Source: a virus. Taken from it: a stretch of DNA of 64,000 nucleotides. Position 1 is the stretch's first letter. Every line of letters begins with the position of its first letter. This document shows, one piece after another, positions 1 through 64,000 of the stretch. The DNA is taken from the UHGV virus genome UHGV-0141439; one strand, written 5' to 3'. The translations under genes were made by a program, and so were the position numbers. The notes below the pieces were generated by a model. The model made no database searches, was not told the origin of the DNA, and worked only from the letters and a program-made list of their open reading frames with translations.

Positions 1-229
1 GGCGAAATCCTGCATTCGTAAATACGGAACCGCCACCAACGAATGGTTCTATTAACCGCTTACCGTGTGGTAGATGCTCAAGCACTGTAGGCAATTCTGA
101 GAATTTACCACCTACCCATTTGAATATCGGACGCTCATATTCATCCGGAGTCCGAATGGTGCGCATATAGCTAATTTCAGCCATCGTATCCTGTTTTTCT
201 ATGGCTATGCTTGCTATAGATTTACTCAT
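1..229 (-). CDS. Dam-like N6-adenine DNA methyltransferase, N-terminal ~76 codons only (gene runs off window start)
   Basis: Reverse-strand ATG at 229-227 after a GGGGG RBS; hand translation MSKSIASI...PIFKWVGGKFSELPTVLEHLPHGKRLIEPFVGGGSVFTNAGF matches the Dam N-terminal motif (KWAGGK...VEPFxGxGSVF). Start overlaps the stop of the upstream gene. Confidence 0.7.
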   Translation of the reverse strand, partial: MSKSIASIAIEKQDTMAEISYMRTIRTPDEYERPIFKWVGGKFSELPTVLEHLPHGKRLIEPFVGGGSVFTNAGFR

Positions 230-971
230 AGAGCACCCCCTTATTCGCTTCGAAAACTGCCTTTGCGAATCCATGTGGAGTAGCACTTCGAAAATTAGCC
301 CTGTCAGGCCCTGGTGGCGCGGCATGGATTCTGTTATCTGGCTTGCCTAATGATTCGTCCATTAGGGCATCAGGCATGACAAAGCCCTGGCCGCTCCAGA
401 GGCATGTTTTTTTTGTGTAGTTATCTTCCTGACAATATGCAGTGAAGAAGTAAGGGTGAAAGATGTGATCTGGCTTACGCCAGAATGTCGATATTTTGCT
501 GACCGGATTTTCAATCATGTACGGACAACCGATCATCTTTGCAATGTCATAACACTGCCAGACAACCTGCATTGCTTTGAACTGGAAAACCGGATCTTTA
601 TTAGCCTTGTCCGAAAACCAGCGCGCGCCGGAAACAGCCAGGTCAGTACACGGTGGGAACCCGGCCAGAAACACGATGCGCTGCAAATTCTTACGGAGAA
701 AAGCGTATACTTCATCGCTATCGATGATCGCACTAATACGCGTCAGAACGGCACCTGATTGCATCCGCTCGTCACTGGTCGATAAGTGCTGTGGATCGAC
801 GATAGCGGCATCGACACCGTATTCCAGCCAGGGGGCAACCATTGCCCCCGTAAAATCACAAAGACTCACAACAAGCTGTCGGTTATTATCGTTCTGCTTC
901 ACCGCCAATGGCCTCCACCAGCGCGTTAAACAGTGCAGATAATTCGCCCGTAAAGAGCACGAAATCAGCAT
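222..971 (-). CDS. DNA methyltransferase-like protein with C5-cytosine-MTase-type motifs
   Basis: ORF-track protein has DFTGAM (degenerate FxGxG), GFPPC (PCQ-like) and ENPV (ENV-like) at C5-MTase spacing. Track start 974 is TTG; ATG at 971. Overlaps the 3' end of rdgC. Confidence 0.4.
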
Positions 972-1791
972 CAAATCGTTGTGCTACATCCTCCCGGTCG
1001 ATATCGTCGTTCTGGTCATAGAGATCATCACAGAATGTCAGGGCTTTGATACTCATATCATCGTTGACTCTGAACGACGCACGGTCCATCCAGTTAATTG
1101 CAACGGTCGTAGCTACTTTCCCCGCCTCAATGTGAGACATAATCTCGTCGGACTGTAGATCAACTTTGTTGCAGCGAACGGCACCACCATTATCGAGCAG
1201 ACCCTTTAATGTGGCGTCTTCACCTGCTGTAAATCCGGCAGGGAAGCCGCTTTTAAACCACTCGGTCATTGTAATTTCCAGCGGTTCGCGTGGTGTGAAT
1301 GGAATGACAGGCAGGCTGCCGAGCGACTTTCGCAATAAAGCCAGCTGGTCCTCTGCCTTTTTGGCGCTGCTTGCCTCAACGAATACCAGATGGTTGCTGC
1401 GGTCGATCAGGATTTTGGCGAGTGATTTTCTCGTGAACGCGCGAGGCAAAAGTGAATGCAGGACTTCATCTTTAAGACTGTCTCTTTCCGTTTTCTTCAG
1501 CTTGCGGGCTTGCTCTTCTTCGAGTTTCAGGACTTTTTTCTGCAACTCTTCCTTGAGCACCTGCGAGGGGAGAATTTTTTCTTCTCGCTTATGCTGTATT
1601 AGCAGAAAACCCTGGTATTCATGGGTGAGGTTGTCACCAAGAACAGGTGTCCAACCGACTTTAGCTGTGTCCTGAGAACCGCAAGGAGTAAACACGAATT
1701 TGCTAAGAGCATCGGATACTTCTGCGGCACTCCAGTTAACTTCACGTGAAAGACGATAGATGAAGATGTTTTTGAAAGCGACTGATCTCAT
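886..1791 (-). CDS. rdgC: RdgC-like recombination-associated protein (HrdC of P1-type phages)
   Basis: 301 aa, collinear with E. coli RdgC (FKNxxxYRLSRE, [17 protein letters not shown](R/K)[16 protein letters not shown], [15 protein letters not shown]). Confidence 0.85.
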
Positions 1792-1797
1792 GTTTCA

Positions 1798-1841
1798 CCA
1801 ATTGTGTTAGAAAATTCTATTCAATTATCTAACACAATTGG
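1798..1841. promoter_or_regulatory. Perfect 14-bp inverted repeat CCAATTGTGTTAGA-N16-TCTAACACAATTGG (paired operator-like sites)
   Basis: Read directly; lies 7 bp upstream of the rdgC start codon and overlaps its RBS. Confidence 0.6.
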
Positions 1842-1850
1842 ATGTGTTTT

Positions 1851-2504
1851 CTATCCCTTCTTGAAATCAAAGTTGCTTGCGATGGCCTGGAAGGTGCCTC
1901 CAGCCTTGAAATCAATATTTTCGTCGGCTGTCACAGTAATGTTTTTGCCATTAACGCTGATGTTATCGGCTGATTTGACGTTAACACTCCCTCCCGCATT
2001 CACTACTACATCAGCCGGACCAATGATGTATATCTGCCCTGATTCATTCATTCCAATCCTTGAGCCTGCTGCCGTATTCGCTATTTCATATCCACCGCCA
2101 GCCGTTCGCACTTCGAGCACATTGTTGCGGTGAATCACGAAATCTTTTGTCGCCGAAAATTGCGGGCGGGGAGGCGCTCCGTCTACTTCTGGTGGCGTCC
2201 AGCCGCTACCATTGCCTGACGCCTCCGGCGCGACGTTTGGTACTCCTCCAGGCGCATCCTGAGCTGCGCCAACTATCATTGGGCGTCTGGTATCAATTCG
2301 ACCATTAACATCCAGATAAGGAAACTCTACCCATACCAGGTCGCCTTTTACTGTAGGTACAAACGCGTTACCTATGGGTAACAGGTATTCTGCCCAGGGT
2401 AGATCGTCATCAGGAACGCCATTCCAGTCTGGTAAAACACGGACCTGAGCACGCATAAGCCCTGCCGGGTGCACAGTTCCAACAATTTGCGCTCTACGCT
2501 TCAT
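1851..2504 (-). CDS. Baseplate spike/hub-like protein (gpV/gp5-like) candidate
   Basis: 217 aa; N-terminal region resembles an OB-fold and the C-terminus has short G-rich beta-helix-like repeats (GGSVNVKSADNISVNGKNITVTADENIDFKAGG). Assignment by pattern recognition only. Confidence 0.4.
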   Translation of the reverse strand: MKRRAQIVGTVHPAGLMRAQVRVLPDWNGVPDDDLPWAEYLLPIGNAFVPTVKGDLVWVEFPYLDVNGRIDTRRPMIVGAAQDAPGGVPNVAPEASGNGSGWTPPEVDGAPPRPQFSATKDFVIHRNNVLEVRTAGGGYEIANTAAGSRIGMNESGQIYIIGPADVVVNAGGSVNVKSADNISVNGKNITVTADENIDFKAGGTFQAIASNFDFKKG

Positions 2505-3481
2505 TTGTTCGGCACTCCTAATATCATTCGTGTTGTGTAGCCTACGCGGTCTTCAAAGTGCGCAACATTTTTTACTATCAGCTTGCGGGGCATTGATTCA
2601 TCAATGCGGTTTTCCTGGTCATAGCGGTATACGATAATCTCTATTACCATTCCCGGTTTTATATCCGGATTGCCTGCGACTTCTATATCCATTTTGGGGA
2701 CGAGAGACAGCTGCATATTGCGAAGAGTTTCCATATCAGAGTCGGATATATAACGCACTGGGAGTGAGCTATCGCCATATTCGACGTAGCCATCGGTCAT
2801 GGAATACCCAACAAAACGATATTGATTCTTTGCTGTTGTCGCATGTTCCTGTTGGAGTAGGCGCATTTTGGACAAAGTGTATTCTGCTTTAGGGTTATTC
2901 CCCTCGTAGGTAAATGATGGCGTTTGCTTCATCAGATCAGCCAGGGTGTAAAAGTTAAATTCCCCACGGCATACCCAACATAATGCACCTTTGTCTCGCG
3001 CTATCTGCGAGAGCATTTTTGACGGTTTGTCACCGGCATTCAGATGATATGTAACTGCGCGTTTTAGCACGCTGCTGGTAATTTTAAGCTTGCCGGAATA
3101 TGCCTTGAATATAGCGTCTGGTGTTTTGTTGGTATGTAAATTTGTGCGCGGGGAGGGGATCTTAAACCTGCGCACGTCTTCACTGACAGCAATAACGGTA
3201 ACAACATCACCAGCCAGCATTGCAGACGTAACAAAGAAGTCTGTTTTAAAAGTGCCTGCATTACCGTTTGGATCGCCCATTTCAGCCACCAGCGATGCAC
3301 CGTATTTGGCTTTCCAGTCATCAATTACAGTGCCGGTAGCGTCATGAATTTCCAGTTTTAGCAAAGGGGCTTTGAGGCTGGTTTTTTCTACATATACTGC
3401 GGTAAAAATCCAGTCTCGTGGCACTTTGTTATCGTTAATGAGCACTGACTGTAGAAAATATTGTTGTAACTCCTGGGCCAC
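2501..3481 (-). CDS. Hypothetical protein, translationally coupled in a four-gene operon
   Basis: 326-aa ORF; start overlaps the upstream stop, stop overlaps the downstream start. Confidence 0.4.
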   Translation of the reverse strand: MAQELQQYFLQSVLINDNKVPRDWIFTAVYVEKTSLKAPLLKLEIHDATGTVIDDWKAKYGASLVAEMGDPNGNAGTFKTDFFVTSAMLAGDVVTVIAVSEDVRRFKIPSPRTNLHTNKTPDAIFKAYSGKLKITSSVLKRAVTYHLNAGDKPSKMLSQIARDKGALCWVCRGEFNFYTLADLMKQTPSFTYEGNNPKAEYTLSKMRLLQQEHATTAKNQYRFVGYSMTDGYVEYGDSSLPVRYISDSDMETLRNMQLSLVPKMDIEVAGNPDIKPGMVIEIIVYRYDQENRIDESMPRKLIVKNVAHFEDRVGYTTRMILGVPNK

Positions 3482-3484
3482 TTA

Positions 3485-4252
3485 TCACCCCATAGATATC
3501 GAGGTTTCGGTAATAATACGTTTTGCGTCCAACTCCCATGCTGTGATCACGTCTGCAATCACACTTATCGGCGCTTGTGTGGCATAAATACGCTCTTCTC
3601 CAATTGGTGCCGAAACATCCGTAAATCCGACTTCTTTGGCATCCTGTATCGAGCAAATCAGCGGGACCGGGACACGAACAAGGTGAGTGGTTGCTTCAAA
3701 TTGTGTACCTGTCATCAGGCGAAGCCGTGCGCCCAGCGAATTACACATCAGACTCATGGTCGCTTTATCAGTTGCCATTAACGTAACGTCATACGTCAGA
3801 ATGGCCTGGGTGTATTCCAGTTCTGCTAAAGGCATTCCGGTATCCGGTTCGCAAAAACTGGCTACTTTTTTGCGGTCAATCTGCTGATCATCGTTGATAT
3901 AATTGATATCCATAGTGCGTGAGATATTGACCAGGGGGAGAGCATCCCGGTTAATGTTCTGGTTTTCAGGTTTTCTCCCTTGCCCGGCATTTGCGCGACG
4001 AACTGCTTTAAGAAACTCGATCGCATTGTCGAAACGGGCCACATAGACACGCTCTGCTGGTGGACGATTCAGGAATGACGCAAAGCGTTTTTCTTCCGGC
4101 GCGGGGGCCACCAGTAAGATATCAGAAAAGATATTGCTGATTAGCGTAGCAAACGCGTTATCCACGTTTTCAAAGCCCGTGGTCTGGAATTTTCCTGTGC
4201 GTGAGGTTTGCCATTCACCTGTTCGCGCCAGGAGGGTTTTATTTGAAGTCAT
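3485..4252 (-). CDS. Hypothetical protein (operon member)
   Basis: 255-aa ORF; 4-nt overlap with the upstream gene. Confidence 0.4.
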   Translation of the reverse strand: MTSNKTLLARTGEWQTSRTGKFQTTGFENVDNAFATLISNIFSDILLVAPAPEEKRFASFLNRPPAERVYVARFDNAIEFLKAVRRANAGQGRKPENQNINRDALPLVNISRTMDINYINDDQQIDRKKVASFCEPDTGMPLAELEYTQAILTYDVTLMATDKATMSLMCNSLGARLRLMTGTQFEATTHLVRVPVPLICSIQDAKEVGFTDVSAPIGEERIYATQAPISVIADVITAWELDAKRIITETSISMG

Positions 4253-5040
4253 TCGATCACTCCGTTTTGAGTCGTATCAAAATTCCTGGCAGGTATGCAG
4301 TAGTAAAGCGAACCAACATGCTGTGTGCCGTAGCTAAAAATACGGTGCACGTACCACCAGCGGCGGGCTACGCCGTTTACCATCTCTTCATTCCATTCAA
4401 GAATTGATCCGACGGGGACGTTATTTGCTGCAATACGCAGAATCAGAACATCATCGGTTAAGCCATCCTGCTCACCGTCTGCGTCAATCGCATGGAAAGA
4501 GTCACGCCCGTCCGGGTTATCCAGCACATAAACGATTTCAGGTTCCTGGTAAGTCAGTTCGCGCTGGTTGTTATCCAGTTCAGTGAATGACTCTTCTCCT
4601 GTTTCGTCGCTGACTACCCCATATGTGCCAACATCTGGTCGATATAAGAGAGCCTGAAACGCGTCTGGGCTGGATTCAATAATCAGCATCCAGTCTGCGC
4701 GGATTTGGTCGTTAAAGGCTTTATGCCCGTTATAGCGTGCTTTTAGCTGTGGAGTTGGTTCTCTGCCAGCCAGGGAAGGTGGAAGTATGGCTATATCTGA
4801 TTCGGCAGCATCCGGAGTAAGGCCAGCGTTGCTATCAGCAAAATTATCATGGCTATCAGCTTTGGCGGCGGGTTGCTCTTCCAGAATGCTGAATGAATCC
4901 GAACCGGTATTGCCATGTTCCGGCGCACCTCCTGCATTCGCTTCAATCGGCGCTGGCGTTTCTCTCTGCGTGCTGTCATGTTCTGACTCCTTACTTGCCA
5001 GGTTTGCATCGTCAGCAAACCATTCGTCAAAACGGCCCAT
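4249..5040 (-). CDS. Hypothetical acidic protein (operon first gene)
   Basis: Track ORF 4249-5142; likely start is the ATG at 5040 (MGRFDEW...), 6 nt after a GAGG. Confidence 0.4.
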   Translation of the reverse strand: MGRFDEWFADDANLASKESEHDSTQRETPAPIEANAGGAPEHGNTGSDSFSILEEQPAAKADSHDNFADSNAGLTPDAAESDIAILPPSLAGREPTPQLKARYNGHKAFNDQIRADWMLIIESSPDAFQALLYRPDVGTYGVVSDETGEESFTELDNNQRELTYQEPEIVYVLDNPDGRDSFHAIDADGEQDGLTDDVLILRIAANNVPVGSILEWNEEMVNGVARRWWYVHRIFSYGTQHVGSLYYCIPARNFDTTQNGVIE

Positions 5041-5202
5041 AAGCATCCTCAAAGGTCGATCTGTCAGGTATCGAAAGGAAGATTTTCGGGAGATTGTGAT
5101 TTTGGATGAAGGAGGGGGAATCCATAAAATGCACTTGCGCACAGTGCAACAGTGCGCTATAGTTATGGCATTCGGTAATCATCACGGAGGATCAAATGAC
5201 TA

Positions 5203-5505
5203 ATGACCAAAAAAATTAACATAAAGGATTTCAGGGATGCGTGGCTTGATGATTTTTTTGAATTTTCAACACCACATAGAAAGATACCTCCTGATATTCA
5301 TATGACATTGTCACGGAAGTTGGACATTATCAATGCCGCAACTACCTGTAAGGATTTAAGATCACCACCAGGTAATCGGTATGAGGAACTGTCAGGGAAG
5401 CTAAATGGCTATTCATCAGTAAGGGTGAATAAGCAATATAGGTTAATTTTTAAGTGGGTTAACGGAAAGGCCGAGGACTTGTATCTCGACCCTCACAAAT
5501 ACTAA
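5203..5505 (+). CDS. higB: HigB-family toxin (plasmid maintenance system killer, RelE/ParE fold)
   Basis: 100 aa; C-terminal pattern SVRVNKQYRLIFKWVNGKAEDLYLDPHKY is typical of HigB-like toxins; antitoxin follows. Confidence 0.75.
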   Translation: MTKKINIKDFRDAWLDDFFEFSTPHRKIPPDIHMTLSRKLDIINAATTCKDLRSPPGNRYEELSGKLNGYSSVRVNKQYRLIFKWVNGKAEDLYLDPHKY

Positions 5506-5575
5506 AACAGATACCCGGTTACGGACCGGGTTCTGACCAGAGTCCACTTAATACGCACGCTAGTAAGGGCAAAAA

Positions 5576-5914
5576 ATGAAACAGGCAACCAGAAAACCGA
5601 CGACCGTAGGTGATATCCTTCTGTACGAATACCTGGAGCCGTTAGAGCTGAAGATCAACGAGTTAGCAGAAATACTTCATGTTCATCGTAACACCGTAAG
5701 TGCTCTTGTTAATAATAATCGTAAGCTAACGATGGATATGGCATATCGCCTGGCAAAAGCATTCGATACTTCTGTAGATTTTTGGATTAATCTTCAGACC
5801 GCAGTAGATCTGTGGGAAGTCGAAAATGATATGCGCGTTCAGGAAGAGTTAAGTCGTATCAATACTGCTGAAAAATTTATTTCTCAGCGGAACCTGAATA
5901 AAAAAGCAGCCTGA
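5576..5914 (+). CDS. higA: HigA-family antitoxin, XRE-type HTH
   Basis: 112 aa; HTH segment LAEILHVHRNTVSALVNNNRKLTMDMAYRLAKAF...FWINLQ; immediately downstream of higB. Confidence 0.75.
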   Translation: MKQATRKPTTVGDILLYEYLEPLELKINELAEILHVHRNTVSALVNNNRKLTMDMAYRLAKAFDTSVDFWINLQTAVDLWEVENDMRVQEELSRINTAEKFISQRNLNKKAA

Positions 5915-5936
5915 TATAGTAAAACACATACAAAAA

Positions 5937-5964
5937 GCCCACTTAGCAAGTGGGCTTTCCTTTG
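5937..5964 (+). terminator. Rho-independent terminator after higA
   Basis: GCCCACTT-AGC-AAGTGGGC hairpin followed by TTTCCTTTG. Confidence 0.6.
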
Positions 5965-5970
5965 TAATTA

Positions 5971-6171
5971 ATGAACATTAAACCTATCCGTACAGAACAA
6001 GATTATGAGGCCGCACTGCGTGCGGTCGAACCGATGTTCGATAACGAACCGGAAATGAATACTCCGGAAGGTGATTTCTTTGAGGTTATGAGTCTTCTCA
6101 TTGAGGAGTACGAGAAGAAACATTACCCAATTCAGCCACCATCACCTGTTGAATCTTTTAACTATCCATAA
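5971..6171 (+). pseudogene. Orphan N-terminal fragment of a YgjM/HigA-type antitoxin (no HTH domain)
   Basis: 66 aa (IRTEQDYEAALRAVEPMF...LIEEYEKKHYPI) resembles the N-terminal half of HigA-type antitoxins; the reading frame stops before any HTH and AT-rich DNA follows. Confidence 0.35.
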
Positions 6172-6192
6172 TAAAAGTAATCAGGATAAGCT

Positions 6193-6921
6193 ATGATGTC
6201 AGAAAAAGTTACAGATAATCCGTCTATAAATGAAACAGAACTAAAATCATTTTCTGAAATAATAAAAGATAAAATATTTAACAAGGTTTTTGCATATGTT
6301 GTCATTTCTTTTCTAATTTTTAACTGGAAGGATATTTTAATTATATTAAAGTCAAAGGACGACATCCTATATACATTATCTATTGTTTTTGTTGGTGGTA
6401 ATGTCCCGTTCTTTGATAATTGGATTGTATCCCCGTGGGTTTATCACGTTGTAATCCCATTTGTTTATGGAGTATTTGCATCTGTGTTAGCTCCTATTCT
6501 CACACTGAAGATATCTAAGCTAACAAGTAAATTATACACTGAAATAAGATATTTAGATGAAGCTGCTGATTATGATAAAAGAATAGAATTGCAAAGAAAG
6601 AAAACAAAGTTAAATCAAGCAACCAATGACGCTAAATATTCAAAACAAATCTTAGATGAAAATGAAAATAAACTTAATGACCTAGCTAAGAAACAGCGAG
6701 AAATTTGCGGCGCGATAAAACTATTGCATACTGATGTTGGCAGTATTATTGAGCTATATAAAAATAAGGGGGTTAGCATTGAATCTCCGCAAGATTTATG
6801 TGATTTTATAGTCGCTATAAAAAGCACATCATTCTATAATGATGACAAGCATTTTAATAAATTGGTGTCTGATATTTCCAGTTTGTTTGATAATACTGGA
6901 ATTGATCTTTCAAAAAAATGA
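6193..6921 (+). CDS. AT-rich membrane protein with C-terminal coiled coil (possible abortive-infection/exclusion protein)
   Basis: 242 aa; three hydrophobic helices then a K/E-rich coiled coil; local GC far below the flanking DNA. Confidence 0.5.
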   Translation: MMSEKVTDNPSINETELKSFSEIIKDKIFNKVFAYVVISFLIFNWKDILIILKSKDDILYTLSIVFVGGNVPFFDNWIVSPWVYHVVIPFVYGVFASVLAPILTLKISKLTSKLYTEIRYLDEAADYDKRIELQRKKTKLNQATNDAKYSKQILDENENKLNDLAKKQREICGAIKLLHTDVGSIIELYKNKGVSIESPQDLCDFIVAIKSTSFYNDDKHFNKLVSDISSLFDNTGIDLSKK

Positions 6922-6928
6922 AAGCCCA

Positions 6929-6966
6929 GCATAAACTACTAGGCTATGTGTGGTTTATGCTTTTTT
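6929..6966. terminator. Bidirectional hairpin terminator between convergent genes
   Basis: GCATAAAC-N16-GTTTATGC followed by TTTTTT on the + strand and preceded by an A-run. Confidence 0.5.
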
Positions 6967-8148
6967 CACGTACTCTATAAACATCTTCTCAGCCTGTTCT
7001 TGTGGCGTTCCAGCCATGACAAGCGCATCAATGAACGCCTGCTTCTTCAGTGCGAACTGATCGGCAAGGCGTTGCTGAAGTTCCTTATTTTTCTGTTTCT
7101 CACGTTGCAAGGCCGCTTCTTTTGCAGCCGCCCGTTTTTTCTGTGCGTCTGACAACTTTCTGGCCCTGGTCAATTGGTCACGTAGCTTGTCGATCTTGCC
7201 GTTGTCCTTTGCCAGTTTTGTACTTAAAGCTGCCTGGCGTTTCTGATAGAGCCTCCATTCGCGTTTGGCGGCTTCAACGTTCGTTTTACTGCTACGATTG
7301 CGATTAAACTCCTTCTCGTCTTCTTTTGAGAAGTGTTTAGTTGTACGGCGGCGATCGTCACCAAATGCAATTTGCGTTGCAGCCTTTTGTAGCGCACGAG
7401 CAATACTCATTTGCCAACTGGCGGACTGTAACCGCGTCATTGAGTGGATCACGTGTTTACAGGCGACGCCTTGCAGCTTCGGGTTGCGAACTTTTGGATA
7501 GGCGTATTCTTTTGGCGGTGCCAGGGCAAAGTTACCCGCAGTGGCGATGTAACGATACCAGTATTGATGACGACCACAGTCACAATCGAAAGACACTCGC
7601 CCGGCGCACAGTGATTTAGTGATTTTGAGAGCTGATTTATCGTCTTCTGCGATGTCATCAACCATCTGATCCCATTCTTCAAAGCGTATCCGGACGATAT
7701 GGTGCTGGTGGACGGATATATCCGATGCTTCTACGCGGATATTAATCACATTGTGGCGAAGAGATACGGGGGTAGCTCTTTTGATACCAGATCCGTCATC
7801 CACGGCGTTATTTGCACGCTTAATATCGATTGCCTGGCTGGATGCCACCAGCTGGGCGTATGTGATGCCAGCCGTCTTGCTGTCATATTTTTCGCGCGTT
7901 TTACTCCGTAGCTTTTCGAAACCTTTCAGGTCGTCTCGCGTGAAGAACGTGCCGCCTTTTTTCTTCCCTAACTTGAGAATATCTTCGGCGGATTTGTTCC
8001 TCAGTCTACCTGGCGTCAGCGTCCGGTGAGCTTGTCGGCGCTTACGGGTTTGTTCTTTCCTGATAATCTCGAATAAACGCGTGAAGTCCTTAGAGGACAG
8101 GCCGTCAGTGATATAGCGCCCGTCCTGGTTTTTCAGGAAATCAGGCAT
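6955..8148 (-). CDS. SWIM-type zinc-finger protein with basic coiled-coil C-terminus
   Basis: 397 aa; CDCGRHQY...CKHVIH fits the CxCxnCxH SWIM pattern. Confidence 0.45.
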   Translation of the reverse strand: MPDFLKNQDGRYITDGLSSKDFTRLFEIIRKEQTRKRRQAHRTLTPGRLRNKSAEDILKLGKKKGGTFFTRDDLKGFEKLRSKTREKYDSKTAGITYAQLVASSQAIDIKRANNAVDDGSGIKRATPVSLRHNVINIRVEASDISVHQHHIVRIRFEEWDQMVDDIAEDDKSALKITKSLCAGRVSFDCDCGRHQYWYRYIATAGNFALAPPKEYAYPKVRNPKLQGVACKHVIHSMTRLQSASWQMSIARALQKAATQIAFGDDRRRTTKHFSKEDEKEFNRNRSSKTNVEAAKREWRLYQKRQAALSTKLAKDNGKIDKLRDQLTRARKLSDAQKKRAAAKEAALQREKQKNKELQQRLADQFALKKQAFIDALVMAGTPQEQAEKMFIEYVKKA

Positions 8149-8470
8149 TTTCTATCTCCGGTTCCGCGCTTGCGTAATCACGGATCTTGTTCCTCAGCCA
8201 TGCCACATCAGGAAGAGTTAACGTGGTCCCTGCGGGCATTTCTTCCATTTCTGACTCATGGCCCACCAGCACCCGGAATACCCAGCGCAAATCTGCATTG
8301 CCATACGCCCTGTAGGCTGCAAGGTCTGAACGATATACTTCATCAATCTTTATCGTGTACTGGAAATTATCAGAGTGATACTCCGATACCCGCTTAATCA
8401 TTTCCTGGTGAAACAGCGCACGAAAAATATCGTCTTCAATGTACCTATCGTCGAGTCTGCTATAGCCCAT
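8141..8470 (-). CDS. Hypothetical protein, translationally coupled upstream of the SWIM protein
   Basis: 109-aa ORF overlapping the downstream start by 8 nt. Confidence 0.4.
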   Translation of the reverse strand: MGYSRLDDRYIEDDIFRALFHQEMIKRVSEYHSDNFQYTIKIDEVYRSDLAAYRAYGNADLRWVFRVLVGHESEMEEMPAGTTLTLPDVAWLRNKIRDYASAEPEIENA

Positions 8471-8663
8471 AACAAAGCCTCTCAGTCATAACCTGGGGGA
8501 AACTGTATGCAGGGTGTGAAATGCGAGAAACAGACAGGCCACCAGTTCAGGGGGATGTGGTTCATAAATCCCCTCACTGGTGACAAGTGACTTTCATTAA
8601 TCTTTATGCGGGGGCCAGCTTCATTTGCTGGCATTAGATTAAAAATTAAACGGAGTGAATAAC

Positions 8664-8798
8664 ATGGATGTTATCTTCGAATTATTAATGCTAATTGATC
8701 TGTTTATGAACGCTTCATTGACCACTCAAATACTGGCGTCAATATTTTTGTTACTCTTCTACCTGGTATTGAGGGAGTTAACAAAGCTACTAATGTGA
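8664..8798 (+). CDS. Small hydrophobic peptide (44 aa), membrane-toxin-like
   Basis: ATG at 8664 after GGAG; hand translation MDVIFELLMLIDLFMNASLTTQILASIFLLLFYLVLRELTKLLM. Not in the ORF track (under 60 aa). Confidence 0.25.
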   Translation: MDVIFELLMLIDLFMNASLTTQILASIFLLLFYLVLRELTKLLM

Positions 8799-9452
8799 TC
8801 AAAGTATCACGGTATCTTCATCAACTTCTTTCCCAGTCAGTGTCTTTGACTGGGAGGTGCCTGCTTTAACTTTTTCATGCCCAATAATGGACAGGAACGA
8901 AGCGAGTATGCCTGTTTTTTGCTCTTTCTCGACTGTACCGGTCATCTGCTCTACGTAATCCGCACTGGCTACATTGTGGTATACGGTCGCGTAGCAACAC
9001 AGGATCATCAAAATATGCTCCGGCCTGATATCCTGCCAGTTCACCCGGTAGACTTCTTCTCCGTTACCGTTGTATTCGGTGTCAACGATGGAGTCAGGGA
9101 TTTCGAAAGCACCTTTGTTATTTTGCGGCAGGGATAATAGCTTCTGGAGTTTTAACTCTCTGTATCTTTCCATCCCGACGATGATTGCTGCTCTGCCATC
9201 GGCATGACGGGTCTTGAGAGTCACCTGGCTTGCTCCGGTGCCAGCGGAGATCGTTGGCGTAATTTCGTCTACCAGTACCTTAAATTTGCTTTTCCGCAGG
9301 GCTGCTATAGCTGGAGGAATTTTTTGCTTTTGCTCCAATGCTGACGCGGGAAGGGGTTTTACTTCGTTAATAATGAGAGCACCGTCTTTCAGTATTGCAG
9401 TGAGCATTTGAGGCTTGCTGGTGGTCAGGCTGAATATTGCGATCTTTTCCAT
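8799..9452 (-). CDS. Hypothetical protein
   Basis: Track ORF 8799-9494; best start is the ATG at 9452 (MEKIAIFSL...) after a GGAGGAAGG RBS. Confidence 0.5.
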   Translation of the reverse strand: MEKIAIFSLTTSKPQMLTAILKDGALIINEVKPLPASALEQKQKIPPAIAALRKSKFKVLVDEITPTISAGTGASQVTLKTRHADGRAAIIVGMERYRELKLQKLLSLPQNNKGAFEIPDSIVDTEYNGNGEEVYRVNWQDIRPEHILMILCCYATVYHNVASADYVEQMTGTVEKEQKTGILASFLSIIGHEKVKAGTSQSKTLTGKEVDEDTVIL

Positions 9453-9479
9453 TGTCCTTCCTCCACGGATGACGGATAC

Positions 9480-9503
9480 AAAAAAAGGCCGCACATGGCG
9501 GCC
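9480..9503 (-). terminator. Hairpin plus U7 on the minus strand, 28 nt upstream of the 9452 start codon (leader terminator/attenuator candidate)
   Basis: GGCCGC-ACATG-GCGGCC hairpin flanked by AAAAAAA on the + strand. Confidence 0.45.
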
Positions 9504-9720
9504 TGCTTTGGCGTTATGACTCCCTACCGCGCTTCGGCTGAAAGTTAATCGTCAAAAGAACCTTCAACGGGAGCCGTTAGCGCGATGGATTATGTGCAGT
9601 TTGTGATTTCCAAAATAGTGTCAACCACTTTTGGTGGATTTTATTTTTTAACCGAAATTTGGCCTAAATCATGTTTATGTAGTTAATTGTTTTTATAACA
9701 TAAAACTTCATTTTGTTTGC

Positions 9721-10344
9721 ATGAAGGATGGTGTAGTGAAGTTAAGGGCTTTAGGGGCCGCGCTCGCGGCTATGTTGGGATGCGTATCTGCTAATACTGC
9801 CAATGCAACTGCGTTACCTGCACAATTCAGGGCAGGGCAGCAGGTTATGAATAACGCTGGTGGAGATCATTCACAAGCGGCCATTATGGACTTTTGCAAG
9901 AGGGAGGGCATTCCATTACGGCCTGTTGGAACTCAGTTTATTGGTAAAACTGACTTTTGCGTTTTTGCATATACAGCATATCTGACGGACAAAGCTATAA
10001 CAAAAACAGGTTATTCAACCAAAGATACTCTTTCCAGATTAAGTCAGGGATGGCAGCAATTCGAAGTGTATCGCCAGCAAGGATTAGGTGAGTTATTGCA
10101 ACCTCTTTTTATGCTTGCGTTGGTGCCAGAGGGGCAGCAATTTTTGGTTAAAAAGGGAATGCTTCGCCAAAGTGATATTGCCGGGTTCGATAGCATGATG
10201 GCTTATGAGCGCAAACTAACCGAGCAGCGAAATAAAAAACCATCTGCTTCATGTGTGCAAAGTAAAACAGCAGAATACAGTGCAGTAGCCGGGCCTTTAG
10301 CCAAACAAATGGCAGAGCAATGGTGTAAAAAATACGGGCAATAA
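9721..10344 (+). CDS. Secreted protein or lipoprotein
   Basis: 207 aa; N-terminal signal peptide with a possible lipobox (AAMLGC). Confidence 0.45.
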   Translation: MKDGVVKLRALGAALAAMLGCVSANTANATALPAQFRAGQQVMNNAGGDHSQAAIMDFCKREGIPLRPVGTQFIGKTDFCVFAYTAYLTDKAITKTGYSTKDTLSRLSQGWQQFEVYRQQGLGELLQPLFMLALVPEGQQFLVKKGMLRQSDIAGFDSMMAYERKLTEQRNKKPSASCVQSKTAEYSAVAGPLAKQMAEQWCKKYGQ

Positions 10345-10364
10345 GTTACGCAGCGGAGGCAGAA

Positions 10365-10757
10365 TTGAAAAGATTGGCTATTGCTTTACTGGCGTCTTTC
10401 CCTTTGATCGCGAGCGCCGGAAATTTACAAGTTAAGTGCGGTCGGTTTGATATAAAAATCTATCCAGATGCCATATTTCTGAATGGGAATAAGGTTGATA
10501 ACGCACACCGAAAAACTGAATCTGACGTAATGAGCTATGTGTTCCAGGAGTATGCGGAGATGGGGGGAACTTACACGCTGTACTCGCTGGATGTTCCTTC
10601 TCGCGGTGATATGACATTATCCCATCAATGGCAGAACGCCGATGGCGAAGCTCTGCGCGAGGTTAAAACAGAAAAATGTGGCACTTTCCATTCTTTTAAA
10701 GGGAAAGCGCCAAATGTTAAATCTGTGCTTGAAAAACAGCGCGCAGGTGAGCTTTAA
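10365..10757 (+). CDS. Periplasmic protein
   Basis: 130 aa; signal peptide MKRLAIALLASFPLIASA; TTG start per ORF track. Confidence 0.45.
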   Translation: MKRLAIALLASFPLIASAGNLQVKCGRFDIKIYPDAIFLNGNKVDNAHRKTESDVMSYVFQEYAEMGGTYTLYSLDVPSRGDMTLSHQWQNADGEALREVKTEKCGTFHSFKGKAPNVKSVLEKQRAGEL

Positions 10758-11144
10758 ACACCTTTAACCACGGAGATGCCGTTCCCTGCACGATAGCGGC
10801 GGGGAACGGAATTCTCCATCAGGTCACGAATTACTCCCGCCTCATGTAGTTCCACTGTTTCCCAGTATCTGTTTGTCACCAATTACGCCCCTTTCCGCCA
10901 GGGGAAGGTATGAACGAGCTTCTGCTTCGGTTGCAGCCATGACGCAGATATACAGGTGTTTTTGGCAGGAATAGAAACGCCAGATAAATTCAGAATGAGT
11001 TGGGGTGGGGATAGTAGCGATATTGGCAGCCTCCTTTGACTAAGTTAAGGAGCTACCGCGTGAGGTTCCAATCCCGGCACCCGTTTTTCTAAGGTGCCGT
11101 AGAAATATACCCCACGATAAGGCCAGGGCGCAAAAGTCAGTATT

Positions 11145-11312
11145 TTATGCTTTGGCGGATTTCTTCCGGGCTTGCTTGCAGGCGTAGGCCATTGCTTTAG
11201 CTTTCACTTCATCCAGCTTCCCGGTGATCACTTCTTTTCCGAGAGTGACAAACCAGTCATAGCAACCGCCAGTGATGTTCTGGATTTGAAAGTTGAGGTA
11301 GCGAACGGTCAT
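11145..11312 (-). CDS. Small protein (55 aa), hypothetical
   Basis: Hand-translated MTVRYLNFQIQNITGGCYDWFVTLGKEVITGKLDEVKAKAMAYACKQARKKSAKA; GGGGG upstream. Confidence 0.25.
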   Translation of the reverse strand: MTVRYLNFQIQNITGGCYDWFVTLGKEVITGKLDEVKAKAMAYACKQARKKSAKA

Positions 11313-11633
11313 TTTGACACCCCCAGCGCGAGTAAAGAATGCAGATTATCGCGTGAGTGGCGGACAACGAGTGATGGGAAAAGACAGTAGCTGTTCATAG
11401 TGTAGTGACTCCTTGCTTTCGGAGCCGCCTTCGACTGTTCCACGGTCTGGTGGCGGCGCAATAAAGGCTGGAACACCGTGAGTCAACGGGGGCTTTTCAG
11501 CCACCTATATTGCACCGCCATAGGTATAGCGGCGGCAATAATACGAAAAACTAAACAGTTTGTCTCAAAAAGTTGACCGGTGTGCCAATCGGTAGTGAAT
11601 GTACATCGGAGAAATTTACAATTCAACTTAAAA

Positions 11634-11650
11634 TGTTAGAAAACTAATTT
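11634..11650. promoter_or_regulatory. 17-bp operator-like site TGTTAGAAAACTAATTT
   Basis: Matches the window-wide consensus; overlaps the ref stop codon. Confidence 0.5.
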
Positions 11651-12222
11651 ATCAATTCAATCGCCATCTGATACAACGTCATTTCATCGGCATTGTGCCG
11701 CATGAAATCTGCTTTTCCGCCTATTTTTCCATCAGCATGAACAGGGACCAGCCAGGGATATTGTTCTCGGACCTCGGCTGGCGCTGCGTACTGGTGGTGC
11801 CATTTACACAAAGGGAGGACATATTTATGCGCGTTCTCTGCCGTTCTCCCGAAGATATGGTGCAGGGATACCACTGGGCTATGTTGCCCGTGAATATGGC
11901 AGGCAATGCAGGGGAGAGTACCGATAGCGGTCTGTATCCGGCGTTCATCGGCTGTGAGTGATCTGCCCTTCAGGCCGCGTGACGTGCGTGTTTTTTTGGG
12001 CGGAGCGGATACCGCTTTATCTTTTCTCCGCTGTTCATATTGCTTTGCTTTTTCAATTTTCTTTTGCCGATATTCAGGCGATGCGGCTTTTTCTCTCGCT
12101 CGCTGCTGCTGGCGTTGAGCTTGTTGAAGGCGCTTTGCCCTTTGTTCCTCTCGCCAGGCTGGGTCAGCCAATTTTTGCATGGCTTTTTGTCTCTGTTTCT
12201 CCCAATAACTCTGTTTCTGCAT
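11644..12222 (-). CDS. ref: Ref-like HNH endonuclease (recombination enhancement function)
   Basis: 192 aa; very basic N-terminal half; C-terminal Cys/His cluster CIACHIHGQH...HH...CKWHH. Operator pair lies upstream, as for P1 ref. Confidence 0.6.
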   Translation of the reverse strand: MQKQSYWEKQRQKAMQKLADPAWREEQRAKRLQQAQRQQQRAREKAASPEYRQKKIEKAKQYEQRRKDKAVSAPPKKTRTSRGLKGRSLTADERRIQTAIGTLPCIACHIHGQHSPVVSLHHIFGRTAENAHKYVLPLCKWHHQYAAPAEVREQYPWLVPVHADGKIGGKADFMRHNADEMTLYQMAIELIN

Positions 12223-12270
12223 GATGGCAGTCTCTTACTTTTCAACGATTTTTCTATGATTGATCAAAAT

Positions 12271-12300
12271 TGTTAGATATTCAAAATTGATTTTCTAACA
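12271..12300. promoter_or_regulatory. Paired operator-like sites TGTTAGA-N16-TCTAACA
   Basis: Read directly; sits in the divergent region between ref and the 12495 gene. Confidence 0.6.
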
Positions 12301-12494
12301 CAAAATATTAATATCATTCCTGATAACTGTTTGGAGGACATGATGCTTATAGCTTTAAGTGCGATCCACCAGCCATCTGTGAATGAAATTGGCCTGTTCT
12401 ATGTGTTGTTTTTCGGGGCGTTGGCGCTACTTGAGCTTGGTATTGAGCTTTTCGCAGTGCTTATGTTTTGCGTCACGATTTTGGGGAAATTTTG

Positions 12495-13118
12495 ATGGTG
12501 AAACGTGTTTTGAAAATTTACATCGCGGGGCCGATGACTGGTTATCCAGATTACAACCGTGCGGCGTTTAATGCGAAAGCGAGCGAGCTGATGGCTGAAG
12601 GGCATATCGTTCTGAATCCAGCTGTGTTACCTGGTGGCCTTTGTCAGAGTGAATACATGGATATTTGCCTGGCAATGGTGCGTTCTGCTGATGCGATCTA
12701 TCTGCTTAAGGGATGGGATGTGTCCGCAGGAGCACGTGCAGAACACGCTCTGGCTGAAAAACTGGGGTTGACGGTAATTTATGAAGCACCATCTGACACA
12801 GATTGCAGAATGGCAGCGCATCTTTACCGTGAACTGGTCGATGCGTTACGTGATGTTGCTATTGAATGTCACGGCACGGATCAGCTTCGCGCTCGCTTAA
12901 GCCAAACCCTTTCCAGTTACCTGTCTTTAGCTGAAGGATACAACCTCCGGCAGCGGAGAATGGTCAAATTAATCACGCGTTTATCTCAATCCCTGGCAAA
13001 TGCCGAACCAACTAATCCGCTACCTAATGACGCAATGAATTATCTGAAGTCATGCGGCGTTGTTTCTGAAGATGCAGTTCGTTTTGTGGAGTTTATGTCT
13101 CAGAGGATGTCGGCGTGA
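12495..13118 (+). CDS. DUF4406-like (nucleoside 2-deoxyribosyltransferase-like) protein
   Basis: N-terminus KIYIAGPMTGYPDYNRAAFNAKASEL...DAIYLLKGWDVSAGARAEHALA; ATG at 12495 after GGGGA. Confidence 0.55.
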   Translation: MVKRVLKIYIAGPMTGYPDYNRAAFNAKASELMAEGHIVLNPAVLPGGLCQSEYMDICLAMVRSADAIYLLKGWDVSAGARAEHALAEKLGLTVIYEAPSDTDCRMAAHLYRELVDALRDVAIECHGTDQLRARLSQTLSSYLSLAEGYNLRQRRMVKLITRLSQSLANAEPTNPLPNDAMNYLKSCGVVSEDAVRFVEFMSQRMSA

Positions 13119-13432
13119 GCTGGCGGGGATGGGGAAGGGCAGAAATCATGATACTCCGCCAGTGCGCCGGAACTATGACGGTAGAGAGTATTGGGAAGCT
13201 GATCGGTCGTACCGGTGATGCCGTCAGGACTAAAGCGCGAGAGCTGGGGATCAGAATGATTCTGAAAGGTGACTTTCACCAGTCAGCCAAATATCGGCAG
13301 AGCGATATAGAGCTGGCGCGGCAGCTTCATCAGTGCGGTGTTCCCCGCCGTGAGATCGCAGAAAAACTCGAAATGCCCCTGGGCATGATTAATCAGTACG
13401 TTTATTTCGAAAGGAGAGTGCATGAAGTCTGA
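13115..13432 (+). CDS. Small HTH-like protein
   Basis: 105-aa ORF overlapping the upstream stop. Confidence 0.4.
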   Translation: MSWRGWGRAEIMILRQCAGTMTVESIGKLIGRTGDAVRTKARELGIRMILKGDFHQSAKYRQSDIELARQLHQCGVPRREIAEKLEMPLGMINQYVYFERRVHEV

Positions 13433-14123
13433 AGGTTTAACGCCAGAGCAACTGGCGGAGATCGAGCTTTACTATCCGTTACGTGAACGTTATTCACCGA
13501 AACCAGCGCCTAAATGCCCTGTTTGTGGCGAGGAAATGTCAATGCAGCGCATATCTGGATCACATGTTGTTTATGCCTGTTCCGGCATGGAGGATGACGG
13601 ATGCTTCAAAACTGGACGAACTTATGCTGACGAGCATTACAAAAATTCGCGCATATCAGTAGTTGATGGTAGCGATCCTGATGTGATTGAACTGCTTGAC
13701 GAGAAAGTGGAGATGGCCCTAACGCTTGAGAAGCTGCGTGTTGAGCTGGAGGCCGCTAAAAAGTGTATTGCAGAGCTGGAAAGCAATAGCGGGGCGCTGG
13801 TGGCGGAATGCCAAAACAAAAAAGCAGCACTTGAGGCAATTCTTAGCCATCTCCCAATTAATCATCCAGATATAGACATCGCATGCGTAGCGAACATAGC
13901 TCATAACGAGTTAGGTGAAGCGAAAAGCACTATATCTGAGGCTTATCTTGTAGAAATACAGGCTCAGGGATTGGAGGCATTCGCTTTGACGATGCGCGAT
14001 ACCGGAGATGATCCATTTTTTGATTCCGTTGCTTCTGCTTGCGCGGATGCGGCCGACAGGTTCGCAGCCCTGCTTCGTAAAGGACAATCCTGCCTGCGCC
14101 CGAACTTTGAAGGGGAAAGATGA
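13422..14123 (+). CDS. Ea22-like family protein, paralogue 1
   Basis: Coiled-coil segment [10 protein letters not shown]; shares central and C-terminal motifs with three other ORFs in the block. Confidence 0.45.
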
Positions 14124-14446
14124 TGACCACATCTCATTCTGCAATTACCCAGGAAAAAGCCTTCCACATACTCGAACGATTAGAAACGCTCGCTACGGAG
14201 GAGAAGATATCCCCGGAGATGCTGGTCGAGTGCAGCCGTGTGATATTGCGTCGCAAGAACGACATCGCGCGGCTGACATCTGGCGCACCATCCGTATCAG
14301 CCAGTCCAACGCTTTATTGCAGCTTCTGCAACAAATCCCAGCACACCGTTAAAAAGTTAATTGCCGGGGACAACGCTTTCATCTGCAACGAGTGCGTGAA
14401 AGATTGCAACAACATTATCCAGGAAGAGCAAAGGGAATCAGCATGA
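14120..14446 (+). CDS. ClpX-type C4 zinc-finger protein
   Basis: [17 protein letters not shown]...FICNECV matches the ClpX N-terminal zinc ribbon. Confidence 0.5.
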
Positions 14447-15159
14447 AATTTTCCAAATTTTCTGAGTTGGTGAATCGTATTTTGTCCGACAACCACAGCC
14501 ATCGTCGCGATATGGATGTAACGATCGTTGTTCATTCGCCTGGTCGCATCGGTTCAACACCATCAGTTGAGGTTCAGTCAATTCAGGTGGGTTTTGATTG
14601 GGATGCCGGGAAAGTGCTGATTTTCCCAGCACAGCCACTGACCACGCTAACACCAGAACAGATTACTGATATCACGGATAGTGTGCGCAAAGGTCAGTCT
14701 TGGCACGCATATCAGGAATACAAGAAGCATAAAGAGCAGTTGGAAAAATTGTCGATTGAACTGGATGCTGCAAGACGGCGCATTACAGAACTGGAGAGCG
14801 AACGCGCGGTGCTGGCGGCGGAGAATGCGGAGCTGAAGTCTGTGCACCCTCAACCATTCGGAGCTGAGATGATGAAGGCTCTTGATGCGTATGAGAAGCA
14901 TCAGGATGAAGTGCCAGAGACTGGAATGCTCAATGCATTTTTCATCTTGCGCGACAGTATCTGTGTTGACACCCCAGCCACCGATGCTTTCCTGGCTGAA
15001 GTACGGGCGCAGGGGGTAGAGATGTACGCAGATAACCTCGACAACGGAGCAGACGACGCAGAACGAGGTGGTTTTGATTATGCCGTTAAGTTTCTACGCA
15101 GTGAAGCGTCTAGTGTACGTTTGTTCGCCGACCAGCTTCGCAAAGGAGGCAGCCAGTGA
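14443..15159 (+). CDS. Ea22-like family protein, paralogue 2
   Basis: Start ATG at 14443 overlaps the upstream TGA; C-terminus [17 protein letters not shown]...QLRKGGSQ is shared with 17734-18351. Confidence 0.45.
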
Positions 15160-15449
15160 ATATCGACACGACAATAACGATCGATACGCTCCTAAATACC
15201 GGTCTGGCACTTCTCGGTTGGCTTTACATCATGTCCCGTACATGGCGATGGCTGGGTTCCATTTTCCTGAAACAGTGGAAAAAACGGCGCAAACAGGAAC
15301 TACGCCAGAAGGCATTAGAAGCGTTCTATGACGCATTTGAACTTGGCAGCATTGAACCAGGCACAACAGCGAGGATAGCGACAAAAGGTGACCTGATGAT
15401 CGTGATGTTCCGACAGGAGAAAGCAAATGGCAGCAAAGCGAATGACTAA
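15156..15449 (+). CDS. Small membrane protein
   Basis: 97-aa ORF with one hydrophobic helix. Confidence 0.35.
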   Translation: MNIDTTITIDTLLNTGLALLGWLYIMSRTWRWLGSIFLKQWKKRRKQELRQKALEAFYDAFELGSIEPGTTARIATKGDLMIVMFRQEKANGSKAND

Positions 15450-15654
15450 TCGCGAACTTGTTGATGCCGCGATTGAACTTGCTGGCGATTTTTATTCCAT
15501 GATGGGTTACGAGCATCGACCTGGTTTTAAGTATTGGGAGTCACCGCATCCGCAAGAACAACAGGTGTTTGAAATGGCCTGCCGCGCTTTTGAAGTTATT
15601 CGCGGTTCTGATGTGATGGACGCGGTTGCTGATTTGGAGGATGTTGCAGAATGA
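15427..15654 (+). CDS. Hypothetical small protein
   Basis: 75-aa ORF in operon context. Confidence 0.35.
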
Positions 15655-16334
15655 TCACCGTTAACGACCAGGCGTTATATAGCCGTATTGATGGTTCAGG
15701 ATACAGAAACATATGGGTTGTTGGTGATTTGCACGGTTGCTACACCCTGCTTATGAATGAACTCCATCGTGTGGATTTTGACCCGGCGCAGGATTTACTG
15801 ATATCAGTCGGCGACCTTATCGATCGCGGCACTGAAAATGTCGAATGCCTGGAGTTATTGCAAATGCCCTGGTTCCGGGCTGTCATGGGTAACCATGAGC
15901 GGTTGATGATCGATGCGTTAAGCCCAGCTGGAAACGTGAATAACTGGCTAATGAATGGCGGTCAGTGGTTCTTTATGCTGGATAGTGATAAGGAAGTTTT
16001 AGCCAGGGCGCTGGTGGAGCTGGTAAGGCAATTGCCTCATATCATTGAGCTGAACACCGGGCAGGAGACTATTGTCATTGCTCATGCTGACTATCCGGAT
16101 AGAGAGTATCAGTTCGGTAAGGCTGTGCCGCTTTTCAATGTCATCTGGTCGCGCGACCGTGTTAGTGATTCGATAGATGGCATCGGTGAAGAAATTACAG
16201 GTGCAGATCGATTTATCTTCGGACACACCCCGGCTAAAAGCCCAAAAGCATTCTGGAACCAGCATTATATCGATACTGGTGCTGTATTTTGCGGAAACCT
16301 GACGCTAATGCAGGTGAAGGGAGGGCAATCGTAA
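15651..16334 (+). CDS. Ser/Thr protein phosphatase (lambda PPase-like metallophosphatase)
   Basis: GDLHGC, GDLIDRG and GNHE motifs in canonical order. Confidence 0.8.
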
Positions 16335-16366
16335 GCCGGGTTACATCGTTTACGCGCTCAAAAGTG

Positions 16367-16396
16367 TGTTAGATTGTTGATTTTAATTTTCTAACA
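16367..16396. promoter_or_regulatory. Paired operator-like sites TGTTAGA-N16-TCTAACA
   Basis: Read directly; about 45 bp upstream of the 16439 start. Confidence 0.6.
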
Positions 16397-16438
16397 TATT
16401 ATTTTACCGCTCGGAACAAAACAGAGTCGGTATGCATT

Positions 16439-17434
16439 ATGAGTGCAATAATCACCCCATATGTCGTAAATGAAACTGGTGTGGCTGTCTTTCCTGTAGA
16501 TAAGCCCACCAGCAATTACATCGGCGCAGGCCGCCGTTTTCTTATCTCCCCATTGCCGCGCGAACAGGCTGAAAACACCCCTGATGGCGTCGTGGACCTG
16601 AATTATTCCCTGGTTGCCAACCAGTCACTGACACCCTTTTTTCAAAGTGAGCGCGTATTTAATGCGTTAGGTGGCGAGGATTCTATCGTTCACTGGGTTA
16701 GCACCAACATTCACGATTGCCAGGCGCATGATAAGCGCGATTGTAGCCACCAGCTAACCACTCACTTCTATAACGGTTCTGCCGTTCGCCTGTGCTGGAA
16801 GCATGATGCGGAATACATGATGAAGGGGTACAGCAAGCTGGACGACCAGTTATCCCTGAATCGCGCCAACTGGGTTATGAACTGGGCTGCGAGCGAGTTA
16901 AAACTACCGCCAGAACGCGATCTGAGCATGGTTGAACTCACTTTTTGGGCCATTCGCCGGAATCTGAAAGATGAGCTGCCAGATGAAGCCGGGCGCATTG
17001 CATTTTGTCAGCCAAAAACTGAAATCCCTACCGGTACGCTGAAAGAATCAGATATCACCTGGGAGCGCAGTACGCGCGAGCTGGTGGACATAACCGCAGA
17101 GCAGATCGTCAACCTGTCTGTAGATGAGGATTCTGGCCTCCTATATATGCGCCGTCCAAAAACCTTACTCGGAAAAAGCCCGGCTTATCTCCGCTTTGTG
17201 GTTTCTCGTCCGTGCATCGGATGCGGTGGCAAAGTTAACCACCCGTTCATGTACCGCGCCCGCTCGTTAAACGAACACGACCGCTGGGCTGTTCCTCTTT
17301 GCGATGACTGCGCCAGAAGCGCAGAAAACGATGTCCGGGCATGGGAAAAAGCACATGGCATACGCCTTTACGTAGCCGCTAACCAGCTTTTTGACTTCGC
17401 CATCGAGCGCGGAGTGATCACGTTCAATAACTGA
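16439..17434 (+). CDS. Prophage protein with C-terminal Cys/His-rich (DUF968-like) domain
   Basis: 331 aa; C-terminus RPCIGCGGK...HPFMYRARSL...PLCDDCARSAEND. Confidence 0.35.
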   Translation: MSAIITPYVVNETGVAVFPVDKPTSNYIGAGRRFLISPLPREQAENTPDGVVDLNYSLVANQSLTPFFQSERVFNALGGEDSIVHWVSTNIHDCQAHDKRDCSHQLTTHFYNGSAVRLCWKHDAEYMMKGYSKLDDQLSLNRANWVMNWAASELKLPPERDLSMVELTFWAIRRNLKDELPDEAGRIAFCQPKTEIPTGTLKESDITWERSTRELVDITAEQIVNLSVDEDSGLLYMRRPKTLLGKSPAYLRFVVSRPCIGCGGKVNHPFMYRARSLNEHDRWAVPLCDDCARSAENDVRAWEKAHGIRLYVAANQLFDFAIERGVITFNN

Positions 17435-17447
17435 TGGGAACAATGCA

Positions 17448-17747
17448 ATGAGTCAAGGTAATGGTGACGGAGCTGCAAAGTGCAGAATCTCCACTTGTTT
17501 GATTAATGACAAAAAAATAGAACCGTGCGCGGCGTTGGCACAATCTCTGGAGCAGGATGCTGAATACACGACGCGGAAAGGTCTGCTGAAATACAAAATC
17601 TATAACCATGAATTAATTCATTCACAAGACCTGATCATGCTGCGATCAGGCGAGTTTTCTAAATCGCCGATTCGAATTTCATTTTGCCCGTTCTGTGGTG
17701 AAAGTCTGAAAACGCGGGAAGCGGAGGCAACCAGTGAGCAAAATTAA
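17448..17747 (+). CDS. Small zinc-ribbon-like protein
   Basis: 99 aa with Cys pairs near both ends. Confidence 0.35.
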   Translation: MSQGNGDGAAKCRISTCLINDKKIEPCAALAQSLEQDAEYTTRKGLLKYKIYNHELIHSQDLIMLRSGEFSKSPIRISFCPFCGESLKTREAEATSEQN

Positions 17748-18351
17748 CTATCAAGAACTGCGCGAGGCGGCGGAACAGGCAACGCAAGATGAATGGGTAG
17801 CATATATTTTGCCGGGTCATAACGGCATTTATCCTGCGCGCACATCTGAGGGTAGGCATTGCGGATACTTTATTGACTGGCCTGGCATTGATGGACAAAG
17901 GAATGCTGGTGCTAATGCCCGTTATATCGCTGCTATCCCACCAAAAGTTGCGTTGTCACTACTGGATGAAATTAAACGTCAGGAGGACTCAAATATTGAT
18001 GCTATGTGCCGTATTGCAGAGCTTGAAACTAATATCGCGGCGCTGGTGGCAGAGAACGCCGGACTGAAACACGCAATGGCCGTAACTCTTGAGCATGTGT
18101 CGGTAACGGATGCAGGGCAGGCCGGAGTTGCTGCGATGATTATTAATGATGCCCTGCACCACAGCGAAACGCCAGCTACCGACGCTTTCATGGCGGAAGT
18201 GCGGGCGCAGGGGGTGGATATGGCTCGTAACGCGATGATTGATTTTGTTGATGGTGAAGTTGGGCCAAACAAGAACGTTCCGGGTCTGATTAGAGGCGCA
18301 GAGATATGCGTAAGTATTGCTGAACAGCTTCGCAAAGGAGGCAACCAGTGA
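17734..18351 (+). CDS. Ea22-like family protein, paralogue 3
   Basis: N-terminus MSKINYQELREAAEQAT; C-terminus [16 protein letters not shown]...QLRKGGNQ. Confidence 0.45.
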   Translation: MSKINYQELREAAEQATQDEWVAYILPGHNGIYPARTSEGRHCGYFIDWPGIDGQRNAGANARYIAAIPPKVALSLLDEIKRQEDSNIDAMCRIAELETNIAALVAENAGLKHAMAVTLEHVSVTDAGQAGVAAMIINDALHHSETPATDAFMAEVRAQGVDMARNAMIDFVDGEVGPNKNVPGLIRGAEICVSIAEQLRKGGNQ

Positions 18352-18833
18352 GCGAAATTAATTACCAGGCACTGCGTGAGGCGGCGGAACGTGCAACTCC
18401 AGCAATGGAACGCCTGTTAATGTTGCCAGCTGATGATGATTTGTTAAGTGAACAGGAACTTAAAGATTACGGTGTGGATATTGATGCGCTCAACGCCTTC
18501 AAATTTCTGATCGGACCAGAAACCGTGCTGGCGCTGCTGGATGAACGGGAAAGAAACCAGCAATACATAAAACGCCGCGATCAGGAGAACGAGGATATTG
18601 CGCTAACGGTAGGGAAGCTGCGCGTTGAGCTTGAGGCAGAAAAACAGCGGGCAAAGGATCTGTTTATGGAAAATGCTCGGCTTAAGTCAGGTATAGCCGG
18701 TCTGATACACCTCGGTATTCGATATGCGGATGTTGAGGTCATGAAAATTGCTGGAGATGCCCAGCTTTCTACCCCATGCACTGACAGCATCATAAACAGC
18801 ATTGCAACAGGCATTCGCATCGAAGGAGAGTGA
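18348..18833 (+). CDS. Ea22-like family protein, paralogue 4
   Basis: N-terminus MSEINYQALREAAERAT; coiled coil LRVELEAEKQ. Confidence 0.45.
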   Translation: MSEINYQALREAAERATPAMERLLMLPADDDLLSEQELKDYGVDIDALNAFKFLIGPETVLALLDERERNQQYIKRRDQENEDIALTVGKLRVELEAEKQRAKDLFMENARLKSGIAGLIHLGIRYADVEVMKIAGDAQLSTPCTDSIINSIATGIRIEGE

Positions 18834-18834
18834 C

Positions 18835-19608
18835 ATGACCACTTTAACCGACAAAGAACTGATTAAAGAAATCAAAGAGCGCATAGGCAGCTTGGACGTT
18901 CGAGACAATATTGAGCGCCGTGCTTATGAAATTGCACTGGCATCGATGGAAGCAGATCCAGTTGCTTATATTTTCAAACATCCGGCCGGGAAATTATTCT
19001 GGGCTTTAACGGATGAAAGCAATAAAGAGCAAGCGGACGTTATTCCTGTTTATGCCGCCCCTCCAGTACCAGTAGTACCTGCTGCATTACCTGAGAACGA
19101 CGATGATGACGGGCATGACATTGATTATCTTGAGCCATCTGAAGTTTACTCGCTTGGGCGAACAGCTGGCTGGAACGCCTGCCGTGCTGCCATGCTTCAT
19201 GGTGCCGAACCTGTAAGCCAAACTTACAAGTTGCCTCCCCTGTCATCCAACGAAGTAAACGACGCGGCATGGAAATTACGCAACATGCTTACTGAACACG
19301 GTCCTCTTAATGGGCGTCAGTTCAACAATCTGAAAGGTTGCTTCTATGAGGCATTAAAGGTCGCAATGCGCAACTATCCGGTAACTCCGGATGGTTGGAT
19401 AAGCTGTAGTGAGCGAATGCCGGATACCAAAACAGCCGTTCTTGTTGCCAAGGAGTTTGATAGGAAAGGTGACTGGCGAATGAAATGGGCGACTTACATC
19501 CCGGGGCATCCTGACGCTAATGATGGGTGGATCATTCCTGGGGCGTCGTGGAAACCGTCACACTGGATGCCGCTACCAGAACCGCCGCAGGAGGTTAACC
19601 GTGGCTAA
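18835..19608 (+). CDS. DUF551-domain prophage protein
   Basis: C-terminus WISCSERMPD...HWMPLPEPP; ATG at 18835 after GAAGGAGAG. Confidence 0.55.
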   Translation: MTTLTDKELIKEIKERIGSLDVRDNIERRAYEIALASMEADPVAYIFKHPAGKLFWALTDESNKEQADVIPVYAAPPVPVVPAALPENDDDDGHDIDYLEPSEVYSLGRTAGWNACRAAMLHGAEPVSQTYKLPPLSSNEVNDAAWKLRNMLTEHGPLNGRQFNNLKGCFYEALKVAMRNYPVTPDGWISCSERMPDTKTAVLVAKEFDRKGDWRMKWATYIPGHPDANDGWIIPGASWKPSHWMPLPEPPQEVNRG

Positions 19609-19882
19609 CCTTCAACTGGCAGTTAACGGTGAATATTTCGACCAGATGAAGTCTGGAGAGAAAACGGAAGAGTATCGCTTGTGTAATGACTACTGGAATA
19701 AGCGAATTCTGTTCCGCGAGTATGACCGCCTGATTATCACAAAGGGATATCCGAAGCGCGATGATTCCAGCCGCAGAATAGACGTCCCGTATGACGGATA
19801 TGAAATCAAGACAATCACGCATCCCCACTTCGGCGATAAACCGGTAAAGGTTTACGCGATAAAGGTAAATATCAATGGCTAA
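19601..19882 (+). CDS. Hypothetical protein
   Basis: GTG at 19601 preceded by GGAGG; overlaps the upstream stop. Confidence 0.4.
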   Translation: MANLQLAVNGEYFDQMKSGEKTEEYRLCNDYWNKRILFREYDRLIITKGYPKRDDSSRRIDVPYDGYEIKTITHPHFGDKPVKVYAIKVNING

Positions 19883-20279
19883 ATTTCAAAGAAATATTAT
19901 TTTTCTGGCAATGTTATCTGCCTGTCATTTATCTCATGCATCGGTTATTGCTGCGGGAGCTGCGGCAACCGCTGTAATTAGCGCCTCATCCGCCAGCGAG
20001 CATGAGCAACGTACTGCAATCAATGCATCTGCCAATACCACCACGGTATCAGTAACACAAGAAAAGCCGAATATCGGCTTTGTTACTTGTGGCAAGCGAT
20101 ATGGTGAAATGGTTGGCTCTCTTGGTTGCGTAATGTGGCAAGACGACGACCGAACAGAAATTCCGTGGAACTCATGGCCTGGCTACATTCTTGGTAAGAA
20201 GCTGCCCACCAGCTATGAAGTAAATGCTATTTCGTTCGACCAATATAACAGTGTTGCAACGGTCTATTTCTCTTATTAA
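19875..20279 (+). CDS. Secreted protein
   Basis: 134 aa with an N-terminal signal peptide. Confidence 0.45.
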   Translation: MAKFQRNIIFLAMLSACHLSHASVIAAGAAATAVISASSASEHEQRTAINASANTTTVSVTQEKPNIGFVTCGKRYGEMVGSLGCVMWQDDDRTEIPWNSWPGYILGKKLPTSYEVNAISFDQYNSVATVYFSY

Positions 20280-20291
20280 CACGGAGTAATT

Positions 20292-20585
20292 ATGTGGCGC
20301 GGTAATAATCATGGTGGAAGCCAGATGATACTTACCGAATATCAGCTCGACCACAAAACCAATAAATCACGCTCAGTATATTTGCTTCGGCACAATAGCC
20401 GCGTAAGGAATACCGTGCTGGAGCAAAATCTGACCGTTGAAATGGATAATTCGGGGAACTTCAAGCCAACAATTTCGCTTGATGATTTTCCGCGTGGTTT
20501 AAGCGAAAGAGAAGCCATGCTGAAATTAGCAGAATGGCTTCAGAGGTTAAGTATTGTTATTGAAGATAACTGGAGTCAACCATAA
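20292..20585 (+). CDS. Hypothetical protein
   Basis: 97-aa ORF. Confidence 0.4.
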   Translation: MWRGNNHGGSQMILTEYQLDHKTNKSRSVYLLRHNSRVRNTVLEQNLTVEMDNSGNFKPTISLDDFPRGLSEREAMLKLAEWLQRLSIVIEDNWSQP

Positions 20586-20739
20586 TGAAAAACAGAAAGA
20601 AATTTTGGATTACTTTTTTGTTTGTATGCCTTTGCGGTTTATTTATTTTATTAGCTGGTGGTGTTAAATGGGGTACGGTGGGGTGTGGTTTTTGGAGCGG
20701 GGTTACTCTTTTCGCAGCCTGGCTTATCGCCAACTTTGA
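20584..20739 (+). CDS. Small membrane protein (51 aa)
   Basis: Hand-translated MKNRKKFWITFLFVCLCGLFILLAGGVKWGTVGCGFWSGVTLFAAWLIANF; not in the ORF track. Confidence 0.3.
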
Positions 20740-20781
20740 GTCAGGCGGAGGGTATTGGTAAGTGGTCTTATTCCCCACTTC

Positions 20782-20834
20782 ATAACGGATATCACGCTCG
20801 TGATAACGGATATTCCAATTTTGATAACGGATAA
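20782..20834. repeat. Three direct repeats of (G)ATAACGGATA at 21-bp spacing
   Basis: Copies begin at about 20782, 20802 and 20823; upstream of the 20841 gene. Confidence 0.6.
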
Positions 20835-20840
20835 GGCCAA

Positions 20841-21050
20841 ATGAAGCATTTTTTAAGGTTGGCATTTGTTCTGGCGCTATTTGATCCTCCGGCTGCAATG
20901 GCTGGAGAACAGCAACATTGCACAAAAGAGAATGAACCCCCTTTCATCGTTATTCAATGCGATGACGGAACGGTGACTGTGGTTAATGTAAGAAATGACC
21001 GTGTAGCTGTTTGCCGTAAAGGCGAACCATGCAAGGAAATAAAACTATGA
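20841..21050 (+). CDS. Small secreted Cys-containing protein
   Basis: 69 aa with signal peptide. Confidence 0.4.
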   Translation: MKHFLRLAFVLALFDPPAAMAGEQQHCTKENEPPFIVIQCDDGTVTVVNVRNDRVAVCRKGEPCKEIKL

Positions 21051-21805
21051 CAAGAATCACTAAAGAGCGTATTTCAGATATTATTTCCCGTATCGAAATG
21101 TATGGTCACGGTGCTGGATATACGGCAGATGAAGTATTGGCACTTGCCCAAATGGCTTTGGCGGCTTGCAAAGATGATAAAAAAATGAAGCTTATCGACT
21201 TGTTAGTGAAGGAGCTGCCTAAGTGCGGCGGGTGGCCTGATGGTATGATCGATTGTCGCCTGCTCAGTGCCAATTTAATGGCGCCATGCGCGACTTTTGC
21301 TTTTGGCTCAGACCACAAAAAAGACACGTTCTTTGGGCGCAATTTTTGTTGTGAGATTGAGCTTCCAATTGGTGACCTTGATAGCGATGAATACCTGTCA
21401 GTTGTCACTCGCGAACAATACGAATCAGCTCTCATAGCGTCGCAGAAAGTCGAGTTCAATGGTGATGAACTTGAAAGTAAGACTTACAGGTTGGATTTTG
21501 GGCAATGGCTGGAACAGCAACGCGGGAAAATCGATGTGGACTGTGGTTGTGTGTCCACTGAAACATTCATGCACTGGCTGCGGGTAGCTTACGAGGCTGG
21601 CAACCATCCGGATTTTCCGGATAGTTCCCAACAATCGCCCAAGAAAAGCGTAAAAACCACTCTGGAAAGAGGCTATCTTGAGGCCGCATTAAAGATTAAG
21701 CCTGGCCATACGCTAGGCGTCATTGATGCCATGTTGGTTCATGAAATGGCGAAGGCTTTATTGCCGCTGGTGGCTGATAAAATTCCGAATAAAGCCGATA
21801 TCTGA
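21029..21805 (+). CDS. Hypothetical protein
   Basis: 258-aa ORF. Confidence 0.45.
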   Translation: MQGNKTMTRITKERISDIISRIEMYGHGAGYTADEVLALAQMALAACKDDKKMKLIDLLVKELPKCGGWPDGMIDCRLLSANLMAPCATFAFGSDHKKDTFFGRNFCCEIELPIGDLDSDEYLSVVTREQYESALIASQKVEFNGDELESKTYRLDFGQWLEQQRGKIDVDCGCVSTETFMHWLRVAYEAGNHPDFPDSSQQSPKKSVKTTLERGYLEAALKIKPGHTLGVIDAMLVHEMAKALLPLVADKIPNKADI

Positions 21806-21844
21806 TCACCATGCTAAAATCCCCTCAATTCACAGAGGGGATTT

Positions 21845-22117
21845 TTGTATATGTTGCATAGAGTTTTATGGAAAAGCGTTATTGTCGGCGCGATACTGGC
21901 TATATCTGGGTGTGCAATGGTGCAATACAACGACGGTGAAAAGGTAAGCATACAGTCAGATGGTTGGTATGGCCTGGATAGCCTGCAAAAAACCGCAGAT
22001 AAAGCCTGTCAGCAATATGGGAAGTCTAAAGCAGTATATCAGCATAGCGCGAACGCTAACCCTCATCTAGCGCCCGGTTCTGGTGTTCAGAATACCATCT
22101 GGAAATGTGAGCCTTAA
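21845..22117 (+). CDS. Lipoprotein
   Basis: Signal peptide with lipobox ISGC. Confidence 0.45.
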
Positions 22118-22119
22118 AT

Positions 22120-22371
22120 ATGAGCGACTGGAATATTGCAGCTAAAAGTCAGGAAGAACGGGATAAGGTTAACGTTGATCTGGCTGCCAGCGGTGTGGCG
22201 TACAAAGAGCGATTGAACATACCTGTCATAGCTGAACAGGTAGCCCGCGAGCAACCAGAGAATCTGCGCACCTATTTCATGGAACGGCTACGGCACTACC
22301 GGCAGTTAAGCCTCCAGTTGCCAAAAGGGAGCGATCCGGTGTATCAGAACGAGGATGCACCAAAAAAATAG
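22120..22371 (+). CDS. Hypothetical protein
   Basis: 83-aa ORF. Confidence 0.4.
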
Positions 22372-22494
22372 CGGCAAGATGGGGGAGAAATGTGATTAGC
22401 CCCCAGCGTGGCGCGCCTACAAACCCAGCTTTCACAAACTATGCCTTTTCAATGTATACTGTATGAATAAACAGTATCATTAAGGTAAAACGCT

Positions 22495-22884
22495 ATGGGC
22501 TTCCCTTCTCCTGCGGCGGATTATGCAGAGAGCCGCATTTCTCTTGATCAGCAACTAATCAGACATCCTTCCGCGACCTACTTCATGCGGGCGGCAGACA
22601 GCCATCACCGTGAGGGAATATTGCAAGGTGCTTTGCTGGTGGTTGATTCCTCACTTACTCCGGTTGATGGTTCACTGCTTATATGCGCTATGGAGGGTGA
22701 ATATCGCATAAAGAGATACAGGAAGTATCCGCGCCAGCACCTGGAGGATTTAAGCACCGGGAAGAAAGAGGCGTTACCAGTAGATGACGATGGATACACG
22801 GGCAGTAATGCTGTTTTTGGTGTGATCACTCATGTCATCAATGATGCCCGAAGTGGGGAGTTTGATTATAGACCTGTGATTTAA
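22495..22884 (+). CDS. humD: UmuD'-like protein (HumD-type)
   Basis: Begins GFPSPAADY...HPSATYF, i.e. at the processed UmuD' N-terminus; Ser/Lys region retained. Confidence 0.75.
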   Translation: MGFPSPAADYAESRISLDQQLIRHPSATYFMRAADSHHREGILQGALLVVDSSLTPVDGSLLICAMEGEYRIKRYRKYPRQHLEDLSTGKKEALPVDDDGYTGSNAVFGVITHVINDARSGEFDYRPVI

Positions 22885-22897
22885 GGCGCATAAAGAA

Positions 22898-22925
22898 GCC
22901 CGCCAGACCAGGCGGGCTTTTTGTT
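22898..22925. terminator. Rho-independent terminator after humD
   Basis: GCCCGCC-AGACCA-GGCGGGC followed by TTTTTGTT. Confidence 0.65.
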
Positions 22926-22929
22926 GATA

Positions 22930-24024
22930 TCATTCAATGATTTTTTCGGCTGTCAGCCAGCTAATTTCGTGCCTGTCTTTCGGCGGTTTTAGCATGTGAG
23001 CATATTCAGCGACATGCTCCCACGGAATTGTTTTTGCCCACTCAACGATAGCATTGTGATCTGCAGTGAAGAGTGGAATAGTGTGCGATTTCAACCATTC
23101 TAATGTCGTGACGCCATGTTTTTTGGCGTGGTGCTGCGCATGATGCCGGGCTATCACTCGTAATGGCATTGTCCATTCACTACCATCAGGCATCGAAAAG
23201 CGCATTGTCTTCGGCATATCTGATTCAAGAACAGCCTCCCTAATACCAGGGAACTCACCAAGAATCATACGACGATAGTCATCACTATTTCGCCCGCCAT
23301 ACCTTTCGGCAAAATGATCAAGATATTCTTGGGTAATAAATGGTGAATCCTCCGCACTCAGCTTAATGGCTTTATATACACCACTCGGATTATCTTCAGC
23401 TAAAGCACGTCCATGATGTGAATCATAAAAAAAGCCTATTTCCTCTGGTGACGGAATTGAAGTGAGCAATATGCGTGAATCACCACTAGTCATGCTTGCC
23501 CACACAATGCTGTATGCCCGATCGCTGATATGTGCGGAATCCACAATAATGAATAAAAGATGGTCGGCGTAGTGACCTGCAATGCTATCTTCATAGTTAA
23601 GGCGGTAGTTACAAAAGCACATTCCCCAAAATTCATTGAACATCAGACCGCTATCACCGACCTTAAAATACTCAATGATAAAAGGTTGTTTTTTCAGCAA
23701 TGCCTCCCAACATTGCCACACATATGCAACAATTCCTCTTTTGCAAACATTTGATTTTGGATAAACAATTACTGTCCGGGAATCAGGATACATAATCGTA
23801 TAAAGGGTACTAATAACAGCAAGCACTTGCGGTCGTCCGATCCCATACGGAGTGGTGACAGTAGCTTTTGCATTATTGGGCTGTATAGCTTCAACAATTT
23901 GTTGTTGCTGGTGGCTTAAATCAATATCAAACAATTCTTTTGCTGCCAGTACCCAATTGTCTTTATATTTCTCCACCAGCGACAGCCAGCGCGGATCTTT
24001 ATAAATATTGCTCTTAGTCGCCAT
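22930..24024 (-). CDS. PacB paralogue: terminase-large-subunit-like ATPase domain with degenerate Walker motifs and a different His-rich C-terminus
   Basis: Collinear with PacB at 29172-30680 (DPRW, SHQQQ, HLLxI(V/L)D, FYDSHH, YGGR...GxFP); Walker A GHGTGKS is replaced by PYGIGRP and DEAS by DSAH. Start at Met98 of the track ORF. Confidence 0.5.
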   Translation of the reverse strand: MATKSNIYKDPRWLSLVEKYKDNWVLAAKELFDIDLSHQQQQIVEAIQPNNAKATVTTPYGIGRPQVLAVISTLYTIMYPDSRTVIVYPKSNVCKRGIVAYVWQCWEALLKKQPFIIEYFKVGDSGLMFNEFWGMCFCNYRLNYEDSIAGHYADHLLFIIVDSAHISDRAYSIVWASMTSGDSRILLTSIPSPEEIGFFYDSHHGRALAEDNPSGVYKAIKLSAEDSPFITQEYLDHFAERYGGRNSDDYRRMILGEFPGIREAVLESDMPKTMRFSMPDGSEWTMPLRVIARHHAQHHAKKHGVTTLEWLKSHTIPLFTADHNAIVEWAKTIPWEHVAEYAHMLKPPKDRHEISWLTAEKIIE

Positions 24025-24781
24025 CTGCCACTTCCTTAACTTCTTCTTTGGCCTGTTCTGCAATCGCCGCACGGCATTTCGCCCTGGCCGTAGCGATTGC
24101 TTCAGCACGCACATCATCAGGAATCGTTGACGTGATATACATATCCAGTTCTTCGGCGCGGAACACTGTTTGGTCCAGATATTCGCGTAGCATCCAGGTA
24201 AATTCGAAATCACACGCGATAATCTCTGCGCTACCTTCTGCACCATTTGGGAAATGAATAAAAGCCTGTTTAGCCAAACCGATAACACGACATGCGGTTG
24301 CCAAAACAGCGGCAACCAGGTTTACATTTTCACACGCTACGGGCTGATTAACGCCGGAGATTACTCCATTTAACTGTCGGTTATATGGAAGGTAGTTTGA
24401 GATGCGTTCTACGCGCCATGTGCCAGTCAGGCTGCCATTCTTAAAGATAATTGGTGTAACGGATAGCCCAAGCTCGCGTATAAGTCGTTGCGCTATAGCA
24501 GGATCATTAAACATGTCTAATGCTACACATTCGAAAGACTGTGCAAGGGTAAACAGTTCTTCCAGAGAGTAGTCTTTGCCCCTGGCGGTGATGTAACGAT
24601 GAACGCCGCTTTCTGCATCACTCCATATAGCTACGCCATGCTCTTCATTCAGCTCTTCATTAAAGCCGAGATACGTCATGATAGTACGTTCAATCGTGTC
24701 AAACGGCAGTGACATGTCGGCGTTAACAGCCACCAGCAGGCCATTACGCAAGCGGTATTGAATTGCTTTAGTATTTTCCAC
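24014..24781 (-). CDS. Hypothetical protein
   Basis: 255-aa ORF; overlaps the downstream start. Confidence 0.4.
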   Translation of the reverse strand: MENTKAIQYRLRNGLLVAVNADMSLPFDTIERTIMTYLGFNEELNEEHGVAIWSDAESGVHRYITARGKDYSLEELFTLAQSFECVALDMFNDPAIAQRLIRELGLSVTPIIFKNGSLTGTWRVERISNYLPYNRQLNGVISGVNQPVACENVNLVAAVLATACRVIGLAKQAFIHFPNGAEGSAEIIACDFEFTWMLREYLDQTVFRAEELDMYITSTIPDDVRAEAIATARAKCRAAIAEQAKEEVKEVADGD

Positions 24782-24787
24782 GTTAAA

Positions 24788-25252
24788 TCACTCCACTACA
24801 AACCAGTCACATGCCAGTAAGTCGCCTACAGAAGGCGCCCACGGAACAACTACACCTTGTGCATTTTTTAAGGCGAAATAAGCACCATACGGAACGAGAT
24901 CGCCGGGGAAATATCCCTTAATGGCTTCCATTCGTGCCGGGTACTGTCCTTCAGGAACCAGCCAGCAGAATTGGTTTTCGCCGTTCCACCCGCGCCGGGC
25001 AACTTTCTTGCCATCCTTCAGCCACATCAGCGCGTCAGAAAAGTCGGCTGCTTCAAGGTCGATTTCTTCTTGCTGGGTGGTGATGCCACCAGCAGAAATA
25101 GTTACGCTCCCGGTAAGATTAATCATCACGCCGTTGTCATCCGTAATGATGACCGTGGTTCCATTTTTGGAGGCGTCGTTAACCAGGCCATAGCGTTCCT
25201 CAGATGATTTGGGAAGGAACTTAAAAAGCTCTTTCGTTGCCATGTTATTCAT
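24788..25252 (-). CDS. DUF2829-domain protein (Tad2-like fold) with N-terminal extension
   Basis: C-terminal half ALMWLKDGKKVARRGWNG...VPWAPSVGDLLACDWFVVE matches the DUF2829 pattern as I recall it. Confidence 0.5.
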   Translation of the reverse strand: MNNMATKELFKFLPKSSEERYGLVNDASKNGTTVIITDDNGVMINLTGSVTISAGGITTQQEEIDLEAADFSDALMWLKDGKKVARRGWNGENQFCWLVPEGQYPARMEAIKGYFPGDLVPYGAYFALKNAQGVVVPWAPSVGDLLACDWFVVE

Positions 25253-25266
25253 AGTCTTTTCTCTGC

Positions 25267-25761
25267 TTATAACTTTTCGTACTGAAGCGGTGAACGCTTA
25301 ATTTCAAAGTGGCCTTCCGATGTGCTACCAAAGCCACCAGCGCCTCGCTCTGTTTCATCGAGTTCATCAACTTCTACCAGCGATACCGGTTCAACACGCT
25401 CAAAAATGCCTTGCATGACCGCCATTCCTGGCTTGAGGCAAACGCCTTCACCACCGGGATCTGTAATCAGTTTTGCCATGATTTCACCGCGATAATCGGA
25501 GTCGATAATTCCTACGCAGTTAGCCAGGCGAGTATGTTTTTTGCAGCCCAATCCGGAACGCGGATAGAGTTTCAGACACCAGCCGGGCGGGATCTCCATA
25601 GCCAGTCCGGTGTACACCCACCAGCTTGAGGAAATTGCACCATTGCTATCGACACATGGTTTTATTTCAACAGCCTCAAAATCCATCGCCGCCGATCCGG
25701 AGGTGGCATAAGCTGGAAGTTTTGCTGCCGGATGTAGGCGTTTCACTTTTACGTAAATCAT
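25267..25761 (-). CDS. dut: dUTP diphosphatase (dUTPase)
   Basis: Motifs RSGLG, GIIDSDYRGE and GGFGSTS. Confidence 0.7.
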   Translation of the reverse strand: MIYVKVKRLHPAAKLPAYATSGSAAMDFEAVEIKPCVDSNGAISSSWWVYTGLAMEIPPGWCLKLYPRSGLGCKKHTRLANCVGIIDSDYRGEIMAKLITDPGGEGVCLKPGMAVMQGIFERVEPVSLVEVDELDETERGAGGFGSTSEGHFEIKRSPLQYEKL

Positions 25762-26234
25762 TGTTTTTTAGCTCTCTGCGTGAATGTGTAAACCCGACGT
25801 TTGATATGTGGAACGGTAGGAACAGGAAGACAGGAACTTTCAATAACTCCTTGCTCCTCCAGCGATCGCACCGCCCGCAAGAACTGCGACGTGTCGCCGC
25901 CAAACTGGCGGGCATAGGTGCTGCCGTTATGAAGTATTTGAGCTATTACCCGAGCTTTTGTCTGGCTGTCACGATATGCGAATAGCCGCACGGCCTCTTC
26001 TGGCGCAATCGCTAACTGATAGCCTTTCCCGGCACGGTGTCGAATGAATCCATGCGCCAGTAGGTTTTTGAGTTCGTTACGAGTGCGAACAGATCCGTAA
26101 CCCAGGAAGTGTGGATTGATAACGACTGGCTTAAACCATTCCGTAGGTGCTTTAGCTAATAGAGCTAACAGCTTCCCGGATAATTCTGGATAGGAAGACG
26201 GGTAACAATTCAGAGATGGGTAATAAGTTTTCAC
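25758..26234 (-). CDS. Hypothetical protein
   Basis: 158-aa ORF, 4-nt overlap with dut. Confidence 0.4.
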   Translation of the reverse strand: MKTYYPSLNCYPSSYPELSGKLLALLAKAPTEWFKPVVINPHFLGYGSVRTRNELKNLLAHGFIRHRAGKGYQLAIAPEEAVRLFAYRDSQTKARVIAQILHNGSTYARQFGGDTSQFLRAVRSLEEQGVIESSCLPVPTVPHIKRRVYTFTQRAKKQ

Positions 26235-26575
26235 CGACGCCCCCTTGCAGGATATCGACCGGCATTAGTATCCGGTGCAATAAAGCCGGTAGTGGGGCGA
26301 GTGAAAGCGAGATTAATCTTCTCGACCATAGTGCGATAATTTTCCTGATAGTGGGCCAGGAGTTTTTCGGCGGCAATGATGGTTACTTTCCGGACGTAGC
26401 TTTCTGCTTCCTCCAGATTTCGCCAGTTTTTTTCGAGGGTAAACACAGGGACGGCCTCAAGCCCGGTCATGATGCCGAACACAACGACAGCATGACTGTT
26501 CTTAACACCAGCGGCGAAGGTTACGGTGTAACCATCCACCTTGAAGCGTCTTGATTCCGTGATTTGACTCTGCAA
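26231..26575 (-). CDS. Hypothetical protein
   Basis: 114-aa ORF. Confidence 0.4.
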   Translation of the reverse strand: MQSQITESRRFKVDGYTVTFAAGVKNSHAVVVFGIMTGLEAVPVFTLEKNWRNLEEAESYVRKVTIIAAEKLLAHYQENYRTMVEKINLAFTRPTTGFIAPDTNAGRYPARGRR

Positions 26576-26633
26576 AGCACCCTCCTAAATAGGCGAGGGT
26601 ACTTTACAGCAAAGACGTTAATCTAAAAAGATG

Positions 26634-26650
26634 TGTTAGAAATTTAATTT
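26634..26650. promoter_or_regulatory. 17-bp operator-like site TGTTAGAAATTTAATTT
   Basis: Exact consensus; overlaps the cre stop. Confidence 0.5.
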
Positions 26651-27677
26651 ACGAATCCATCAGGCGGCTATTAGCCCCCACAGACACGCCGCCACGGCGA
26701 AGATACCGCATAAGTGTTTCCGGTTTCTTCCAGGTTCCTTCCTGCATGATCTCCACCATAGACACCTGCTTTTCAGCCATATCAATAGCGGCCCCGACGC
26801 GTGCACTATGCCCGGTCCACGTCCGGTATCTTCCTTTGTTTGGCGTAGCATCTCTTTTATTCAGCAACACCCAGGCGTCGCTGAATATTTTCTCCATTGC
26901 AGGTGCAGTAAGGGGCGTTGTCGTGATCCTGGCCTTATTGCTACGGTGTATCGGCGGGAACAGCACTGCGTCAGGATGTTCGCGAAGCCCGGAAACATCC
27001 AGCCAGTCATTCAGCACAGCGGTAGTGCGACGGGAAAGCACCTTATCAAGCCCGGCGGCGGTCGTTATTGTCTTCGTGTGTGAAATATGTAGCGTGACAG
27101 TGTCACCTGTTTGGTCCAGATCTCCTACACGAATACGCGAGATTTCCGACATACGCATCAGCGTATTGTATGCAACAAAGAGAAAAGCCCGGTTGCGCAG
27201 GTCCACCAGCCGTTCTGACCTGGACAACAGGACGTCGAGCAGTTTCAGATCGTCCCACCGCAGCGGTATAGCCTGGCCTGTTCGTTCGCCTTTTTCAGTT
27301 GCCGCTTCGCGCCGGATGCGCCGCATAGCCAGAGAAACACTTTTATCATCCGAAAGTGGCGGAAGGCCACAATGCGAAAGCAGCATGTTCAGCATGGCGT
27401 AGTGCTTATCAATGGTGGTCGAAGCCAGATCGGCATCATGCAGCTGAAGAAAATACTCGCGGGCCATTTCTGGTGAGATCGGAAACCAGGCAAGCTGGCG
27501 AGCGTGACACCAGCGCGCCCAGGAATGAAACACCAAACGGAGGTCGCGCAGAGTATTCGGCGCATAAGCTCCCTGGTCATTCATGAACCGCATAAAGTTT
27601 TCTGCGGCTTCCTGGTACTCTTTGCCAATGTTGCGCAGAAAACCACCGGAACTGCCAGAGATAATTAATTCACTCAT
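26649..27677 (-). CDS. cre: Cre-type tyrosine recombinase
   Basis: 342 aa, collinear with P1 Cre (WFP..PE..R(E/D)YLL, VSL(A/V)MRRIR, AYNTL(M/L)R..EI.RIRV.D, W(T/S)GHSARVGAA.DMA, EIMQ.G.W); lox-like site upstream. Confidence 0.85.
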   Translation of the reverse strand: MSELIISGSSGGFLRNIGKEYQEAAENFMRFMNDQGAYAPNTLRDLRLVFHSWARWCHARQLAWFPISPEMAREYFLQLHDADLASTTIDKHYAMLNMLLSHCGLPPLSDDKSVSLAMRRIRREAATEKGERTGQAIPLRWDDLKLLDVLLSRSERLVDLRNRAFLFVAYNTLMRMSEISRIRVGDLDQTGDTVTLHISHTKTITTAAGLDKVLSRRTTAVLNDWLDVSGLREHPDAVLFPPIHRSNKARITTTPLTAPAMEKIFSDAWVLLNKRDATPNKGRYRTWTGHSARVGAAIDMAEKQVSMVEIMQEGTWKKPETLMRYLRRGGVSVGANSRLMDS

Positions 27678-27828
27678 GAAACTATTTAACCTCTATATAC
27701 AGATGACGCTACGCGAAAAATATAAAAATGACAGGGTAGCTATAAGTTAATTTTCAAGATTCAAGCCTTTGATTCGATGCACGTATTTTCAGTGATGTCA
27801 ATACTGATCATCTACCCATGATTATAGC

Positions 27829-27862
27829 CTAACTTTAAATAATGCCAATTATCTAAAGTTAG
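27829..27862. other. lox-like site: 13-bp inverted repeats around an 8-bp spacer (CTAACTTTAAATA-ATGCCAAT-TATCTAAAGTTAG)
   Basis: Read directly; 12 of 13 arm positions are symmetric; about 150 bp upstream of cre; same 34-bp architecture as loxP but different sequence. Confidence 0.6.
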
Positions 27863-28034
27863 AAATTTAGGAATTTTTTTCCTTTCCGCGCAGATGGGCA
27901 ATGCATTGCTGGTGTGGGCTTTAAGTTATGCCTGGCAGTTTTTAAGCAGAATTTTCTAAATTGGATGATAAAAAAATGCATCTTGATCCTTTACTCACCC
28001 TGTTATTCGGCATAGATTTGTCATAGTAATTTTA

Positions 28035-28051
28035 TGTTAGAAAACTAAATC
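28035..28051. promoter_or_regulatory. 17-bp operator-like site TGTTAGAAAACTAAATC
   Basis: 12 bp upstream of the 28063 start codon. Confidence 0.5.
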
Positions 28052-28062
28052 GAGTAGGAATA

Positions 28063-29100
28063 ATGAGTAAGAAGTCGATCGAGAAAGAGTACAAACGGTT
28101 CCTGCAAACCGCTGAACGGTGGAAAGAGCTGGTGGTCGCAAACTCTGTTTTCCATGATACCAGTTATTCCGGCGAGGAATTCCGCCATGTTGCACTAACA
28201 CATGATCAGAATGTGCTAGAAGAAGCTGAAAAGTGCCTCACAGAATGGAAAGCCTTTGTTGACTTGTGCCGTAACGCTGACGGCAAAGCGTCTAACATTG
28301 TTGAGTCTGTATATTCTCCGATCCCATTCATTATCGAGGACACAAATCAAAGCACGCATATTGTTGTGCAAAGCGCGACCACCACCCGCTCATTTACGCG
28401 CGAAAATCTGCTCAAAAAATATGATGCAATTATAAAGAAAAGCCTGAAAAACAAGATATTTTCGCAGATTGTTGGTGCACTTGAAGAAGAGCGCCGTTTT
28501 TTCGCATCAGAACCTGAAGGGGAAGTTTACCGGGCGCGCAAAGATGGATACACAGATGTAGTGCTTACAACAAACATTGAAGGCAGCAATGCTCTGTCAC
28601 GATTCAGGGTAGGCGCACACGGAGCCTTAGTGTTCGCAAAACTTCCGAACACCACAGTGCCCGTTGTTAATAATGTCGGCGAACGTCGCAGCATTACTAT
28701 TTATTCTGGGGTTGAGTCGATACCTTGCGGCCTGCTTGGTGACTTTAGTCTCTATCGCGTTCGCGATCTGGAGAAACACCAACCAAGCTATGTTGCGAAG
28801 TCATACATCTTGCGAAACATCGACATCCGCAATGAGAGCTTAAAGAACAAATCAGCCAAAATGCTTGAGGAAGCCGATCCGGCTATTCGCCATATCATTG
28901 AGCGTAAAATACAGACAGCACGCGAAGCGATGGCGAGACTGAATAAAATGGATCTGGAGTTGTTAGACGTAATGATGACATCCGGAGATGACCTGACAGG
29001 CATAAAACTGACAGACGCGCGGAAAAGATACGGTAAAACCATAGAAGAACGTTACGGGTTCACTTTCTCCCAAACACAGCACGCCGCTAAACTCTGGTAA
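28063..29100 (+). CDS. Hypothetical 345-aa protein; candidate C1-type immunity repressor by position only
   Basis: Convergent with pacB, next to lox and cre (the place c1 occupies in P1), with an operator-like site over its promoter; no sequence motif recognised. Confidence 0.4.
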   Translation: MSKKSIEKEYKRFLQTAERWKELVVANSVFHDTSYSGEEFRHVALTHDQNVLEEAEKCLTEWKAFVDLCRNADGKASNIVESVYSPIPFIIEDTNQSTHIVVQSATTTRSFTRENLLKKYDAIIKKSLKNKIFSQIVGALEEERRFFASEPEGEVYRARKDGYTDVVLTTNIEGSNALSRFRVGAHGALVFAKLPNTTVPVVNNVGERRSITIYSGVESIPCGLLGDFSLYRVRDLEKHQPSYVAKSYILRNIDIRNESLKNKSAKMLEEADPAIRHIIERKIQTAREAMARLNKMDLELLDVMMTSGDDLTGIKLTDARKRYGKTIEERYGFTFSQTQHAAKLW

Positions 29101-29171
29101 TCACAAGCCCCGCATTGCCGGGGCTTTATCCGGTGCGCCGTAAAACCCCGTCCTTCAGGGCGTGGAGGATG

Positions 29172-30680
29172 TCAAATATCCAGATCTGGCATTTCTACAT
29201 CTGCAAGAACCTGATCGCGGAAGGTAGCCATTTCAGCGCCGATATCTTCATTAGCAGGAACATAGTCCACCAGCATTGTAAAGCAGTAGGTATCCCATCG
29301 GTCAGGTGATTTGATGTTCAGCTTTTGCCGCATGTGCTCCTTGCGCATCATCGCCATCTTCCCTTCTTCATTAAGTAAAAAGGGGATTTTTGACGCTTGC
29401 TCTGCCGTTTTAGGGTCGCTGTCTATTCGCATACGACCTGACTTTATGGCATCACGAGCCATAATATTTGCGTAGGCACGCTGGTTAACAAAACGCTCCT
29501 TGTCTTTGTTCGAAAACATGGGTTTCCCCCACCGAATCCGTACCGGATTAGCCCCACGGCGCACCAGCTGCGCACAGGTATCTGAACCAAAACCGTCTGC
29601 GTCAACCGCGATTGTAATATTCGGGTATTTATCCGGCGTGCATTCGTTGTATATAAAGTCAGCAAAAGCCAGCGGGTCCATAGTCCCTGGCATTTCCATT
29701 ACCTTAAAGTTAACAACACGCCGCTTTTCCCGGTGACCAGACACTTTACAGATATTAAGAACTGACTTGTCTCGCCCGTTACCAACGTCAGCAGTAGCCA
29801 CCCATCCCCAGTTTTTCTCCAACAACACCTTGCGCCGCGCAGCGCGATCGCATTCATCACGACCAAGCAAATAGCCGTTAATCTCCCGAGGAAACTGACC
29901 AAGAACCTTGACCATGTACTCAATAGAATCGCGCCCGCCATATTCTAGGAGTTTCTGCCTGATGAATTGTGGTGTGACGAACGGTGATTCTTCTGAGTTA
30001 AGAACAATTGCTGTCCAGATCCCTTTCGGGTTGTCTGGGGTTTTAGCTTGAGAATGGTGCGAATCGTAGAAATAACCACTTGGCCTTGTTGGCTGGGATA
30101 GCATCAACATTCGGTTATCTTCTTCAGTCAGAGCGCCAGTCATTACGCCGATCGCTTTATCAGATATACCTGATGCTTCATCCAGAATTAGAAGCAAATG
30201 TGCCGCGTGCTCCCCCGCCAGAGCTTCTTCGTTACCGAGTCGATAGCCTTTGCAGAGAACTTCCCAGATCCCCTTTCGAGAGCGTTCATAAAACATGGTG
30301 TCAGACAGGACAAAATAGGTCTGTAACCACCCATGACGCTTAACGGCATTCGCCCAATACTGTTTAACGTATTTGAATACACCTGTCTTAACCTGACCTA
30401 TTTTGTTAGCAACAATGATGACACGGGCATCGGGGAACAGAATCAAATAAATCAGCAACAACATAGCCGTTAGCGACGATTTCCCTGTACCGTGACCAGA
30501 GGTAACAGTGGTTCTGCTCCCTTTTTGCTGTACGGACTGGATAATCTCCTGCTGCTGGTGGGAGGGAAACATCCCGAATATATCAACAACAGCCTGGGTA
30601 AAGTTGTAGCGGTATTTGATTACCATATCGCGCCAGCGTGGATCGCTGGTGACGCATTTAATCTTGCGCCCACCAGCCAT
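29172..30680 (-). CDS. pacB: Terminase large subunit (PacB-type)
   Basis: 502 aa; Walker A SGHGTGKSS, Walker B LLILDEAS; follows the pacA-like gene. Confidence 0.75.
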   Translation of the reverse strand: MAGGRKIKCVTSDPRWRDMVIKYRYNFTQAVVDIFGMFPSHQQQEIIQSVQQKGSRTTVTSGHGTGKSSLTAMLLLIYLILFPDARVIIVANKIGQVKTGVFKYVKQYWANAVKRHGWLQTYFVLSDTMFYERSRKGIWEVLCKGYRLGNEEALAGEHAAHLLLILDEASGISDKAIGVMTGALTEEDNRMLMLSQPTRPSGYFYDSHHSQAKTPDNPKGIWTAIVLNSEESPFVTPQFIRQKLLEYGGRDSIEYMVKVLGQFPREINGYLLGRDECDRAARRKVLLEKNWGWVATADVGNGRDKSVLNICKVSGHREKRRVVNFKVMEMPGTMDPLAFADFIYNECTPDKYPNITIAVDADGFGSDTCAQLVRRGANPVRIRWGKPMFSNKDKERFVNQRAYANIMARDAIKSGRMRIDSDPKTAEQASKIPFLLNEEGKMAMMRKEHMRQKLNIKSPDRWDTYCFTMLVDYVPANEDIGAEMATFRDQVLADVEMPDLDI

Positions 30681-32044
30681 TAGTCATCCTCCGGCGGTTC
30701 TATCGCAATATCATCATCTCCGGCGTCATACCCTGCATCTGATGCATCATAATCACCGTAAATTTCAGCCGTTGCCGAAGGGTCAATGTCCAACTCTTCA
30801 TCGTTGGCCTCGAATTCCCCAGCCTTACGCTCGCCATTGTGGTCGTAATCTCCGCACCCCAGATCTTCAACAATGGTTGCCACATCCGCCCGGCGCTCTG
30901 CCAGCCATTGCGGATGGTTAGCCTGAAGCGATGCAAACTCCTTCGCTTCTTTGTCCAGCTGTTCATCATCAACATCATTGATGTCAGAAACTGGAGGTTC
31001 GAGAAGAGTGATAGCTTTCGCCGCGCGCGCCGCGAGGATAGCCGGGACACTGACACCCTGACGCTCGATGTATTCAGCAACACCGATATCGTCCAGCTCC
31101 TCGCGCTCACGCATACGTATAGCGGCGGCGATAACTCTGGCTGCGCGTGCGTCAGCGCCAATGCGATATTCAATCTCTTTGCCACGCTGTTCGGCCTGTA
31201 GGCGTGCTAATTCGAGTTTTTCTCTGGCCTCGGCCTCTCTGAATGCTTGCTGGCGAGCACCCTGACGAAGTTTTTCATCACCCTGTCGCAGCTTTTGTTC
31301 GGACTGATATATCGCTGCCAACCTACTGATAAAATCGTTCATGTAGTAGGCCGCGTCACTGATTAGACCGAGAAGTCGCTGCCCAGGGTGCATTCCTTCT
31401 GGCTGTTCATCACCCAGGGCGTCTATCTCCGCCTGTAGGCGTTCGGCCTCCTGATCAACAATGCTTTGGTACTGAAGTGCGCGTTCTTGCGCCATTTGAA
31501 TTGCTAACCGCAGGTGCTCTTCTGCGCCGTTCTTCATCATGTCGCGAGCCACACTCGTAGTGGGCAACGTGGCACGCTGCACAGCACCGCCAGGGATCAT
31601 TGCTGAAGATCCCTCGATTTTTGAGGCGCATTTATCTTCGGTGGGGATCATTTTCGCCATTTTTTCGCGCAATGATCTCCTGACAGATTCTTTTATCTCA
31701 TTGTTATTATTTGCATTATTTTCATGATCCGAAGTTTTCTTTCTCGGCATACTTCGGAAAGAACCTGTGCCCTGCGAATTGTCAATTTCTGTAAATTTTG
31801 TTGTTTCTGTACCCTCTTCTGGTCTTTTTTTTGCTCTTCCTGCCCGTTTTTTTTGAGGTGATTTGGTGCTTTTTTTTGTAGTCTTCACCTGCGACCGCAC
31901 CTCATTTTTTTTCATATTGAGATGCTTTCTGGCGGTATTGAAGCTAAGGTCGTGTTGCTCGCAGTATTCCTTTACGGTGATCCCTTTTTCTTCACGCAAC
32001 GCTATAAATTTGGCGCGGTGCTCTTCCCAATTAACCAGACTCAT
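30680..32044 (-). CDS. pacA: Terminase small subunit (PacA-type) with acidic C-terminus
   Basis: 454 aa; N-terminal HTH-like segment; stop overlaps the pacB start; contains a GATC cluster. Confidence 0.55.
   Translation of the reverse strand: MSLVNWEEHRAKFIALREEKGITVKEYCEQHDLSFNTARKHLNMKKNEVRSQVKTTKKSTKSPQKKRAGRAKKRPEEGTETTKFTEIDNSQGTGSFRSMPRKKTSDHENNANNNNEIKESVRRSLREKMAKMIPTEDKCASKIEGSSAMIPGGAVQRATLPTTSVARDMMKNGAEEHLRLAIQMAQERALQYQSIVDQEAERLQAEIDALGDEQPEGMHPGQRLLGLISDAAYYMNDFISRLAAIYQSEQKLRQGDEKLRQGARQQAFREAEAREKLELARLQAEQRGKEIEYRIGADARAARVIAAAIRMREREELDDIGVAEYIERQGVSVPAILAARAAKAITLLEPPVSDINDVDDEQLDKEAKEFASLQANHPQWLAERRADVATIVEDLGCGDYDHNGERKAGEFEANDEELDIDPSATAEIYGDYDASDAGYDAGDDDIAIEPPEDD
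31595..31729. other. Cluster of five GATC sites (TGATC(C/T) repeats in both orientations) inside pacA: candidate pac site
   Basis: GATC at 31595, 31608, 31646, 31674 and 31726; GGGATCATT occurs twice. Confidence 0.4.
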
Positions 32045-32433
32045 AAAGCAACACCACGCTTTTTAACGGCGGCATTCCACAGCTTATTCGCCATGTCCAC
32101 CAGCTCTCGTTGCTCTTTTCGCGCCTGTTCGACTGATTTCCTGCTACAGTTTTTAACCAGTAAGCTACCGTATTCAGGGGTGCGCCCGCGCACCTTGAAC
32201 TGATATCCGTTCAGGCCATGCAACCAGTATTTCCGTGGGTAAACACGATCATCAAGCTCACAAATAGCTCGGCTTGACCGCACAAAATGCCGAATGATGT
32301 TGGTTACACTTACTCGTGAAACATGAAGGTGAGGATATTTTTCTTTAGCTAGAGTGGTGATTTCGGTGACTGTCAGATAGCAGTCAGCCCTAATCATGAT
32401 ATCCGCAATTTCTGCGCTGCTGATATGCTCCAT
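32041..32433 (-). CDS. Lpa-like late-promoter activator candidate (by position upstream of pacA)
   Basis: 130-aa ORF overlapping the pacA start (ATGA); an operator pair lies upstream. Confidence 0.4.
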   Translation of the reverse strand: MEHISSAEIADIMIRADCYLTVTEITTLAKEKYPHLHVSRVSVTNIIRHFVRSSRAICELDDRVYPRKYWLHGLNGYQFKVRGRTPEYGSLLVKNCSRKSVEQARKEQRELVDMANKLWNAAVKKRGVAL

Positions 32434-32511
32434 TAATCCCCCAGGCAGGAAATGACCGAGGGGATGATAATGAGAATGTTATTTCTGTATAGACTGGCAA
32501 AAAGTTGGTTA

Positions 32512-32541
32512 TATTAGAAAATTAATTCCATTCATCTAACA
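32512..32541. promoter_or_regulatory. Paired operator-like sites TATTAGA-N16-TCTAACA
   Basis: Read directly; upstream of the Lpa-like gene. Confidence 0.55.
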
Positions 32542-32934
32542 CTACCAGCGAGATAAGCGAACGACGTGTTTTACCTTAGCGATCCACTTACCACGTGAGT
32601 TATTAATTACGGCCTGCGCCACCTTTAAGCTGACTTCAAAATCAGCCTTACGACCATCAGAATCCACCAGCGTTGCACCGTCTATTTCCGGCAGGCTTAA
32701 ATAATCCTGTTCTACCTCTAATGGCATTGACGGCTCTCTGAATGGTGTCAATTGCCGAGCTTTCCAGATAAAGCGAACTCTCAATCCCCTATAAGCCATT
32801 ACCATGTAGCCTGTTATCGTGCTCTTATGGCCTGCATCAGTACGCGCAGCATTACACGATACAATCTTACAGGTGACGATATTCCACTCCACGTTGGAGA
32901 CTTCGTGAATGCTTAATTTTGTTGTCTCGTACAT
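32542..32934 (-). CDS. Hypothetical protein
   Basis: 130-aa ORF. Confidence 0.4.
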   Translation of the reverse strand: MYETTKLSIHEVSNVEWNIVTCKIVSCNAARTDAGHKSTITGYMVMAYRGLRVRFIWKARQLTPFREPSMPLEVEQDYLSLPEIDGATLVDSDGRKADFEVSLKVAQAVINNSRGKWIAKVKHVVRLSRW

Positions 32935-33509
32935 CAGAATGCCTCCCAGTCAGTTGCGATAATATCCACGCCAGTTGCGAACCAGTCTGTCTGCGCCTGT
33001 AAATCCCCATTCATCATTACCAGGCGAGGCATAACCATCACATCGCACCCTTCCACAATATCGAATGCCTCTTCCGGCAAGAATTCGAAGAGCTTTTCTT
33101 TGCTGCCAATGCTGCCACGGAACATCGATAAATAGCTCCCTTTAGGCCATGATGCCCGGCGGGCATCCAGCCCCTTCATCATCCAGAACATGGCGGCAGA
33201 AAAATTGATGTTCTTTTTGGCGATGAAAACATTATTGGCTTCTGTTTGCTTCAGAAACTTAATTAGCCTTGCCATCGACTCGGATAACGCTACGTATGGC
33301 TCATGATTGGCTGCGGACACGCTCACACCATGTAATCCAACACTGACTACCGTCATATCGCCGCTTTGAGCGGTTTCAATGTTGACACCTTTGCGAACTA
33401 ACGAGGCATAAAGTTCCTCTCGCTTTTGTGTCCAGCGTTCCCGCTGACCGATGAAGTCACTCAATATGAGGTCTGCTTCTGCATACGCGTTATCGTTCGC
33501 CGTTAACAT
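32934..33509 (-). CDS. Hypothetical protein
   Basis: 191-aa ORF; AAAAGGAG RBS. Confidence 0.4.
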   Translation of the reverse strand: MLTANDNAYAEADLILSDFIGQRERWTQKREELYASLVRKGVNIETAQSGDMTVVSVGLHGVSVSAANHEPYVALSESMARLIKFLKQTEANNVFIAKKNINFSAAMFWMMKGLDARRASWPKGSYLSMFRGSIGSKEKLFEFLPEEAFDIVEGCDVMVMPRLVMMNGDLQAQTDWFATGVDIIATDWEAF

Positions 33510-33629
33510 AACGTCTCCTTTTTACACGCGCGACCATCCCTCGGTTAAACCGATAGAGATGTCGAAACTTCGTATTAATTAAGGGTTACAGCCTGAGCGG
33601 CTATATGATGAATTGAAAGGAGTTGTGGC

Positions 33630-33644
33630 GGTGGTGCCTCCACC
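33630..33644. other. Hairpin GGTGG-TGCCT-CCACC
   Basis: One of three hairpins with an identical loop and different complementary 5-bp stems. Confidence 0.4.
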
Positions 33645-33962
33645 TGCCAGGTTAGCCACTCCTGGCGACGTCACTTATCAGAACGTAGTGAATGAAAATG
33701 GCTTCGTCACGAGCGCATAGCCGCAATTACCACAACGGAAACGGCGCTCACGCTAATTAAACGCCTTTTCCTGTTGTGCGCCGTACTCTTCCGGCTGTCA
33801 CACCGAATCGCCAGGGTGGTGAGTCCTCGGTCCGACGATATGAACGGGGCTTGCACATTCCGGCTACCTGGTTTGTTGCCTGAGCTAGGGGAAAAGGTAA
33901 CCCCTTTAACGTCACCAGACCGCTAACGACGCATGTGCCATACGCCGTGTTACAACCAAATA

Positions 33963-34038
33963 TGGTGGCCCCTACCGGACTTGAACCGGTGACCGTGCGA
34001 TTATGAGTCGCCAGCTCTAACCACTGAGCTAAAGGGCC
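33963..34038 (-). tRNA. tRNA-Ile2/Met type, anticodon CAU
   Basis: Hand-folded 76-nt cloverleaf with encoded CCA; closely resembles E. coli ileX. Confidence 0.8.
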
Positions 34039-34208
34039 AGATTACTGTTAATTCCGCTTACGCTTTTTGCCAGAACCGCGTAAGGCTTTTGCCGCTTGCT
34101 CGATCCCATATGCAACCACCAGCAGAAATAAAAATGTCCAACCAGGGTTCTTATCGGCAAAGGCCCAAAAATCCATCACTTGCAGCTACCTTTTAAGACA
34201 AAACGCCA

Positions 34209-34223
34209 TTGCTGTTAGATTGC
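34209..34223. other. Hairpin CCTGG-TGCCT-CCAGG
   Basis: Second member of the covarying hairpin set. Confidence 0.4.
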
Positions 34224-34450
34224 GGTGCCTGGTGCCTCCAGGTGACGTTAACCAGTTAACAATTAACGCCGGGATGTTTGATTTAACCACTAAGGAGGAT
34301 TGTTTTAACTGTTCCGCGTGCGCTTAGCCGCATTCACCGCAATGGTAAGAGCACTTGGCTGGCTGGGCGGCGATGACGCCTGTACGCATTTGGTGATCCG
34401 GTTCTGCTTCCGGCATTCGCTTAATTAGCCAAATACTCTTAACGTTGCGC

Positions 34451-34537
34451 TGGCGGAGAGTAATGGAATCGAACCATCATCGCTTGCGCAATGGGACGGT
34501 TTTCAAGACCGCTTGAGCACCATGCTCCCTACTCTCC
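34451..34537 (-). tRNA. tRNA-Ser, anticodon UGA (class II, long variable arm), tentative
   Basis: 87 nt; GGAGAGT/ACTCTCC acceptor stem, loop CUUGAAA, GGTTCGATTCC T-arm, encoded CCA; D-arm spacing is atypical. Confidence 0.55.
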
Positions 34538-34682
34538 GGCCGTTGTGGTGGCCGGTACTGAATCTCCGGCATACGGTGCAGCCAATTAGGACTACGGACG
34601 ATCACCGCTCGCGAAAGGGAAGATTTGCGGCCGCATTTCCCTAACATCCAAGAAAGCTATCGCATCAGTCTGCGAATCCACC

Positions 34683-34774
34683 ACAACGTTGAGAACACTG
34701 GTTGTCACGCTGCAACGCAACATTTATTCGTAGATTGGGATATGACCCCGTTACGTCAGTGTTCTCAACGTTGT
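34683..34774. repeat. Perfect 18-bp inverted repeat ACAACGTTGAGAACACTG with 56-bp spacer
   Basis: Arms at 34683-34700 and 34757-34774. Confidence 0.6.
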
Positions 34775-35002
34775 AGTACCGGTTACGGTTCCGGCCAGGC
34801 CTCTTCCTCAACGGGGTATTCTCCATACGGACTACCGTTTATTGGTCGTTCCTGCGGTTTATGTTGTGAAGCCAGATGCTTATCTTCTGGTTGCTTCAAA
34901 GAGCTGCACTTCATCACAACGGTAAGGGTACTTCGTAGGGATTCGAACCCTCTGCCAAGCACGGCGATCTCCGACGTCGCAAAATACCCTTACCTGTTGT
35001 GT

Positions 35003-35078
35003 TGGTGCCGATTAACGGACTCGAACCGCTGACATCCTGCTTACAAGGCAGGCGCTCTACCAACTGAGCTAAACCGGC
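35003..35078 (-). tRNA. tRNA-Thr, anticodon UGU
   Basis: Canonical 76-nt cloverleaf, loop CUUGUAA, encoded CCA. Confidence 0.8.
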
Positions 35079-35080
35079 AT

Positions 35081-35157
35081 TGGCGATGGTGGGTGGATTC
35101 GAACCACCGACCGACAGCTTAGAAGGCTGCTGCTCTATCCTACTGAGCTACACCATC
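35081..35157 (-). tRNA. tRNA-Arg, anticodon UCU
   Basis: Canonical 77-nt cloverleaf, loop CUUCUAA, encoded CCA. Confidence 0.8.
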
Positions 35158-35660
35158 ACTTGCCGGTTACGTCTCCGGCGAGGGCTTCCACCTCCGTATG
35201 CTTTTCGGCGCACCGCGCCCTGGCTGCAATTCGGTAACAGGGGATGCACAACCCTGGCTTCCAGCGTGATTAGCGCCTTCAGCATGACGGGATATACCCG
35301 TAACCAACAAACTTTCCCATATACCATCAAACAATGGCTGTTACGCGGGAGGGACGTAACAGGTAAGGGCGCTGACCAGAAAGACCTGACCCTTCTCATT
35401 CATCTGGTTAATCACACCAGCGCCCTTGCCTGTTATGCCTCCCCGTTCCCTAATACACAGACGGGGACACTCTGCGGTCGATTTTTTGACGGGGGACGAC
35501 TCATACCCCGTGGCGTCTGGCTTCTTAGGCCGCTACCATCATCAGATCATCGTTTGCATTTACTTTAATGGTCGGTTTCTAAACCGCCGCAAAGCCGCTA
35601 ACCATGACGAAAACCCTAAAAAAGCCCACCCGAAGATGGGCAAATACGCTACATCTCACA

Positions 35661-35739
35661 CAAGAAAGAAGCCGACTGCCTGAGCTGGATTCACTTTCAA
35701 ATGCCCGCAGAAAGGGAACACAAGTCGGCTTCTTTCTTG
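35661..35739. repeat. Perfect 17-bp inverted repeat CAAGAAAGAAGCCGACT with 45-bp spacer
   Basis: Arms at 35661-35677 and 35723-35739. Confidence 0.6.
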
Positions 35740-35856
35740 ATGCGGCACTCTCTCCGCCCGTCACCGCTCTGTCTCGGTTGTCGCGTTTGCCACGCCAGCC
35801 ATAACGAGGTTTAAAGTCTTTGCACGTTTCCATCACTCGACTGCCGTCTGTGGCTG

Positions 35857-35871
35857 TTCGTTGCAGCGGGG
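35857..35871. other. Hairpin GGGGG-TGCCT-CCCCC
   Basis: Third member of the covarying hairpin set; followed by the palindrome GGGGATATCCCC. Confidence 0.4.
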
Positions 35872-35956
35872 GTGCCTCCCCCTGGGGATATCCCCGGCCT
35901 TACCCCATTCTTTCAAGACACAATGCAAGGCCGCATCCGCATAGGTGCATTACCGC

Positions 35957-36021
35957 AACATTAAGGAGACTTAGGGCAAAAGGTAATCGCCACAAAAAAA
36001 TCCCTATGCCTCCTTAATGTT
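35957..36021. repeat. 12-bp inverted repeat AACATTAAGGAG with 41-bp spacer
   Basis: Arms at 35957-35968 and 36010-36021. Confidence 0.55.
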
Positions 36022-36030
36022 GAGGATGTG

Positions 36031-36088
36031 CATTGATGATGATTCGATGCGGCGAGTCCCGTTACTCTCTGCCGGACCATCATCAATG
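36031..36088. repeat. 11-bp inverted repeat CATTGATGATG with 36-bp spacer
   Basis: Arms at 36031-36041 and 36078-36088. Confidence 0.55.
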
Positions 36089-36221
36089 AACATCTTAAAA
36101 AGACCTTCCGTGGCTCAACATGTCTTGTCGTTTACTCCGTAAAGTGCTCTCTCTGAAACCACTTTACGCACTAAACCTGCTGAACTTTGGCTTGCTCGGT
36201 GCCAAAGCGAATCCCTGTATG

Positions 36222-36238
36222 CATGTAATTTTCTAACA
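36222..36238. promoter_or_regulatory. 17-bp operator-like site (reverse orientation)
   Basis: Plus strand CATGTAATTTTCTAACA. Confidence 0.45.
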
Positions 36239-36377
36239 CTTTAATTTGTTATTTGCTGGTGGGCGAACAACAACCAATAAGTGACTATCAAGCCCAGCAA
36301 GCGAAATGTGGCAACGCTCCACCAGCAAGGAAAATTCTAAGTTAAGTTACTCTCACAATCAATATGTTCGTTTGGTG

Positions 36378-36394
36378 AAATTAGATTTCTAACA
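36378..36394. promoter_or_regulatory. 17-bp operator-like site (reverse orientation), with a degenerate partner TGTTCGT 16 bp upstream
   Basis: Plus strand AAATTAGATTTCTAACA; overlaps the stop region of the 406-aa gene. Confidence 0.5.
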
Positions 36395-36396
36395 CA

Positions 36397-37617
36397 TTAT
36401 TTCCCATAAAGATCTTCTACGCCCCCATTCTTCTTGTCCCATTCGTTAGCCCACACCCGGCAGGCATCAATAATTTCTTGACGACGGTCGCCCTGCATAA
36501 AGGGGATGCTTTCATGAAAACTACTTGGGATACAGGCCACGCTGAATACGGTATCAAACGCAGTCTGTTTGATAGCTTCCAACGTCTCTGGGCGCATTTT
36601 CAATTCATCGATCGGCGCATCCTTAGAGTCCATAATCCGGCGATGCAGGCGCGGGAAATCAGTCTCCAGGTACGCCATAATTTTATCTGCCAGGCATTCG
36701 TCTATATCGGTATTCCAGTCCGTTTCGAAGCCGGGCAGGCGATAGTAAAGCGGCGTTCCCCATACTGATGGGATCACATCCATCGTCAGCAGGCGGTTGG
36801 TTCTAATTTGTTGATGGTAATTAGCCGTCAACAGAGCTTCACCACGCTGACCAGTCTCCGCAACCAGACCATGCGGGTACTCATGGATATAGGCAATAGC
36901 ATCCACCCCGTCATACATGAGCGGGAATGTCTCTGGCCTTTGTCCCATACCACAAGCGCGGTTCAGATCATGACCAAGCTGTGAGCACTCTCGTTTCAGC
37001 GTTTCAATAATGTTCTGCGCTGCTGCTAACTTTTTACGCAGTGTGACGCCTTCGCCTTGATACTTAATGCATTGCTGATTCAGCTCTGTTAAACGCTCTT
37101 TTAGTTCCCGACGCTCTCTTTTCAGCGCACGGTTATCCTTCTCCGCAACATCCAGTCGTTTTGACAGACTGGCTGGATAGTCTTTTTTGTAACGACTCAA
37201 ATCGGCTTCTGCGGATTTGCGCAGTGTGTTTGCCTGTTCAAGACGCGCTTCCAGATTGCCGATCTCACTACGCATATTCGCGGCAAATTGATTAACAGCA
37301 TTGCCAAGACTTTCAACTGTCGCTGATACGCCTGTGACTTGTGAAAAACGGATCAAGCCATCATTAACGGCTTGTTGATATTCCTCAAACTGATCCACCA
37401 GCTTGTTGTAATCAACCGTCCCTTCCTCAAGTAGCTGGTTGATCTCCGCGACCAGGTTATCAGTAGTGGCAATGACGCTCTCATGTAGCCGTCTAGACAG
37501 GTCATCCCCCGGATTCCGCTTTTGAATAAGGGCGATCTGTGTCCGCAGCGTTTCAATCGCGGCTGAGATGATTTCCAGATTAGAAGTATCAGTTTGTTGA
37601 CTCATTGCAGTTCCCAT
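36397..37617 (-). CDS. Hypothetical 406-aa protein, N-terminal coiled coil plus C-terminal globular domain, flanked by operator-like sites
   Basis: Track ORF; likely start at MSQQTD (37605); no recognisable catalytic motif. Confidence 0.5.
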   Translation of the reverse strand: MGTAMSQQTDTSNLEIISAAIETLRTQIALIQKRNPGDDLSRRLHESVIATTDNLVAEINQLLEEGTVDYNKLVDQFEEYQQAVNDGLIRFSQVTGVSATVESLGNAVNQFAANMRSEIGNLEARLEQANTLRKSAEADLSRYKKDYPASLSKRLDVAEKDNRALKRERRELKERLTELNQQCIKYQGEGVTLRKKLAAAQNIIETLKRECSQLGHDLNRACGMGQRPETFPLMYDGVDAIAYIHEYPHGLVAETGQRGEALLTANYHQQIRTNRLLTMDVIPSVWGTPLYYRLPGFETDWNTDIDECLADKIMAYLETDFPRLHRRIMDSKDAPIDELKMRPETLEAIKQTAFDTVFSVACIPSSFHESIPFMQGDRRQEIIDACRVWANEWDKKNGGVEDLYGK

Positions 37618-37627
37618 TGTTTTTGCA

Positions 37628-37644
37628 AAATTAGTTTTCTAACA
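37628..37644. promoter_or_regulatory. 17-bp operator-like site (reverse orientation) upstream of the 406-aa gene
   Basis: Plus strand AAATTAGTTTTCTAACA. Confidence 0.5.
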
Positions 37645-37719
37645 TATTTTATTAGTATGAGAACAAGATCGAAAGATGTGATAAACAAAAAACCCGCTAA
37701 TCGGCGGGTTTTTGAGCGG

Positions 37720-38034
37720 TTATTGTGTCATTGCCTGGTAGATAAAATACACGATGCATACCGGTACGATAGCCCATTGCAGCAATGAAAGCAGCCTCAT
37801 GGCTGTCATTGGAGTAACTCCGTCTACGTATTCCTTCTCTGACATTTTCCCTAACCAACTAACCGACAAAAGGGTCGAGTTCTCCCCCATTTCCAGCTCC
37901 CTGAGGGCTTCCCGGATTAAAGGCGCTGTTACCACCTTGCGGGCAGTGTTGAGCGTAATGCTCCGCGTCCTCCCGGCGTCATCGGCAAACGCCAGGTTCA
38001 CATGATATTTTTTGCTCAATGTACAAACTCCCAA
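37720..38034 (-). CDS. Small protein with C-terminal transmembrane helix
   Basis: 104 aa; C-terminus LLSLLQWAIVPVCIVYFIYQAM. Confidence 0.35.
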   Translation of the reverse strand: MGVCTLSKKYHVNLAFADDAGRTRSITLNTARKVVTAPLIREALRELEMGENSTLLSVSWLGKMSEKEYVDGVTPMTAMRLLSLLQWAIVPVCIVYFIYQAMTQ

Positions 38035-38216
38035 TCATCAGCGCCTGTACTTTCCGGGGTAATGTGAACCTTATCACCAGTGACAATATTCCGAGCCTCT
38101 ATTGTTCCATTGCTGTGTTTCAACAACTCAACACACAATGGTTGCTGCCAGGAACGACGGCGAGCAACAACGTTAGCACCAGCAGGGATAAGTTCAGCCA
38201 CGTTAAGTAAACGCAA
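38016..38216 (-). CDS. Small hypothetical protein
   Basis: 66-aa ORF overlapping the downstream start. Confidence 0.3.
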   Translation of the reverse strand: MRLLNVAELIPAGANVVARRRSWQQPLCVELLKHSNGTIEARNIVTGDKVHITPESTGADDWEFVH

Positions 38217-38230
38217 AACGATTTCTCCGT

Positions 38231-38722
38231 TTAATCAAGACAAACATATTCCGTGATAGCTTTTATGGCTTCAGCGGCACTGCGCGCCTCAAAGCAGTAG
38301 TAACCTGCTTCGGTGAGGCGAGTCATCCAGACGAGTTGTTCGGGAGTCAGGCGATTTCTCCCATGTTTCATCTCAATGCGCATTCCGTGGTATCCCCCAC
38401 AAGCAAGGTCTATAGAAAGATCGGGATATCCCTTCTTTTGGCCCTCTGCCACCATTTTTATTGCCGTCCTTATGCCTCGCAGACCGCCGTTTGGAGTGGC
38501 GTGTGTATGCTCATACACATAGCGCATATTGCGATACAACCAATCCAGGACGCGTACCTGCTCGTAATGCTCATGGTTCCTTTTGATTAGATCTGGGTTT
38601 TTCTCCAGTTCTCTGAGAGCTGCGGCATGTGGTGATGTTTCAGAATATTCACTGCGACGCCTTCTTTTTCTCGCTATTTTTCTAACACACCCATTGATAG
38701 TAAATAAGCGAAATAATAACAA
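38231..38722 (-). CDS. VRR-NUC domain nuclease (PD-(D/E)xK-type)
   Basis: EHYEQVRVLDWL...HATPNGG...GYPDLSIDLA...GMRIEMKHGRNRLTPEQLVWMTRLTEAGY matches the VRR-NUC pattern; start codon uncertain (TTG at 38722); an operator-like TCTAACA lies inside the 5' end. Confidence 0.5.
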   Translation of the reverse strand: MLLFRLFTINGCVRKIARKRRRRSEYSETSPHAAALRELEKNPDLIKRNHEHYEQVRVLDWLYRNMRYVYEHTHATPNGGLRGIRTAIKMVAEGQKKGYPDLSIDLACGGYHGMRIEMKHGRNRLTPEQLVWMTRLTEAGYYCFEARSAAEAIKAITEYVCLD

Positions 38723-38861
38723 CTGCGTTAGATTTGTAAAACAAGAGAGATACTACTCAAGGCTGGGCTATATGCAACAGGTCGGATTTGCTTTTAGAGT
38801 AAAAAGTGACCTTAATCAACAAGGAGGGTAAATCGCATGGCATTTACCCAACTTGTTATTT

Positions 38862-39122
38862 TTAAAGGTTTATTTTATCCGGTTCGGATATTTCTGTGAT
38901 TGTCTTGTCGATTGCGATCAACCACCCTTCATAGGTTAAATCATCAACAAGCTCTACCAGTTTGTCTTCTGTATGAGGGAAGTATACCCAGCTCCAGCTC
39001 GCTGGGTTTTCTGCTTTTCGCAGCGTAAAAACCTTCTTGTAACGGTGAAACTCAAGGACATACCCCTTCGATATGGAATATTCCTTTAGGTCTTCGACCG
39101 TAAACCTACGATTCTTTCGCAT
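38862..39122 (-). CDS. Small hypothetical protein
   Basis: 86-aa ORF. Confidence 0.35.
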   Translation of the reverse strand: MRKNRRFTVEDLKEYSISKGYVLEFHRYKKVFTLRKAENPASWSWVYFPHTEDKLVELVDDLTYEGWLIAIDKTITEISEPDKINL

Positions 39123-39124
39123 GG

Positions 39125-39559
39125 CTACCCCATGATTCGATATTTCTCTATTGACTCGTCGTAACTTGTGTACACGTATGGCTCTGTATCATCAGCATAA
39201 GGTGCGACTTCCAGAGCATGAACGGGATTGTATACCGCGTCATTTTCCAGGCGATCGCTCGAATACAGATGCCCAGCCAAAACCGTAAGCGCCGGGCGAC
39301 TCATTTTGTAGATCTCTGCCACATCACTATCTACAACTTGTCCAAATGATATGTCGCCGCGCTCCAGCAATATCGTTTTGAGCGCGGGCCACCACGGACC
39401 ATAAAGGTGATAAAGCTGTGGATTTTTCTTCAGTCTTTCTACCATGCCATCAAGATAAACTGTCAGGTATTCTTCTTCACTCCTGCCATTGAGTGCCTGC
39501 GGCAAGATTTCCTCAAGGTAGGATTCCGTCGGTTTTACAGTGTCAATTAGTGTCGTCAT
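39125..39559 (-). CDS. Hypothetical protein immediately downstream of the DarB-like gene
   Basis: 144-aa ORF. Confidence 0.4.
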   Translation of the reverse strand: MTTLIDTVKPTESYLEEILPQALNGRSEEEYLTVYLDGMVERLKKNPQLYHLYGPWWPALKTILLERGDISFGQVVDSDVAEIYKMSRPALTVLAGHLYSSDRLENDAVYNPVHALEVAPYADDTEPYVYTSYDESIEKYRIMG

Positions 39560-39595
39560 TCAAATTCGGCCCCGGTTGGGGCCGCTCCTTATCTG

Positions 39596-42500
39596 TTAGG
39601 CCGCATCGGCGATTATTTTACGCAGTTCATCTACCGAGTAACGCGTAGATACCATCCACGCCGGACGGTCAAAGTTCACATCAGCAACCGGGTTTGCTTC
39701 AAAATTCCAGAAACGCCCGCCAATCTTCTTAATCGCGTCTTTGGCGTTCCGTATTGTCGAGGAACCTGGCTGGTCGGCAATGAGATAAACCGCGCCAACG
39801 TCTTCGCTGACGCTCCACCAGCGCCCGCGAACACGCGCCTTAGCGCGAATCGGCTTATCATTAACCACAATGATATAGTCATCATTCGCCGCTTCATCAG
39901 CTCTGGCTTCAGCCACTGCCGCCTGCTCTTCTCTTTTGCTTTCAGCCTGCTCAAGCCTTTCCGCGATCTCTGATTCAGTGGCCCCGCCGTTTTTCAGCGA
40001 TACATAGTCCTGCCACGTTGCCGATTTGAGCGCATCCGGCAACTCATTCACATAGTCGCCGTCTTTCAACTCACGGGCGCGACGGGTAGCCATTTCTACC
40101 AGGCGATTAACAGAAACAGCATCAGCAAAATCGTCCTTACTAATGTGTTTTTCATCAAATGCATTGATGACAGCCCCCACCTTAATCCACTGTGCTGCTG
40201 GCGAATCCAGAGGATTATCGGCCTGAACAATGGCTAATTTCGCTCCATCGACACCATTATTAGCCAGCTGCTCCAATGCCGACCAGCCATCGGCATCGCT
40301 GAGTGATTTATATTGCTCAAACAATGCATCGCGCCAGGCCACCAGCGCAGCTCGTGTTTTCTCAATTTTCGCCGTAATTTTCGCGGCCTTCACCTGATTA
40401 AACATCCGTTCAATGTCATCAGTGTTGCTAAAGGCTTTCATCCTGCCCTGGAATAAACGGTATGCCACCACGGTCTTCCAGAAAGATTCCAGCCCTTCTC
40501 CGGACGGTTTACGGAACAGGCTAAGAATATCTTCAGAAGTAACTTTATTAAGTGAGCGACCGGACAAACCACGCCCTGCCATCCAGTTTTCAAACTCCTG
40601 GGAAACATCATCCATCGTGGCCTGTGACCCCCATGCCTGCATTCCCTGGATGTAATCATATCCATACAATGCCTGGAGGAATCCCTCTCCGTCCACGATA
40701 TTCAGCGGGTTATCACTGGCTTGTATTTTTGCCACTTCACGCTTCAGCGCCTCATCGTTGCCATCAGGGTAAATCCACCGCTCAGGCGCTATATCCGATG
40801 CTCGCCCGATTTTTTGACCTATTACGCCATCATAAGCCGATGACAGTGCAATCTGACCATCATCGGTGCGATAAGCCCAGTATTTAATAGCTGAACCACC
40901 GCCCCATACTCTACCAGGCTTCCCGGCAGTGACATTCATTACCCCATTGCGAATAGCATCATAGAACTGATCGCGCGTAAGTGTTGTTGATAGCTGGTGG
41001 CATTGAACACCACGTGCAGCTGTTTCACGCGATTCTGCAACTCCCTCTTCAAAGGTTACCGATTCAATTATCAGGTTAAAGGGCAAAAATAATGCCGTCC
41101 CCGGAGAACGAGAGTAACGACTAGCCACATCCAGCCAGGATATGCGGCACGTACACCCGCCCCTTTCCGCATCAATGGCGGTAACACGAACAATTGCTGT
41201 CGTATTGTGATTCTCATCGATGATCGCGCGATAATGGCTGCCCTTGTGCAACAAGATATTTTTCTCAGTGCGTACATACTCCTGTGGGTTCTGCAATACA
41301 TCGGCATCAAGCTCCAGAACCCCGGCTTTAATCGCACGTTCCAGATCACCACGAGAACGTTTCATAACGGTGTCAGCGTCTTTAGCTCTGGTGATCGCAA
41401 AGCGTAGCTCCCGCACACGTTTTCTGTAGTCTCGCAACTGTTCCAGAACATATTTCTGCCCGTTCCTGTTCGTCCCCGCTTTAATCAGGTCGTCAACATT
41501 GCGCTGGTAATGCTCTACCTGCTCCATCGCGCTTTTCAGTTCAGTCTCCATCATGCCGATATCTTTCCCGGCAGCATTCGCCGCTTTCAGGTAGTTATCG
41601 AGAGCATTATTGGCTTCGCGTAGGGCTTTCAGTTTCAGACGTTCTTCACGCTCTTGCGCCTGACGACTCATGATTGCACGGCGTTCTTCCGGATTTGCCG
41701 CCAGCATAATGGCGCGTTCATCTGCGTCATCCGCATCACCATTGGCGATCTCTGACATGTCGGAGGTCATCACCATATTGATCCAGTCCTTCTTACGTTT
41801 CAGCGTATCCAGACGGAAGTCATCAAATGTGCCTTTGCCACAATAGTAGTGAACATTGACCTTTTCTTGTGGTGAGCCTACCCGAGCGCCGCGTCCATTA
41901 CGTTGGTCGATACTGGCAGGAGTCCAGGGTAGTGTCAGATGGTGGATATCGGTTGTCCCGATGTGCAAGTTAATACCTACTTCAGCCTTCTTGTTACAGA
42001 TTATGATGCGCGTGCGACCTTCGTTATAGTCGGCGGCAATACCTTCCATGCCCTCAAGGCCAGCATCATTTTTAGCTGAGAGATAATCCTCATATTGGGC
42101 AAGTTTGCTGTAGTAGGTTTCCCATGCACCTTCTTTGTATTCACCGTTTTTATTTGGCGTAGGTTCAGTCGGCTTATTCACCTTCTTCAGCTTGACGCCG
42201 CCAGCCTGGCTAACTGTCGTCGCATTGATAATGCCTATCTCCTGCTCCGGCATTTGCAGTGCACTGGCAATAATACGGCGCAGCTTCTGGTGCTGGGCTT
42301 TTTCATCAATGAAGACGATTTGTTTACCGTTCTTCAGACCTTCACGAAGGTTTTCGATCAGCGCGGCATACTTCGGCGGGATGGGGTGTGATACCTGCTG
42401 CATATCAATACCGGCAGCCGCAATGGCCTTCAGTATTTCAGCTTCCAGTTCAATGCCAGCACGTATTTCAACATGCGACGGATGTTCGCTAAAGGTGGTC

Positions 42501-45500
42501 TTCACTACCTTGCTGGTACGCGTACTGACCAGCCCACCAGCGCCATCTTCTTCGGCATCGTCTACATCATCTGCCACTTTACCGCCAGCTACTTTTGGCA
42601 GGGCATCAGCAATAGCTTTTACCTTGTCTGCAAGCTCAACGGGGAACTGGAATGTAATCGCACTGGCATACAGATCAGGATCTATAGCAACCTTATCCAT
42701 GTCGCGGATGATGGAGAAGATGAAATCATCCGGTTTTTCGTTTGTGATATGCCCGTTTTCATCGACCGTCAGCGCATCTTTACTGCTTAACTCCTGTGCA
42801 CGCTTACGAAGTTCTTCGTAAATGGCCTCTTGCTCTCCTGTCATCGGGATCTGCAAGGTATTCTCGACAATATCAGGGATTTTTACCGTCGCCCCGACGT
42901 CAGCAGCAGTCTTCAGAGTAGTCCAGCGATGGAAAATACCACGCAGACCATCCAGGTTCTGGAAGCCCACCAGTCCCTGCTTCTCTTCCACCTCACCGGA
43001 AATTTTCTGAACCTGAACTGTGGCTGTTTTACCGAACACGCGAACGAAATCATCCGGCGTAACAATACCCATGCGCATCCACTCTTCCTGCGGAATGACA
43101 GTAGACAGCATGTTGAAAGCATCAATCGGGCTGTTCACCAGCGGTGTTGCCGTCAGCATAACCACACCACGCCCGTTGTTGCGTTTCATCATGTACGCAG
43201 CTTTTACAGCCATGTCGCGGGCCATTTTGGATACTGCCGGGTTAGGCAAATATGCCAGTTGCCCCGCTTCGCGCCCGGCGCTAAAGGAGTTGCGGTAGTT
43301 ATGCCCTTCGTCGGCAATTACGCTATCGAAGTTCATATCCTCAAAGTACGGGATATTCTGCTTCTTCGTTGTACCGGTATTTGCGGCCTGGTCCTTAATC
43401 TTGTTCTTCTTCTGCGCGTCACGGTGTTTGCCAGATGCCAGGTCAAGACGCCCCATTTCCACAGCATTAAAGACCGCTTGCTGTGAGTTTTCCTCAATGG
43501 TTTCTTCTCGTAGCGGGATAGACGCGAATTGCTCTTTTGTCATGATGACCGTTCGCCAATTTGACGACGGGATCATGTTCATGCGCTGAACGATAACGGC
43601 GCTGGCGGACTCTTTCACAACATTTCTGGTAAGAGCCTGCCCGTTACTGTCGAGGCGTGGTTCGCCATTTTCATCAAGCACCGGCGCGGTCAGAATATTT
43701 CCGCTGTCATCACGAACTTCATCCAAACCGATAAACATCATATTGGCGAAGGCATCAGCACTGTAGAAACTCTGTGCCTCGTGATACCAGTTCTGATAAA
43801 CCGCCTTCGGAACAACAATACACGTGCGTTTAGTGCGACCTGTTTCGAAGTTATACGCCTCAAGCGCAAGCGCGGTCGTGGTTTTACCCAGCCCGGTGCC
43901 AAATCCCATGATGCCGCGCCCATCTTCTGATAAGCGACGAACTTCTTCATTCTGATAAGTCAGAGGAATGCGCTTCCCACTAATCCCCTCCAGGCCAAGC
44001 GGTGCGTCAGAATGCGTAAACGGGATGAAGCCATTAAATGCGTCGTTATAGTCGCGGGCTATCTGATCAGCCTGCGGGTGAGTGCGTAACCAGTCGTTGA
44101 AGCTAATTTCCAGTTGAGCAATCTTATCCAGGTACTCGTTAGCGTTCTGCCCACGCGGTTTAATGCCGTTCAGGTAGTTTTCTAACTGGTTCAGGAAGCC
44201 GTCTTTATTGTTGGCCTTCTTGAACTCATTCCCGTTTTTGCCGTTTACGGTTCGTAGTTGATAGCCAGTAAATACCCCGTCCTTACCTTCGTAATCGTCC
44301 GGAGATACCAGAATGCCGTCCTCAACCTTAAGGTCGGGTTCTGTATACTTAAACTCGTCATAGCCTTGCTCTGCCAGGAACTCTTTTATCAAGCGGCGAT
44401 CCAGCCAGCGGGCGTTCAGATTAACGGTGACTTTATTTAGTGGCGTGAAAATGCGTTTCTCTTCGATTTTCGCCAACTGACGCTCAAAGTTCGCTTTCTG
44501 CTCACCTGTTGACGCATCACGCCAGCCCACCAGCAATGCTGTTTTGGTTGCAATATCGCCGCTGGTGGCGCGGTCCATAGGCAGCAGGCAGCCATACCCA
44601 TCAATAGCGATATCATCAAATTTCGCCAGGTATTCCAGAGCAGCATCGTCGTCTCCTGGCAGTTCGCCAGCAAACGCCTCACGAAAATAGTCCAGTGTGA
44701 TTGGATTAAGTGCCACGTCACTGAAAAGGTGGGTTACAACTTGTTCCGGGCGTGTAAAGTCAATACCGGCAGCACCATCCGTTACATCAAGTCGTCCAGC
44801 AAGGAGGTCAGAAGCAGAGCCGTCCTGTTTCACGTTGCCAGTGAAAGTCATCCAGTTTTTAGCGCCAGCTTCAGCAATCCCATTCAGCTTAATCGCGTGC
44901 GGCGGACCATACTTCGCAATTTCGGCTTCCGCCAGGCGCGCGGCATCAGCAAGTTCATCATCAACATTTTCCCCCAGATTACGCTTATCAAGCGCCTTGT
45001 TGATCAACTGCCCTATCAGTGCGCCGCGCATAACGCGTTCTCTGTCTTTTTCTCTCTGCTTGCCAGCAAAGCGAATCATTGCCGCTACTTCATCACTGAT
45101 AACCGACGGATAGTCGGACGCGATCGCCGATATCTGGTCCCATGACAACGCCAGAATGCCATTTGTTGACTGAAACGCGATCTGCAGATCACCAAACGTC
45201 GTAACACCATATCGATTTACATCAAGCGCGGAGGATTTGGTTGTCGCGTCCTTGACCCATTTCAGACCATCAAACTCATGCCAGATGCCGCCTACAAGGC
45301 GTTTATCGCCCACTTTCGCGCCCTGCCATGCCTGAGTAGTTACGCCAAGCAAATCCCAATTAATGCGGCTTTCAAAGCGGCGCGATAGAGCGGTTTTCAT
45401 CGACTCATTGGATACACGACCGTCCTTTTTCACCACCAGGGTATTGCGGAAGCTGGTACGCTCCATATCGCCGTAAACAAATCGCTTCCCTTCGGTTGTA

Positions 45501-46435
45501 AACCATTTCCCTTTGAGGAAGGTATCCCAAAGGACGTTTGCCGACTTGAGCGTTGCATCATCCGTGTCGGGGATCATCTCCAGGAAGGTTTCCGGGTGTT
45601 TACGCAATACCCATACGTCCACCACTGTATCTGTACCGGATTCGCTGAACGTACCAGAAGGCATACGATGTGCGCCCAAAAATTCCGCTTTACGGCTGAC
45701 TTTATCGCGCAATTTTTTGTATTTCGTACCATCGGTCATGCCATTCGGCACCACCAATACAATTAGTCCACCAGGCTTAACCTTGTCGATCGTGCGCAGC
45801 ACAAAATAATTGCCAACGTTCTTCTCGTTTGCATATGCCGGATCAAGCCCGGCGACACCGGAACGCCCTTCGCCAAACGGTACGTTACCAACAGCATGGT
45901 CATACATTGCGTCTTTCGCCGCCAGAGCTTCAAACGCCCCGATATTCACATCGTCTTCCGGGTGCAAAAGCTGGTTTATTCGACCGGAAATCGGAGACAG
46001 TTCGGCGCTGGTCATTATCATGCCCTGCCGTTTTGTCTCCTGGAAAATACCTGTGCCCGCTGATGGTTCCAGTACGTGCCCACCATCAATACCGTAGTCA
46101 GCAAACAGATCCCATATACCTTCAGCCATAAACTGTGGCGTGTAGTATTCGTATTGGCTGCCCTCACCATCTGTCAGGCCACCTTCACCGGTATACCCGG
46201 CAAGAATCTGACGTTGTTCGTCAGTTAATTTCGCCCCATCGAAGCCGGGCGGAAGGGAATTAAGAAGATTTACTGCGGCATTGTTTGCTGCCCGGCGTGT
46301 TTTCTGAATACTGACGCCATCGGCTTTCCTGACGCCAAAGGTCGCAACAGCACGTAATTTATGCAACCGACTAACAATTTCAATCAGTTCGCCTAAGCTG
46401 GAGGCTTCACTGATTGAATGAAGTAGTTTGTCCAA
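39596..46435 (-). CDS. darB: DarB-like giant methyltransferase-helicase (2279 aa)
   Basis: N-terminal N6-MTase motifs (VLEPSAGTGIF; NVPF) and C-terminal SF2 helicase motifs (GTGLGKT, DEGH, TATP, QRNGRGAR); size close to P1 DarB; TTG start after a GAGGGGG RBS. Confidence 0.7.
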   Translation of the reverse strand: MDKLLHSISEASSLGELIEIVSRLHKLRAVATFGVRKADGVSIQKTRRAANNAAVNLLNSLPPGFDGAKLTDEQRQILAGYTGEGGLTDGEGSQYEYYTPQFMAEGIWDLFADYGIDGGHVLEPSAGTGIFQETKRQGMIMTSAELSPISGRINQLLHPEDDVNIGAFEALAAKDAMYDHAVGNVPFGEGRSGVAGLDPAYANEKNVGNYFVLRTIDKVKPGGLIVLVVPNGMTDGTKYKKLRDKVSRKAEFLGAHRMPSGTFSESGTDTVVDVWVLRKHPETFLEMIPDTDDATLKSANVLWDTFLKGKWFTTEGKRFVYGDMERTSFRNTLVVKKDGRVSNESMKTALSRRFESRINWDLLGVTTQAWQGAKVGDKRLVGGIWHEFDGLKWVKDATTKSSALDVNRYGVTTFGDLQIAFQSTNGILALSWDQISAIASDYPSVISDEVAAMIRFAGKQREKDRERVMRGALIGQLINKALDKRNLGENVDDELADAARLAEAEIAKYGPPHAIKLNGIAEAGAKNWMTFTGNVKQDGSASDLLAGRLDVTDGAAGIDFTRPEQVVTHLFSDVALNPITLDYFREAFAGELPGDDDAALEYLAKFDDIAIDGYGCLLPMDRATSGDIATKTALLVGWRDASTGEQKANFERQLAKIEEKRIFTPLNKVTVNLNARWLDRRLIKEFLAEQGYDEFKYTEPDLKVEDGILVSPDDYEGKDGVFTGYQLRTVNGKNGNEFKKANNKDGFLNQLENYLNGIKPRGQNANEYLDKIAQLEISFNDWLRTHPQADQIARDYNDAFNGFIPFTHSDAPLGLEGISGKRIPLTYQNEEVRRLSEDGRGIMGFGTGLGKTTTALALEAYNFETGRTKRTCIVVPKAVYQNWYHEAQSFYSADAFANMMFIGLDEVRDDSGNILTAPVLDENGEPRLDSNGQALTRNVVKESASAVIVQRMNMIPSSNWRTVIMTKEQFASIPLREETIEENSQQAVFNAVEMGRLDLASGKHRDAQKKNKIKDQAANTGTTKKQNIPYFEDMNFDSVIADEGHNYRNSFSAGREAGQLAYLPNPAVSKMARDMAVKAAYMMKRNNGRGVVMLTATPLVNSPIDAFNMLSTVIPQEEWMRMGIVTPDDFVRVFGKTATVQVQKISGEVEEKQGLVGFQNLDGLRGIFHRWTTLKTAADVGATVKIPDIVENTLQIPMTGEQEAIYEELRKRAQELSSKDALTVDENGHITNEKPDDFIFSIIRDMDKVAIDPDLYASAITFQFPVELADKVKAIADALPKVAGGKVADDVDDAEEDGAGGLVSTRTSKVVKTTFSEHPSHVEIRAGIELEAEILKAIAAAGIDMQQVSHPIPPKYAALIENLREGLKNGKQIVFIDEKAQHQKLRRIIASALQMPEQEIGIINATTVSQAGGVKLKKVNKPTEPTPNKNGEYKEGAWETYYSKLAQYEDYLSAKNDAGLEGMEGIAADYNEGRTRIIICNKKAEVGINLHIGTTDIHHLTLPWTPASIDQRNGRGARVGSPQEKVNVHYYCGKGTFDDFRLDTLKRKKDWINMVMTSDMSEIANGDADDADERAIMLAANPEERRAIMSRQAQEREERLKLKALREANNALDNYLKAANAAGKDIGMMETELKSAMEQVEHYQRNVDDLIKAGTNRNGQKYVLEQLRDYRKRVRELRFAITRAKDADTVMKRSRGDLERAIKAGVLELDADVLQNPQEYVRTEKNILLHKGSHYRAIIDENHNTTAIVRVTAIDAERGGCTCRISWLDVASRYSRSPGTALFLPFNLIIESVTFEEGVAESRETAARGVQCHQLSTTLTRDQFYDAIRNGVMNVTAGKPGRVWGGGSAIKYWAYRTDDGQIALSSAYDGVIGQKIGRASDIAPERWIYPDGNDEALKREVAKIQASDNPLNIVDGEGFLQALYGYDYIQGMQAWGSQATMDDVSQEFENWMAGRGLSGRSLNKVTSEDILSLFRKPSGEGLESFWKTVVAYRLFQGRMKAFSNTDDIERMFNQVKAAKITAKIEKTRAALVAWRDALFEQYKSLSDADGWSALEQLANNGVDGAKLAIVQADNPLDSPAAQWIKVGAVINAFDEKHISKDDFADAVSVNRLVEMATRRARELKDGDYVNELPDALKSATWQDYVSLKNGGATESEIAERLEQAESKREEQAAVAEARADEAANDDYIIVVNDKPIRAKARVRGRWWSVSEDVGAVYLIADQPGSSTIRNAKDAIKKIGGRFWNFEANPVADVNFDRPAWMVSTRYSVDELRKIIADAA

Positions 46436-46586
46436 AGGATTTCCCCCTCTAAACCGTAAAAAATTCCGCTATGCGGTACGGTTGAGAGGGTATGGAGAAT
46501 GTTATTTTCATGGGGACGATACTACCGTCAAAATCACATACTCCCCATAGTTTGCCTACTTATTAACCCATGACCGGGAGAAAAAT

Positions 46587-47072
46587 ATGGCAAATATTGA
46601 ACCTCGCTGGCTAATTGAAGCCCGTAAGCACATTGGCCTGACTGAAATAAAAGGCGCTAAACACAACCCTGAAATCGTTCAGTTCTGGCGCGACATCAAG
46701 CGCGGCGGAATTAAAGACGATGAAACGCCGTGGTGCGCAGCATTTGTCGGTGCAATGCTGGAACGTGTAGGCATCCACTCAACAAGATTTGAGTCGGCAA
46801 AATCCTATCTGGATTGGGGCGAGAAATTAGATACACCGGCATACGGATGTATCGTTGTATTTACCCGCGTAGGCGGTGGGCACGTAGGCTTCGTTGTCGG
46901 ACGCCGTGCCAATGGCGATCTGCTTGTCCTGGGTGGGAACCAGGGGGATGCGGTTAATATTCGCGCATTCCCAACATCAAGAGTGTCTGGCTATCGCTGG
47001 CCTGCTGGCGAACCACGCAATACCGCTCTGTTACCAGTCGGAGACGCAGCAACCTCAACTAATGAGGCATGA
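46587..47072 (+). CDS. TIGR02594-like protein (CHAP-like putative cell-wall hydrolase)
   Basis: 161 aa; conserved Cys (PWCAAFV) and His (GGHVGFVV). Confidence 0.5.
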   Translation: MANIEPRWLIEARKHIGLTEIKGAKHNPEIVQFWRDIKRGGIKDDETPWCAAFVGAMLERVGIHSTRFESAKSYLDWGEKLDTPAYGCIVVFTRVGGGHVGFVVGRRANGDLLVLGGNQGDAVNIRAFPTSRVSGYRWPAGEPRNTALLPVGDAATSTNEA

Positions 47073-47096
47073 AAAAAGCCCCGGCCTGGCCGGGGC
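47072..47096 (-). terminator. Hairpin terminator ending the ant operon (minus strand)
   Basis: GCCCCGGCC-T-GGCCGGGGC with an A-run on the + strand (U-run on minus). Confidence 0.55.
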
Positions 47097-47104
47097 ATCA
47101 CGCT

Positions 47105-47305
47105 TCAAGTCACGATCCAATCATTACCGACTATATCAGCCGTCGATAAATCAACTTCCCGGATCTGGAGTCCATTAATACAAAACCATCCGGTAGTAGA
47201 GTAATTATCAGGCCAGGCCCATACACCAACACTCCATGCTTTACGGCGGCACACTTCAGCCTGTTCTTCCCTGATTTTTTTTACCGCCTGCATGATGTCC
47301 ATCAC
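47105..47305 (-). CDS. Small hypothetical protein, translationally coupled after ant
   Basis: 66-aa ORF; ATGA overlap with ant. Confidence 0.35.
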   Translation of the reverse strand: MMDIMQAVKKIREEQAEVCRRKAWSVGVWAWPDNYSTTGWFCINGLQIREVDLSTADIVGNDWIVT

Positions 47306-48009
47306 TCACCTCCCCAACCGATCACCTGGAATTGCCCCATTTTTGGGTGATACCAGCGTTTTCCTCGGTGTTCAGCCTCCGACATCATCCGGTTAAAAGC
47401 ATTCATGAAGGGAGATAAGGCCACGATGGATCGACGCGACAATACCCCCTCTGGAGTTAAAAACTCATGTGTATCGGTGGGAATCCGGTAAGCGTTGACC
47501 AGGTTGCGACATTTGGCTTTGGTCAGGCCGCATTTTGCCGCCAGCTGGCGGTAGCCAATGTAGCCTTCCGGCATATTGCCTTTCTTGATTTGCTCAACGG
47601 TTTCAGCGACCTGGCTAACCTTTGACTCAACAGCATGAAGCCGCTTTTGCTGCTGAACTGCATTTGCAGCCATTGCGGCGATCATCTCTATTTCGGTCAA
47701 CGGCTGGCGTACTTGTTCTTCCAGTTCGCGCCAGCGGTCCACCAGCCGGGCGGTGAATTCCGGAGAGAGCTGCGCAACGACAATAATGCTGTCTCGTTTG
47801 CCTTGCTCGCCTTCGAAGACGTAAGCCTCGACACTACGGCGTAGTCCTAAGTTATTGATTTTTTCGAAAACCTGCAATGCAGGAAGTTGAATAACTCCAG
47901 ATTTAGCCAGGCGCTCTATTGATATTTTTACGTTATCTGGACGACTTCCCACCAGCTCCGCGATCTCAATGCTGGTCATTGATGGCTTTTCAAGAATGCA
48001 GATATCCAT
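47302..48009 (-). CDS. Antirepressor-like protein with Rha-type N-terminal domain
   Basis: MTSIEIAELVGSRPDNVKISIERL matches the Rha-family N-terminus; ATG at 48009 overlaps the icd-like stop (TGATG). Confidence 0.55.
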   Translation of the reverse strand: MDICILEKPSMTSIEIAELVGSRPDNVKISIERLAKSGVIQLPALQVFEKINNLGLRRSVEAYVFEGEQGKRDSIIVVAQLSPEFTARLVDRWRELEEQVRQPLTEIEMIAAMAANAVQQQKRLHAVESKVSQVAETVEQIKKGNMPEGYIGYRQLAAKCGLTKAKCRNLVNAYRIPTDTHEFLTPEGVLSRRSIVALSPFMNAFNRMMSEAEHRGKRWYHPKMGQFQVIGWGGE

Positions 48010-48233
48010 CAGTGTGCCTCCGCAATTCCGGGATTGGTAATATTGCGATACCAAGGATTAGTGTTTGGTTGTGATGAAGTAGAGAAACGGCCAGTCAGGA
48101 CGCCATGTTGATCAGGGATCAGAGAACGGGCTTCTTTTTCAGTTGCGGCAATTGCGAAGTGATCACAGTGTTTTTGCAGGGAGTGGAAACGCCAGATAAA
48201 TTCCGGGCGCGAGCAAGGATTGGCATTAACCAT
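48009..48233 (-). CDS. Icd-like cell-division inhibitor
   Basis: 74 aa (MVNANPCSRPEFIWRFHSLQKHCDHFAIAATEKEARSLIPDQHGVLTGRFS...); ATG at 48233 after a GAGG RBS. Confidence 0.5.
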   Translation of the reverse strand: MVNANPCSRPEFIWRFHSLQKHCDHFAIAATEKEARSLIPDQHGVLTGRFSTSSQPNTNPWYRNITNPGIAEAH

Positions 48234-48272
48234 AGTTACGGCCTCATTCGTAGGTTTAACAACCTGCGCCCC

Positions 48273-48453
48273 GCTGCTAAACGGGTGGCAGGACGTGACG
48301 GGGTTAGCAGACTGGCACGAATGAAACCAGCAGGCCGAAGCCTCCCCATCACGCCCCACCATAATTCGGGCGTAACGTGGTTTTACGGACACAAAAATAC
48401 CGCAATATCGGATATCTGCGGTTGTCCGCATTCGTATTCAGGCTGCTAAACCC
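48273..48453 (-). ncRNA. Candidate C4-like antisense-RNA control region
   Basis: On the minus strand GUUUAGCAGC occurs at 48453-48442 and 48282-48273 and its complement GUCUGCUAACCC at 48312-48301, giving alternative pairings just upstream of the icd RBS. Confidence 0.3.
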
Positions 48454-48576
48454 GGTCGCAGAATTTGCTACGACGACATGAATATAAGCCTGAAAACATG
48501 GAAGATCAACTAAAAATTTCAGCAATGGATGACTTCAGTCGATGATGCAGATCATACATTCCGATTTAGAAACAGC

Positions 48577-48593
48577 AAATTAATTTTCTAACA
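48577..48593. promoter_or_regulatory. 17-bp operator-like site upstream of the icd/ant module
   Basis: Plus strand AAATTAATTTTCTAACA; degenerate partner ATTTAGA 16 bp upstream. Confidence 0.5.
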
Positions 48594-48647
48594 CAAATTA
48601 TCGGGCGAGCATTTTCCGATCATTGGGATGCTTTGTAGACACACAGG

Positions 48648-49610
48648 TCATCCCCTAAATCCCGCAGGGATTGACCAATCCTCACGGTCAAATTCAGACC
48701 GATAGCCACGCTGTTTCATCAGGTCAAAGGCTTCACCAATGGTTGCACACCCCTGGGAGCCAGAATAATCCATTGAGAAATCCAGGGCACTGGATTGTTT
48801 AGGCTTATTCACTGCGGTAGCGGCACTACGTATCCATGCAAATTTTTTTGCCAGCTTTTCAGCGGTACGATACAGAGCCTGCCGTTTTGTGTGCCCCTCG
48901 TCTGAACGACGCTTTGCAGCTCTCGCTTTTGCCGCCGCCAGGCAGTGGTTGGTATGTTCTTCCCTGATTGCTGTTTTTTTATCCAGTACCCCGTGATCCG
49001 TTTGAGAACTATCTGCTGGTGAAGCCTTTGGCTGAACCGCGCATGATCTTTCTCTTCTTTTGGCTATAGAGTGACTCTTATTTTCTATTGGCTGTTCATT
49101 TTGAACATGGGGGGACTTGTTCAATTTGAACAGGGGGTTCCCAGTTTCAAAAAAATAACGAACCTTTGAAATCAACTGCTTAACCAGTTTTGTGGCGTTG
49201 GCAAATTTGATGCCCTGCTTACCCCCTATCTCCATTGCTACATGAATGAAGTGGAGAAATTGTGTCGTAAACCGATATACGTTACACACCTGGGCATTGT
49301 TATTCGCTACCTGATGTTGCTTAACAAGCATTCCGCACTTCGTCGCTTCAGCAAATGCCCGGCGTACAGTAGAAATACTGCGTCCTGTAATCTCGGACAT
49401 ATCAGCATATGAGCGACGGATCATGTATTCATCGGTAGACCCTGCCAGGTTGGCGAACTCGGCAATAATGGCGCTATGTGAAGGAGAAAGAAGACCACTA
49501 TGACGAGCAAAAAAACTCAACTGATGACCTTTGATTTTTTTGTGGTATTCAGTGTTGTTTTTATACTCAGAAGTGTTGAAAGTTACTGAAACTGAATTTA
49601 AAATATTCAT
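48648..49610 (-). CDS. HTH-domain protein; RepL-like replication initiator candidate
   Basis: 320 aa; HTH-like MSEITGRSISTVRRAFAEATKCGML; position upstream of the immunity module. Confidence 0.35.
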   Translation of the reverse strand: MNILNSVSVTFNTSEYKNNTEYHKKIKGHQLSFFARHSGLLSPSHSAIIAEFANLAGSTDEYMIRRSYADMSEITGRSISTVRRAFAEATKCGMLVKQHQVANNNAQVCNVYRFTTQFLHFIHVAMEIGGKQGIKFANATKLVKQLISKVRYFFETGNPLFKLNKSPHVQNEQPIENKSHSIAKRRERSCAVQPKASPADSSQTDHGVLDKKTAIREEHTNHCLAAAKARAAKRRSDEGHTKRQALYRTAEKLAKKFAWIRSAATAVNKPKQSSALDFSMDYSGSQGCATIGEAFDLMKQRGYRSEFDREDWSIPAGFRG

Positions 49611-49671
49611 CAGATAGTTCCGTGCAAAAATCTATCTACCGTATAAATCTATGCCAGTGGATTTATACACC

Positions 49672-49707
49672 AAAAAGCCGCTTCTCAGCGGCTTTTGCTT
49701 TTTTTGG
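49672..49707. terminator. Bidirectional rho-independent terminator
   Basis: AAAGCCGC-TTCTCA-GCGGCTTT flanked by an A-run and TTGCTTTTTTT. Confidence 0.65.
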
Positions 49708-49783
49708 CAGTCGCTACCGGAGCAGTGACCGCGATCCTACTCGATCACATCGGACAGGATCAACAGTGTATATAAATACACTA

Positions 49784-49800
49784 TGTTAGAAATTTAATTT
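49784..49800. promoter_or_regulatory. 17-bp operator-like site TGTTAGAAATTTAATTT
   Basis: Exact consensus; lies between the stop at 49811 and the terminator. Confidence 0.5.
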
Positions 49801-49810
49801 CATGCAGCGG

Positions 49811-50809
49811 TTATCCCCGTCGCGAAACGAAGAGTAATGGGGTAGTATTTTTGCTCTCCTTCGGCGATAACTCCGGCTCTTTCTTGCCTGATATCGGCAA
49901 GCCATAAGTCGCATTTGCCCCCAGAGATTCAAGCATCGCAGCCACTATGCGAGCATCATCTTCAGACTGCATACGGCAGAGCGCCCGACGCTGTTCTGCG
50001 CTGATAAAAACAGGCAGCTCCTGGATAGCATCACGCAAAATCCTACGGCATTTCTTCGCATCTTCGCCCTGGCTTTCCATCATTGCGGCCTGGTTGCGTA
50101 ATTTGTCGCGAAGTTGCATATTTTCCACTTCAAGGAGCATCAATTCTGACTCAAGGGCTTCACGCTGTGCTGACTCGAAAATAGCCTGCTGATTCTTCAT
50201 TGCTGAAAAGTGGTGAACAAGATCCGTAGCCGCGTTATCGGTAAAACCTTGTTCGATAAGTGCCGCATGAATAGCCGCGTCGCGCTCTTCTGCTGATTCA
50301 AGCATCAGGCTTTTCTTGTCGAGGCTGATATAGTTAGGAACAGTTACGTAATCAAAGCCGTGGAAAGACTTTACCAGGGATACCGATGAATCTGGACCAG
50401 ATGTAGCCCACGACCAACCACCAGCACCAGAGTTAATCATGCCCTGAACAATACGCCCGGTGTCTGTATCCAGTATTTCCTGCGTATGAGTAACAATGCC
50501 GTTGTCGTCAATCGAAATGTCGATAGTCCTGTTTGACGGCACGTTCTCCAATACAACAGGCTTCCCATCTACCATCACAACAGAGACTTCCGGCAAGTTC
50601 AGGCTTTTCGTTTTGTTATAGTGCATCGCCCGGCGACCATGACCGTAATAACCATACATCTCACCCAGCGCGATACGCTCTTTTGTTTCTGGCGAGTTGA
50701 ATGTGTCTCGTACCGACTGAATGACGTAATTTCGGTTGTTCTGCGGTGTGTGTTTGCGGATTTTCTCTACCAGGGAGAAGCGATCCGTAACAGTATTCAG
50801 TGATTGCAT
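49811..50809 (-). CDS. Hypothetical protein; prohead protease/scaffold candidate by position only
   Basis: 332 aa; C-terminal half helical and charged; follows the portal-like gene. Confidence 0.3.
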   Translation of the reverse strand: MQSLNTVTDRFSLVEKIRKHTPQNNRNYVIQSVRDTFNSPETKERIALGEMYGYYGHGRRAMHYNKTKSLNLPEVSVVMVDGKPVVLENVPSNRTIDISIDDNGIVTHTQEILDTDTGRIVQGMINSGAGGWSWATSGPDSSVSLVKSFHGFDYVTVPNYISLDKKSLMLESAEERDAAIHAALIEQGFTDNAATDLVHHFSAMKNQQAIFESAQREALESELMLLEVENMQLRDKLRNQAAMMESQGEDAKKCRRILRDAIQELPVFISAEQRRALCRMQSEDDARIVAAMLESLGANATYGLPISGKKEPELSPKESKNTTPLLFVSRRG

Positions 50810-50822
50810 TATTTCCCTCCGG

Positions 50823-52505
50823 TTAATTGCTCATCACAAATTTTGCAAAGTTTATTAACTGTTCTGGCGTCCAGTTTTCCGGATCGTCACCGGACGACAA
50901 CGGCGCGGATTCGTACATACCATGCTCGTTGTTTTGCTCTGATTCATTCGCCTTAAACTCTTTGATCATGGTGTTGAGAGTGTCATCGTCGATGTGCAAC
51001 TGCTCAGTGAACAGATAACGCATAAACGCGTCGCTACCAGCCAGTTTCGGGTTGTTCTGGATCTGGTCCATAATTTGGGAGATGACAGCAACAAAGTTGG
51101 CGCGTGCATCCAGTTCTCGGTTTTCCTCTTCCTGGATAGCAGTGTTCATTGAGTTGAATTGCACGTCATAAGGGCGGTTTGTTTCGGTGTAAACCTTGCC
51201 GTATTTATAAGCGAGGTGAATGTCCAGAAGCCGATAAATAGTTCGCTGGGCGGCCTGTCTGATCCAGTTCGCACGCAATGCAGCCTGGATAGCAGTTTGC
51301 TGCCAGCCGCCTTCTCCAAGCCCTCCGCTCATCTGATCAGCCCAGCCAAGCATTGTTGCGTCAATGCCGAGGCTTGCAGCAAGCTGCCGGAGGTGAAACA
51401 TAACGTCTTCGATACCACTGATATCTGCGGGTATGGATTGCGTATCAATGGTGATGCCGTTCTTCCCGTCTCCCATAACAGGTATCAGATGGTTAAGCAC
51501 AGTCGGAATAGCGTTGGCATTAATCGACCTTTGCGCCACCAGGTCACTATGACGCTTCAATGCCTGGCTGACGCCACGCGTATAGTTCGCCGCATTAACC
51601 GGGTCCAGTGTGTTCGTCGTAAGAGCAATCAGGCGGTCAATTTTGGCTGCATTATTTCGCGTTGATTTCAGCGCGGCGAGCGAAGCACATAAATTAAGGT
51701 AAGGTTCATAGCTGTATTCCAGGAATGAAGTTCCGTAATTCTGCGTCTCCATTAACGGCTTATCAGCCTGATCACTTAACAGTGAATACCCTTTTGTACC
51801 GTAGCTAACCGGAATAACCTTATGCTGCGGCGTCCAATACGGGTTTTTCATGGAAACAAGATTCCACGGTTCGGTTATTACCCTGCGCAAACTATGCGTA
51901 TCCAGAATGTAATCACCACTGAAACCGACCAGCTGGCTACCGCGATAAAATTCCTGGACGAAGTGTGGAAGAGTGTAATAACTGGATTCAATGCCAGTTA
52001 TCCCTCTGCCCTGTTCAGCATAAGGTCGGACATAAGACACCCCAAAGATCGCCATAATCATGGCCCATGAAGGAAGTCCGTCATTAATCATTGCCCCCAA
52101 ATCAGCTGTTAACTCTTCACACCTACTTACCGCCTCGGCATCGGAACCATCTTTTGGCGAAAGCATGAATGCCAGCCCGGTTTTCTTTGAAGGCGCAAGC
52201 GCATGTGCAATATGAATGTTTAAAGCCGTTGAGATAGTCGGGCTTTTAGCCATCGTTTCCAGGATGTTGTACTTTTGCAGGCGCTCGCCGGGCAGTTCAG
52301 CGGATAAAGAAATTGAATCTGCTGCACTCGTCATGCCATCGCTGTTGCCACCCAGGATGCCTGGACGTAAAGCGGACAGGCCGGAACGAGCAACGACACT
52401 ATGCCCGCTCGTAAAAACGACCGGATCGGCGGGCGTAACATCACCACCGTTGAAGGCTTTCTTCAATGCCGACAGAAAGCCTTTGTTTTTGTCTTTCGTT
52501 GCCAT
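50823..52505 (-). CDS. Hypothetical 560-aa protein; portal-like candidate by size and position
   Basis: ATG after a GGTGA RBS; no diagnostic motif recognised. Confidence 0.35.
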   Translation of the reverse strand: MATKDKNKGFLSALKKAFNGGDVTPADPVVFTSGHSVVARSGLSALRPGILGGNSDGMTSAADSISLSAELPGERLQKYNILETMAKSPTISTALNIHIAHALAPSKKTGLAFMLSPKDGSDAEAVSRCEELTADLGAMINDGLPSWAMIMAIFGVSYVRPYAEQGRGITGIESSYYTLPHFVQEFYRGSQLVGFSGDYILDTHSLRRVITEPWNLVSMKNPYWTPQHKVIPVSYGTKGYSLLSDQADKPLMETQNYGTSFLEYSYEPYLNLCASLAALKSTRNNAAKIDRLIALTTNTLDPVNAANYTRGVSQALKRHSDLVAQRSINANAIPTVLNHLIPVMGDGKNGITIDTQSIPADISGIEDVMFHLRQLAASLGIDATMLGWADQMSGGLGEGGWQQTAIQAALRANWIRQAAQRTIYRLLDIHLAYKYGKVYTETNRPYDVQFNSMNTAIQEEENRELDARANFVAVISQIMDQIQNNPKLAGSDAFMRYLFTEQLHIDDDTLNTMIKEFKANESEQNNEHGMYESAPLSSGDDPENWTPEQLINFAKFVMSN

Positions 52506-52589
52506 GAATCACCGCGAATTGTTTCCAGTTTCGCGGCAGCATAATCAGTATGTGATTTGATAGGAGAGTTTTATTGGTGCTGTTAATGA

Positions 52590-52922
52590 TTACTTACACG
52601 CTTCCCTGCCCACATAGTCAGCGATGGAACCACTTACAATCCCCACCATTTTGGGATCAGGTTTTGAATTTTTCATCTGTTCAAGCGTCTCCCCAGAACC
52701 AAGATACTTCACTTCATTTGTCATGCAATTATATATTCTCTTCGAATATGCTGTCCCAGATGGGCCTTCCCTTTTTGTAATGATAGTTTTATATTCACCT
52801 TCACGACCAATATCCAGCACTGTATAAGTAGCTTTTGGATCAGAAGGGATTTTTATCTTATAGGGCGCAGCACAAACTGATGCAGAAGCTAATAAAGCAC
52901 AAACCAGGATTATATTTCTCAT
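52590..52922 (-). CDS. Small secreted protein in the AT-rich cassette
   Basis: 110 aa with signal peptide MRNIILVCALLASASVCAAP and two Cys in the mature part; a GPSGTAY segment weakly recalls the MliC/PliC SxSGAxY motif. Confidence 0.45.
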   Translation of the reverse strand: MRNIILVCALLASASVCAAPYKIKIPSDPKATYTVLDIGREGEYKTIITKREGPSGTAYSKRIYNCMTNEVKYLGSGETLEQMKNSKPDPKMVGIVSGSIADYVGREACK

Positions 52923-52966
52923 AACTATACTCCATGTTATAAATTATCAAAGCTAAGTAAGTAAAA

Positions 52967-53524
52967 CTAATCTGGATCAACAATAAGTTGTGAAACCTTC
53001 GCTGCAAGTCTTATATAGCGTTCAGCTTCATTTCTGGTGATTTCAAAATCCAGAAAGTGCGCGGCTTCATTTCTTAGCGAGCGAAGCCGTTTTAACAGCA
53101 AAGCAGCGGAATCTTCAAGTTTTCCTTCTTGAATCAACCAGTCAATGAATAGTTCTGGATTCCGTTTCGGCTTTAACCCTCCCTGTATAAAACCAGAGCG
53201 CCCGGCAGCCTCCTCTACCATCAACCATGACTCCATAATAGCAGCTCTAGGTGAAAAATCAGCAATTCTCTCTAATTGTGCGATTTTATTTATATATTCA
53301 GAGTTATTATTACCATTGTTAATATTTTTATTCCCAACTGATGCATCTGTTGCTAATACTTCTGCTGCGGTTAGTCCCGCATTAAACTCAGCTTCAGCTG
53401 CTCCAATCTTGAATCTACTCAGACGTACTATTAACTCCTTAATATCAACCCCATACTTATTAACAAACCACACAAACACCAATGGCCATGCAAGAGCTGA
53501 AACCAAATCTGTAAATGATGACAT
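52967..53524 (-). CDS. HEPN-motif protein with N-terminal membrane anchor (candidate Abi/defence RNase)
   Basis: 185 aa; hydrophobic N-terminus; C-terminal LRSLRNEAAHFLDF contains an Rx4H motif; own TATAAT and GAGGA RBS; AT-rich. Confidence 0.45.
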   Translation of the reverse strand: MSSFTDLVSALAWPLVFVWFVNKYGVDIKELIVRLSRFKIGAAEAEFNAGLTAAEVLATDASVGNKNINNGNNNSEYINKIAQLERIADFSPRAAIMESWLMVEEAAGRSGFIQGGLKPKRNPELFIDWLIQEGKLEDSAALLLKRLRSLRNEAAHFLDFEITRNEAERYIRLAAKVSQLIVDPD

Positions 53525-53649
53525 CGGTTATCCTCATTCATTATATTCTCAGCTAGTTTACATATTATTAAACAGGAACAAAAATGAATTATGCGCCCAT
53601 CTTCAGATATGTTATGAACGCACAGAAAGAGCATTAAGTTACATTGATG

Positions 53650-55014
53650 TTACCCAACAGAGGTTGACTCAAACATAGAAAAAATTAACCCTTTACCTTC
53701 GCCAAACTCAGTCTCAATTTCATCAGAAACGGCAGATAAAATGCTACGCAGATCGACATCTCCGCCGCCGAACATATCGCCTAACGCTTGTTGCTGGTGA
53801 ATAAGCTCATCGTTAATTTTTTGCGCCAGTTTCTTGAAAGCAGCCCCCATACGCTTAGCGCTTCTGTTGTTGGCAACAATAAACAGAGCAAGCGCTTCCG
53901 CTTCCGGAGTGCTATCTCCAAACAATCCGCGCTGTGCGATCACCTCTTCTACTGCCTGACCGTTATCTTTTGCTTCACGAACAAGGTTAATTGCTTCCTG
54001 TAGCGCGGCAATAGCCTGTTTATCCAGCCCATTCAATTGCTCTATGCCGTCTACTAGTCCGGTTACCGTGTCATGGTGAACATCGCCTGAAAGTGACTGC
54101 ATTTGCGCAAAATCGCTGGCTGCCGTATTTAATGCGGTAAGGATGTTACGCATTTCCGGATCTGGCTCTTCCGCCACCAGCCGGACAAGCCTTTCATCCT
54201 TGTACGCTTTGGCAAAAATTGCATTCTGGATGCGGTCGATAAGTTGTTTCGTTGGACGCCCATCGGCAGTAAGCAAACCTGCCGTCGCCGTATCACCTAT
54301 TTCGCGCAGAAACGCACGAATAAACGCATCATTGGACCGCGCCAGTAGATTCCCATCATCTGAAGGATTAAATAGCGCCATGACGCTCTCAGTGAGAAAT
54401 TGCGCATCCGCATACGCTTTTTCACTTGCAGCCATCTCTTGCAGATCGCTGATGTTTGAATCGCGGGCAAATTGTGCGCGGTCTACATCTGTGAGTCTTT
54501 CGCGCACCAATACGGGCATAGACATTTGTGAAATGTCGTCAGGATTCAGACCAAACTCTTTTGCATGATCGATCAGGTACTGGCGATATTCATCCGCCTG
54601 CCCTTGCTCATAGGCACGCCAGATACCCATGCTCCTTCCGTTGCCGGATTCAACAACGTTGTCCGGACCAACTATCGGCGCTCCGTGGCTGCTCATGCCG
54701 GAATCCGTTAATTGTGCCGGGCGTAAATTGGAGGCAATACGGTTAACCTGGAGTTTGCTGGATAGCCGTGTACGGTCACGTGGCTGGAGTTCTTCCGGGA
54801 AGGCCGGATTAATCGTACCGTCAAGGTTGTTCGAAATGATCAGGCTGCTGGCATCAACGACCTTAAAAGCCGTCTTTACCTCTGCCCCTTTACTGGTGAC
54901 TACGTAACTACTGCGCCCCTGGCGTGTTTCTCGCCTCTCTAATGAAGAAACCAGCGCAATAACACTGTTAATGTCTGCTGCTTCGGATATCGCGGAAGTA
55001 ACTGACTTGTTCAA
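53650..55014 (-). CDS. Hypothetical 454-aa protein (DarA-operon-like position)
   Basis: Track ORF; no motif recognised. Confidence 0.4.
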   Translation of the reverse strand: MNKSVTSAISEAADINSVIALVSSLERRETRQGRSSYVVTSKGAEVKTAFKVVDASSLIISNNLDGTINPAFPEELQPRDRTRLSSKLQVNRIASNLRPAQLTDSGMSSHGAPIVGPDNVVESGNGRSMGIWRAYEQGQADEYRQYLIDHAKEFGLNPDDISQMSMPVLVRERLTDVDRAQFARDSNISDLQEMAASEKAYADAQFLTESVMALFNPSDDGNLLARSNDAFIRAFLREIGDTATAGLLTADGRPTKQLIDRIQNAIFAKAYKDERLVRLVAEEPDPEMRNILTALNTAASDFAQMQSLSGDVHHDTVTGLVDGIEQLNGLDKQAIAALQEAINLVREAKDNGQAVEEVIAQRGLFGDSTPEAEALALFIVANNRSAKRMGAAFKKLAQKINDELIHQQQALGDMFGGGDVDLRSILSAVSDEIETEFGEGKGLIFSMFESTSVG

Positions 55015-55107
55015 AATACACTCCCCTTACATAGAAAGCAGGAAGTGTAAAAAGTGTGTGATTTATGGACTTACAGGAAAGTGAAAGGGGCATTTCAGCC
55101 CCTTTGA

Positions 55108-55476
55108 TTACCCTGCATAACCGTTGGCTTTCACCCAGCTTATGGTCTGCTCTTTAGCCTGTTCCAACGTAAGGAACTCGCCTACATAGTTTGAGATCCC
55201 ACGTAGCGCATCAATAAATTCCATTTGCGTGGACTTTGTGAATGCACCTCCAAGGAAGTCTGTCACTATCTTAGGAATGTCACCTGCAACAGTATCTGGC
55301 TGCGCCTGCGGGTCCGATACTGATTGGGCCGCAGCCCCAAGCCCCAGTTTAAGCATCACATCAACAATCTGCTTACCAATTGAGACGCGTTGCAATACTG
55401 GCGCGGTTTTCTGCGCCTGCATTAGATCTGATAGCTCTTTACCTAATTTCAGGCGTTCTAAAACAGAGATAGCCAT
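55108..55476 (-). CDS. Hypothetical 122-aa protein
   Basis: Stop abuts the start of the 654-aa gene. Confidence 0.4.
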   Translation of the reverse strand: MAISVLERLKLGKELSDLMQAQKTAPVLQRVSIGKQIVDVMLKLGLGAAAQSVSDPQAQPDTVAGDIPKIVTDFLGGAFTKSTQMEFIDALRGISNYVGEFLTLEQAKEQTISWVKANGYAG

Positions 55477-57440
55477 TAAGCACCTCCCTGCTGAATTTCA
55501 GCCAGAATATTGATCAGGTAGTCAACGGCTGCACCTACAGTTGCTTCGTTCTCGTCATATCGACCAGCACTGATTAGAGCGTTTGCTGCTTCCTGCACAT
55601 GATCAAGTTCAGCACTGATGACCGTCAGATCGCGGGATGTAAACTGCTTCGGCACGGATTTCAGGTACTCCAGCGCTTTATCTGCCTCCTGATCAGCTTC
55701 ACTTGCTGATTCACCAGCTTCTTCTGGCTCCGGCTCCTGTTCTGGTGCTGGTTGTGGTTGTGATTCCGGCTCAACCACATGCTCTGTTTTTACTTCGCTT
55801 GAATGATTTTGAAGGGCGTTATACACGTCCATAATGAAAAGGTTCTCCCCATCACCAAGTGGATACGCCACGTTTGGAAACGCTTTGCGGAAAAGAATTT
55901 TCACTTGCGCCTTGAATGTTTTCAGGTCACTGCCAAACAGGTCTACATAGCCATCAATATGTTTCGACATGCTGGACACAACCAATTGGCCTGCAAAATC
56001 TTTCAGCTCATCTTCATCAGGAAGATAGAGCAACTCGTACTGGCTGACTTCTTCATCTGTCAGTTTACGGTCATACGTAATGATACCGTGACGAGCATAT
56101 TCGTAATACTGATCAGCCTGGTCAGGACGATCAAGCACGGCTTTATTTCCATCCGGCACAGCACCAACACCAGCCGGGCGAGATTGAAGTGCATAGTGGT
56201 ATTTACCTACATCTTGGCTCTCTGGTTGTGATACTGGGTTCGTCTCGGGGTCTGTCTGTGGTGGTTCGGAGTCTTCCTGCTGGCCTGGTAACACATCAAC
56301 TTTATATTTATCTGCGTTATGCTCTCGGTAGGCTTTAAGTAATTTGGTTGCAGCATCTGCCAAACTGCCTCCTTTGACAGCACTGGCATCAATACTGAAT
56401 TTACCTTCAGGTGCTACTATCGTAACGAAATTGTCACTGCCGGACGTGACATAATTAACTTCAGCGCCATTATCCAGCACTGTTTTTCCGTCAATGGCAA
56501 GATTATGTTTTACATGTCGCAGCTGGTCACTAAACGCTCGTTCTTTCGTTTTTTCACCTTTAGCAGACAACAATTTATCGCGTTTTGCTTGTAATTCCTC
56601 GTTGATGGCTTTCTGGGCATCAAGTTTTTTTTGCATCTCCGTAAGAGCAGCACGCTTTTCAGTCAGCCCACGTTGTGCAACGTCCACCTGATCAATCATT
56701 ATTGACCGTTCTTCTGCCAGTTTATCTGCCTCATTGAGATAACTCTCAATATCTGCCTTCATTTTGTCCTGGCGCTCTTTTGCTTTCTTAAATTTTTCGC
56801 TGTTACGCTCAATCAAATTAGATAGCGCCTGGCATACCTGGCTTAAAGAAACATCTCTCCCACCAATCGGGGCGACAACGTGAGTTACGTTACGCTTATT
56901 AAGTAAAAACTGAAATGCAACAAGCTCGTCGTTACTCTTTATTTTTGCCCCGTCAGCTGTTGGAGAGTGGAAAATTATGCTTGTACTCTGCCCGTCAGTA
57001 AGCGGTATCTGCGCGGTCAAAACAGGGATATTAGCTACCCGACGCACACGACCGATAATCGCACCACCAATACAATTACGTCCATTTTCATCGGTCCCGG
57101 CTTCATCAGTCCCTGCCATAATATTCGTACCATTCAGGCCACGATTCAGCGCACGGACGAAAGCTCGCATTGTTTGAGCTAACCGAATTCTGGTTGTAGT
57201 TATGGACTCAAACATAGCTTCGTCAGACACAACCAGTATTTCATTGCCCATATAGGCAAGCTCAATATCTTCTAAGGTCGCCGCCTCAAAAATCAGGTCA
57301 TCTTCGCTTAATTCTTCTGAAGACCAGCGACTTGGCACATAGCCGGGGATCGTATCAGCAAAAGTAGACTGAATATTAATTCGTAAAGGATTGTTAATCA
57401 TGCTCATCCTCCAGGCGCGCGATTTCTTCTTTAAGAGCAC
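55476..57440 (-). CDS. Acidic 654-aa protein; DarA-like candidate by size and position
   Basis: Follows the LydA/LydB-like genes in the same direction, as darA does in P1; no sequence-level confirmation. Confidence 0.35.
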   Translation of the reverse strand: MLLKKKSRAWRMSMINNPLRINIQSTFADTIPGYVPSRWSSEELSEDDLIFEAATLEDIELAYMGNEILVVSDEAMFESITTTRIRLAQTMRAFVRALNRGLNGTNIMAGTDEAGTDENGRNCIGGAIIGRVRRVANIPVLTAQIPLTDGQSTSIIFHSPTADGAKIKSNDELVAFQFLLNKRNVTHVVAPIGGRDVSLSQVCQALSNLIERNSEKFKKAKERQDKMKADIESYLNEADKLAEERSIMIDQVDVAQRGLTEKRAALTEMQKKLDAQKAINEELQAKRDKLLSAKGEKTKERAFSDQLRHVKHNLAIDGKTVLDNGAEVNYVTSGSDNFVTIVAPEGKFSIDASAVKGGSLADAATKLLKAYREHNADKYKVDVLPGQQEDSEPPQTDPETNPVSQPESQDVGKYHYALQSRPAGVGAVPDGNKAVLDRPDQADQYYEYARHGIITYDRKLTDEEVSQYELLYLPDEDELKDFAGQLVVSSMSKHIDGYVDLFGSDLKTFKAQVKILFRKAFPNVAYPLGDGENLFIMDVYNALQNHSSEVKTEHVVEPESQPQPAPEQEPEPEEAGESASEADQEADKALEYLKSVPKQFTSRDLTVISAELDHVQEAANALISAGRYDENEATVGAAVDYLINILAEIQQGGA

Positions 57441-58029
57441 GTGTCTTAGCTACTTCCTGAGACAAGGCAGCTTTAACGTTACCCGTATCTTGCATTACTT
57501 TGTCTGACTTGCTCTGGAGTTTAGACAGTTTGTCGTTAGCATTAGCGATATCTTCACGGAGTGCATCACGTGATTCTTTCGCTTCAGCTAATTTCTGAGC
57601 GTTAGATTTAACTCCCTGCCGCTTCTTATTTCCGTCATCAATATTTTTTGCTGCACGAGCAAGTTTTCGAGCTAATGACTTCTGGAAAGAAGTTGCTCCG
57701 CGATTAAATAAAGCCGCAAGAGATTGCCCCAAAGCCGACATTGTTTTTACTGGCTTGAACGGTACTGTTTTACCATTCAGTTTGATCCCAGATATATCAC
57801 CGGTATCGTTAACCTGAACTTCCATTGTCTGTTCATCAATACCAATAAGGGTAAACGTGCGCGTCATGATCCCATCTTTCTTCCTGCCATTACTTGCAGG
57901 GATCACCCTCGCTATCTTGTAACCACCTTTGCTGATTTCTTTGACGAGTTTTGCCAGCCCCTTTTCGTTTAACTCATCATAATTAAGAAGAACATAATTA
58001 TTCTTATTTGACATCCCAGTCTCCTTCAC
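57394..58029 (-). CDS. Hypothetical lysine-rich 211-aa protein
   Basis: Track ORF overlapping its neighbours. Confidence 0.35.
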   Translation of the reverse strand: MKETGMSNKNNYVLLNYDELNEKGLAKLVKEISKGGYKIARVIPASNGRKKDGIMTRTFTLIGIDEQTMEVQVNDTGDISGIKLNGKTVPFKPVKTMSALGQSLAALFNRGATSFQKSLARKLARAAKNIDDGNKKRQGVKSNAQKLAEAKESRDALREDIANANDKLSKLQSKSDKVMQDTGNVKAALSQEVAKTRALKEEIARLEDEHD

Positions 58030-58450
58030 GCTTTTCGATCGTAAACTGGCGCTCTATGCAGTCATTGATAGGGAAAATGCGATAAAGCGGATTCAGTCGA
58101 CAGTTACCGTTAGTCAATGTGACTTTCAGATCCCACTTCGTTGGCTCAAGATATTTCGTATCGATGAGCAAATACTCTTCTCTCTCACCGCGTTTTGAGG
58201 CGTCAACTGGTCGCGTTTTCCCTGAAATAACCACAGATGGATTTTTCAGGTCTTGCAACCAATATTCGATTTGAGCATTGCTGACCCAGCTTCGCTTAAC
58301 ACGTAGCGAAACAGGAAATGCTATAGCGGATTCTTTCACTACAGCGTCACCAATACTCAAAATCTCAACACTCTTGCGACGAAAAATGAAACGGTCAATG
58401 ATGGCAACAAATGCCATGATAAAAATGAAATAATTTCCAAAGTTACCCAT
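58004..58450 (-). CDS. LydB-like antiholin candidate
   Basis: 148 aa with an N-terminal hydrophobic helix; immediately downstream of the holin-like gene. Confidence 0.4.
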   Translation of the reverse strand: MGNFGNYFIFIMAFVAIIDRFIFRRKSVEILSIGDAVVKESAIAFPVSLRVKRSWVSNAQIEYWLQDLKNPSVVISGKTRPVDASKRGEREEYLLIDTKYLEPTKWDLKVTLTNGNCRLNPLYRIFPINDCIERQFTIEKREGDWDVK

Positions 58451-58776
58451 TATTTCTCTCCACCTTTTCCCCCATTCGCTATTACGCTTAAGAGATTCAA
58501 GACGTTACTAGCTCTGGACTTCAAGCCCTGTAAAATTTCACTACCGTTGTTACTGGCAATCAGAACAACGCAGAAAATGATACCTTCAGGCCATTCTTGG
58601 CTAACCGCCACCCCATACCCCGCAAGCCCGGCTGTTACCGCAGTAAACAATTCACTCGCAAGATTGAGCAGGGACGCAGAAATGCGCCCGTCTCTAACTC
58701 CGAGAAGGAATACGCCGGTTCCACTTAGTAGGGATGTTATGACTACTACAGCCAGATTTTCATAATCTGCAAACAT
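58450..58776 (-). CDS. Holin-like protein (LydA-like)
   Basis: 108 aa with two to three hydrophobic helices and a charged C-terminus; GGAGGG RBS. Confidence 0.5.
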   Translation of the reverse strand: MFADYENLAVVVITSLLSGTGVFLLGVRDGRISASLLNLASELFTAVTAGLAGYGVAVSQEWPEGIIFCVVLIASNNGSEILQGLKSRASNVLNLLSVIANGGKGGEK

Positions 58777-58852
58777 ACCCCTCCAGAAATAACATCTAAT
58801 GCGCCACTAACTTAGTCAGTTTGTTATTTCCTTACAGGACATCTTCTAGAAT

Positions 58853-58878
58853 CTCCCCCCTTAACATACAAGGGGGGA
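58853..58878. other. GC-rich hairpin CCCCCCTT-N7-AAGGGGGG between lydA and cin, overlapping the cin RBS
   Basis: Read directly. Confidence 0.5.
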
Positions 58879-58881
58879 CAT

Positions 58882-59442
58882 ATGCTTATTGGATACATTC
58901 GCGTATCAACTAATGACCAAAACACCGCTTTACAACGAAACGCCCTTGAAAGCGCAGGATGTGAGCTAATTTTTGAGGATAAGGCGAGCGGCAAAAAGGC
59001 TGAACGCCCAGGGTTAAAAAAGGTTCTGCGTATTCTTTCCAGAGGTGACACCCTGGTCGTATGGAAGTTAGATCGTCTTGGGCGCAGCATGCGTCACTTG
59101 GTTGTGCTGGTGGAAGAGCTGCGTGACAGAGGCATTAACTTCCGGAGTCTCACTGACTCCATCGACACCAGTACACCAATGGGGCGCTTTTTCTTTCACG
59201 TAATGGGGGCGCTGGCAGAAATGGAACGTGAGCTTATCATTGAACGTACACGCGCTGGACTTGATGCAGCTCGCGCAGAAGGTCGTATAGGTGGGCGTCG
59301 GCCTAAATACCAAGAAGAAACATGGCAGCAAATGCGGCGATTGCTGGAGAAGGGCATCCCTCGTAAGCAAGTTGCAATCATCTATGATGTGGCTGTTTCC
59401 ACGCTTTATAAGAAGTTTCCGGCATCATCATTTCAATCCTAA
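58882..59442 (+). CDS. cin: Serine DNA invertase (Cin/Gin/Hin family)
   Basis: 186 aa, near-collinear with Gin (MLIGY(I/V)RVSTNDQNT, DTLVVWKLDRLGRSM, SPMGRFFFHVMGALAEMERELIIERT). Confidence 0.9.
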   Translation: MLIGYIRVSTNDQNTALQRNALESAGCELIFEDKASGKKAERPGLKKVLRILSRGDTLVVWKLDRLGRSMRHLVVLVEELRDRGINFRSLTDSIDTSTPMGRFFFHVMGALAEMERELIIERTRAGLDAARAEGRIGGRRPKYQEETWQQMRRLLEKGIPRKQVAIIYDVAVSTLYKKFPASSFQS

Positions 59443-59458
59443 ACCTTGGTTTAAGAGA
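59433..59458. other. Left recombination site (gix/cix-like)
   Basis: AATCCTAAACCTTGGTTTAAGAGAA resembles the gix/hix consensus; directly after the cin stop. Confidence 0.55.
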
Positions 59459-59590
59459 ACTCGGTACCAGCGGTGAAAAGATCCCCCTGTTGAGTACGGC
59501 TAACACATGGAGTGCGCGCCAGACTTTCAACGGCGGGATCACCGGGGCGCTGACAGGGAACGCCGACACCGCGACGAAATTGAAAACAGC
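59443..59590. repeat. Left arm of a ~148-bp inverted repeat
   Basis: Matches the reverse complement of 63182-63329 with two mismatches. Confidence 0.85.
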
Positions 59591-60554
59591 TCGAACAATC
59601 AACGGGGTGGGATTTGATGGTTCTAAAGATATTACACTGACTCCTGAAAATCTTGGCTTGACGGATATCGTGTCTCAAGCTGGTAACGCCGTTCAGCGTT
59701 CCGGCGATAAAATGACCGGAGAACTGAAAATTGGTACGGTGAATGCGCTTCGGATATTTGATGAAGCATTCGGTCTTATTTTCCGTCGTTCAGAAGATTT
59801 TCTTCATTTCATTCCGACGGCTGAAGGACAAGGCGAAAACGGTGATATCGGCCCATTAAGGCCATTCGCTATAAATCTGAGAACAGGTGCTATATCTGTC
59901 AGCCACGGGGCCAAAATTGAAGGAGGTCTAGCTATTGGTGCTACTGATAACGCACTGGGTGAAAACTCCATTGTTCTGGGAGATAACGACACCGGATTTA
60001 GGCAAGATGGAGATGGTATTATTAGCTTCTATTCAAATGGTTCGCGCATCGGACATATTGATGGGTTAGGATTATATCTTTATAAAGATATTGAATCTAA
60101 TGGCAGCAATTTTAGATTAAAAAGTAATTACCGCCACCACATTACATTCGCCAACGAAGACGGAAGTATTCGTATGTTTTTGTGGAAAGATAACGGTGGT
60201 GATGGTGTTCATATTAATAACGGTTCAGATGGTGGTGGTGACTTCATCTTTAAAAGGGATGGCGGTTTCACTCTGGGAAGTGGTGCGCAAGTCGCGTCTA
60301 GTGGCGATATTTATGGTTCAGTGTGGGAAAACAACTGGTTAAGCACATGGCTGCATAATCATGTCGTTCGGGATATTCGTCTTGGCAGCATTGAACATAA
60401 AAACGTATGGCGCGACTACGGCTTTGGCGATGCGTCAGGTTATGTTTTAACAGCCGCAATTAACAGCAATGCGGATGATATTGTCGACACTGTTGCCAGA
60501 AGGCCAATTCAGAAATTGATTGGGGGAATATGGTACAACGTGGGGAGTGTTTAA
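59490..60554 (+). CDS. Alternative tail-fibre C-terminal segment (Sv'), expressed only after inversion
   Basis: Its N-terminus [36 protein letters not shown] is the same as the segment encoded across the right repeat of the S gene. Confidence 0.7.
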
Positions 60555-60555
60555 G

Positions 60556-61083
60556 ATGATGCACCTGAAAAATATTAAGGCCGGGAATCCGAAAACACCG
60601 GAACAATACCAGCTAACTAAAAAAGCGGGCGTGGTATGGCTCTTTTGCGAAGATGGCAAGAACTGGTATGAGGAACAAAAGAATTTTCAGCCAGACACCA
60701 TAAAAATTGCTTACGATGAGAACAACATCATCGTTGCTGTCAGTAAAGACGTTTCAACTATTAATCCTGAAGGGCTAAGCATAGTTGAAGTTCCTGATAT
60801 TACGGCAAATCGTCGCGCAGACAATAACGGAAAATGGATGTTTCTGGATGGTAAAGTAGTAAAGAGGGAATATACAGAACAGGAACTGCAACAACAGGCC
60901 GAATCACAAAAGGCCGCGTTACTTTCCGAAGCAGAAAGCGTTATTCAGCCACTGGAACGCGCCGTCAGGCTGAATATGGCGACGGATGAGGAACGCGCAC
61001 GACTGGAGTCATGGGAACGCTACAGTGTTCTGGTCAGCCGTGTGGATACGGCAAATCCTGAATGGCCACAAAAGCCTGAATAA
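60556..61083 (+). CDS. Tail-fibre assembly protein, alternative copy (U')
   Basis: [45 protein letters not shown] is paralogous to 61112-61645. Confidence 0.75.
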
Positions 61084-61111
61084 AAATTAAGGCCCGATAT
61101 CGGGCCTTGTC

Positions 61112-61645
61112 TCATTCAGGTTGTTCGGGAAACGTTACTGGCAGGCAGGAGGTGTCTGTGGATTCGACTTTCTGCGCATAGAGCATCCACTCTGTTAATT
61201 TTTGTTTATTCTCGTCGGAAATGATACCCAGCCGTAGCTGTGAGTCCCATAGCTGTGTTTTATCCCTGACGAGCTGTAGCAGGCTTTGCTTTTCATTTTC
61301 CGCTTGTTGCCTCTGCTCTTCCTCGGTATAAGTTCGCTTTATCACTACGCCATCTTTGAACATCCATTTACCCGAAATATCAGCCCGGCGATTTGCTGTA
61401 ATGTCAGCAACCTCAACCACACTTAAACCTTCTGGATTTATTGTAGATACGTCTTTATTTATAGCCACAATAATTCCATCTGATGTGTAAGCAATTTTTA
61501 TAGTGTCATCCTGGAAGTTCTTTTGTTCCTCATACCAGTTTTTACCGTCTTCAGAATACAACCAGACAACACCAAATTGTCGCGTCAATTCATATTGTTC
61601 AACAGTTTTTGGATTACCTGATCTGATGTTTTTTAAGTGCTGCAT
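61112..61645 (-). CDS. Tail-fibre assembly protein (U)
   Basis: 177 aa, [45 protein letters not shown]; follows the S gene. Confidence 0.8.
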
Positions 61646-61647
61646 AA

Positions 61648-64000
61648 TTAAATACTTCCCGCGTTATACCAAGTGCCATTGATACAATACTGCACTGGCC
61701 TTGCTTGAGTTGTATCAATAAGTTCGTCCCCATTTGAGTTGATTGAGGCAGTAACAACATAACCAGATTTATCACCCCAACCAGGGCCATTCCATGTTTG
61801 CACTGACGATTTTGTACCTAATCGAATACCTGTAATAAATCGTGAATTGCATTCTGCTTTGGTATATGCCCCAACATCTCCCGCAGATGGTTTACGTGTT
61901 GTAGTGTAAAATTCTGACCAGTCGGCTTCAAAACCATAATCGTCACGCGCTGAACGATAAAAGATACCGCCGTTCGTATAATTCACGCGGAACTGTACAG
62001 CAGGGCAACTCCCCACATTCATATTGAAGTGGAGGATTAATGTCGTTGCACCACTGATATCTGCATCATAAACACCGCTATTCCAGTTCCAGCCAACAGC
62101 TTTATCATTTGCAACCCTGCTTCCTGTTTGCCCTAAAGCGAATGCAGGCTGCTGGTTTTTCGTGTTGTAGTCTCGTCGCCAGCCAGGAGCATAAGCATCA
62201 CCATGATTAATATAAGTGAATTGAGCGTTAGTGGTGCCGCCTCCGCTGGAAGTGCTCGGTGTGGTTATACGAATGGTCATTGCGCCTTTATTGCCCATAA
62301 CTTCAATAACGCAACCCGCAAGGTGAATAAGTCCACATCCGGTGTCAGTAATAATTTTATTATTGCCGTATGACCATGAGCATTTACACATCCAGTATGG
62401 ATGATTGAAGGCCCACTGAGATTCCAGCCATTCAATAAATTGCGCCGTCGTCCAGTTTCCTGCACCTGTGCTAATAGAGCCATGAAAAGAGCGGCAAGCA
62501 CCTATTGTTTGCGTAAATTTATCTTTGTTTGGAATATCTGCGCCGTTCTGGTTTTTCTGTAATGCTCCTGCGGCTAATTCTACAGTTTGCTCAAGATTTA
62601 AATCTGCCGCCGTTAGCTCAATATTTTTAGAACCATCAAACGACACCCCATTTATAGTTCGAGCGGTTTGTAACTTGGTCGCTGTCGCTGCATTACCTGT
62701 TGTATTCTGATTGCCAGTGGCATTCACACCAGGAATGGAGTCCCTTGATGTATAGACCTGCGCCCACGCTGACCATTCCGAACCTACGGTATCTCTTCGT
62801 GAGCGAATGAAAACTGGCGCATGTGCACCGCTCGTACCACTCCAGCCAATAAGCAACTCTCCCTCACCAGAAGCACTCGCACCTTTCATGTGCAATACGT
62901 TGCCATACATGGTCGGGTAGCTATTGTTGTACGCCTCATACATTTGAATACCAGCAGTACCCTGAGTAGAGCCACTTAACGCCGTTACGGGCCCGCGTGA
63001 TACCAATGTATTAATGTTGATATCGCCTGAGCCATCAAACTTAACACCATTGATGTTTCTCGCCGTCGCAAGTTTTGTCGCGGTAGCAGCATTCCCCGTG
63101 GTGTTCTGGTTACCAGTTGTATTTACACCTGGAAGATTGATATTGGCCGAGCCATCAAATGCCACACCGCCAATAGTGCGTGCTGTTTTCAATTTCGTCG
63201 CGGTGTCGGCATTCCCTGTCAGCGCCCCGGTGATCCCGCCGTTGAAAGTCTGGCGTGCACTCCATGTGTTAGCCGTACTCAACAGGGGGATCTTTTCACC
63301 GCTGGTACCGAGTTCTCTTAAACCAAGGTATTGGATAACAGCAAGAACGCTTGTTTTGGCCAGAATATCGCGACCGACTGACGTTAAGTCAGTCTGAGAA
63401 ACAGTGTCTGTACCGGTAAAGTACGGCAATTTATTTGCGCCTGTCGCAAGACCAGCAAGCGCGGTTAAAGTTGCATCAAGTGGCTGTTTCCCTGCCAGCG
63501 CATTTGTCATTGTTGTCGCAAAGTTCGGGTCATTGCCCAGTGCTGCTGCAAGCTCATTCAGGGTATCAAGAGCTTCTGGTGATGAACCAACCAATGCGGA
63601 TATGGCAGCTCTTACATAAGCGGTCGTAGCAATCTGCGTGTTATTCGTACCCTGTGCAGCGGTAGGCGCAGTAGGTATTCCCGTTAATGCAGGACTTGCC
63701 AAAGGCGCTTTGAGAGCTAGGACATTGTTGATAGTTGTGCTGAAATTCGGGTCGTTATTGATCGCAGCCGCTATTTCTTTCAGCGTATCCAGTGTGCCAG
63801 GTGCGCCGTTGATAAGTGCCGTTATAGCTGCCTTAACAAAGGCTGTATTTGCAATCTGCGTGCTATTTGTGCCTTGTGAGGCCGTAGGTGCTGTCGGCGT
63901 ACCTGTGAACGCCGGGCTTGCCAAAGGCGCTTTGAGAGCCAGGGAATTGTTGATAGTTGTGCTGAAATTCGGGTCGTTATTGATCGCAGCCGCTATTTCT
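61648..64000 (-). CDS. Tail-fibre protein S (constant N-terminal part plus currently expressed variable part); 5' end lies beyond the window
   Basis: The frame stays open past the track start (TTG at 63924) to the window edge; repeated PAFTG..PTAPTA.QGTN.TQIA motifs; crosses the right inverted repeat. Confidence 0.8.
63182..63329. repeat. Right arm of the inverted repeat
   Basis: Reverse complement of 59443-59590. Confidence 0.85.
63313..63338. other. Right recombination site (gix/cix-like)
   Basis: Reverse complement TTATCCAATACCTTGGTTTAAGAGAA, compared with gix TTATCCAAAACCTCGGTTTACAGGAA. Confidence 0.6.
63661..64000. repeat. Near-identical tandem repeat (~230-bp unit) in the 5' part of the S gene
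   Basis: 63661-63790 closely matches 63891-64000; encodes a repeated ~76-aa unit. Confidence 0.7.

Follow-up and report, generated by a model that had tools for sequence, protein, structure and literature searches.

The DNA considered here, a 64,000-nucleotide stretch of the virus genome UHGV-0141439 (hereafter the window), carries two small AT-rich genes between a group of Dar-type genes and a portal gene. Do these genes encode a single, undescribed defence or exclusion system, as a sequence-only reading had proposed, or two separate functions that have come to lie side by side? The locus and its flanks are laid out as follows:

53650–55014, minus strand: upstream flank, a ddrB-like gene of 454 aa with a ddrB-ParB domain (PF18763, E 1.8e-42); D6 orf25, 'similar to P1 ddrB'
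52559–53668, no strand assigned: inserted low-GC cassette, delimited by the homology break against the empty-site plasmid L172, by GC content and by identity to D6
50823–52505, minus strand: downstream flank, the portal gene prt (phrog_1497 portal, E 8e-229); D6 orf22

DarA_N/DarA_C, DdrA and ddrB-ParB genes flank the insert on one side, and the portal gene flanks it on the other. When the window is aligned to L172, a plasmid whose junction is empty, homology stops at 52558/52559 and resumes at 53668/53669; the sequence-only reading had therefore located the insertion correctly to within a few bases. The cassette stands in place of ~51 bp of the ddrB-prt junction of relatives, the last ddrB codons included. 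Over its ~1.1 kb (52559–53668) the GC content is 0.385, versus 0.475 for the window as a whole; a value this low is reached in just 2% of 1110-bp windows, and the sole other such stretch lies at ~5200–7400. The flanking genes have GC contents of 0.497 (ddrB) and 0.493 (prt), and the two cassette genes ~0.40 each. P1 carries hxr, isaB, IS1, isaA, ssb, lyz and lydDE between ddrB and pro/prt and lacks the cassette, in agreement with the initial description of a low-GC insertion at a site where P1 has different genes.

The cassette is 99.4% identical to positions 25243–26333 of Escherichia phage D6 (orf24/orf23), and its carriers comprise D6 and 14 plasmids. It is also found in 9 of 5,426 complete E. 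coli genomes, in each case on a ~90-kb plasmid, and throughout the 14 plasmids, phage D6 and the 9 genomes the two genes always occur together. The junction is empty in ~100 related plasmids, where ddrB and prt lie ~64 bp apart; at the same site, one plasmid holds hicA with a partner gene (hicAB) and another holds IS200/IS605. Morons have been defined by presence or absence among related phages, deviating GC content and possession of their own promoter and terminator (Juhala 2000; PMC3594210), and the cassette displays both the patchy presence (~100 empty sites) and the deviating composition (0.385 versus ~0.49 in the flanking genes). The empty sites, the low GC content and the variable junction content support the earlier view of the cassette as an accessory insertion gained by horizontal transfer, here at the variable ddrB-prt junction of a D6-like (P1 group 2) phage-plasmid. 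In the genes that flank the junction, D6 and its empty-junction plasmid relatives are ~91% identical, which makes them natural comparison strains.

Both cassette genes lie on the minus strand, encode proteins of 185 and 110 aa, and are 44 bp apart. GAGGA stands 6 nt before the ATG of the 185-aa gene and GGAG 7 nt before that of the 110-aa gene, and the signals preceding the first gene are:

53531–53545, minus strand: GAGGA ribosome-binding site (53531–53535) and TATAAT (53540–53545) 5′ of the 185-aa gene, read from the sequence

The TATAAT is a perfect hexamer, but its −35 is poor, and promoter-like sites in the cassette region are not enriched over shuffled sequences (5 found versus 4.0 ± 1.8 expected). 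The hexamer and the two ribosome-binding sites that the sequence-only reading had named are thus present, but because promoter-like sites match the shuffle frequency, the cassette's "own promoter" is a fact of sequence that lacks statistical support. No terminator-like sites were found in the cassette region. Matches to the P1 late-promoter box occurred at chance level; on the coding strand none fell within the cassette, and none lay between lydA and prt. Given their place inside the lydA-darA-ddrB-prt-pro late transcription unit and the lack of a terminator, read-through probably adds late transcription of both genes.

The first gene and its parts are:

52967–53524, minus strand: gene for a 185-aa putative membrane-anchored HEPN protein (D6 orf24; WP-TM plus DUF4145); ORF with matches to phrog_18019 (E 3e-127) and Pfam DUF4145, AlphaFold2 pLDDT 82
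53459–53512, minus strand: N-terminal hydrophobic helix (about residues 5–22) with Trp13-Pro14 at 53483–53488; Kyte-Doolittle 1.71 over 17 residues
52979–53305, minus strand: HEPN domain, residues 74–182, four main helices and an insert helix
53057–53074, minus strand: Rx4H catalytic motif R151-N-E-A-A-H156, closing HEPN helix 3, assigned by conservation and by a position that fits the HEPN definition

The N-terminal anchor and the Rx4H motif attributed to this protein from its sequence are both borne out by conservation in its family (hereafter HEPN-TM). Among 151 representatives, less than 50% identical to one another, W13 and P14 are kept in all 151, R151 in 150, N152 in 140 and H156 in 149; E104 and W100 are likewise near-invariant. 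In the AlphaFold2 model, which predicts the HEPN domain, R151-x4-H156 closes the helix formed by residues 138–156, and E98 and E104 lie within helix 92–113. The N-terminal segment, the sole hydrophobic one in the protein, has a Kyte-Doolittle value of 1.71 versus a family median of 1.89, and the 19 residues after the helix hold five K/R versus two D/E, as the positive-inside rule describes for a cytoplasmic flank. Because this segment is short (~15–17 residues) and contains a proline, membrane association may be monotopic or peripheral instead of transmembrane. The protein contains no cysteine. Its Pfam DUF4145 match (E 7e-4) falls under the gathering score, and PF13643 is recorded for most of its homologues; scans against Pfam, NCBIfam and PADLOC returned sub-threshold DUF4145 and RiboL-PSP HEPN matches only, and a PDB sequence search gave no meaningful match. 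PADLOC-DB v2 holds no model matching either cassette protein and, for the 185-aa protein, no family at E ≤ 1. The family is large, with 4,073 clusters at E ≤ 1e-10 (counted at 50% identity, and to be read as at least 4,000), nearly all of them of 177–210 aa.

A membrane-associated HEPN family with a single TM helix, a strictly conserved WP signature and a predicted cytoplasmic HEPN domain was described by Anantharaman, Makarova, Burroughs, Koonin and Aravind (2013, Biol Direct 8:15; PMC3710099), with gi 153825856 of Vibrio cholerae as an example. The 185-aa protein shares the WP helix, the C-terminal DUF4145-type Rx4H HEPN domain, the length of ~190 aa and the stand-alone occurrence of this WP-TM/DUF4145 family; no structural difference separates them, and it is a member. 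The cassette is therefore less novel than first claimed: the architecture was computed in 2013, but that description is computational only, and the family is absent from PADLOC-DB v2. What is new for the WP-TM family is its carriage by a P1-type phage-plasmid, its size, its occurrence in integrons, satellites and prophages, and its lack of a partner gene.

This lack of a partner is apparent from the surroundings of HEPN-TM homologues. The small protein of the cassette occurs within 6 kb of a homologue in 0 of 80 genome loci, no conserved neighbour was found among 424 flanking ORFs (75 loci), the 123 immediate neighbours, when scanned against Pfam and PADLOC, showed no recurrent family, and no adjacent co-conserved cytoplasmic antitoxin gene was found in the 75 loci. 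We accordingly rejected a HEPN-MNT or other type II toxin-antitoxin pair, since there is no co-conserved antitoxin and the product of the adjacent gene in the cassette is exported and absent from the other loci. Defence genes are sparse among the 123 neighbours (a CBASS cyclase in 2 loci, and few others), so guilt by association is weak outside mobile elements. Many chromosomal homologues adjoin housekeeping-type genes (DnaB, MutS, Amt).

On mobile elements the gene recurs by itself. In one Vibrionaceae locus (L054), the HEPN ORF (5974–6522) is the sole ORF between two attC-type repeats, one ending in GTTAGGC at ~5940 and the other at 6519–6637, within an array of 11 copies; in a second (L072), a homologue lies in a comparable array with like repeats upstream. 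The status of HEPN-TM homologues as integron cassettes rests on these two loci; two home-made attC detectors gave 0 and 3 matches, and both missed the attC sites that inspection by eye shows in L054. The window yielded no attC-like site to a detector that also missed those of L054. In four IMG/VR loci the gene lies between satellite-type primase and capsid genes, and in one locus it follows a P2 gpA-like gene. 'Esos', a V. cholerae integron defence gene, has been described as having 'only a HEPN-like domain'.

The second gene and its parts are:

52590–52922, minus strand: gene for a 110-aa putative secreted protein (D6 orf23); ORF with a match to phrog_13843 (E 1.6e-66), AlphaFold2 pLDDT 91.5
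52869–52922, minus strand: signal peptide, residues 1–18, with predicted cleavage VCA|AP; from Kyte-Doolittle values, the cleavage site by the −3/−1 rule
52596–52727, minus strand: span from Cys66 (52725–52727) to Cys109 (52596–52598), a predicted disulfide; both residues invariant in 39 sequences

Residues 4–20 reach a Kyte-Doolittle value of 2.33, and an N-terminal hydrophobic segment of variable sequence is present in all 39 aligned homologues; with the two invariant cysteines, this accords with the earlier view of a secreted, cysteine-containing protein. C66 lies just after strand 56–65 and C109 just after helix 100–108 in the AlphaFold2 model, where a disulfide is predicted to tie the C-terminal helix to the end of the β-strand. 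We found 108 homologues at E ≤ 1e-3 and 135 relatives in IMG/VR. Scans against Pfam, NCBIfam and PADLOC gave no family match, and a PDB sequence search no meaningful one.

Fold comparison, which included a viral fold library, showed that the 110-aa protein resembles H. influenzae protein E (Adhesin_E; PF16747, PDB 3zh5) and P. aeruginosa PseM (PseM/TdeM; PDB 9m3l), which have in common with it an antiparallel sheet and a disulfide-tied C-terminal helix. Like Adhesin_E, the model has a six-stranded antiparallel sheet and a C-terminal helix that a disulfide joins to the end of β4, and all three proteins are envelope-exported. However, the window protein is 50–70 residues shorter than protein E and PseM, is not a lipoprotein and has no significant sequence similarity to either, and their adhesin or muramidase residues could not be mapped onto it. 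Pfam Adhesin_E matches 1 of 39 small-protein members (E 0.085), and when the small-protein and protein E family alignments are compared with hhalign, a probability of 53% is obtained, limited to 40 N-terminal columns that cover the signal peptide and first strand; with protein E by itself as the target, hhalign gave no decisive match either. The lysozyme inhibitors MliC, PliC and Ivy match in neither sequence nor fold, and the MliC/PliC-like motif noted by the sequence-only reading thus gives way to a protein E/PseM-type resemblance.

Relatives of the small protein are alone in 77 of 79 viral loci, and a HEPN-TM gene lies beside one in only 2 of 80 viral loci, both D6-like. In 67 of 79 loci the small-protein gene has a GC content below that of its flanks. 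In 39 loci it immediately precedes the tape-measure gene, and in 6 others a single gene separates the two. It follows a baseplate gene in 12 loci and a CI-like repressor in 8–9, and it is frequent in prophages of Enterobacterales and Pseudomonas. Outside the D6-like loci it travels singly, as a prophage moron.

A conserved two-gene operon was not found across lineages, in the 80 HEPN-TM loci or in the 80 small-protein loci beyond the two D6-like ones, and the idea that the two genes are a functional pair does not extend past the D6 lineage. We lean towards reading the cassette as two independent single-gene modules, an abortive-infection RNase and an envelope-acting exclusion factor, adjacent by chance of lineage.

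For the second module, we propose that the 110-aa protein would be exported by its Sec signal peptide and fold in the periplasm into an antiparallel sheet with a disulfide-pinned C-terminal helix, of the protein E/PseM type, where it may serve as an envelope-acting lysogenic-conversion factor that most likely blocks the entry of superinfecting phages. Two observations count against such a role: in structure the protein comes closest to an adhesin and to a reported muramidase rather than to any known exclusion protein, and it is soluble and periplasmic by prediction, whereas the exclusion protein gp15 of HK97 is a membrane protein. The small protein could instead act on peptidoglycan, as a PseM-like muramidase or a muramidase inhibitor, or serve as a protein E-like host-interaction factor. 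We consider this rather unlikely, because no relationship is evident at the sequence level (the lone Adhesin_E match and the N-terminal hhalign segment above), the protein is ~50–70 residues too short, and its gene occupies places, behind a repressor and at the HK97 gp15 site, where exclusion morons are typically found.

For the first module, the short Trp-Pro helix of the 185-aa protein would anchor it in the inner membrane, from where a long helix and flexible linker would lead to a HEPN domain in the cytoplasm whose Rx4H site is intact. The protein would stay inactive until a signal arrives through the membrane segment, a candidate trigger being perturbation of the envelope or inner membrane at phage entry or late in infection. 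Activated HEPN domains could then pair to form a composite active site that cleaves tRNA, rRNA or mRNA, halting translation and aborting the infection with no partner required. It is also conceivable that HEPN-TM proteins are not anti-phage, and act as stress- or signal-responsive membrane RNases that govern RNA stability or as toxins that aid element retention. Indeed, 'stimulus-dependent RNA degradation' was the function proposed for the family in PMC3710099, the WP-TM segment is also fused to receiver domains, many chromosomal homologues lie beside DnaB, MutS and Amt, and hicAB occupies the same ddrB-prt junction in another plasmid. However, no antitoxin-like partner was found in any HEPN-TM locus examined, and the family recurs patchily in integron cassettes, satellites, prophages and a phage-plasmid, a pattern of a conflict gene rather than a regulator. 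Further, by analogy, the characterised single-protein DUF4145 nucleases RAZR and BxaP are anti-phage and Ishtar acts against conjugative plasmids. We therefore regard a non-phage role as unlikely.

Could the two genes nonetheless cooperate, with the secreted protein sensing for or regulating the membrane HEPN RNase in one defence or toxin system? They are adjacent on the same strand with a 44-bp gap and no terminator between them, they are inseparable in the 14 plasmids, phage D6 and 9 E. coli genomes, and their GC contents are similar (~0.40). By contrast, they show no co-occurrence outside the D6 lineage (0/80 and 2/80 loci), the HEPN gene forms an integron cassette by itself and turns up unaccompanied in satellites and prophages, the small protein is alone in 77/79 viral loci, and at most ~4–6 residues of the HEPN protein would be exposed to the periplasm for a partner to contact. 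A single system is thus very improbable as a general arrangement; within the D6 lineage itself the genes may cooperate, given the short gap, the missing terminator and their constant association there. That they belong to the P1-type Dar antirestriction/capsid programme, as virion-packaged or morphogenetic proteins, is scarcely credible: they lie inside the lydA-hdf-darA-ddrA-ddrB-prt-pro string, where the absence of a terminator or late-promoter box between lydA and prt makes late co-transcription likely, but ~100 close relatives lack them with the junction intact, as does P1, their homologues are found in integrons and chromosomes away from phage genes, and head packaging is incompatible with one product that is membrane-anchored and another that is exported.

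Under the two-module reading, adjacency in a single lineage is no proof of a system, which is a lesson for scans of this kind. A bolder, speculative extension, which we think improbable, is that the WP-TM/DUF4145 family (at least 4,000 clusters, not in the 2023 PADLOC) constitutes a widespread single-protein form of abortive infection whose helix senses membrane perturbation by incoming or maturing phage, and that D6 adds to it a new periplasmic exclusion family with the protein E fold, common at the HK97 gp15 site. Were stand-alone HEPN-TM defence confirmed, a very large family that has been catalogued but ignored would join the anti-phage repertoire, and it would offer a rare case of a single transmembrane helix sensing for an RNase effector. 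The small protein, which no Pfam family covers, may well represent a new family of superinfection-exclusion proteins and is a good candidate for one.

A close parallel to this second module is the HK97 moron gp15, which confers superinfection exclusion (Cumby et al. 2012; PMC3594210). The gp15 site, with the tail chaperone genes on one side and the tape-measure gene on the other, is the one used in 39–45 of 79 small-protein loci, and gp15 and the small-protein relatives have in common a low GC content relative to their flanks and an envelope product. However, gp15 is a YebO-like inner-membrane protein, whereas the 110-aa protein is predicted to be soluble and periplasmic, to have a signal peptide that is cleaved off and to adopt a fold unrelated to that of gp15, and in the window its gene adjoins the portal gene, not the tape-measure gene.

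For the first module, precedents for single-protein HEPN defence are RAZR, BxaP and Ishtar, which have DUF4145 HEPN domains, and the prophage protein HepS, whose HEPN domain is of another family. RAZR (PD-T7-4), an abortive-infection RNase that acts as a single protein, carries a Cys4 zinc finger at its N-terminus and is activated by assembly around phage ring proteins such as portals (Nature 2026, PMC13017515). The window protein has a membrane helix instead; with zero cysteines, and hence no Cys4 zinc finger, and with no PADLOC family at E ≤ 1, it was rejected as a member of RAZR/PD-T7-4. HepS (prophage Gifsy-1), BxaP and Ishtar1 have different soluble sensor parts and different triggers (tail-tip proteins, for HepS), and none is membrane-anchored. 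In each of them, nevertheless, one HEPN nuclease encoded by a prophage or defence island both senses and executes, with no antitoxin, as we propose here for the 185-aa protein.

The low-GC insert at 52559-53668 has a GC content of 0.385 against 0.475 for the window, a value as low as that of only 2% of equal-length windows. Two ORFs occupy its minus strand, confirming the AT-rich two-gene cassette described by a sequence-only reading.

Features of the cassette (from ORF reading and sequence)
52967-53524, minus strand, 185-aa ORF encoding HEPN-TM, a protein of the WP-TM/DUF4145 HEPN family
52590-52922, minus strand, 110-aa ORF encoding a small secreted protein
53540-53545, minus strand, perfect TATAAT with a weak -35

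The ORFs lie 44 bp apart, with GAGGA 6 nt 5' of the start codon of the 185-aa ORF and GGAG 7 nt 5' of that of the 110-aa ORF. The cassette had been credited with its own TATAAT and ribosome-binding sites; these motifs are indeed present, but the -35 is poor and promoter-like sites in the region (5 versus 4.0 ± 1.8 expected from shuffles) show no excess. The window also holds a second low-GC island (5203-6921; minimum GC 0.329).

Features of the second low-GC island
5203-5505, HigB-like toxin gene (PF05015, E = 4e-35)
5576-5914, HTH antitoxin-like gene
6193-6921, 242-aa ORF containing hydrophobic stretches; matches no family

In HEPN-TM, R151-N-E-A-A-H156 forms the end of the third helix and E98 and E104 lie in the second, a helix and motif layout that agrees with the published definition of the HEPN active site. 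Searching 1.84 billion representatives with a profile returned 4,073 clusters at E ≤ 1e-10, and the best 150 of these are almost all 177-210 aa long. Across 151 representatives, W13 and P14 are invariant (151/151), and R151 (150/151), H156, E104 and W100 (149/151 each) are nearly so; the only hydrophobic segment spans residues 5-21. HEPN-TM thus couples a membrane-type helix with a HEPN active site that is intact and strongly conserved; the HEPN call and N-terminal anchor noted earlier are confirmed. It corresponds to a family known computationally since 2013, the one described by Anantharaman et al. (PMC3710099), who predicted a cytoplasmic HEPN domain and proposed a role in stimulus-dependent RNA degradation. 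Our literature search found no experimental work on the WP-TM/DUF4145 HEPN family, and PADLOC-DB v2 contains no model matching HEPN-TM.

HEPN-TM homologues occur on their own in several kinds of mobile element. In Vibrionaceae they sit inside arrays of attC/VCR-type repeats, and at one locus (L054) the gene is the sole ORF between two such repeats. Array-borne homologues were seen in Photobacterium kagoshimensis and Vibrio sp. EA2 (L054 1898-11869; L072 5821-7341); the sequence 5' of the gene is nearly identical between them, indicating that the same cassette circulates between both. HEPN-TM is rare in IMG/VR (11 loci). Four of these loci (L181-L184) place it with a satellite-type primase (phrog_864) on one side and, on the other, capsid genes encoding a head maturation protease and a major head protein, a layout reminiscent of capsid-forming phage satellites; other sites follow a P2 gpA-like gene (one locus) or replication genes, or fall within a tail module (one locus). 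Among GenBank phages, only D6 encodes it. In one assembly labelled Chryseobacterium sp. 18061 (L009), HEPN-TM shares its 470-aa and 61-aa neighbours with a Salmonella Typhimurium island (L003), which suggests contamination or mislabelling. A protein able to persist as the sole gene of an integron cassette should not need an antitoxin and so would have to be self-restrained. We propose that HEPN-TM would act alone as a membrane-anchored abortive-infection RNase, in which the WP helix may relay a membrane or envelope signal that lets HEPN domains pair and cleave RNA. A role as a non-defence regulator or addiction factor is possible.

The small protein begins with a typical signal peptide (Kyte-Doolittle 2.33, with cleavage predicted between VCA and AP), and C66 and C109 are invariant among 39 homologues. 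Its structure model is confident (pLDDT 91.5) and predicts five long beta-strands together with one short and one C-terminal helix, placing C66 just past a strand and C109 just past the last helix. These features point to an exported, disulfide-stabilised protein, in line with the 110-aa, Cys-containing product first described; the resemblance to MliC/PliC lysozyme inhibitors suggested at the same time found no support, and no family in Pfam, NCBIfam or PADLOC matches. The protein is common in proviruses (135 IMG/VR relatives), and its gene has a lower GC content than its flanks in 67 of 79 loci. A tape-measure gene lies directly 3' of it in 39 loci and one gene further in 6 more; elsewhere it comes after a same-strand CI-like repressor (8-9 loci) or a baseplate gene at a prophage end (12 loci). 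The small protein may be a lysogenic-conversion factor that acts on the envelope, most plausibly by blocking phage entry, although its structural neighbours make a peptidoglycan-related or adhesin role possible.

The sequence-only reading, right about the HEPN motif and anchor, had also joined the two genes into one defence or exclusion system. Such cooperation is unlikely given their co-occurrence: across 80 genome loci from across Bacteria, no relative of the small protein lies within 6 kb of a HEPN-TM homologue, and HEPN-TM is encoded in only 2 of 80 IMG/VR small-protein loci, both D6-like contigs. The Salmonella Typhimurium island copies of HEPN-TM also lack the small protein. Clustering of 424 HEPN-TM neighbours revealed no family common to more than 3-4 loci, and the 123 immediate neighbours (102 on the same strand) gave only scattered Pfam and PADLOC matches: integrases at 3 loci, a CBASS cyclase at 2 and single others. 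The two genes are evolutionarily independent, paired by chance in a single lineage.

That lineage includes Escherichia phage D6 (99.4% identity to the cassette region), in which orf24 is annotated as a "DUF4145 domain-containing protein" (185 aa) and orf23 as "hypothetical" (110 aa), as well as 12 plasmids from E. coli and Salmonella, mostly ~90 kb in size, that are 99.4-100% identical. Two further Salmonella plasmids, pSa1423-160k and NZ_MK356557.1, match the cassette at only 92-95%, and their annotations list numerous very short ORFs; such a pattern is what uncorrected long-read indel errors typically produce, as opposed to true divergence. The genes run lydA-lydB-hdf-darA-ddrA-ddrB-[185]-[110]-prt-pro, whereas P1, as previously noted, carries different genes here: an inverted pro-prt is separated from ddrB by hxr, isaB, IS1, isaA, ssb, lyz and lydDE. 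The ddrB homologue (53650-55014) encodes 454 aa, little beyond the ddrB-ParB domain, versus ~995 aa in P1 (L174 7543-10530).

Of the 120 plasmids matched by a 2.8-kb query across the cassette, only 14 carry it; in ~100, both flanks match at ~91% identity with a ddrB-prt spacing of ~64 bp. Aligned with an empty-site plasmid, homology stops at 52558 and restarts at 53669, within the final ddrB codons; the insertion has replaced the last ~13 ddrB codons of empty-site relatives. One plasmid, pMUB-MIN14-1, has hicA and a 143-aa partner gene at this junction (L171 2536-3180), and another, pRHB16-C08_5, an IS200/IS605 tnpA-tnpB (L173 2460-4149). The cassette is thus inserted at a junction whose content varies, a recurrent insertion point in D6/P1-group plasmids; it occurs in 9 of 5,426 complete E. 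coli genomes, always plasmid-borne. The empty site in ~100 relatives contradicts a role in the Dar antirestriction and capsid programme, as does the localisation predicted for the two proteins. An inverted repeat (CCGCGAA-n11-TTCGCGG; 52512-52536, minus strand) ends 6 nt 5' of the portal start codon with no T-run after it; empty-junction plasmids have it too, in slightly altered form, so it is part of the prt leader rather than the cassette.

A sequence scan found neither a terminator-like site within the cassette nor a late-promoter box from lydA to prt. Both genes are therefore probably transcribed late, by read-through towards prt and pro; in the prophage, their expression would rest on the weak putative TATAAT promoter. 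The cassette offers an entry point for testing a HEPN family that is large and uncharacterised, and a periplasmic protein that is common in prophages. The proposed logic of HEPN-TM is modelled on RAZR, BxaP and Ishtar, HEPN defences of DUF4145 type that each consist of a single protein, and would likewise follow that of the prophage protein HepS. For the small protein, the comparison is with HK97 gene 15, the original "moron", which encodes a superinfection-exclusion protein (PMC3594210) and sits in the same slot 5' of the tape-measure gene as many small-protein relatives.

Follow-up and report, generated by a model that had tools for sequence, protein, structure and literature searches.

Cin-mediated inversion of the C-segment has been a textbook subject from the early 1980s on, and the host protein Fis is an established helper of inversion in P1, Mu and the Salmonella Hin system. 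In the Min system of plasmid p15B, six crossover sites are present and several segments are shuffled. Inversion of the C-segment by Cin gives tail-fibre variability (PMC6906374), and the S and S' fibres of P1 lead to different host ranges (bioRxiv 10.1101/2022.07.24.501295). D6-like elements retain cin and R, while S, U, U' and S' diverge (PMC6799933).

The window, that is, the whole 64,000-nt stretch of DNA that was analysed, is a D6-like plasmid prophage, a type that includes Salmonella pYU39_89. The 24.8 kb upstream of the region under study have 94.7% identity to phage D6 (MF356679) over 99% of their length, and the lydB-lydA-cin flank, which places cin beside the two lysis genes, shows 98.7% nucleotide identity to D6. 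In D6, cixL and cixR are annotated at homologous positions, and the inverted repeat, at 198 nt, is close in length to the one here. Inside the segment, however, identity to D6 falls to ~80% for U', U and Sv, and the Sv' tip has no D6 counterpart. In PLSDB and complete E. coli genomes, the closest record is the E. coli plasmid pLD93-1-90kb (NZ_CP047663.1), with 95.1% identity overall. The region at the end of the window is very probably the Cin/C-segment host-range switch of a D6-like, P1-family plasmid prophage (Table 1).

Table 1. Features of the cin and tail-fibre region, with positions in the window.
Feature	Position	Strand	Remarks
cin, serine DNA invertase, 186 aa	58882..59442	+	Pfam Resolvase (5e-51) and HTH_7 (3e-18)
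Recombinational enhancer (putative Fis-dependent element)	58900..58971		Inside 5' part of cin; homology to P1
cixL	59434..59459		TTCTCTTAAACCAAGGTTTAGGATTG on - strand; exchange at central TT, 59446/59447
Left inverted-repeat arm	59436..59623		Encodes conserved N-terminal 60-odd residues common to both variable parts
Sv', silent alternative fibre C-terminal part	59447..60554	+	ORF without own upstream start, in frame with cix site
U', assembly protein paired with Sv', 175 aa	60556..61083	+	Pfam Caudo_TAP 1e-36
GC-rich perfect palindrome, terminator-like	61089..61108		AAGGCCCGATATCGGGCCTT, between convergent U' and U
U, assembly protein paired with Sv, 177 aa	61112..61645	-	Pfam Caudo_TAP 1e-35
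Sv, variable C-terminal part now joined to Sc (expressed orientation)	61648..63325	-	Continuous ORF with Sc
Right inverted-repeat arm	63149..63336		Repeat search and base-by-base comparison
cixR	63313..63338		TTCTCTTAAACCAAGGTATTGGATAA on + strand; exchange at 63325/63326
Sc, constant N-terminal part of tail-fibre gene S	63326..64000	-	Frame open to window edge

The repeat search of the window found two inverted-repeat arms of 188 nt with 93% complementarity. Base-by-base comparison shows a near-perfect core at 59443-59590, which is exactly the 148 bp given in a preliminary description of this DNA, with two mismatches, at 59516 and 59561. The limits proposed there for the segment, 59433-63338, agree with the outer edges of the two 26-bp sites to within 1 nt. 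These sites had been described as resembling gix/hix, and the resemblance goes further than that: around each outer end, the sequence agrees at 34 of 34 nt with cixL and cixR as annotated in phages P1 and P7. The match to Mu gix, counted by hand, is 21/26 for cixR and 19/26 for cixL. Given the full identity to the P1 and P7 sites, the crossovers, whose position within cix was read from the annotations of these two phages, can be placed at the central TT of both sites, giving an invertible segment of 3,879 bp. As in P1, cixL is overlapped by the last 9 nt of cin. cixL and cixR are inverted relative to each other, with the same central TT read outward-to-inward at both. A degenerate pattern derived from the two 26-bp sites, with up to 3 mismatches tolerated, matches only these two places in the 64 kb, against 0.00 expected from shuffles, and a looser core motif recovers the same two and no further crossover sites in the window.

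The segment of about 3.9 kb is adjoined by a Cin-type invertase, as the preliminary description also proposed. Cin has 100% amino acid identity to the invertase of D6, 98% to P1 Cin, 96% to P7 Cin and 75% to Mu Gin, carries the Ser9 nucleophile in MLIGYIRVSTNDQ, and matches the Gin structure 3uj3 (E=4e-89). Within the enhancer interval, 68 of 72 nt (94%) are identical to the P1 'enhancer of Cin-mediated C-segment inversion' (AF234172), at the same position in the gene. At the sequence level, this points to a recombinational enhancer of the P1 type in the 5' part of cin. By analogy with the P1 and Mu literature, this switch would also be Fis dependent.

Starting from cin, the genes are Sv' and U', followed by the convergent pair U and Sv and finally by Sc, an arrangement shared with the C-segments annotated in P1, P7 and D6. 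Two convergent cassettes lie inside the segment, each consisting of a fibre C-terminus and a Caudo_TAP assembly protein, and Sc lies outside. As Sc continues past the window edge at 64000, the window takes in neither the start of S nor gene R and the late promoter, which lie further on. The nucleotide identity of Sc is 92-94% to P1/P7 Sc and 100% to pLD93-1. No Pfam family was found for the Sc-Sv protein, which was instead classed by PHROG families and by comparing it directly with its P1 and Mu counterparts. Sv' carries Pfam gp37_trimer and falls in PHROG tail-fibre families. U' shares 84% identity with U of both P1 and Mu, and 100% with the pLD93-1 protein; U shares 84-85% with U' of these two phages, and Sv has 81% amino acid identity to P1 Sv' and Mu S'. 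When the segment is inverted in silico at the annotated crossover, Sc and Sv' fuse in frame, with 593 residues counted from the window edge, in keeping with the earlier proposal that inversion swaps Sv-U for Sv'-U'. The labels Sv/U and Sv'/U' used in that proposal hold as positions only; by homology, the expressed fibre is of the P1 Sv' / Mu S' type. A scan of the segment for sigma-70 promoters found 3 sites versus 9.3 in shuffles; the late promoters of P1 are not sigma-70-type consensus sites.

As a mechanism, it is proposed that Cin, which belongs to the serine invertases of the Gin/Hin/Cin/Pin type, binds the two inverted 26-bp cix sites 3.9 kb apart, helped by the enhancer inside cin and by host Fis, and that strand exchange at the central TT dinucleotide inverts bases 59447-63325. 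Transcription of gene S would start outside the segment, at a late promoter past the end of the window, so that Sc would be joined either to Sv and U, as seen here, or to Sv' and U'. With these alternative Sc fusions, the virions from a lysogen population would be of two kinds, differing in receptor specificity. The switching frequency, the control by the late promoter and the different host ranges of the two tips are predicted from the P1 and Mu literature.

Among known systems, the P1 C-segment has the same gene order, and also shares with this locus the cix sites, the cin/cixL overlap, Cin at 98% and the enhancer at 68/72. Sc is 93% identical to that of P1 at the nucleotide level, and the Sv/U cassette has its P1 homologue in Sv'/U' (81% and 84% aa). 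However, the inverted repeats are 636 nt in P1 versus 188 nt (148 near-perfect) here, the segment is 4,256 bp versus 3,879 bp, the window is without lydC between lydA and cin, and the fibre tip of the cassette adjoining cin is not related to that of P1 Sv (25% aa). The Mu Gin/G-segment system is a switch of the same kind, and U', U and the Sv tip have ~82% nucleotide identity to Mu U, U' and S', respectively. In Mu, however, the core dinucleotide of gix is TC rather than TT, the repeats are about 34-41 nt, gin lies across the segment from Sc without abutting gix, and the phage has another backbone. Membership of the Mu type is ruled out by the TT core, the gix match of 19-21/26, the 188-nt repeats and the D6-like backbone. 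The plasmid p15B resembles the window in being P1-related and in carrying a Cin-family invertase and tail-fibre cassettes (PMC6906374 and annotation notes), but only two sites were found here, and exactly two sites at up to 3 mismatches do not fit a Min-type system.

The window is a single sequence in one orientation, with cin next to Sv' and Sv joined to Sc. The cin/Sv' junction is found full length in four PLSDB plasmids (99.7-95.8%), the best being NZ_CP047663.1 at 99.7%. The Sc/Sv' junction predicted for the inverted form is found full length in three PLSDB plasmids (99.3, 98.3 and 96.0%), plus one at 91.3%; it is NZ_CP114131.1 that carries this recombinant junction at 99.3%. In pL9-1, the same Sv'-U' cassette (100% nucleotide identity) is joined to Sc, distal to cin, and the plasmid ceases to be collinear with the window at 59436 and 63336, where the repeat arms have their outer ends. 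As both junction types are present in real plasmids, both orientations occur in nature among close relatives, with breakpoints at the cix sites; these relatives are 96-99% identical at the junction and are not this clone.

With one orientation alone visible in the window, the layout may also be read as a frozen relic, derived from a Cin system but no longer inverting because, for instance, cin is silent or the enhancer defective, with Sc-Sv as the sole fibre made. Truncated cin or degraded C-segments are known in some P1-like plasmids (PMC6906374). Such a relic is very unlikely here, as cin is untruncated and the same as in D6, a viable phage, both cix sites are those of P1, the enhancer is 94% conserved, the Sv' and U' ORFs are intact, and near-identical relatives are found in either orientation in about equal numbers. 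Less likely again is that inversion comes about mainly through homologous, RecA-dependent recombination of the two 148-188-bp repeats and not through exchange at cix. The 148 bp of near-identity suffice in length for RecA-mediated exchange, and the two repeat cores of pL9-1 are identical to each other, suggesting gene conversion between the arms; with mutually identical cores, the polymorphisms of pL9-1 cannot separate site-specific from homologous exchange. However, a dedicated invertase is present with exact target sites and an enhancer, and relatives of opposite orientation stop being collinear at that end of the repeat which faces outward and holds cix. In addition, a repeat of only about 34-41 bp suffices for inversion in Mu, so that the reaction is not driven by repeat length, and the repeats here are accounted for by their coding for a shared fibre segment.

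Some features of the segment would fit a shufflon-like inversion system such as Min of p15B, in which crossover sites and fibre variants each number more than two. Extra copies of a conserved collar motif are found in Sv (62630-62735 and 63029-63134), there is an inverted 81-nt match between 59553-59633 and 62620-62700, and the same Sv'-U' cassette sits, in another locus, in a region with three gix-like sites. However, the internal copies of the collar motif are without cix sequence, and both searches of the 64-kb window recovered the same two cix sites, making multi-site inversion extremely improbable.

As a Cin switch, the locus is ordinary apart from its own, new combination of fibre-tip alleles. 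The Sv' tip has at most 31% identity to the tips of P1 and P7 (25-31%), and direct comparison shows that this tip type is absent from P1, P7 and D6. Its best match in the sequenced-phage collection is 44.6%, and scanning of GTDB representative genomes gave two partial chromosomal matches only, of 70% over residues 23-142. The Sv'-U' cassette as a whole is conserved at 96-100% across plasmid prophages of E. coli, Salmonella and E. albertii, and is also found in Gin/Pin-type inversion regions of other prophages. It is conceivable, though rather doubtful, that the silent Sv' tip gives a receptor specificity so far uncharacterised for any P1-family phage. If so, Sv'-U' would be a mobile host-range module letting D6-like plasmid prophages move between genera.

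The mechanism itself is nothing new, being already annotated in P1, P7 and D6, and the practical value of the locus is modest: with it, a D6-like plasmid prophage that has generically labelled relatives can be annotated correctly, and one more combination of fibre-tip cassettes is documented. Catalogues of such cassettes help to explain the spread of antibiotic-resistance-bearing phage-plasmids between Enterobacteriaceae, and to predict or engineer which hosts P1-family transducing particles can reach, antimicrobial delivery being one use (bioRxiv 10.1101/2022.07.24.501295; PMC10028697).

The region has no exact copy in PLSDB or complete E. coli genomes. The U-Sv arm alone reaches 87.9% at most in PLSDB, and the Sv tip 91-92% amino acid identity at most in IMG/VR. 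pLD93-1-90kb is in the same orientation as the window and 99-100% identical over 58800-61400 and 62700-64000, but differs in a 1.3-kb patch (61400-62700) with 65-96% identity and a 120-nt indel. This patch spans the receptor-binding tip of Sv and the N-terminal half of U. Should the reading of Sv'-U' as a mobile host-range module hold, this 1.3-kb allele swap in the other tip, by which the window differs from pLD93-1, would reflect a recent adaptation of host range. The annotation of pLD93-1-90kb is generic, with labels such as 'recombinase family protein' and 'tail fiber protein'.

The tail-fibre region at the end of the window is a very well known system in a new combination of alleles: the C-segment, whose inversion by Cin varies tail fibres and host range (PMC6906374). 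As an observation, the invertible segment of the preliminary description is confirmed, and its interpretation is supported. The Cin-type invertase that it placed beside the segment is indeed present (98% identity to P1 Cin, 100% to the phage D6 invertase, 96% to P7 Cin and 75% to Mu Gin). The protein matches the Gin crystal structure 3uj3 (E=4e-89) and has the serine nucleophile S9, in MLIGYIRVSTNDQ, and the 3' terminal 9 nt of its gene overlap the left cix site. The reference for the enhancer homologue is the P1 feature annotated as 'enhancer of Cin-mediated C-segment inversion'.

Features of the inversion region in the window
Feature	Position	Strand	Remarks
cin, 186-aa serine invertase	58882-59442	+	Pfam Resolvase 5e-51, HTH_7 3e-18
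Enhancer homologue	58900-58971		inside cin; 68/72 positions as in P1
Left 26-bp site (cixL)	59434-59459	-	TTCTCTTAAACCAAGGTTTAGGATTG; outer end of left arm
Sv', tail-fibre C-terminal part	59447-60554	+	ORF
U', assembly protein	60556-61083	+	Caudo_TAP
Perfect palindrome, 20 nt, GC-rich	61089-61108		AAGGCCCGATATCGGGCCTT; mid-segment, between convergent U' and U
U, second assembly protein	61112-61645	-	Caudo_TAP
Sv, variable fibre part	61648-63325	-	one ORF with Sc through right site to window edge
Right 26-bp site (cixR)	63313-63338	+	TTCTCTTAAACCAAGGTATTGGATAA; outer end of right arm

A repeat search found inverted arms of 188 nt (59436-59623 and 63149-63336; 93% complementary, spacing 3,525 nt). 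Base-by-base comparison gave a near-perfect core of 148 bp (59443-59590) with two mismatches (59516 and 59561), exactly as described previously, and beyond it arm identity falls off across the next ~40 nt. The limits first proposed for the segment, 59433-63338, are within 1 base of the outer edges of the sites. The repeat length is unremarkable within this group (198 nt in P7 and D6, 216 in the plasmids pL9-1 and pLD93-1, 636 in P1 and 41 in Mu). The annotated cixL and cixR of P1 (AF234172) and P7 (AF503408) are matched at all 34 of the 34 nt centred on each segment end. Mu gix (TTATCCAAAACCTCGGTTTACAGGAA) agrees with the two sites at 21/26 and 19/26 positions and has a TC rather than a TT core. 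The earlier label of gix-like sites at the outer repeat ends is thus right, with cix as the precise name. In the P1 and P7 records, strands are exchanged at the central TT; the equivalent positions in the window are 59446/59447 and 63325/63326, which delimit an invertible segment of 3,879 bp.

The four coding units inside the segment follow the gene order of the annotated C-segments of P7, P1 and D6. Sv' lacks a start codon upstream in its own frame, which continues directly from the cix site. In-silico inversion of 59447-63325 produces an unbroken Sc-Sv' reading frame, with the same amino acids spanning the junction as in the present Sc-Sv fusion. The closest record, E. coli plasmid pLD93-1-90kb (NZ_CP047663.1), has the window order (cin, Sv', U', U, Sv, Sc). 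Another relative of the window, pL9-1 (NZ_CP142045.1), has the Sv'-U' cassette (100% nt identity to the window) attached to Sc, with the Sv end toward cin; it stops being collinear with the window where the repeat arms have their outer ends, at 59436 and 63336. When PLSDB was searched with 754-nt probes, the cin-Sv' junction of the window was found at full length in four plasmids (99.7, 98.7, 98.7 and 95.8%; hosts E. coli, Salmonella and E. albertii), and the predicted post-inversion Sc-Sv' junction in three (99.3, 98.3 and 96.0%), plus one at 91.3%. Among close relatives, the two orientations thus occur with similar frequency, as expected of an active switch; since the window shows a single orientation, this evidence is indirect. 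The proposed swap of Sv-U for Sv'-U' is supported by the in-frame fusion and by the presence of both junctions in nature.

The region is very probably explained by enhancer-stimulated, site-specific inversion catalysed by Cin. Cin would invert the segment by exchange between cixL and cixR, stimulated by the enhancer inside cin, so that Sv-U would be replaced by Sv'-U' downstream of the constant Sc, whose transcription begins outside the segment. Work on P1, Mu and Hin predicts Fis dependence, the switching rate and late-promoter control; together with P1 S/S' host-range experiments (bioRxiv 10.1101/2022.07.24.501295), it also suggests that the two tips may confer different host ranges. A frozen relic that no longer inverts is very unlikely, as every part is intact and relatives occur in both orientations. 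That RecA acting through the repeats is the main route is highly improbable given the presence of a dedicated invertase and of the exact sites that it uses. The chance of a multi-site, Min-like system is slighter still, with only two crossover sites present: a degenerate pattern from both 26-bp sites, allowing up to 3 mismatches, matched the 64-kb window only at these two (0.00 expected from dinucleotide shuffles), and no third cix-like site was found at that threshold. Cin-catalysed inversion remains the best explanation.

Sv, which here occupies the expressed position, is homologous to P1 Sv' and Mu S' (81% aa), and its chaperone U to P1 U' and Mu U' (84-85%). The silent Sv', which carries a gp37_trimer domain, has only its repeat-encoded first ~65 residues in common with P1, P7 and D6. 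The tip shares 25-31% identity with those of P1 and P7 and ~30% with P2 gpH; among sequenced phages its best match, at 44.6%, is in Mu-like Yersinia phages. Despite this divergent tip, its chaperone U' shows 84% identity to U of P1 and of Mu. Identity between the window and pLD93-1-90kb is 99-100% except at 61400-62700, a 1.3-kb patch that takes in the receptor-binding tip of Sv and the N-terminal half of U (65-96% and patchy, with an indel of 120 nt near 62600-62700). Such confined divergence indicates localised allele exchange, apparently a recent event in which recombination replaced one fibre tip within the invertible segment. The Sv tip has IMG/VR relatives at 91-92% aa; the whole U-Sv arm has no match above 88% nt in PLSDB. 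These allele differences are variations of known mosaic tail-fibre tip evolution, with no new mechanism.

A ~100-nt motif encoding 'GN..TATKL.TAR.I.GV.FDGS', which also makes up the inner portion of the inverted repeat, has extra diverged copies (71-78%) at 62620-62735, 63029-63134 and 59553-59633. In pL9-1 and the IMG/VR locus L008, a ~450-bp stretch between two copies is missing, which suggests that modules are gained or lost by recombination at this motif. The palindrome is terminator-like, with a T-run on the - strand side only. Sc contains tandem units (63595-63778 and 63817-64000; spacing 222 nt, 82% identical) corresponding to 'repeated elements b1/b2' annotated in P1 Sc.

The Sv'-U' cassette (95-99% nt) is also found in the IMG/VR loci L014-L021, adjoining invertase genes ~70% nt identical to cin. 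L016 has gix-like sites with a TC core (TTATCGAATACCTCGGTTTACAGGAA) in three repeats (4005-4065, 5996-6051 and 8913-8973). The cassette is thus common to Cin-type and other Gin/Pin-type inversion regions, the latter possibly multi-cassette. L020 has invertase-gene fragments at both segment ends (1-599 and 3466-4064), forming a 599-nt inverted repeat (97%) that begins at the contig end; the arrangement may reflect either a genuine duplication or assembly across a population of mixed orientation.

Over 99% of its length, the upstream 24.8 kb (34000-58800) matches phage D6 at 94.7% identity, with homologues of D6/P1 C1, pacAB, darB, the portal gene, darA, lydB and lydA in D6 order and, as in D6, no lydC between lydA and cin. 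Thus, the window is part of a D6-like, P1-family plasmid prophage. In D6-like prophages cin and R are kept, and S, U, U' and S' have diverged (PMC6799933). A - strand tRNA cluster at 33963-35157 reads Met(cat), Ser(tga), Thr(tgt), Arg(tct), whereas the homologous place in D6 carries Met, Ser, Thr, Asn(gtt) on the - strand (ARAGORN), with Met-Ser spacing ~570 nt longer than in the window; the D6 GenBank record annotates Ser, Thr and Asn on the + strand and omits Met.
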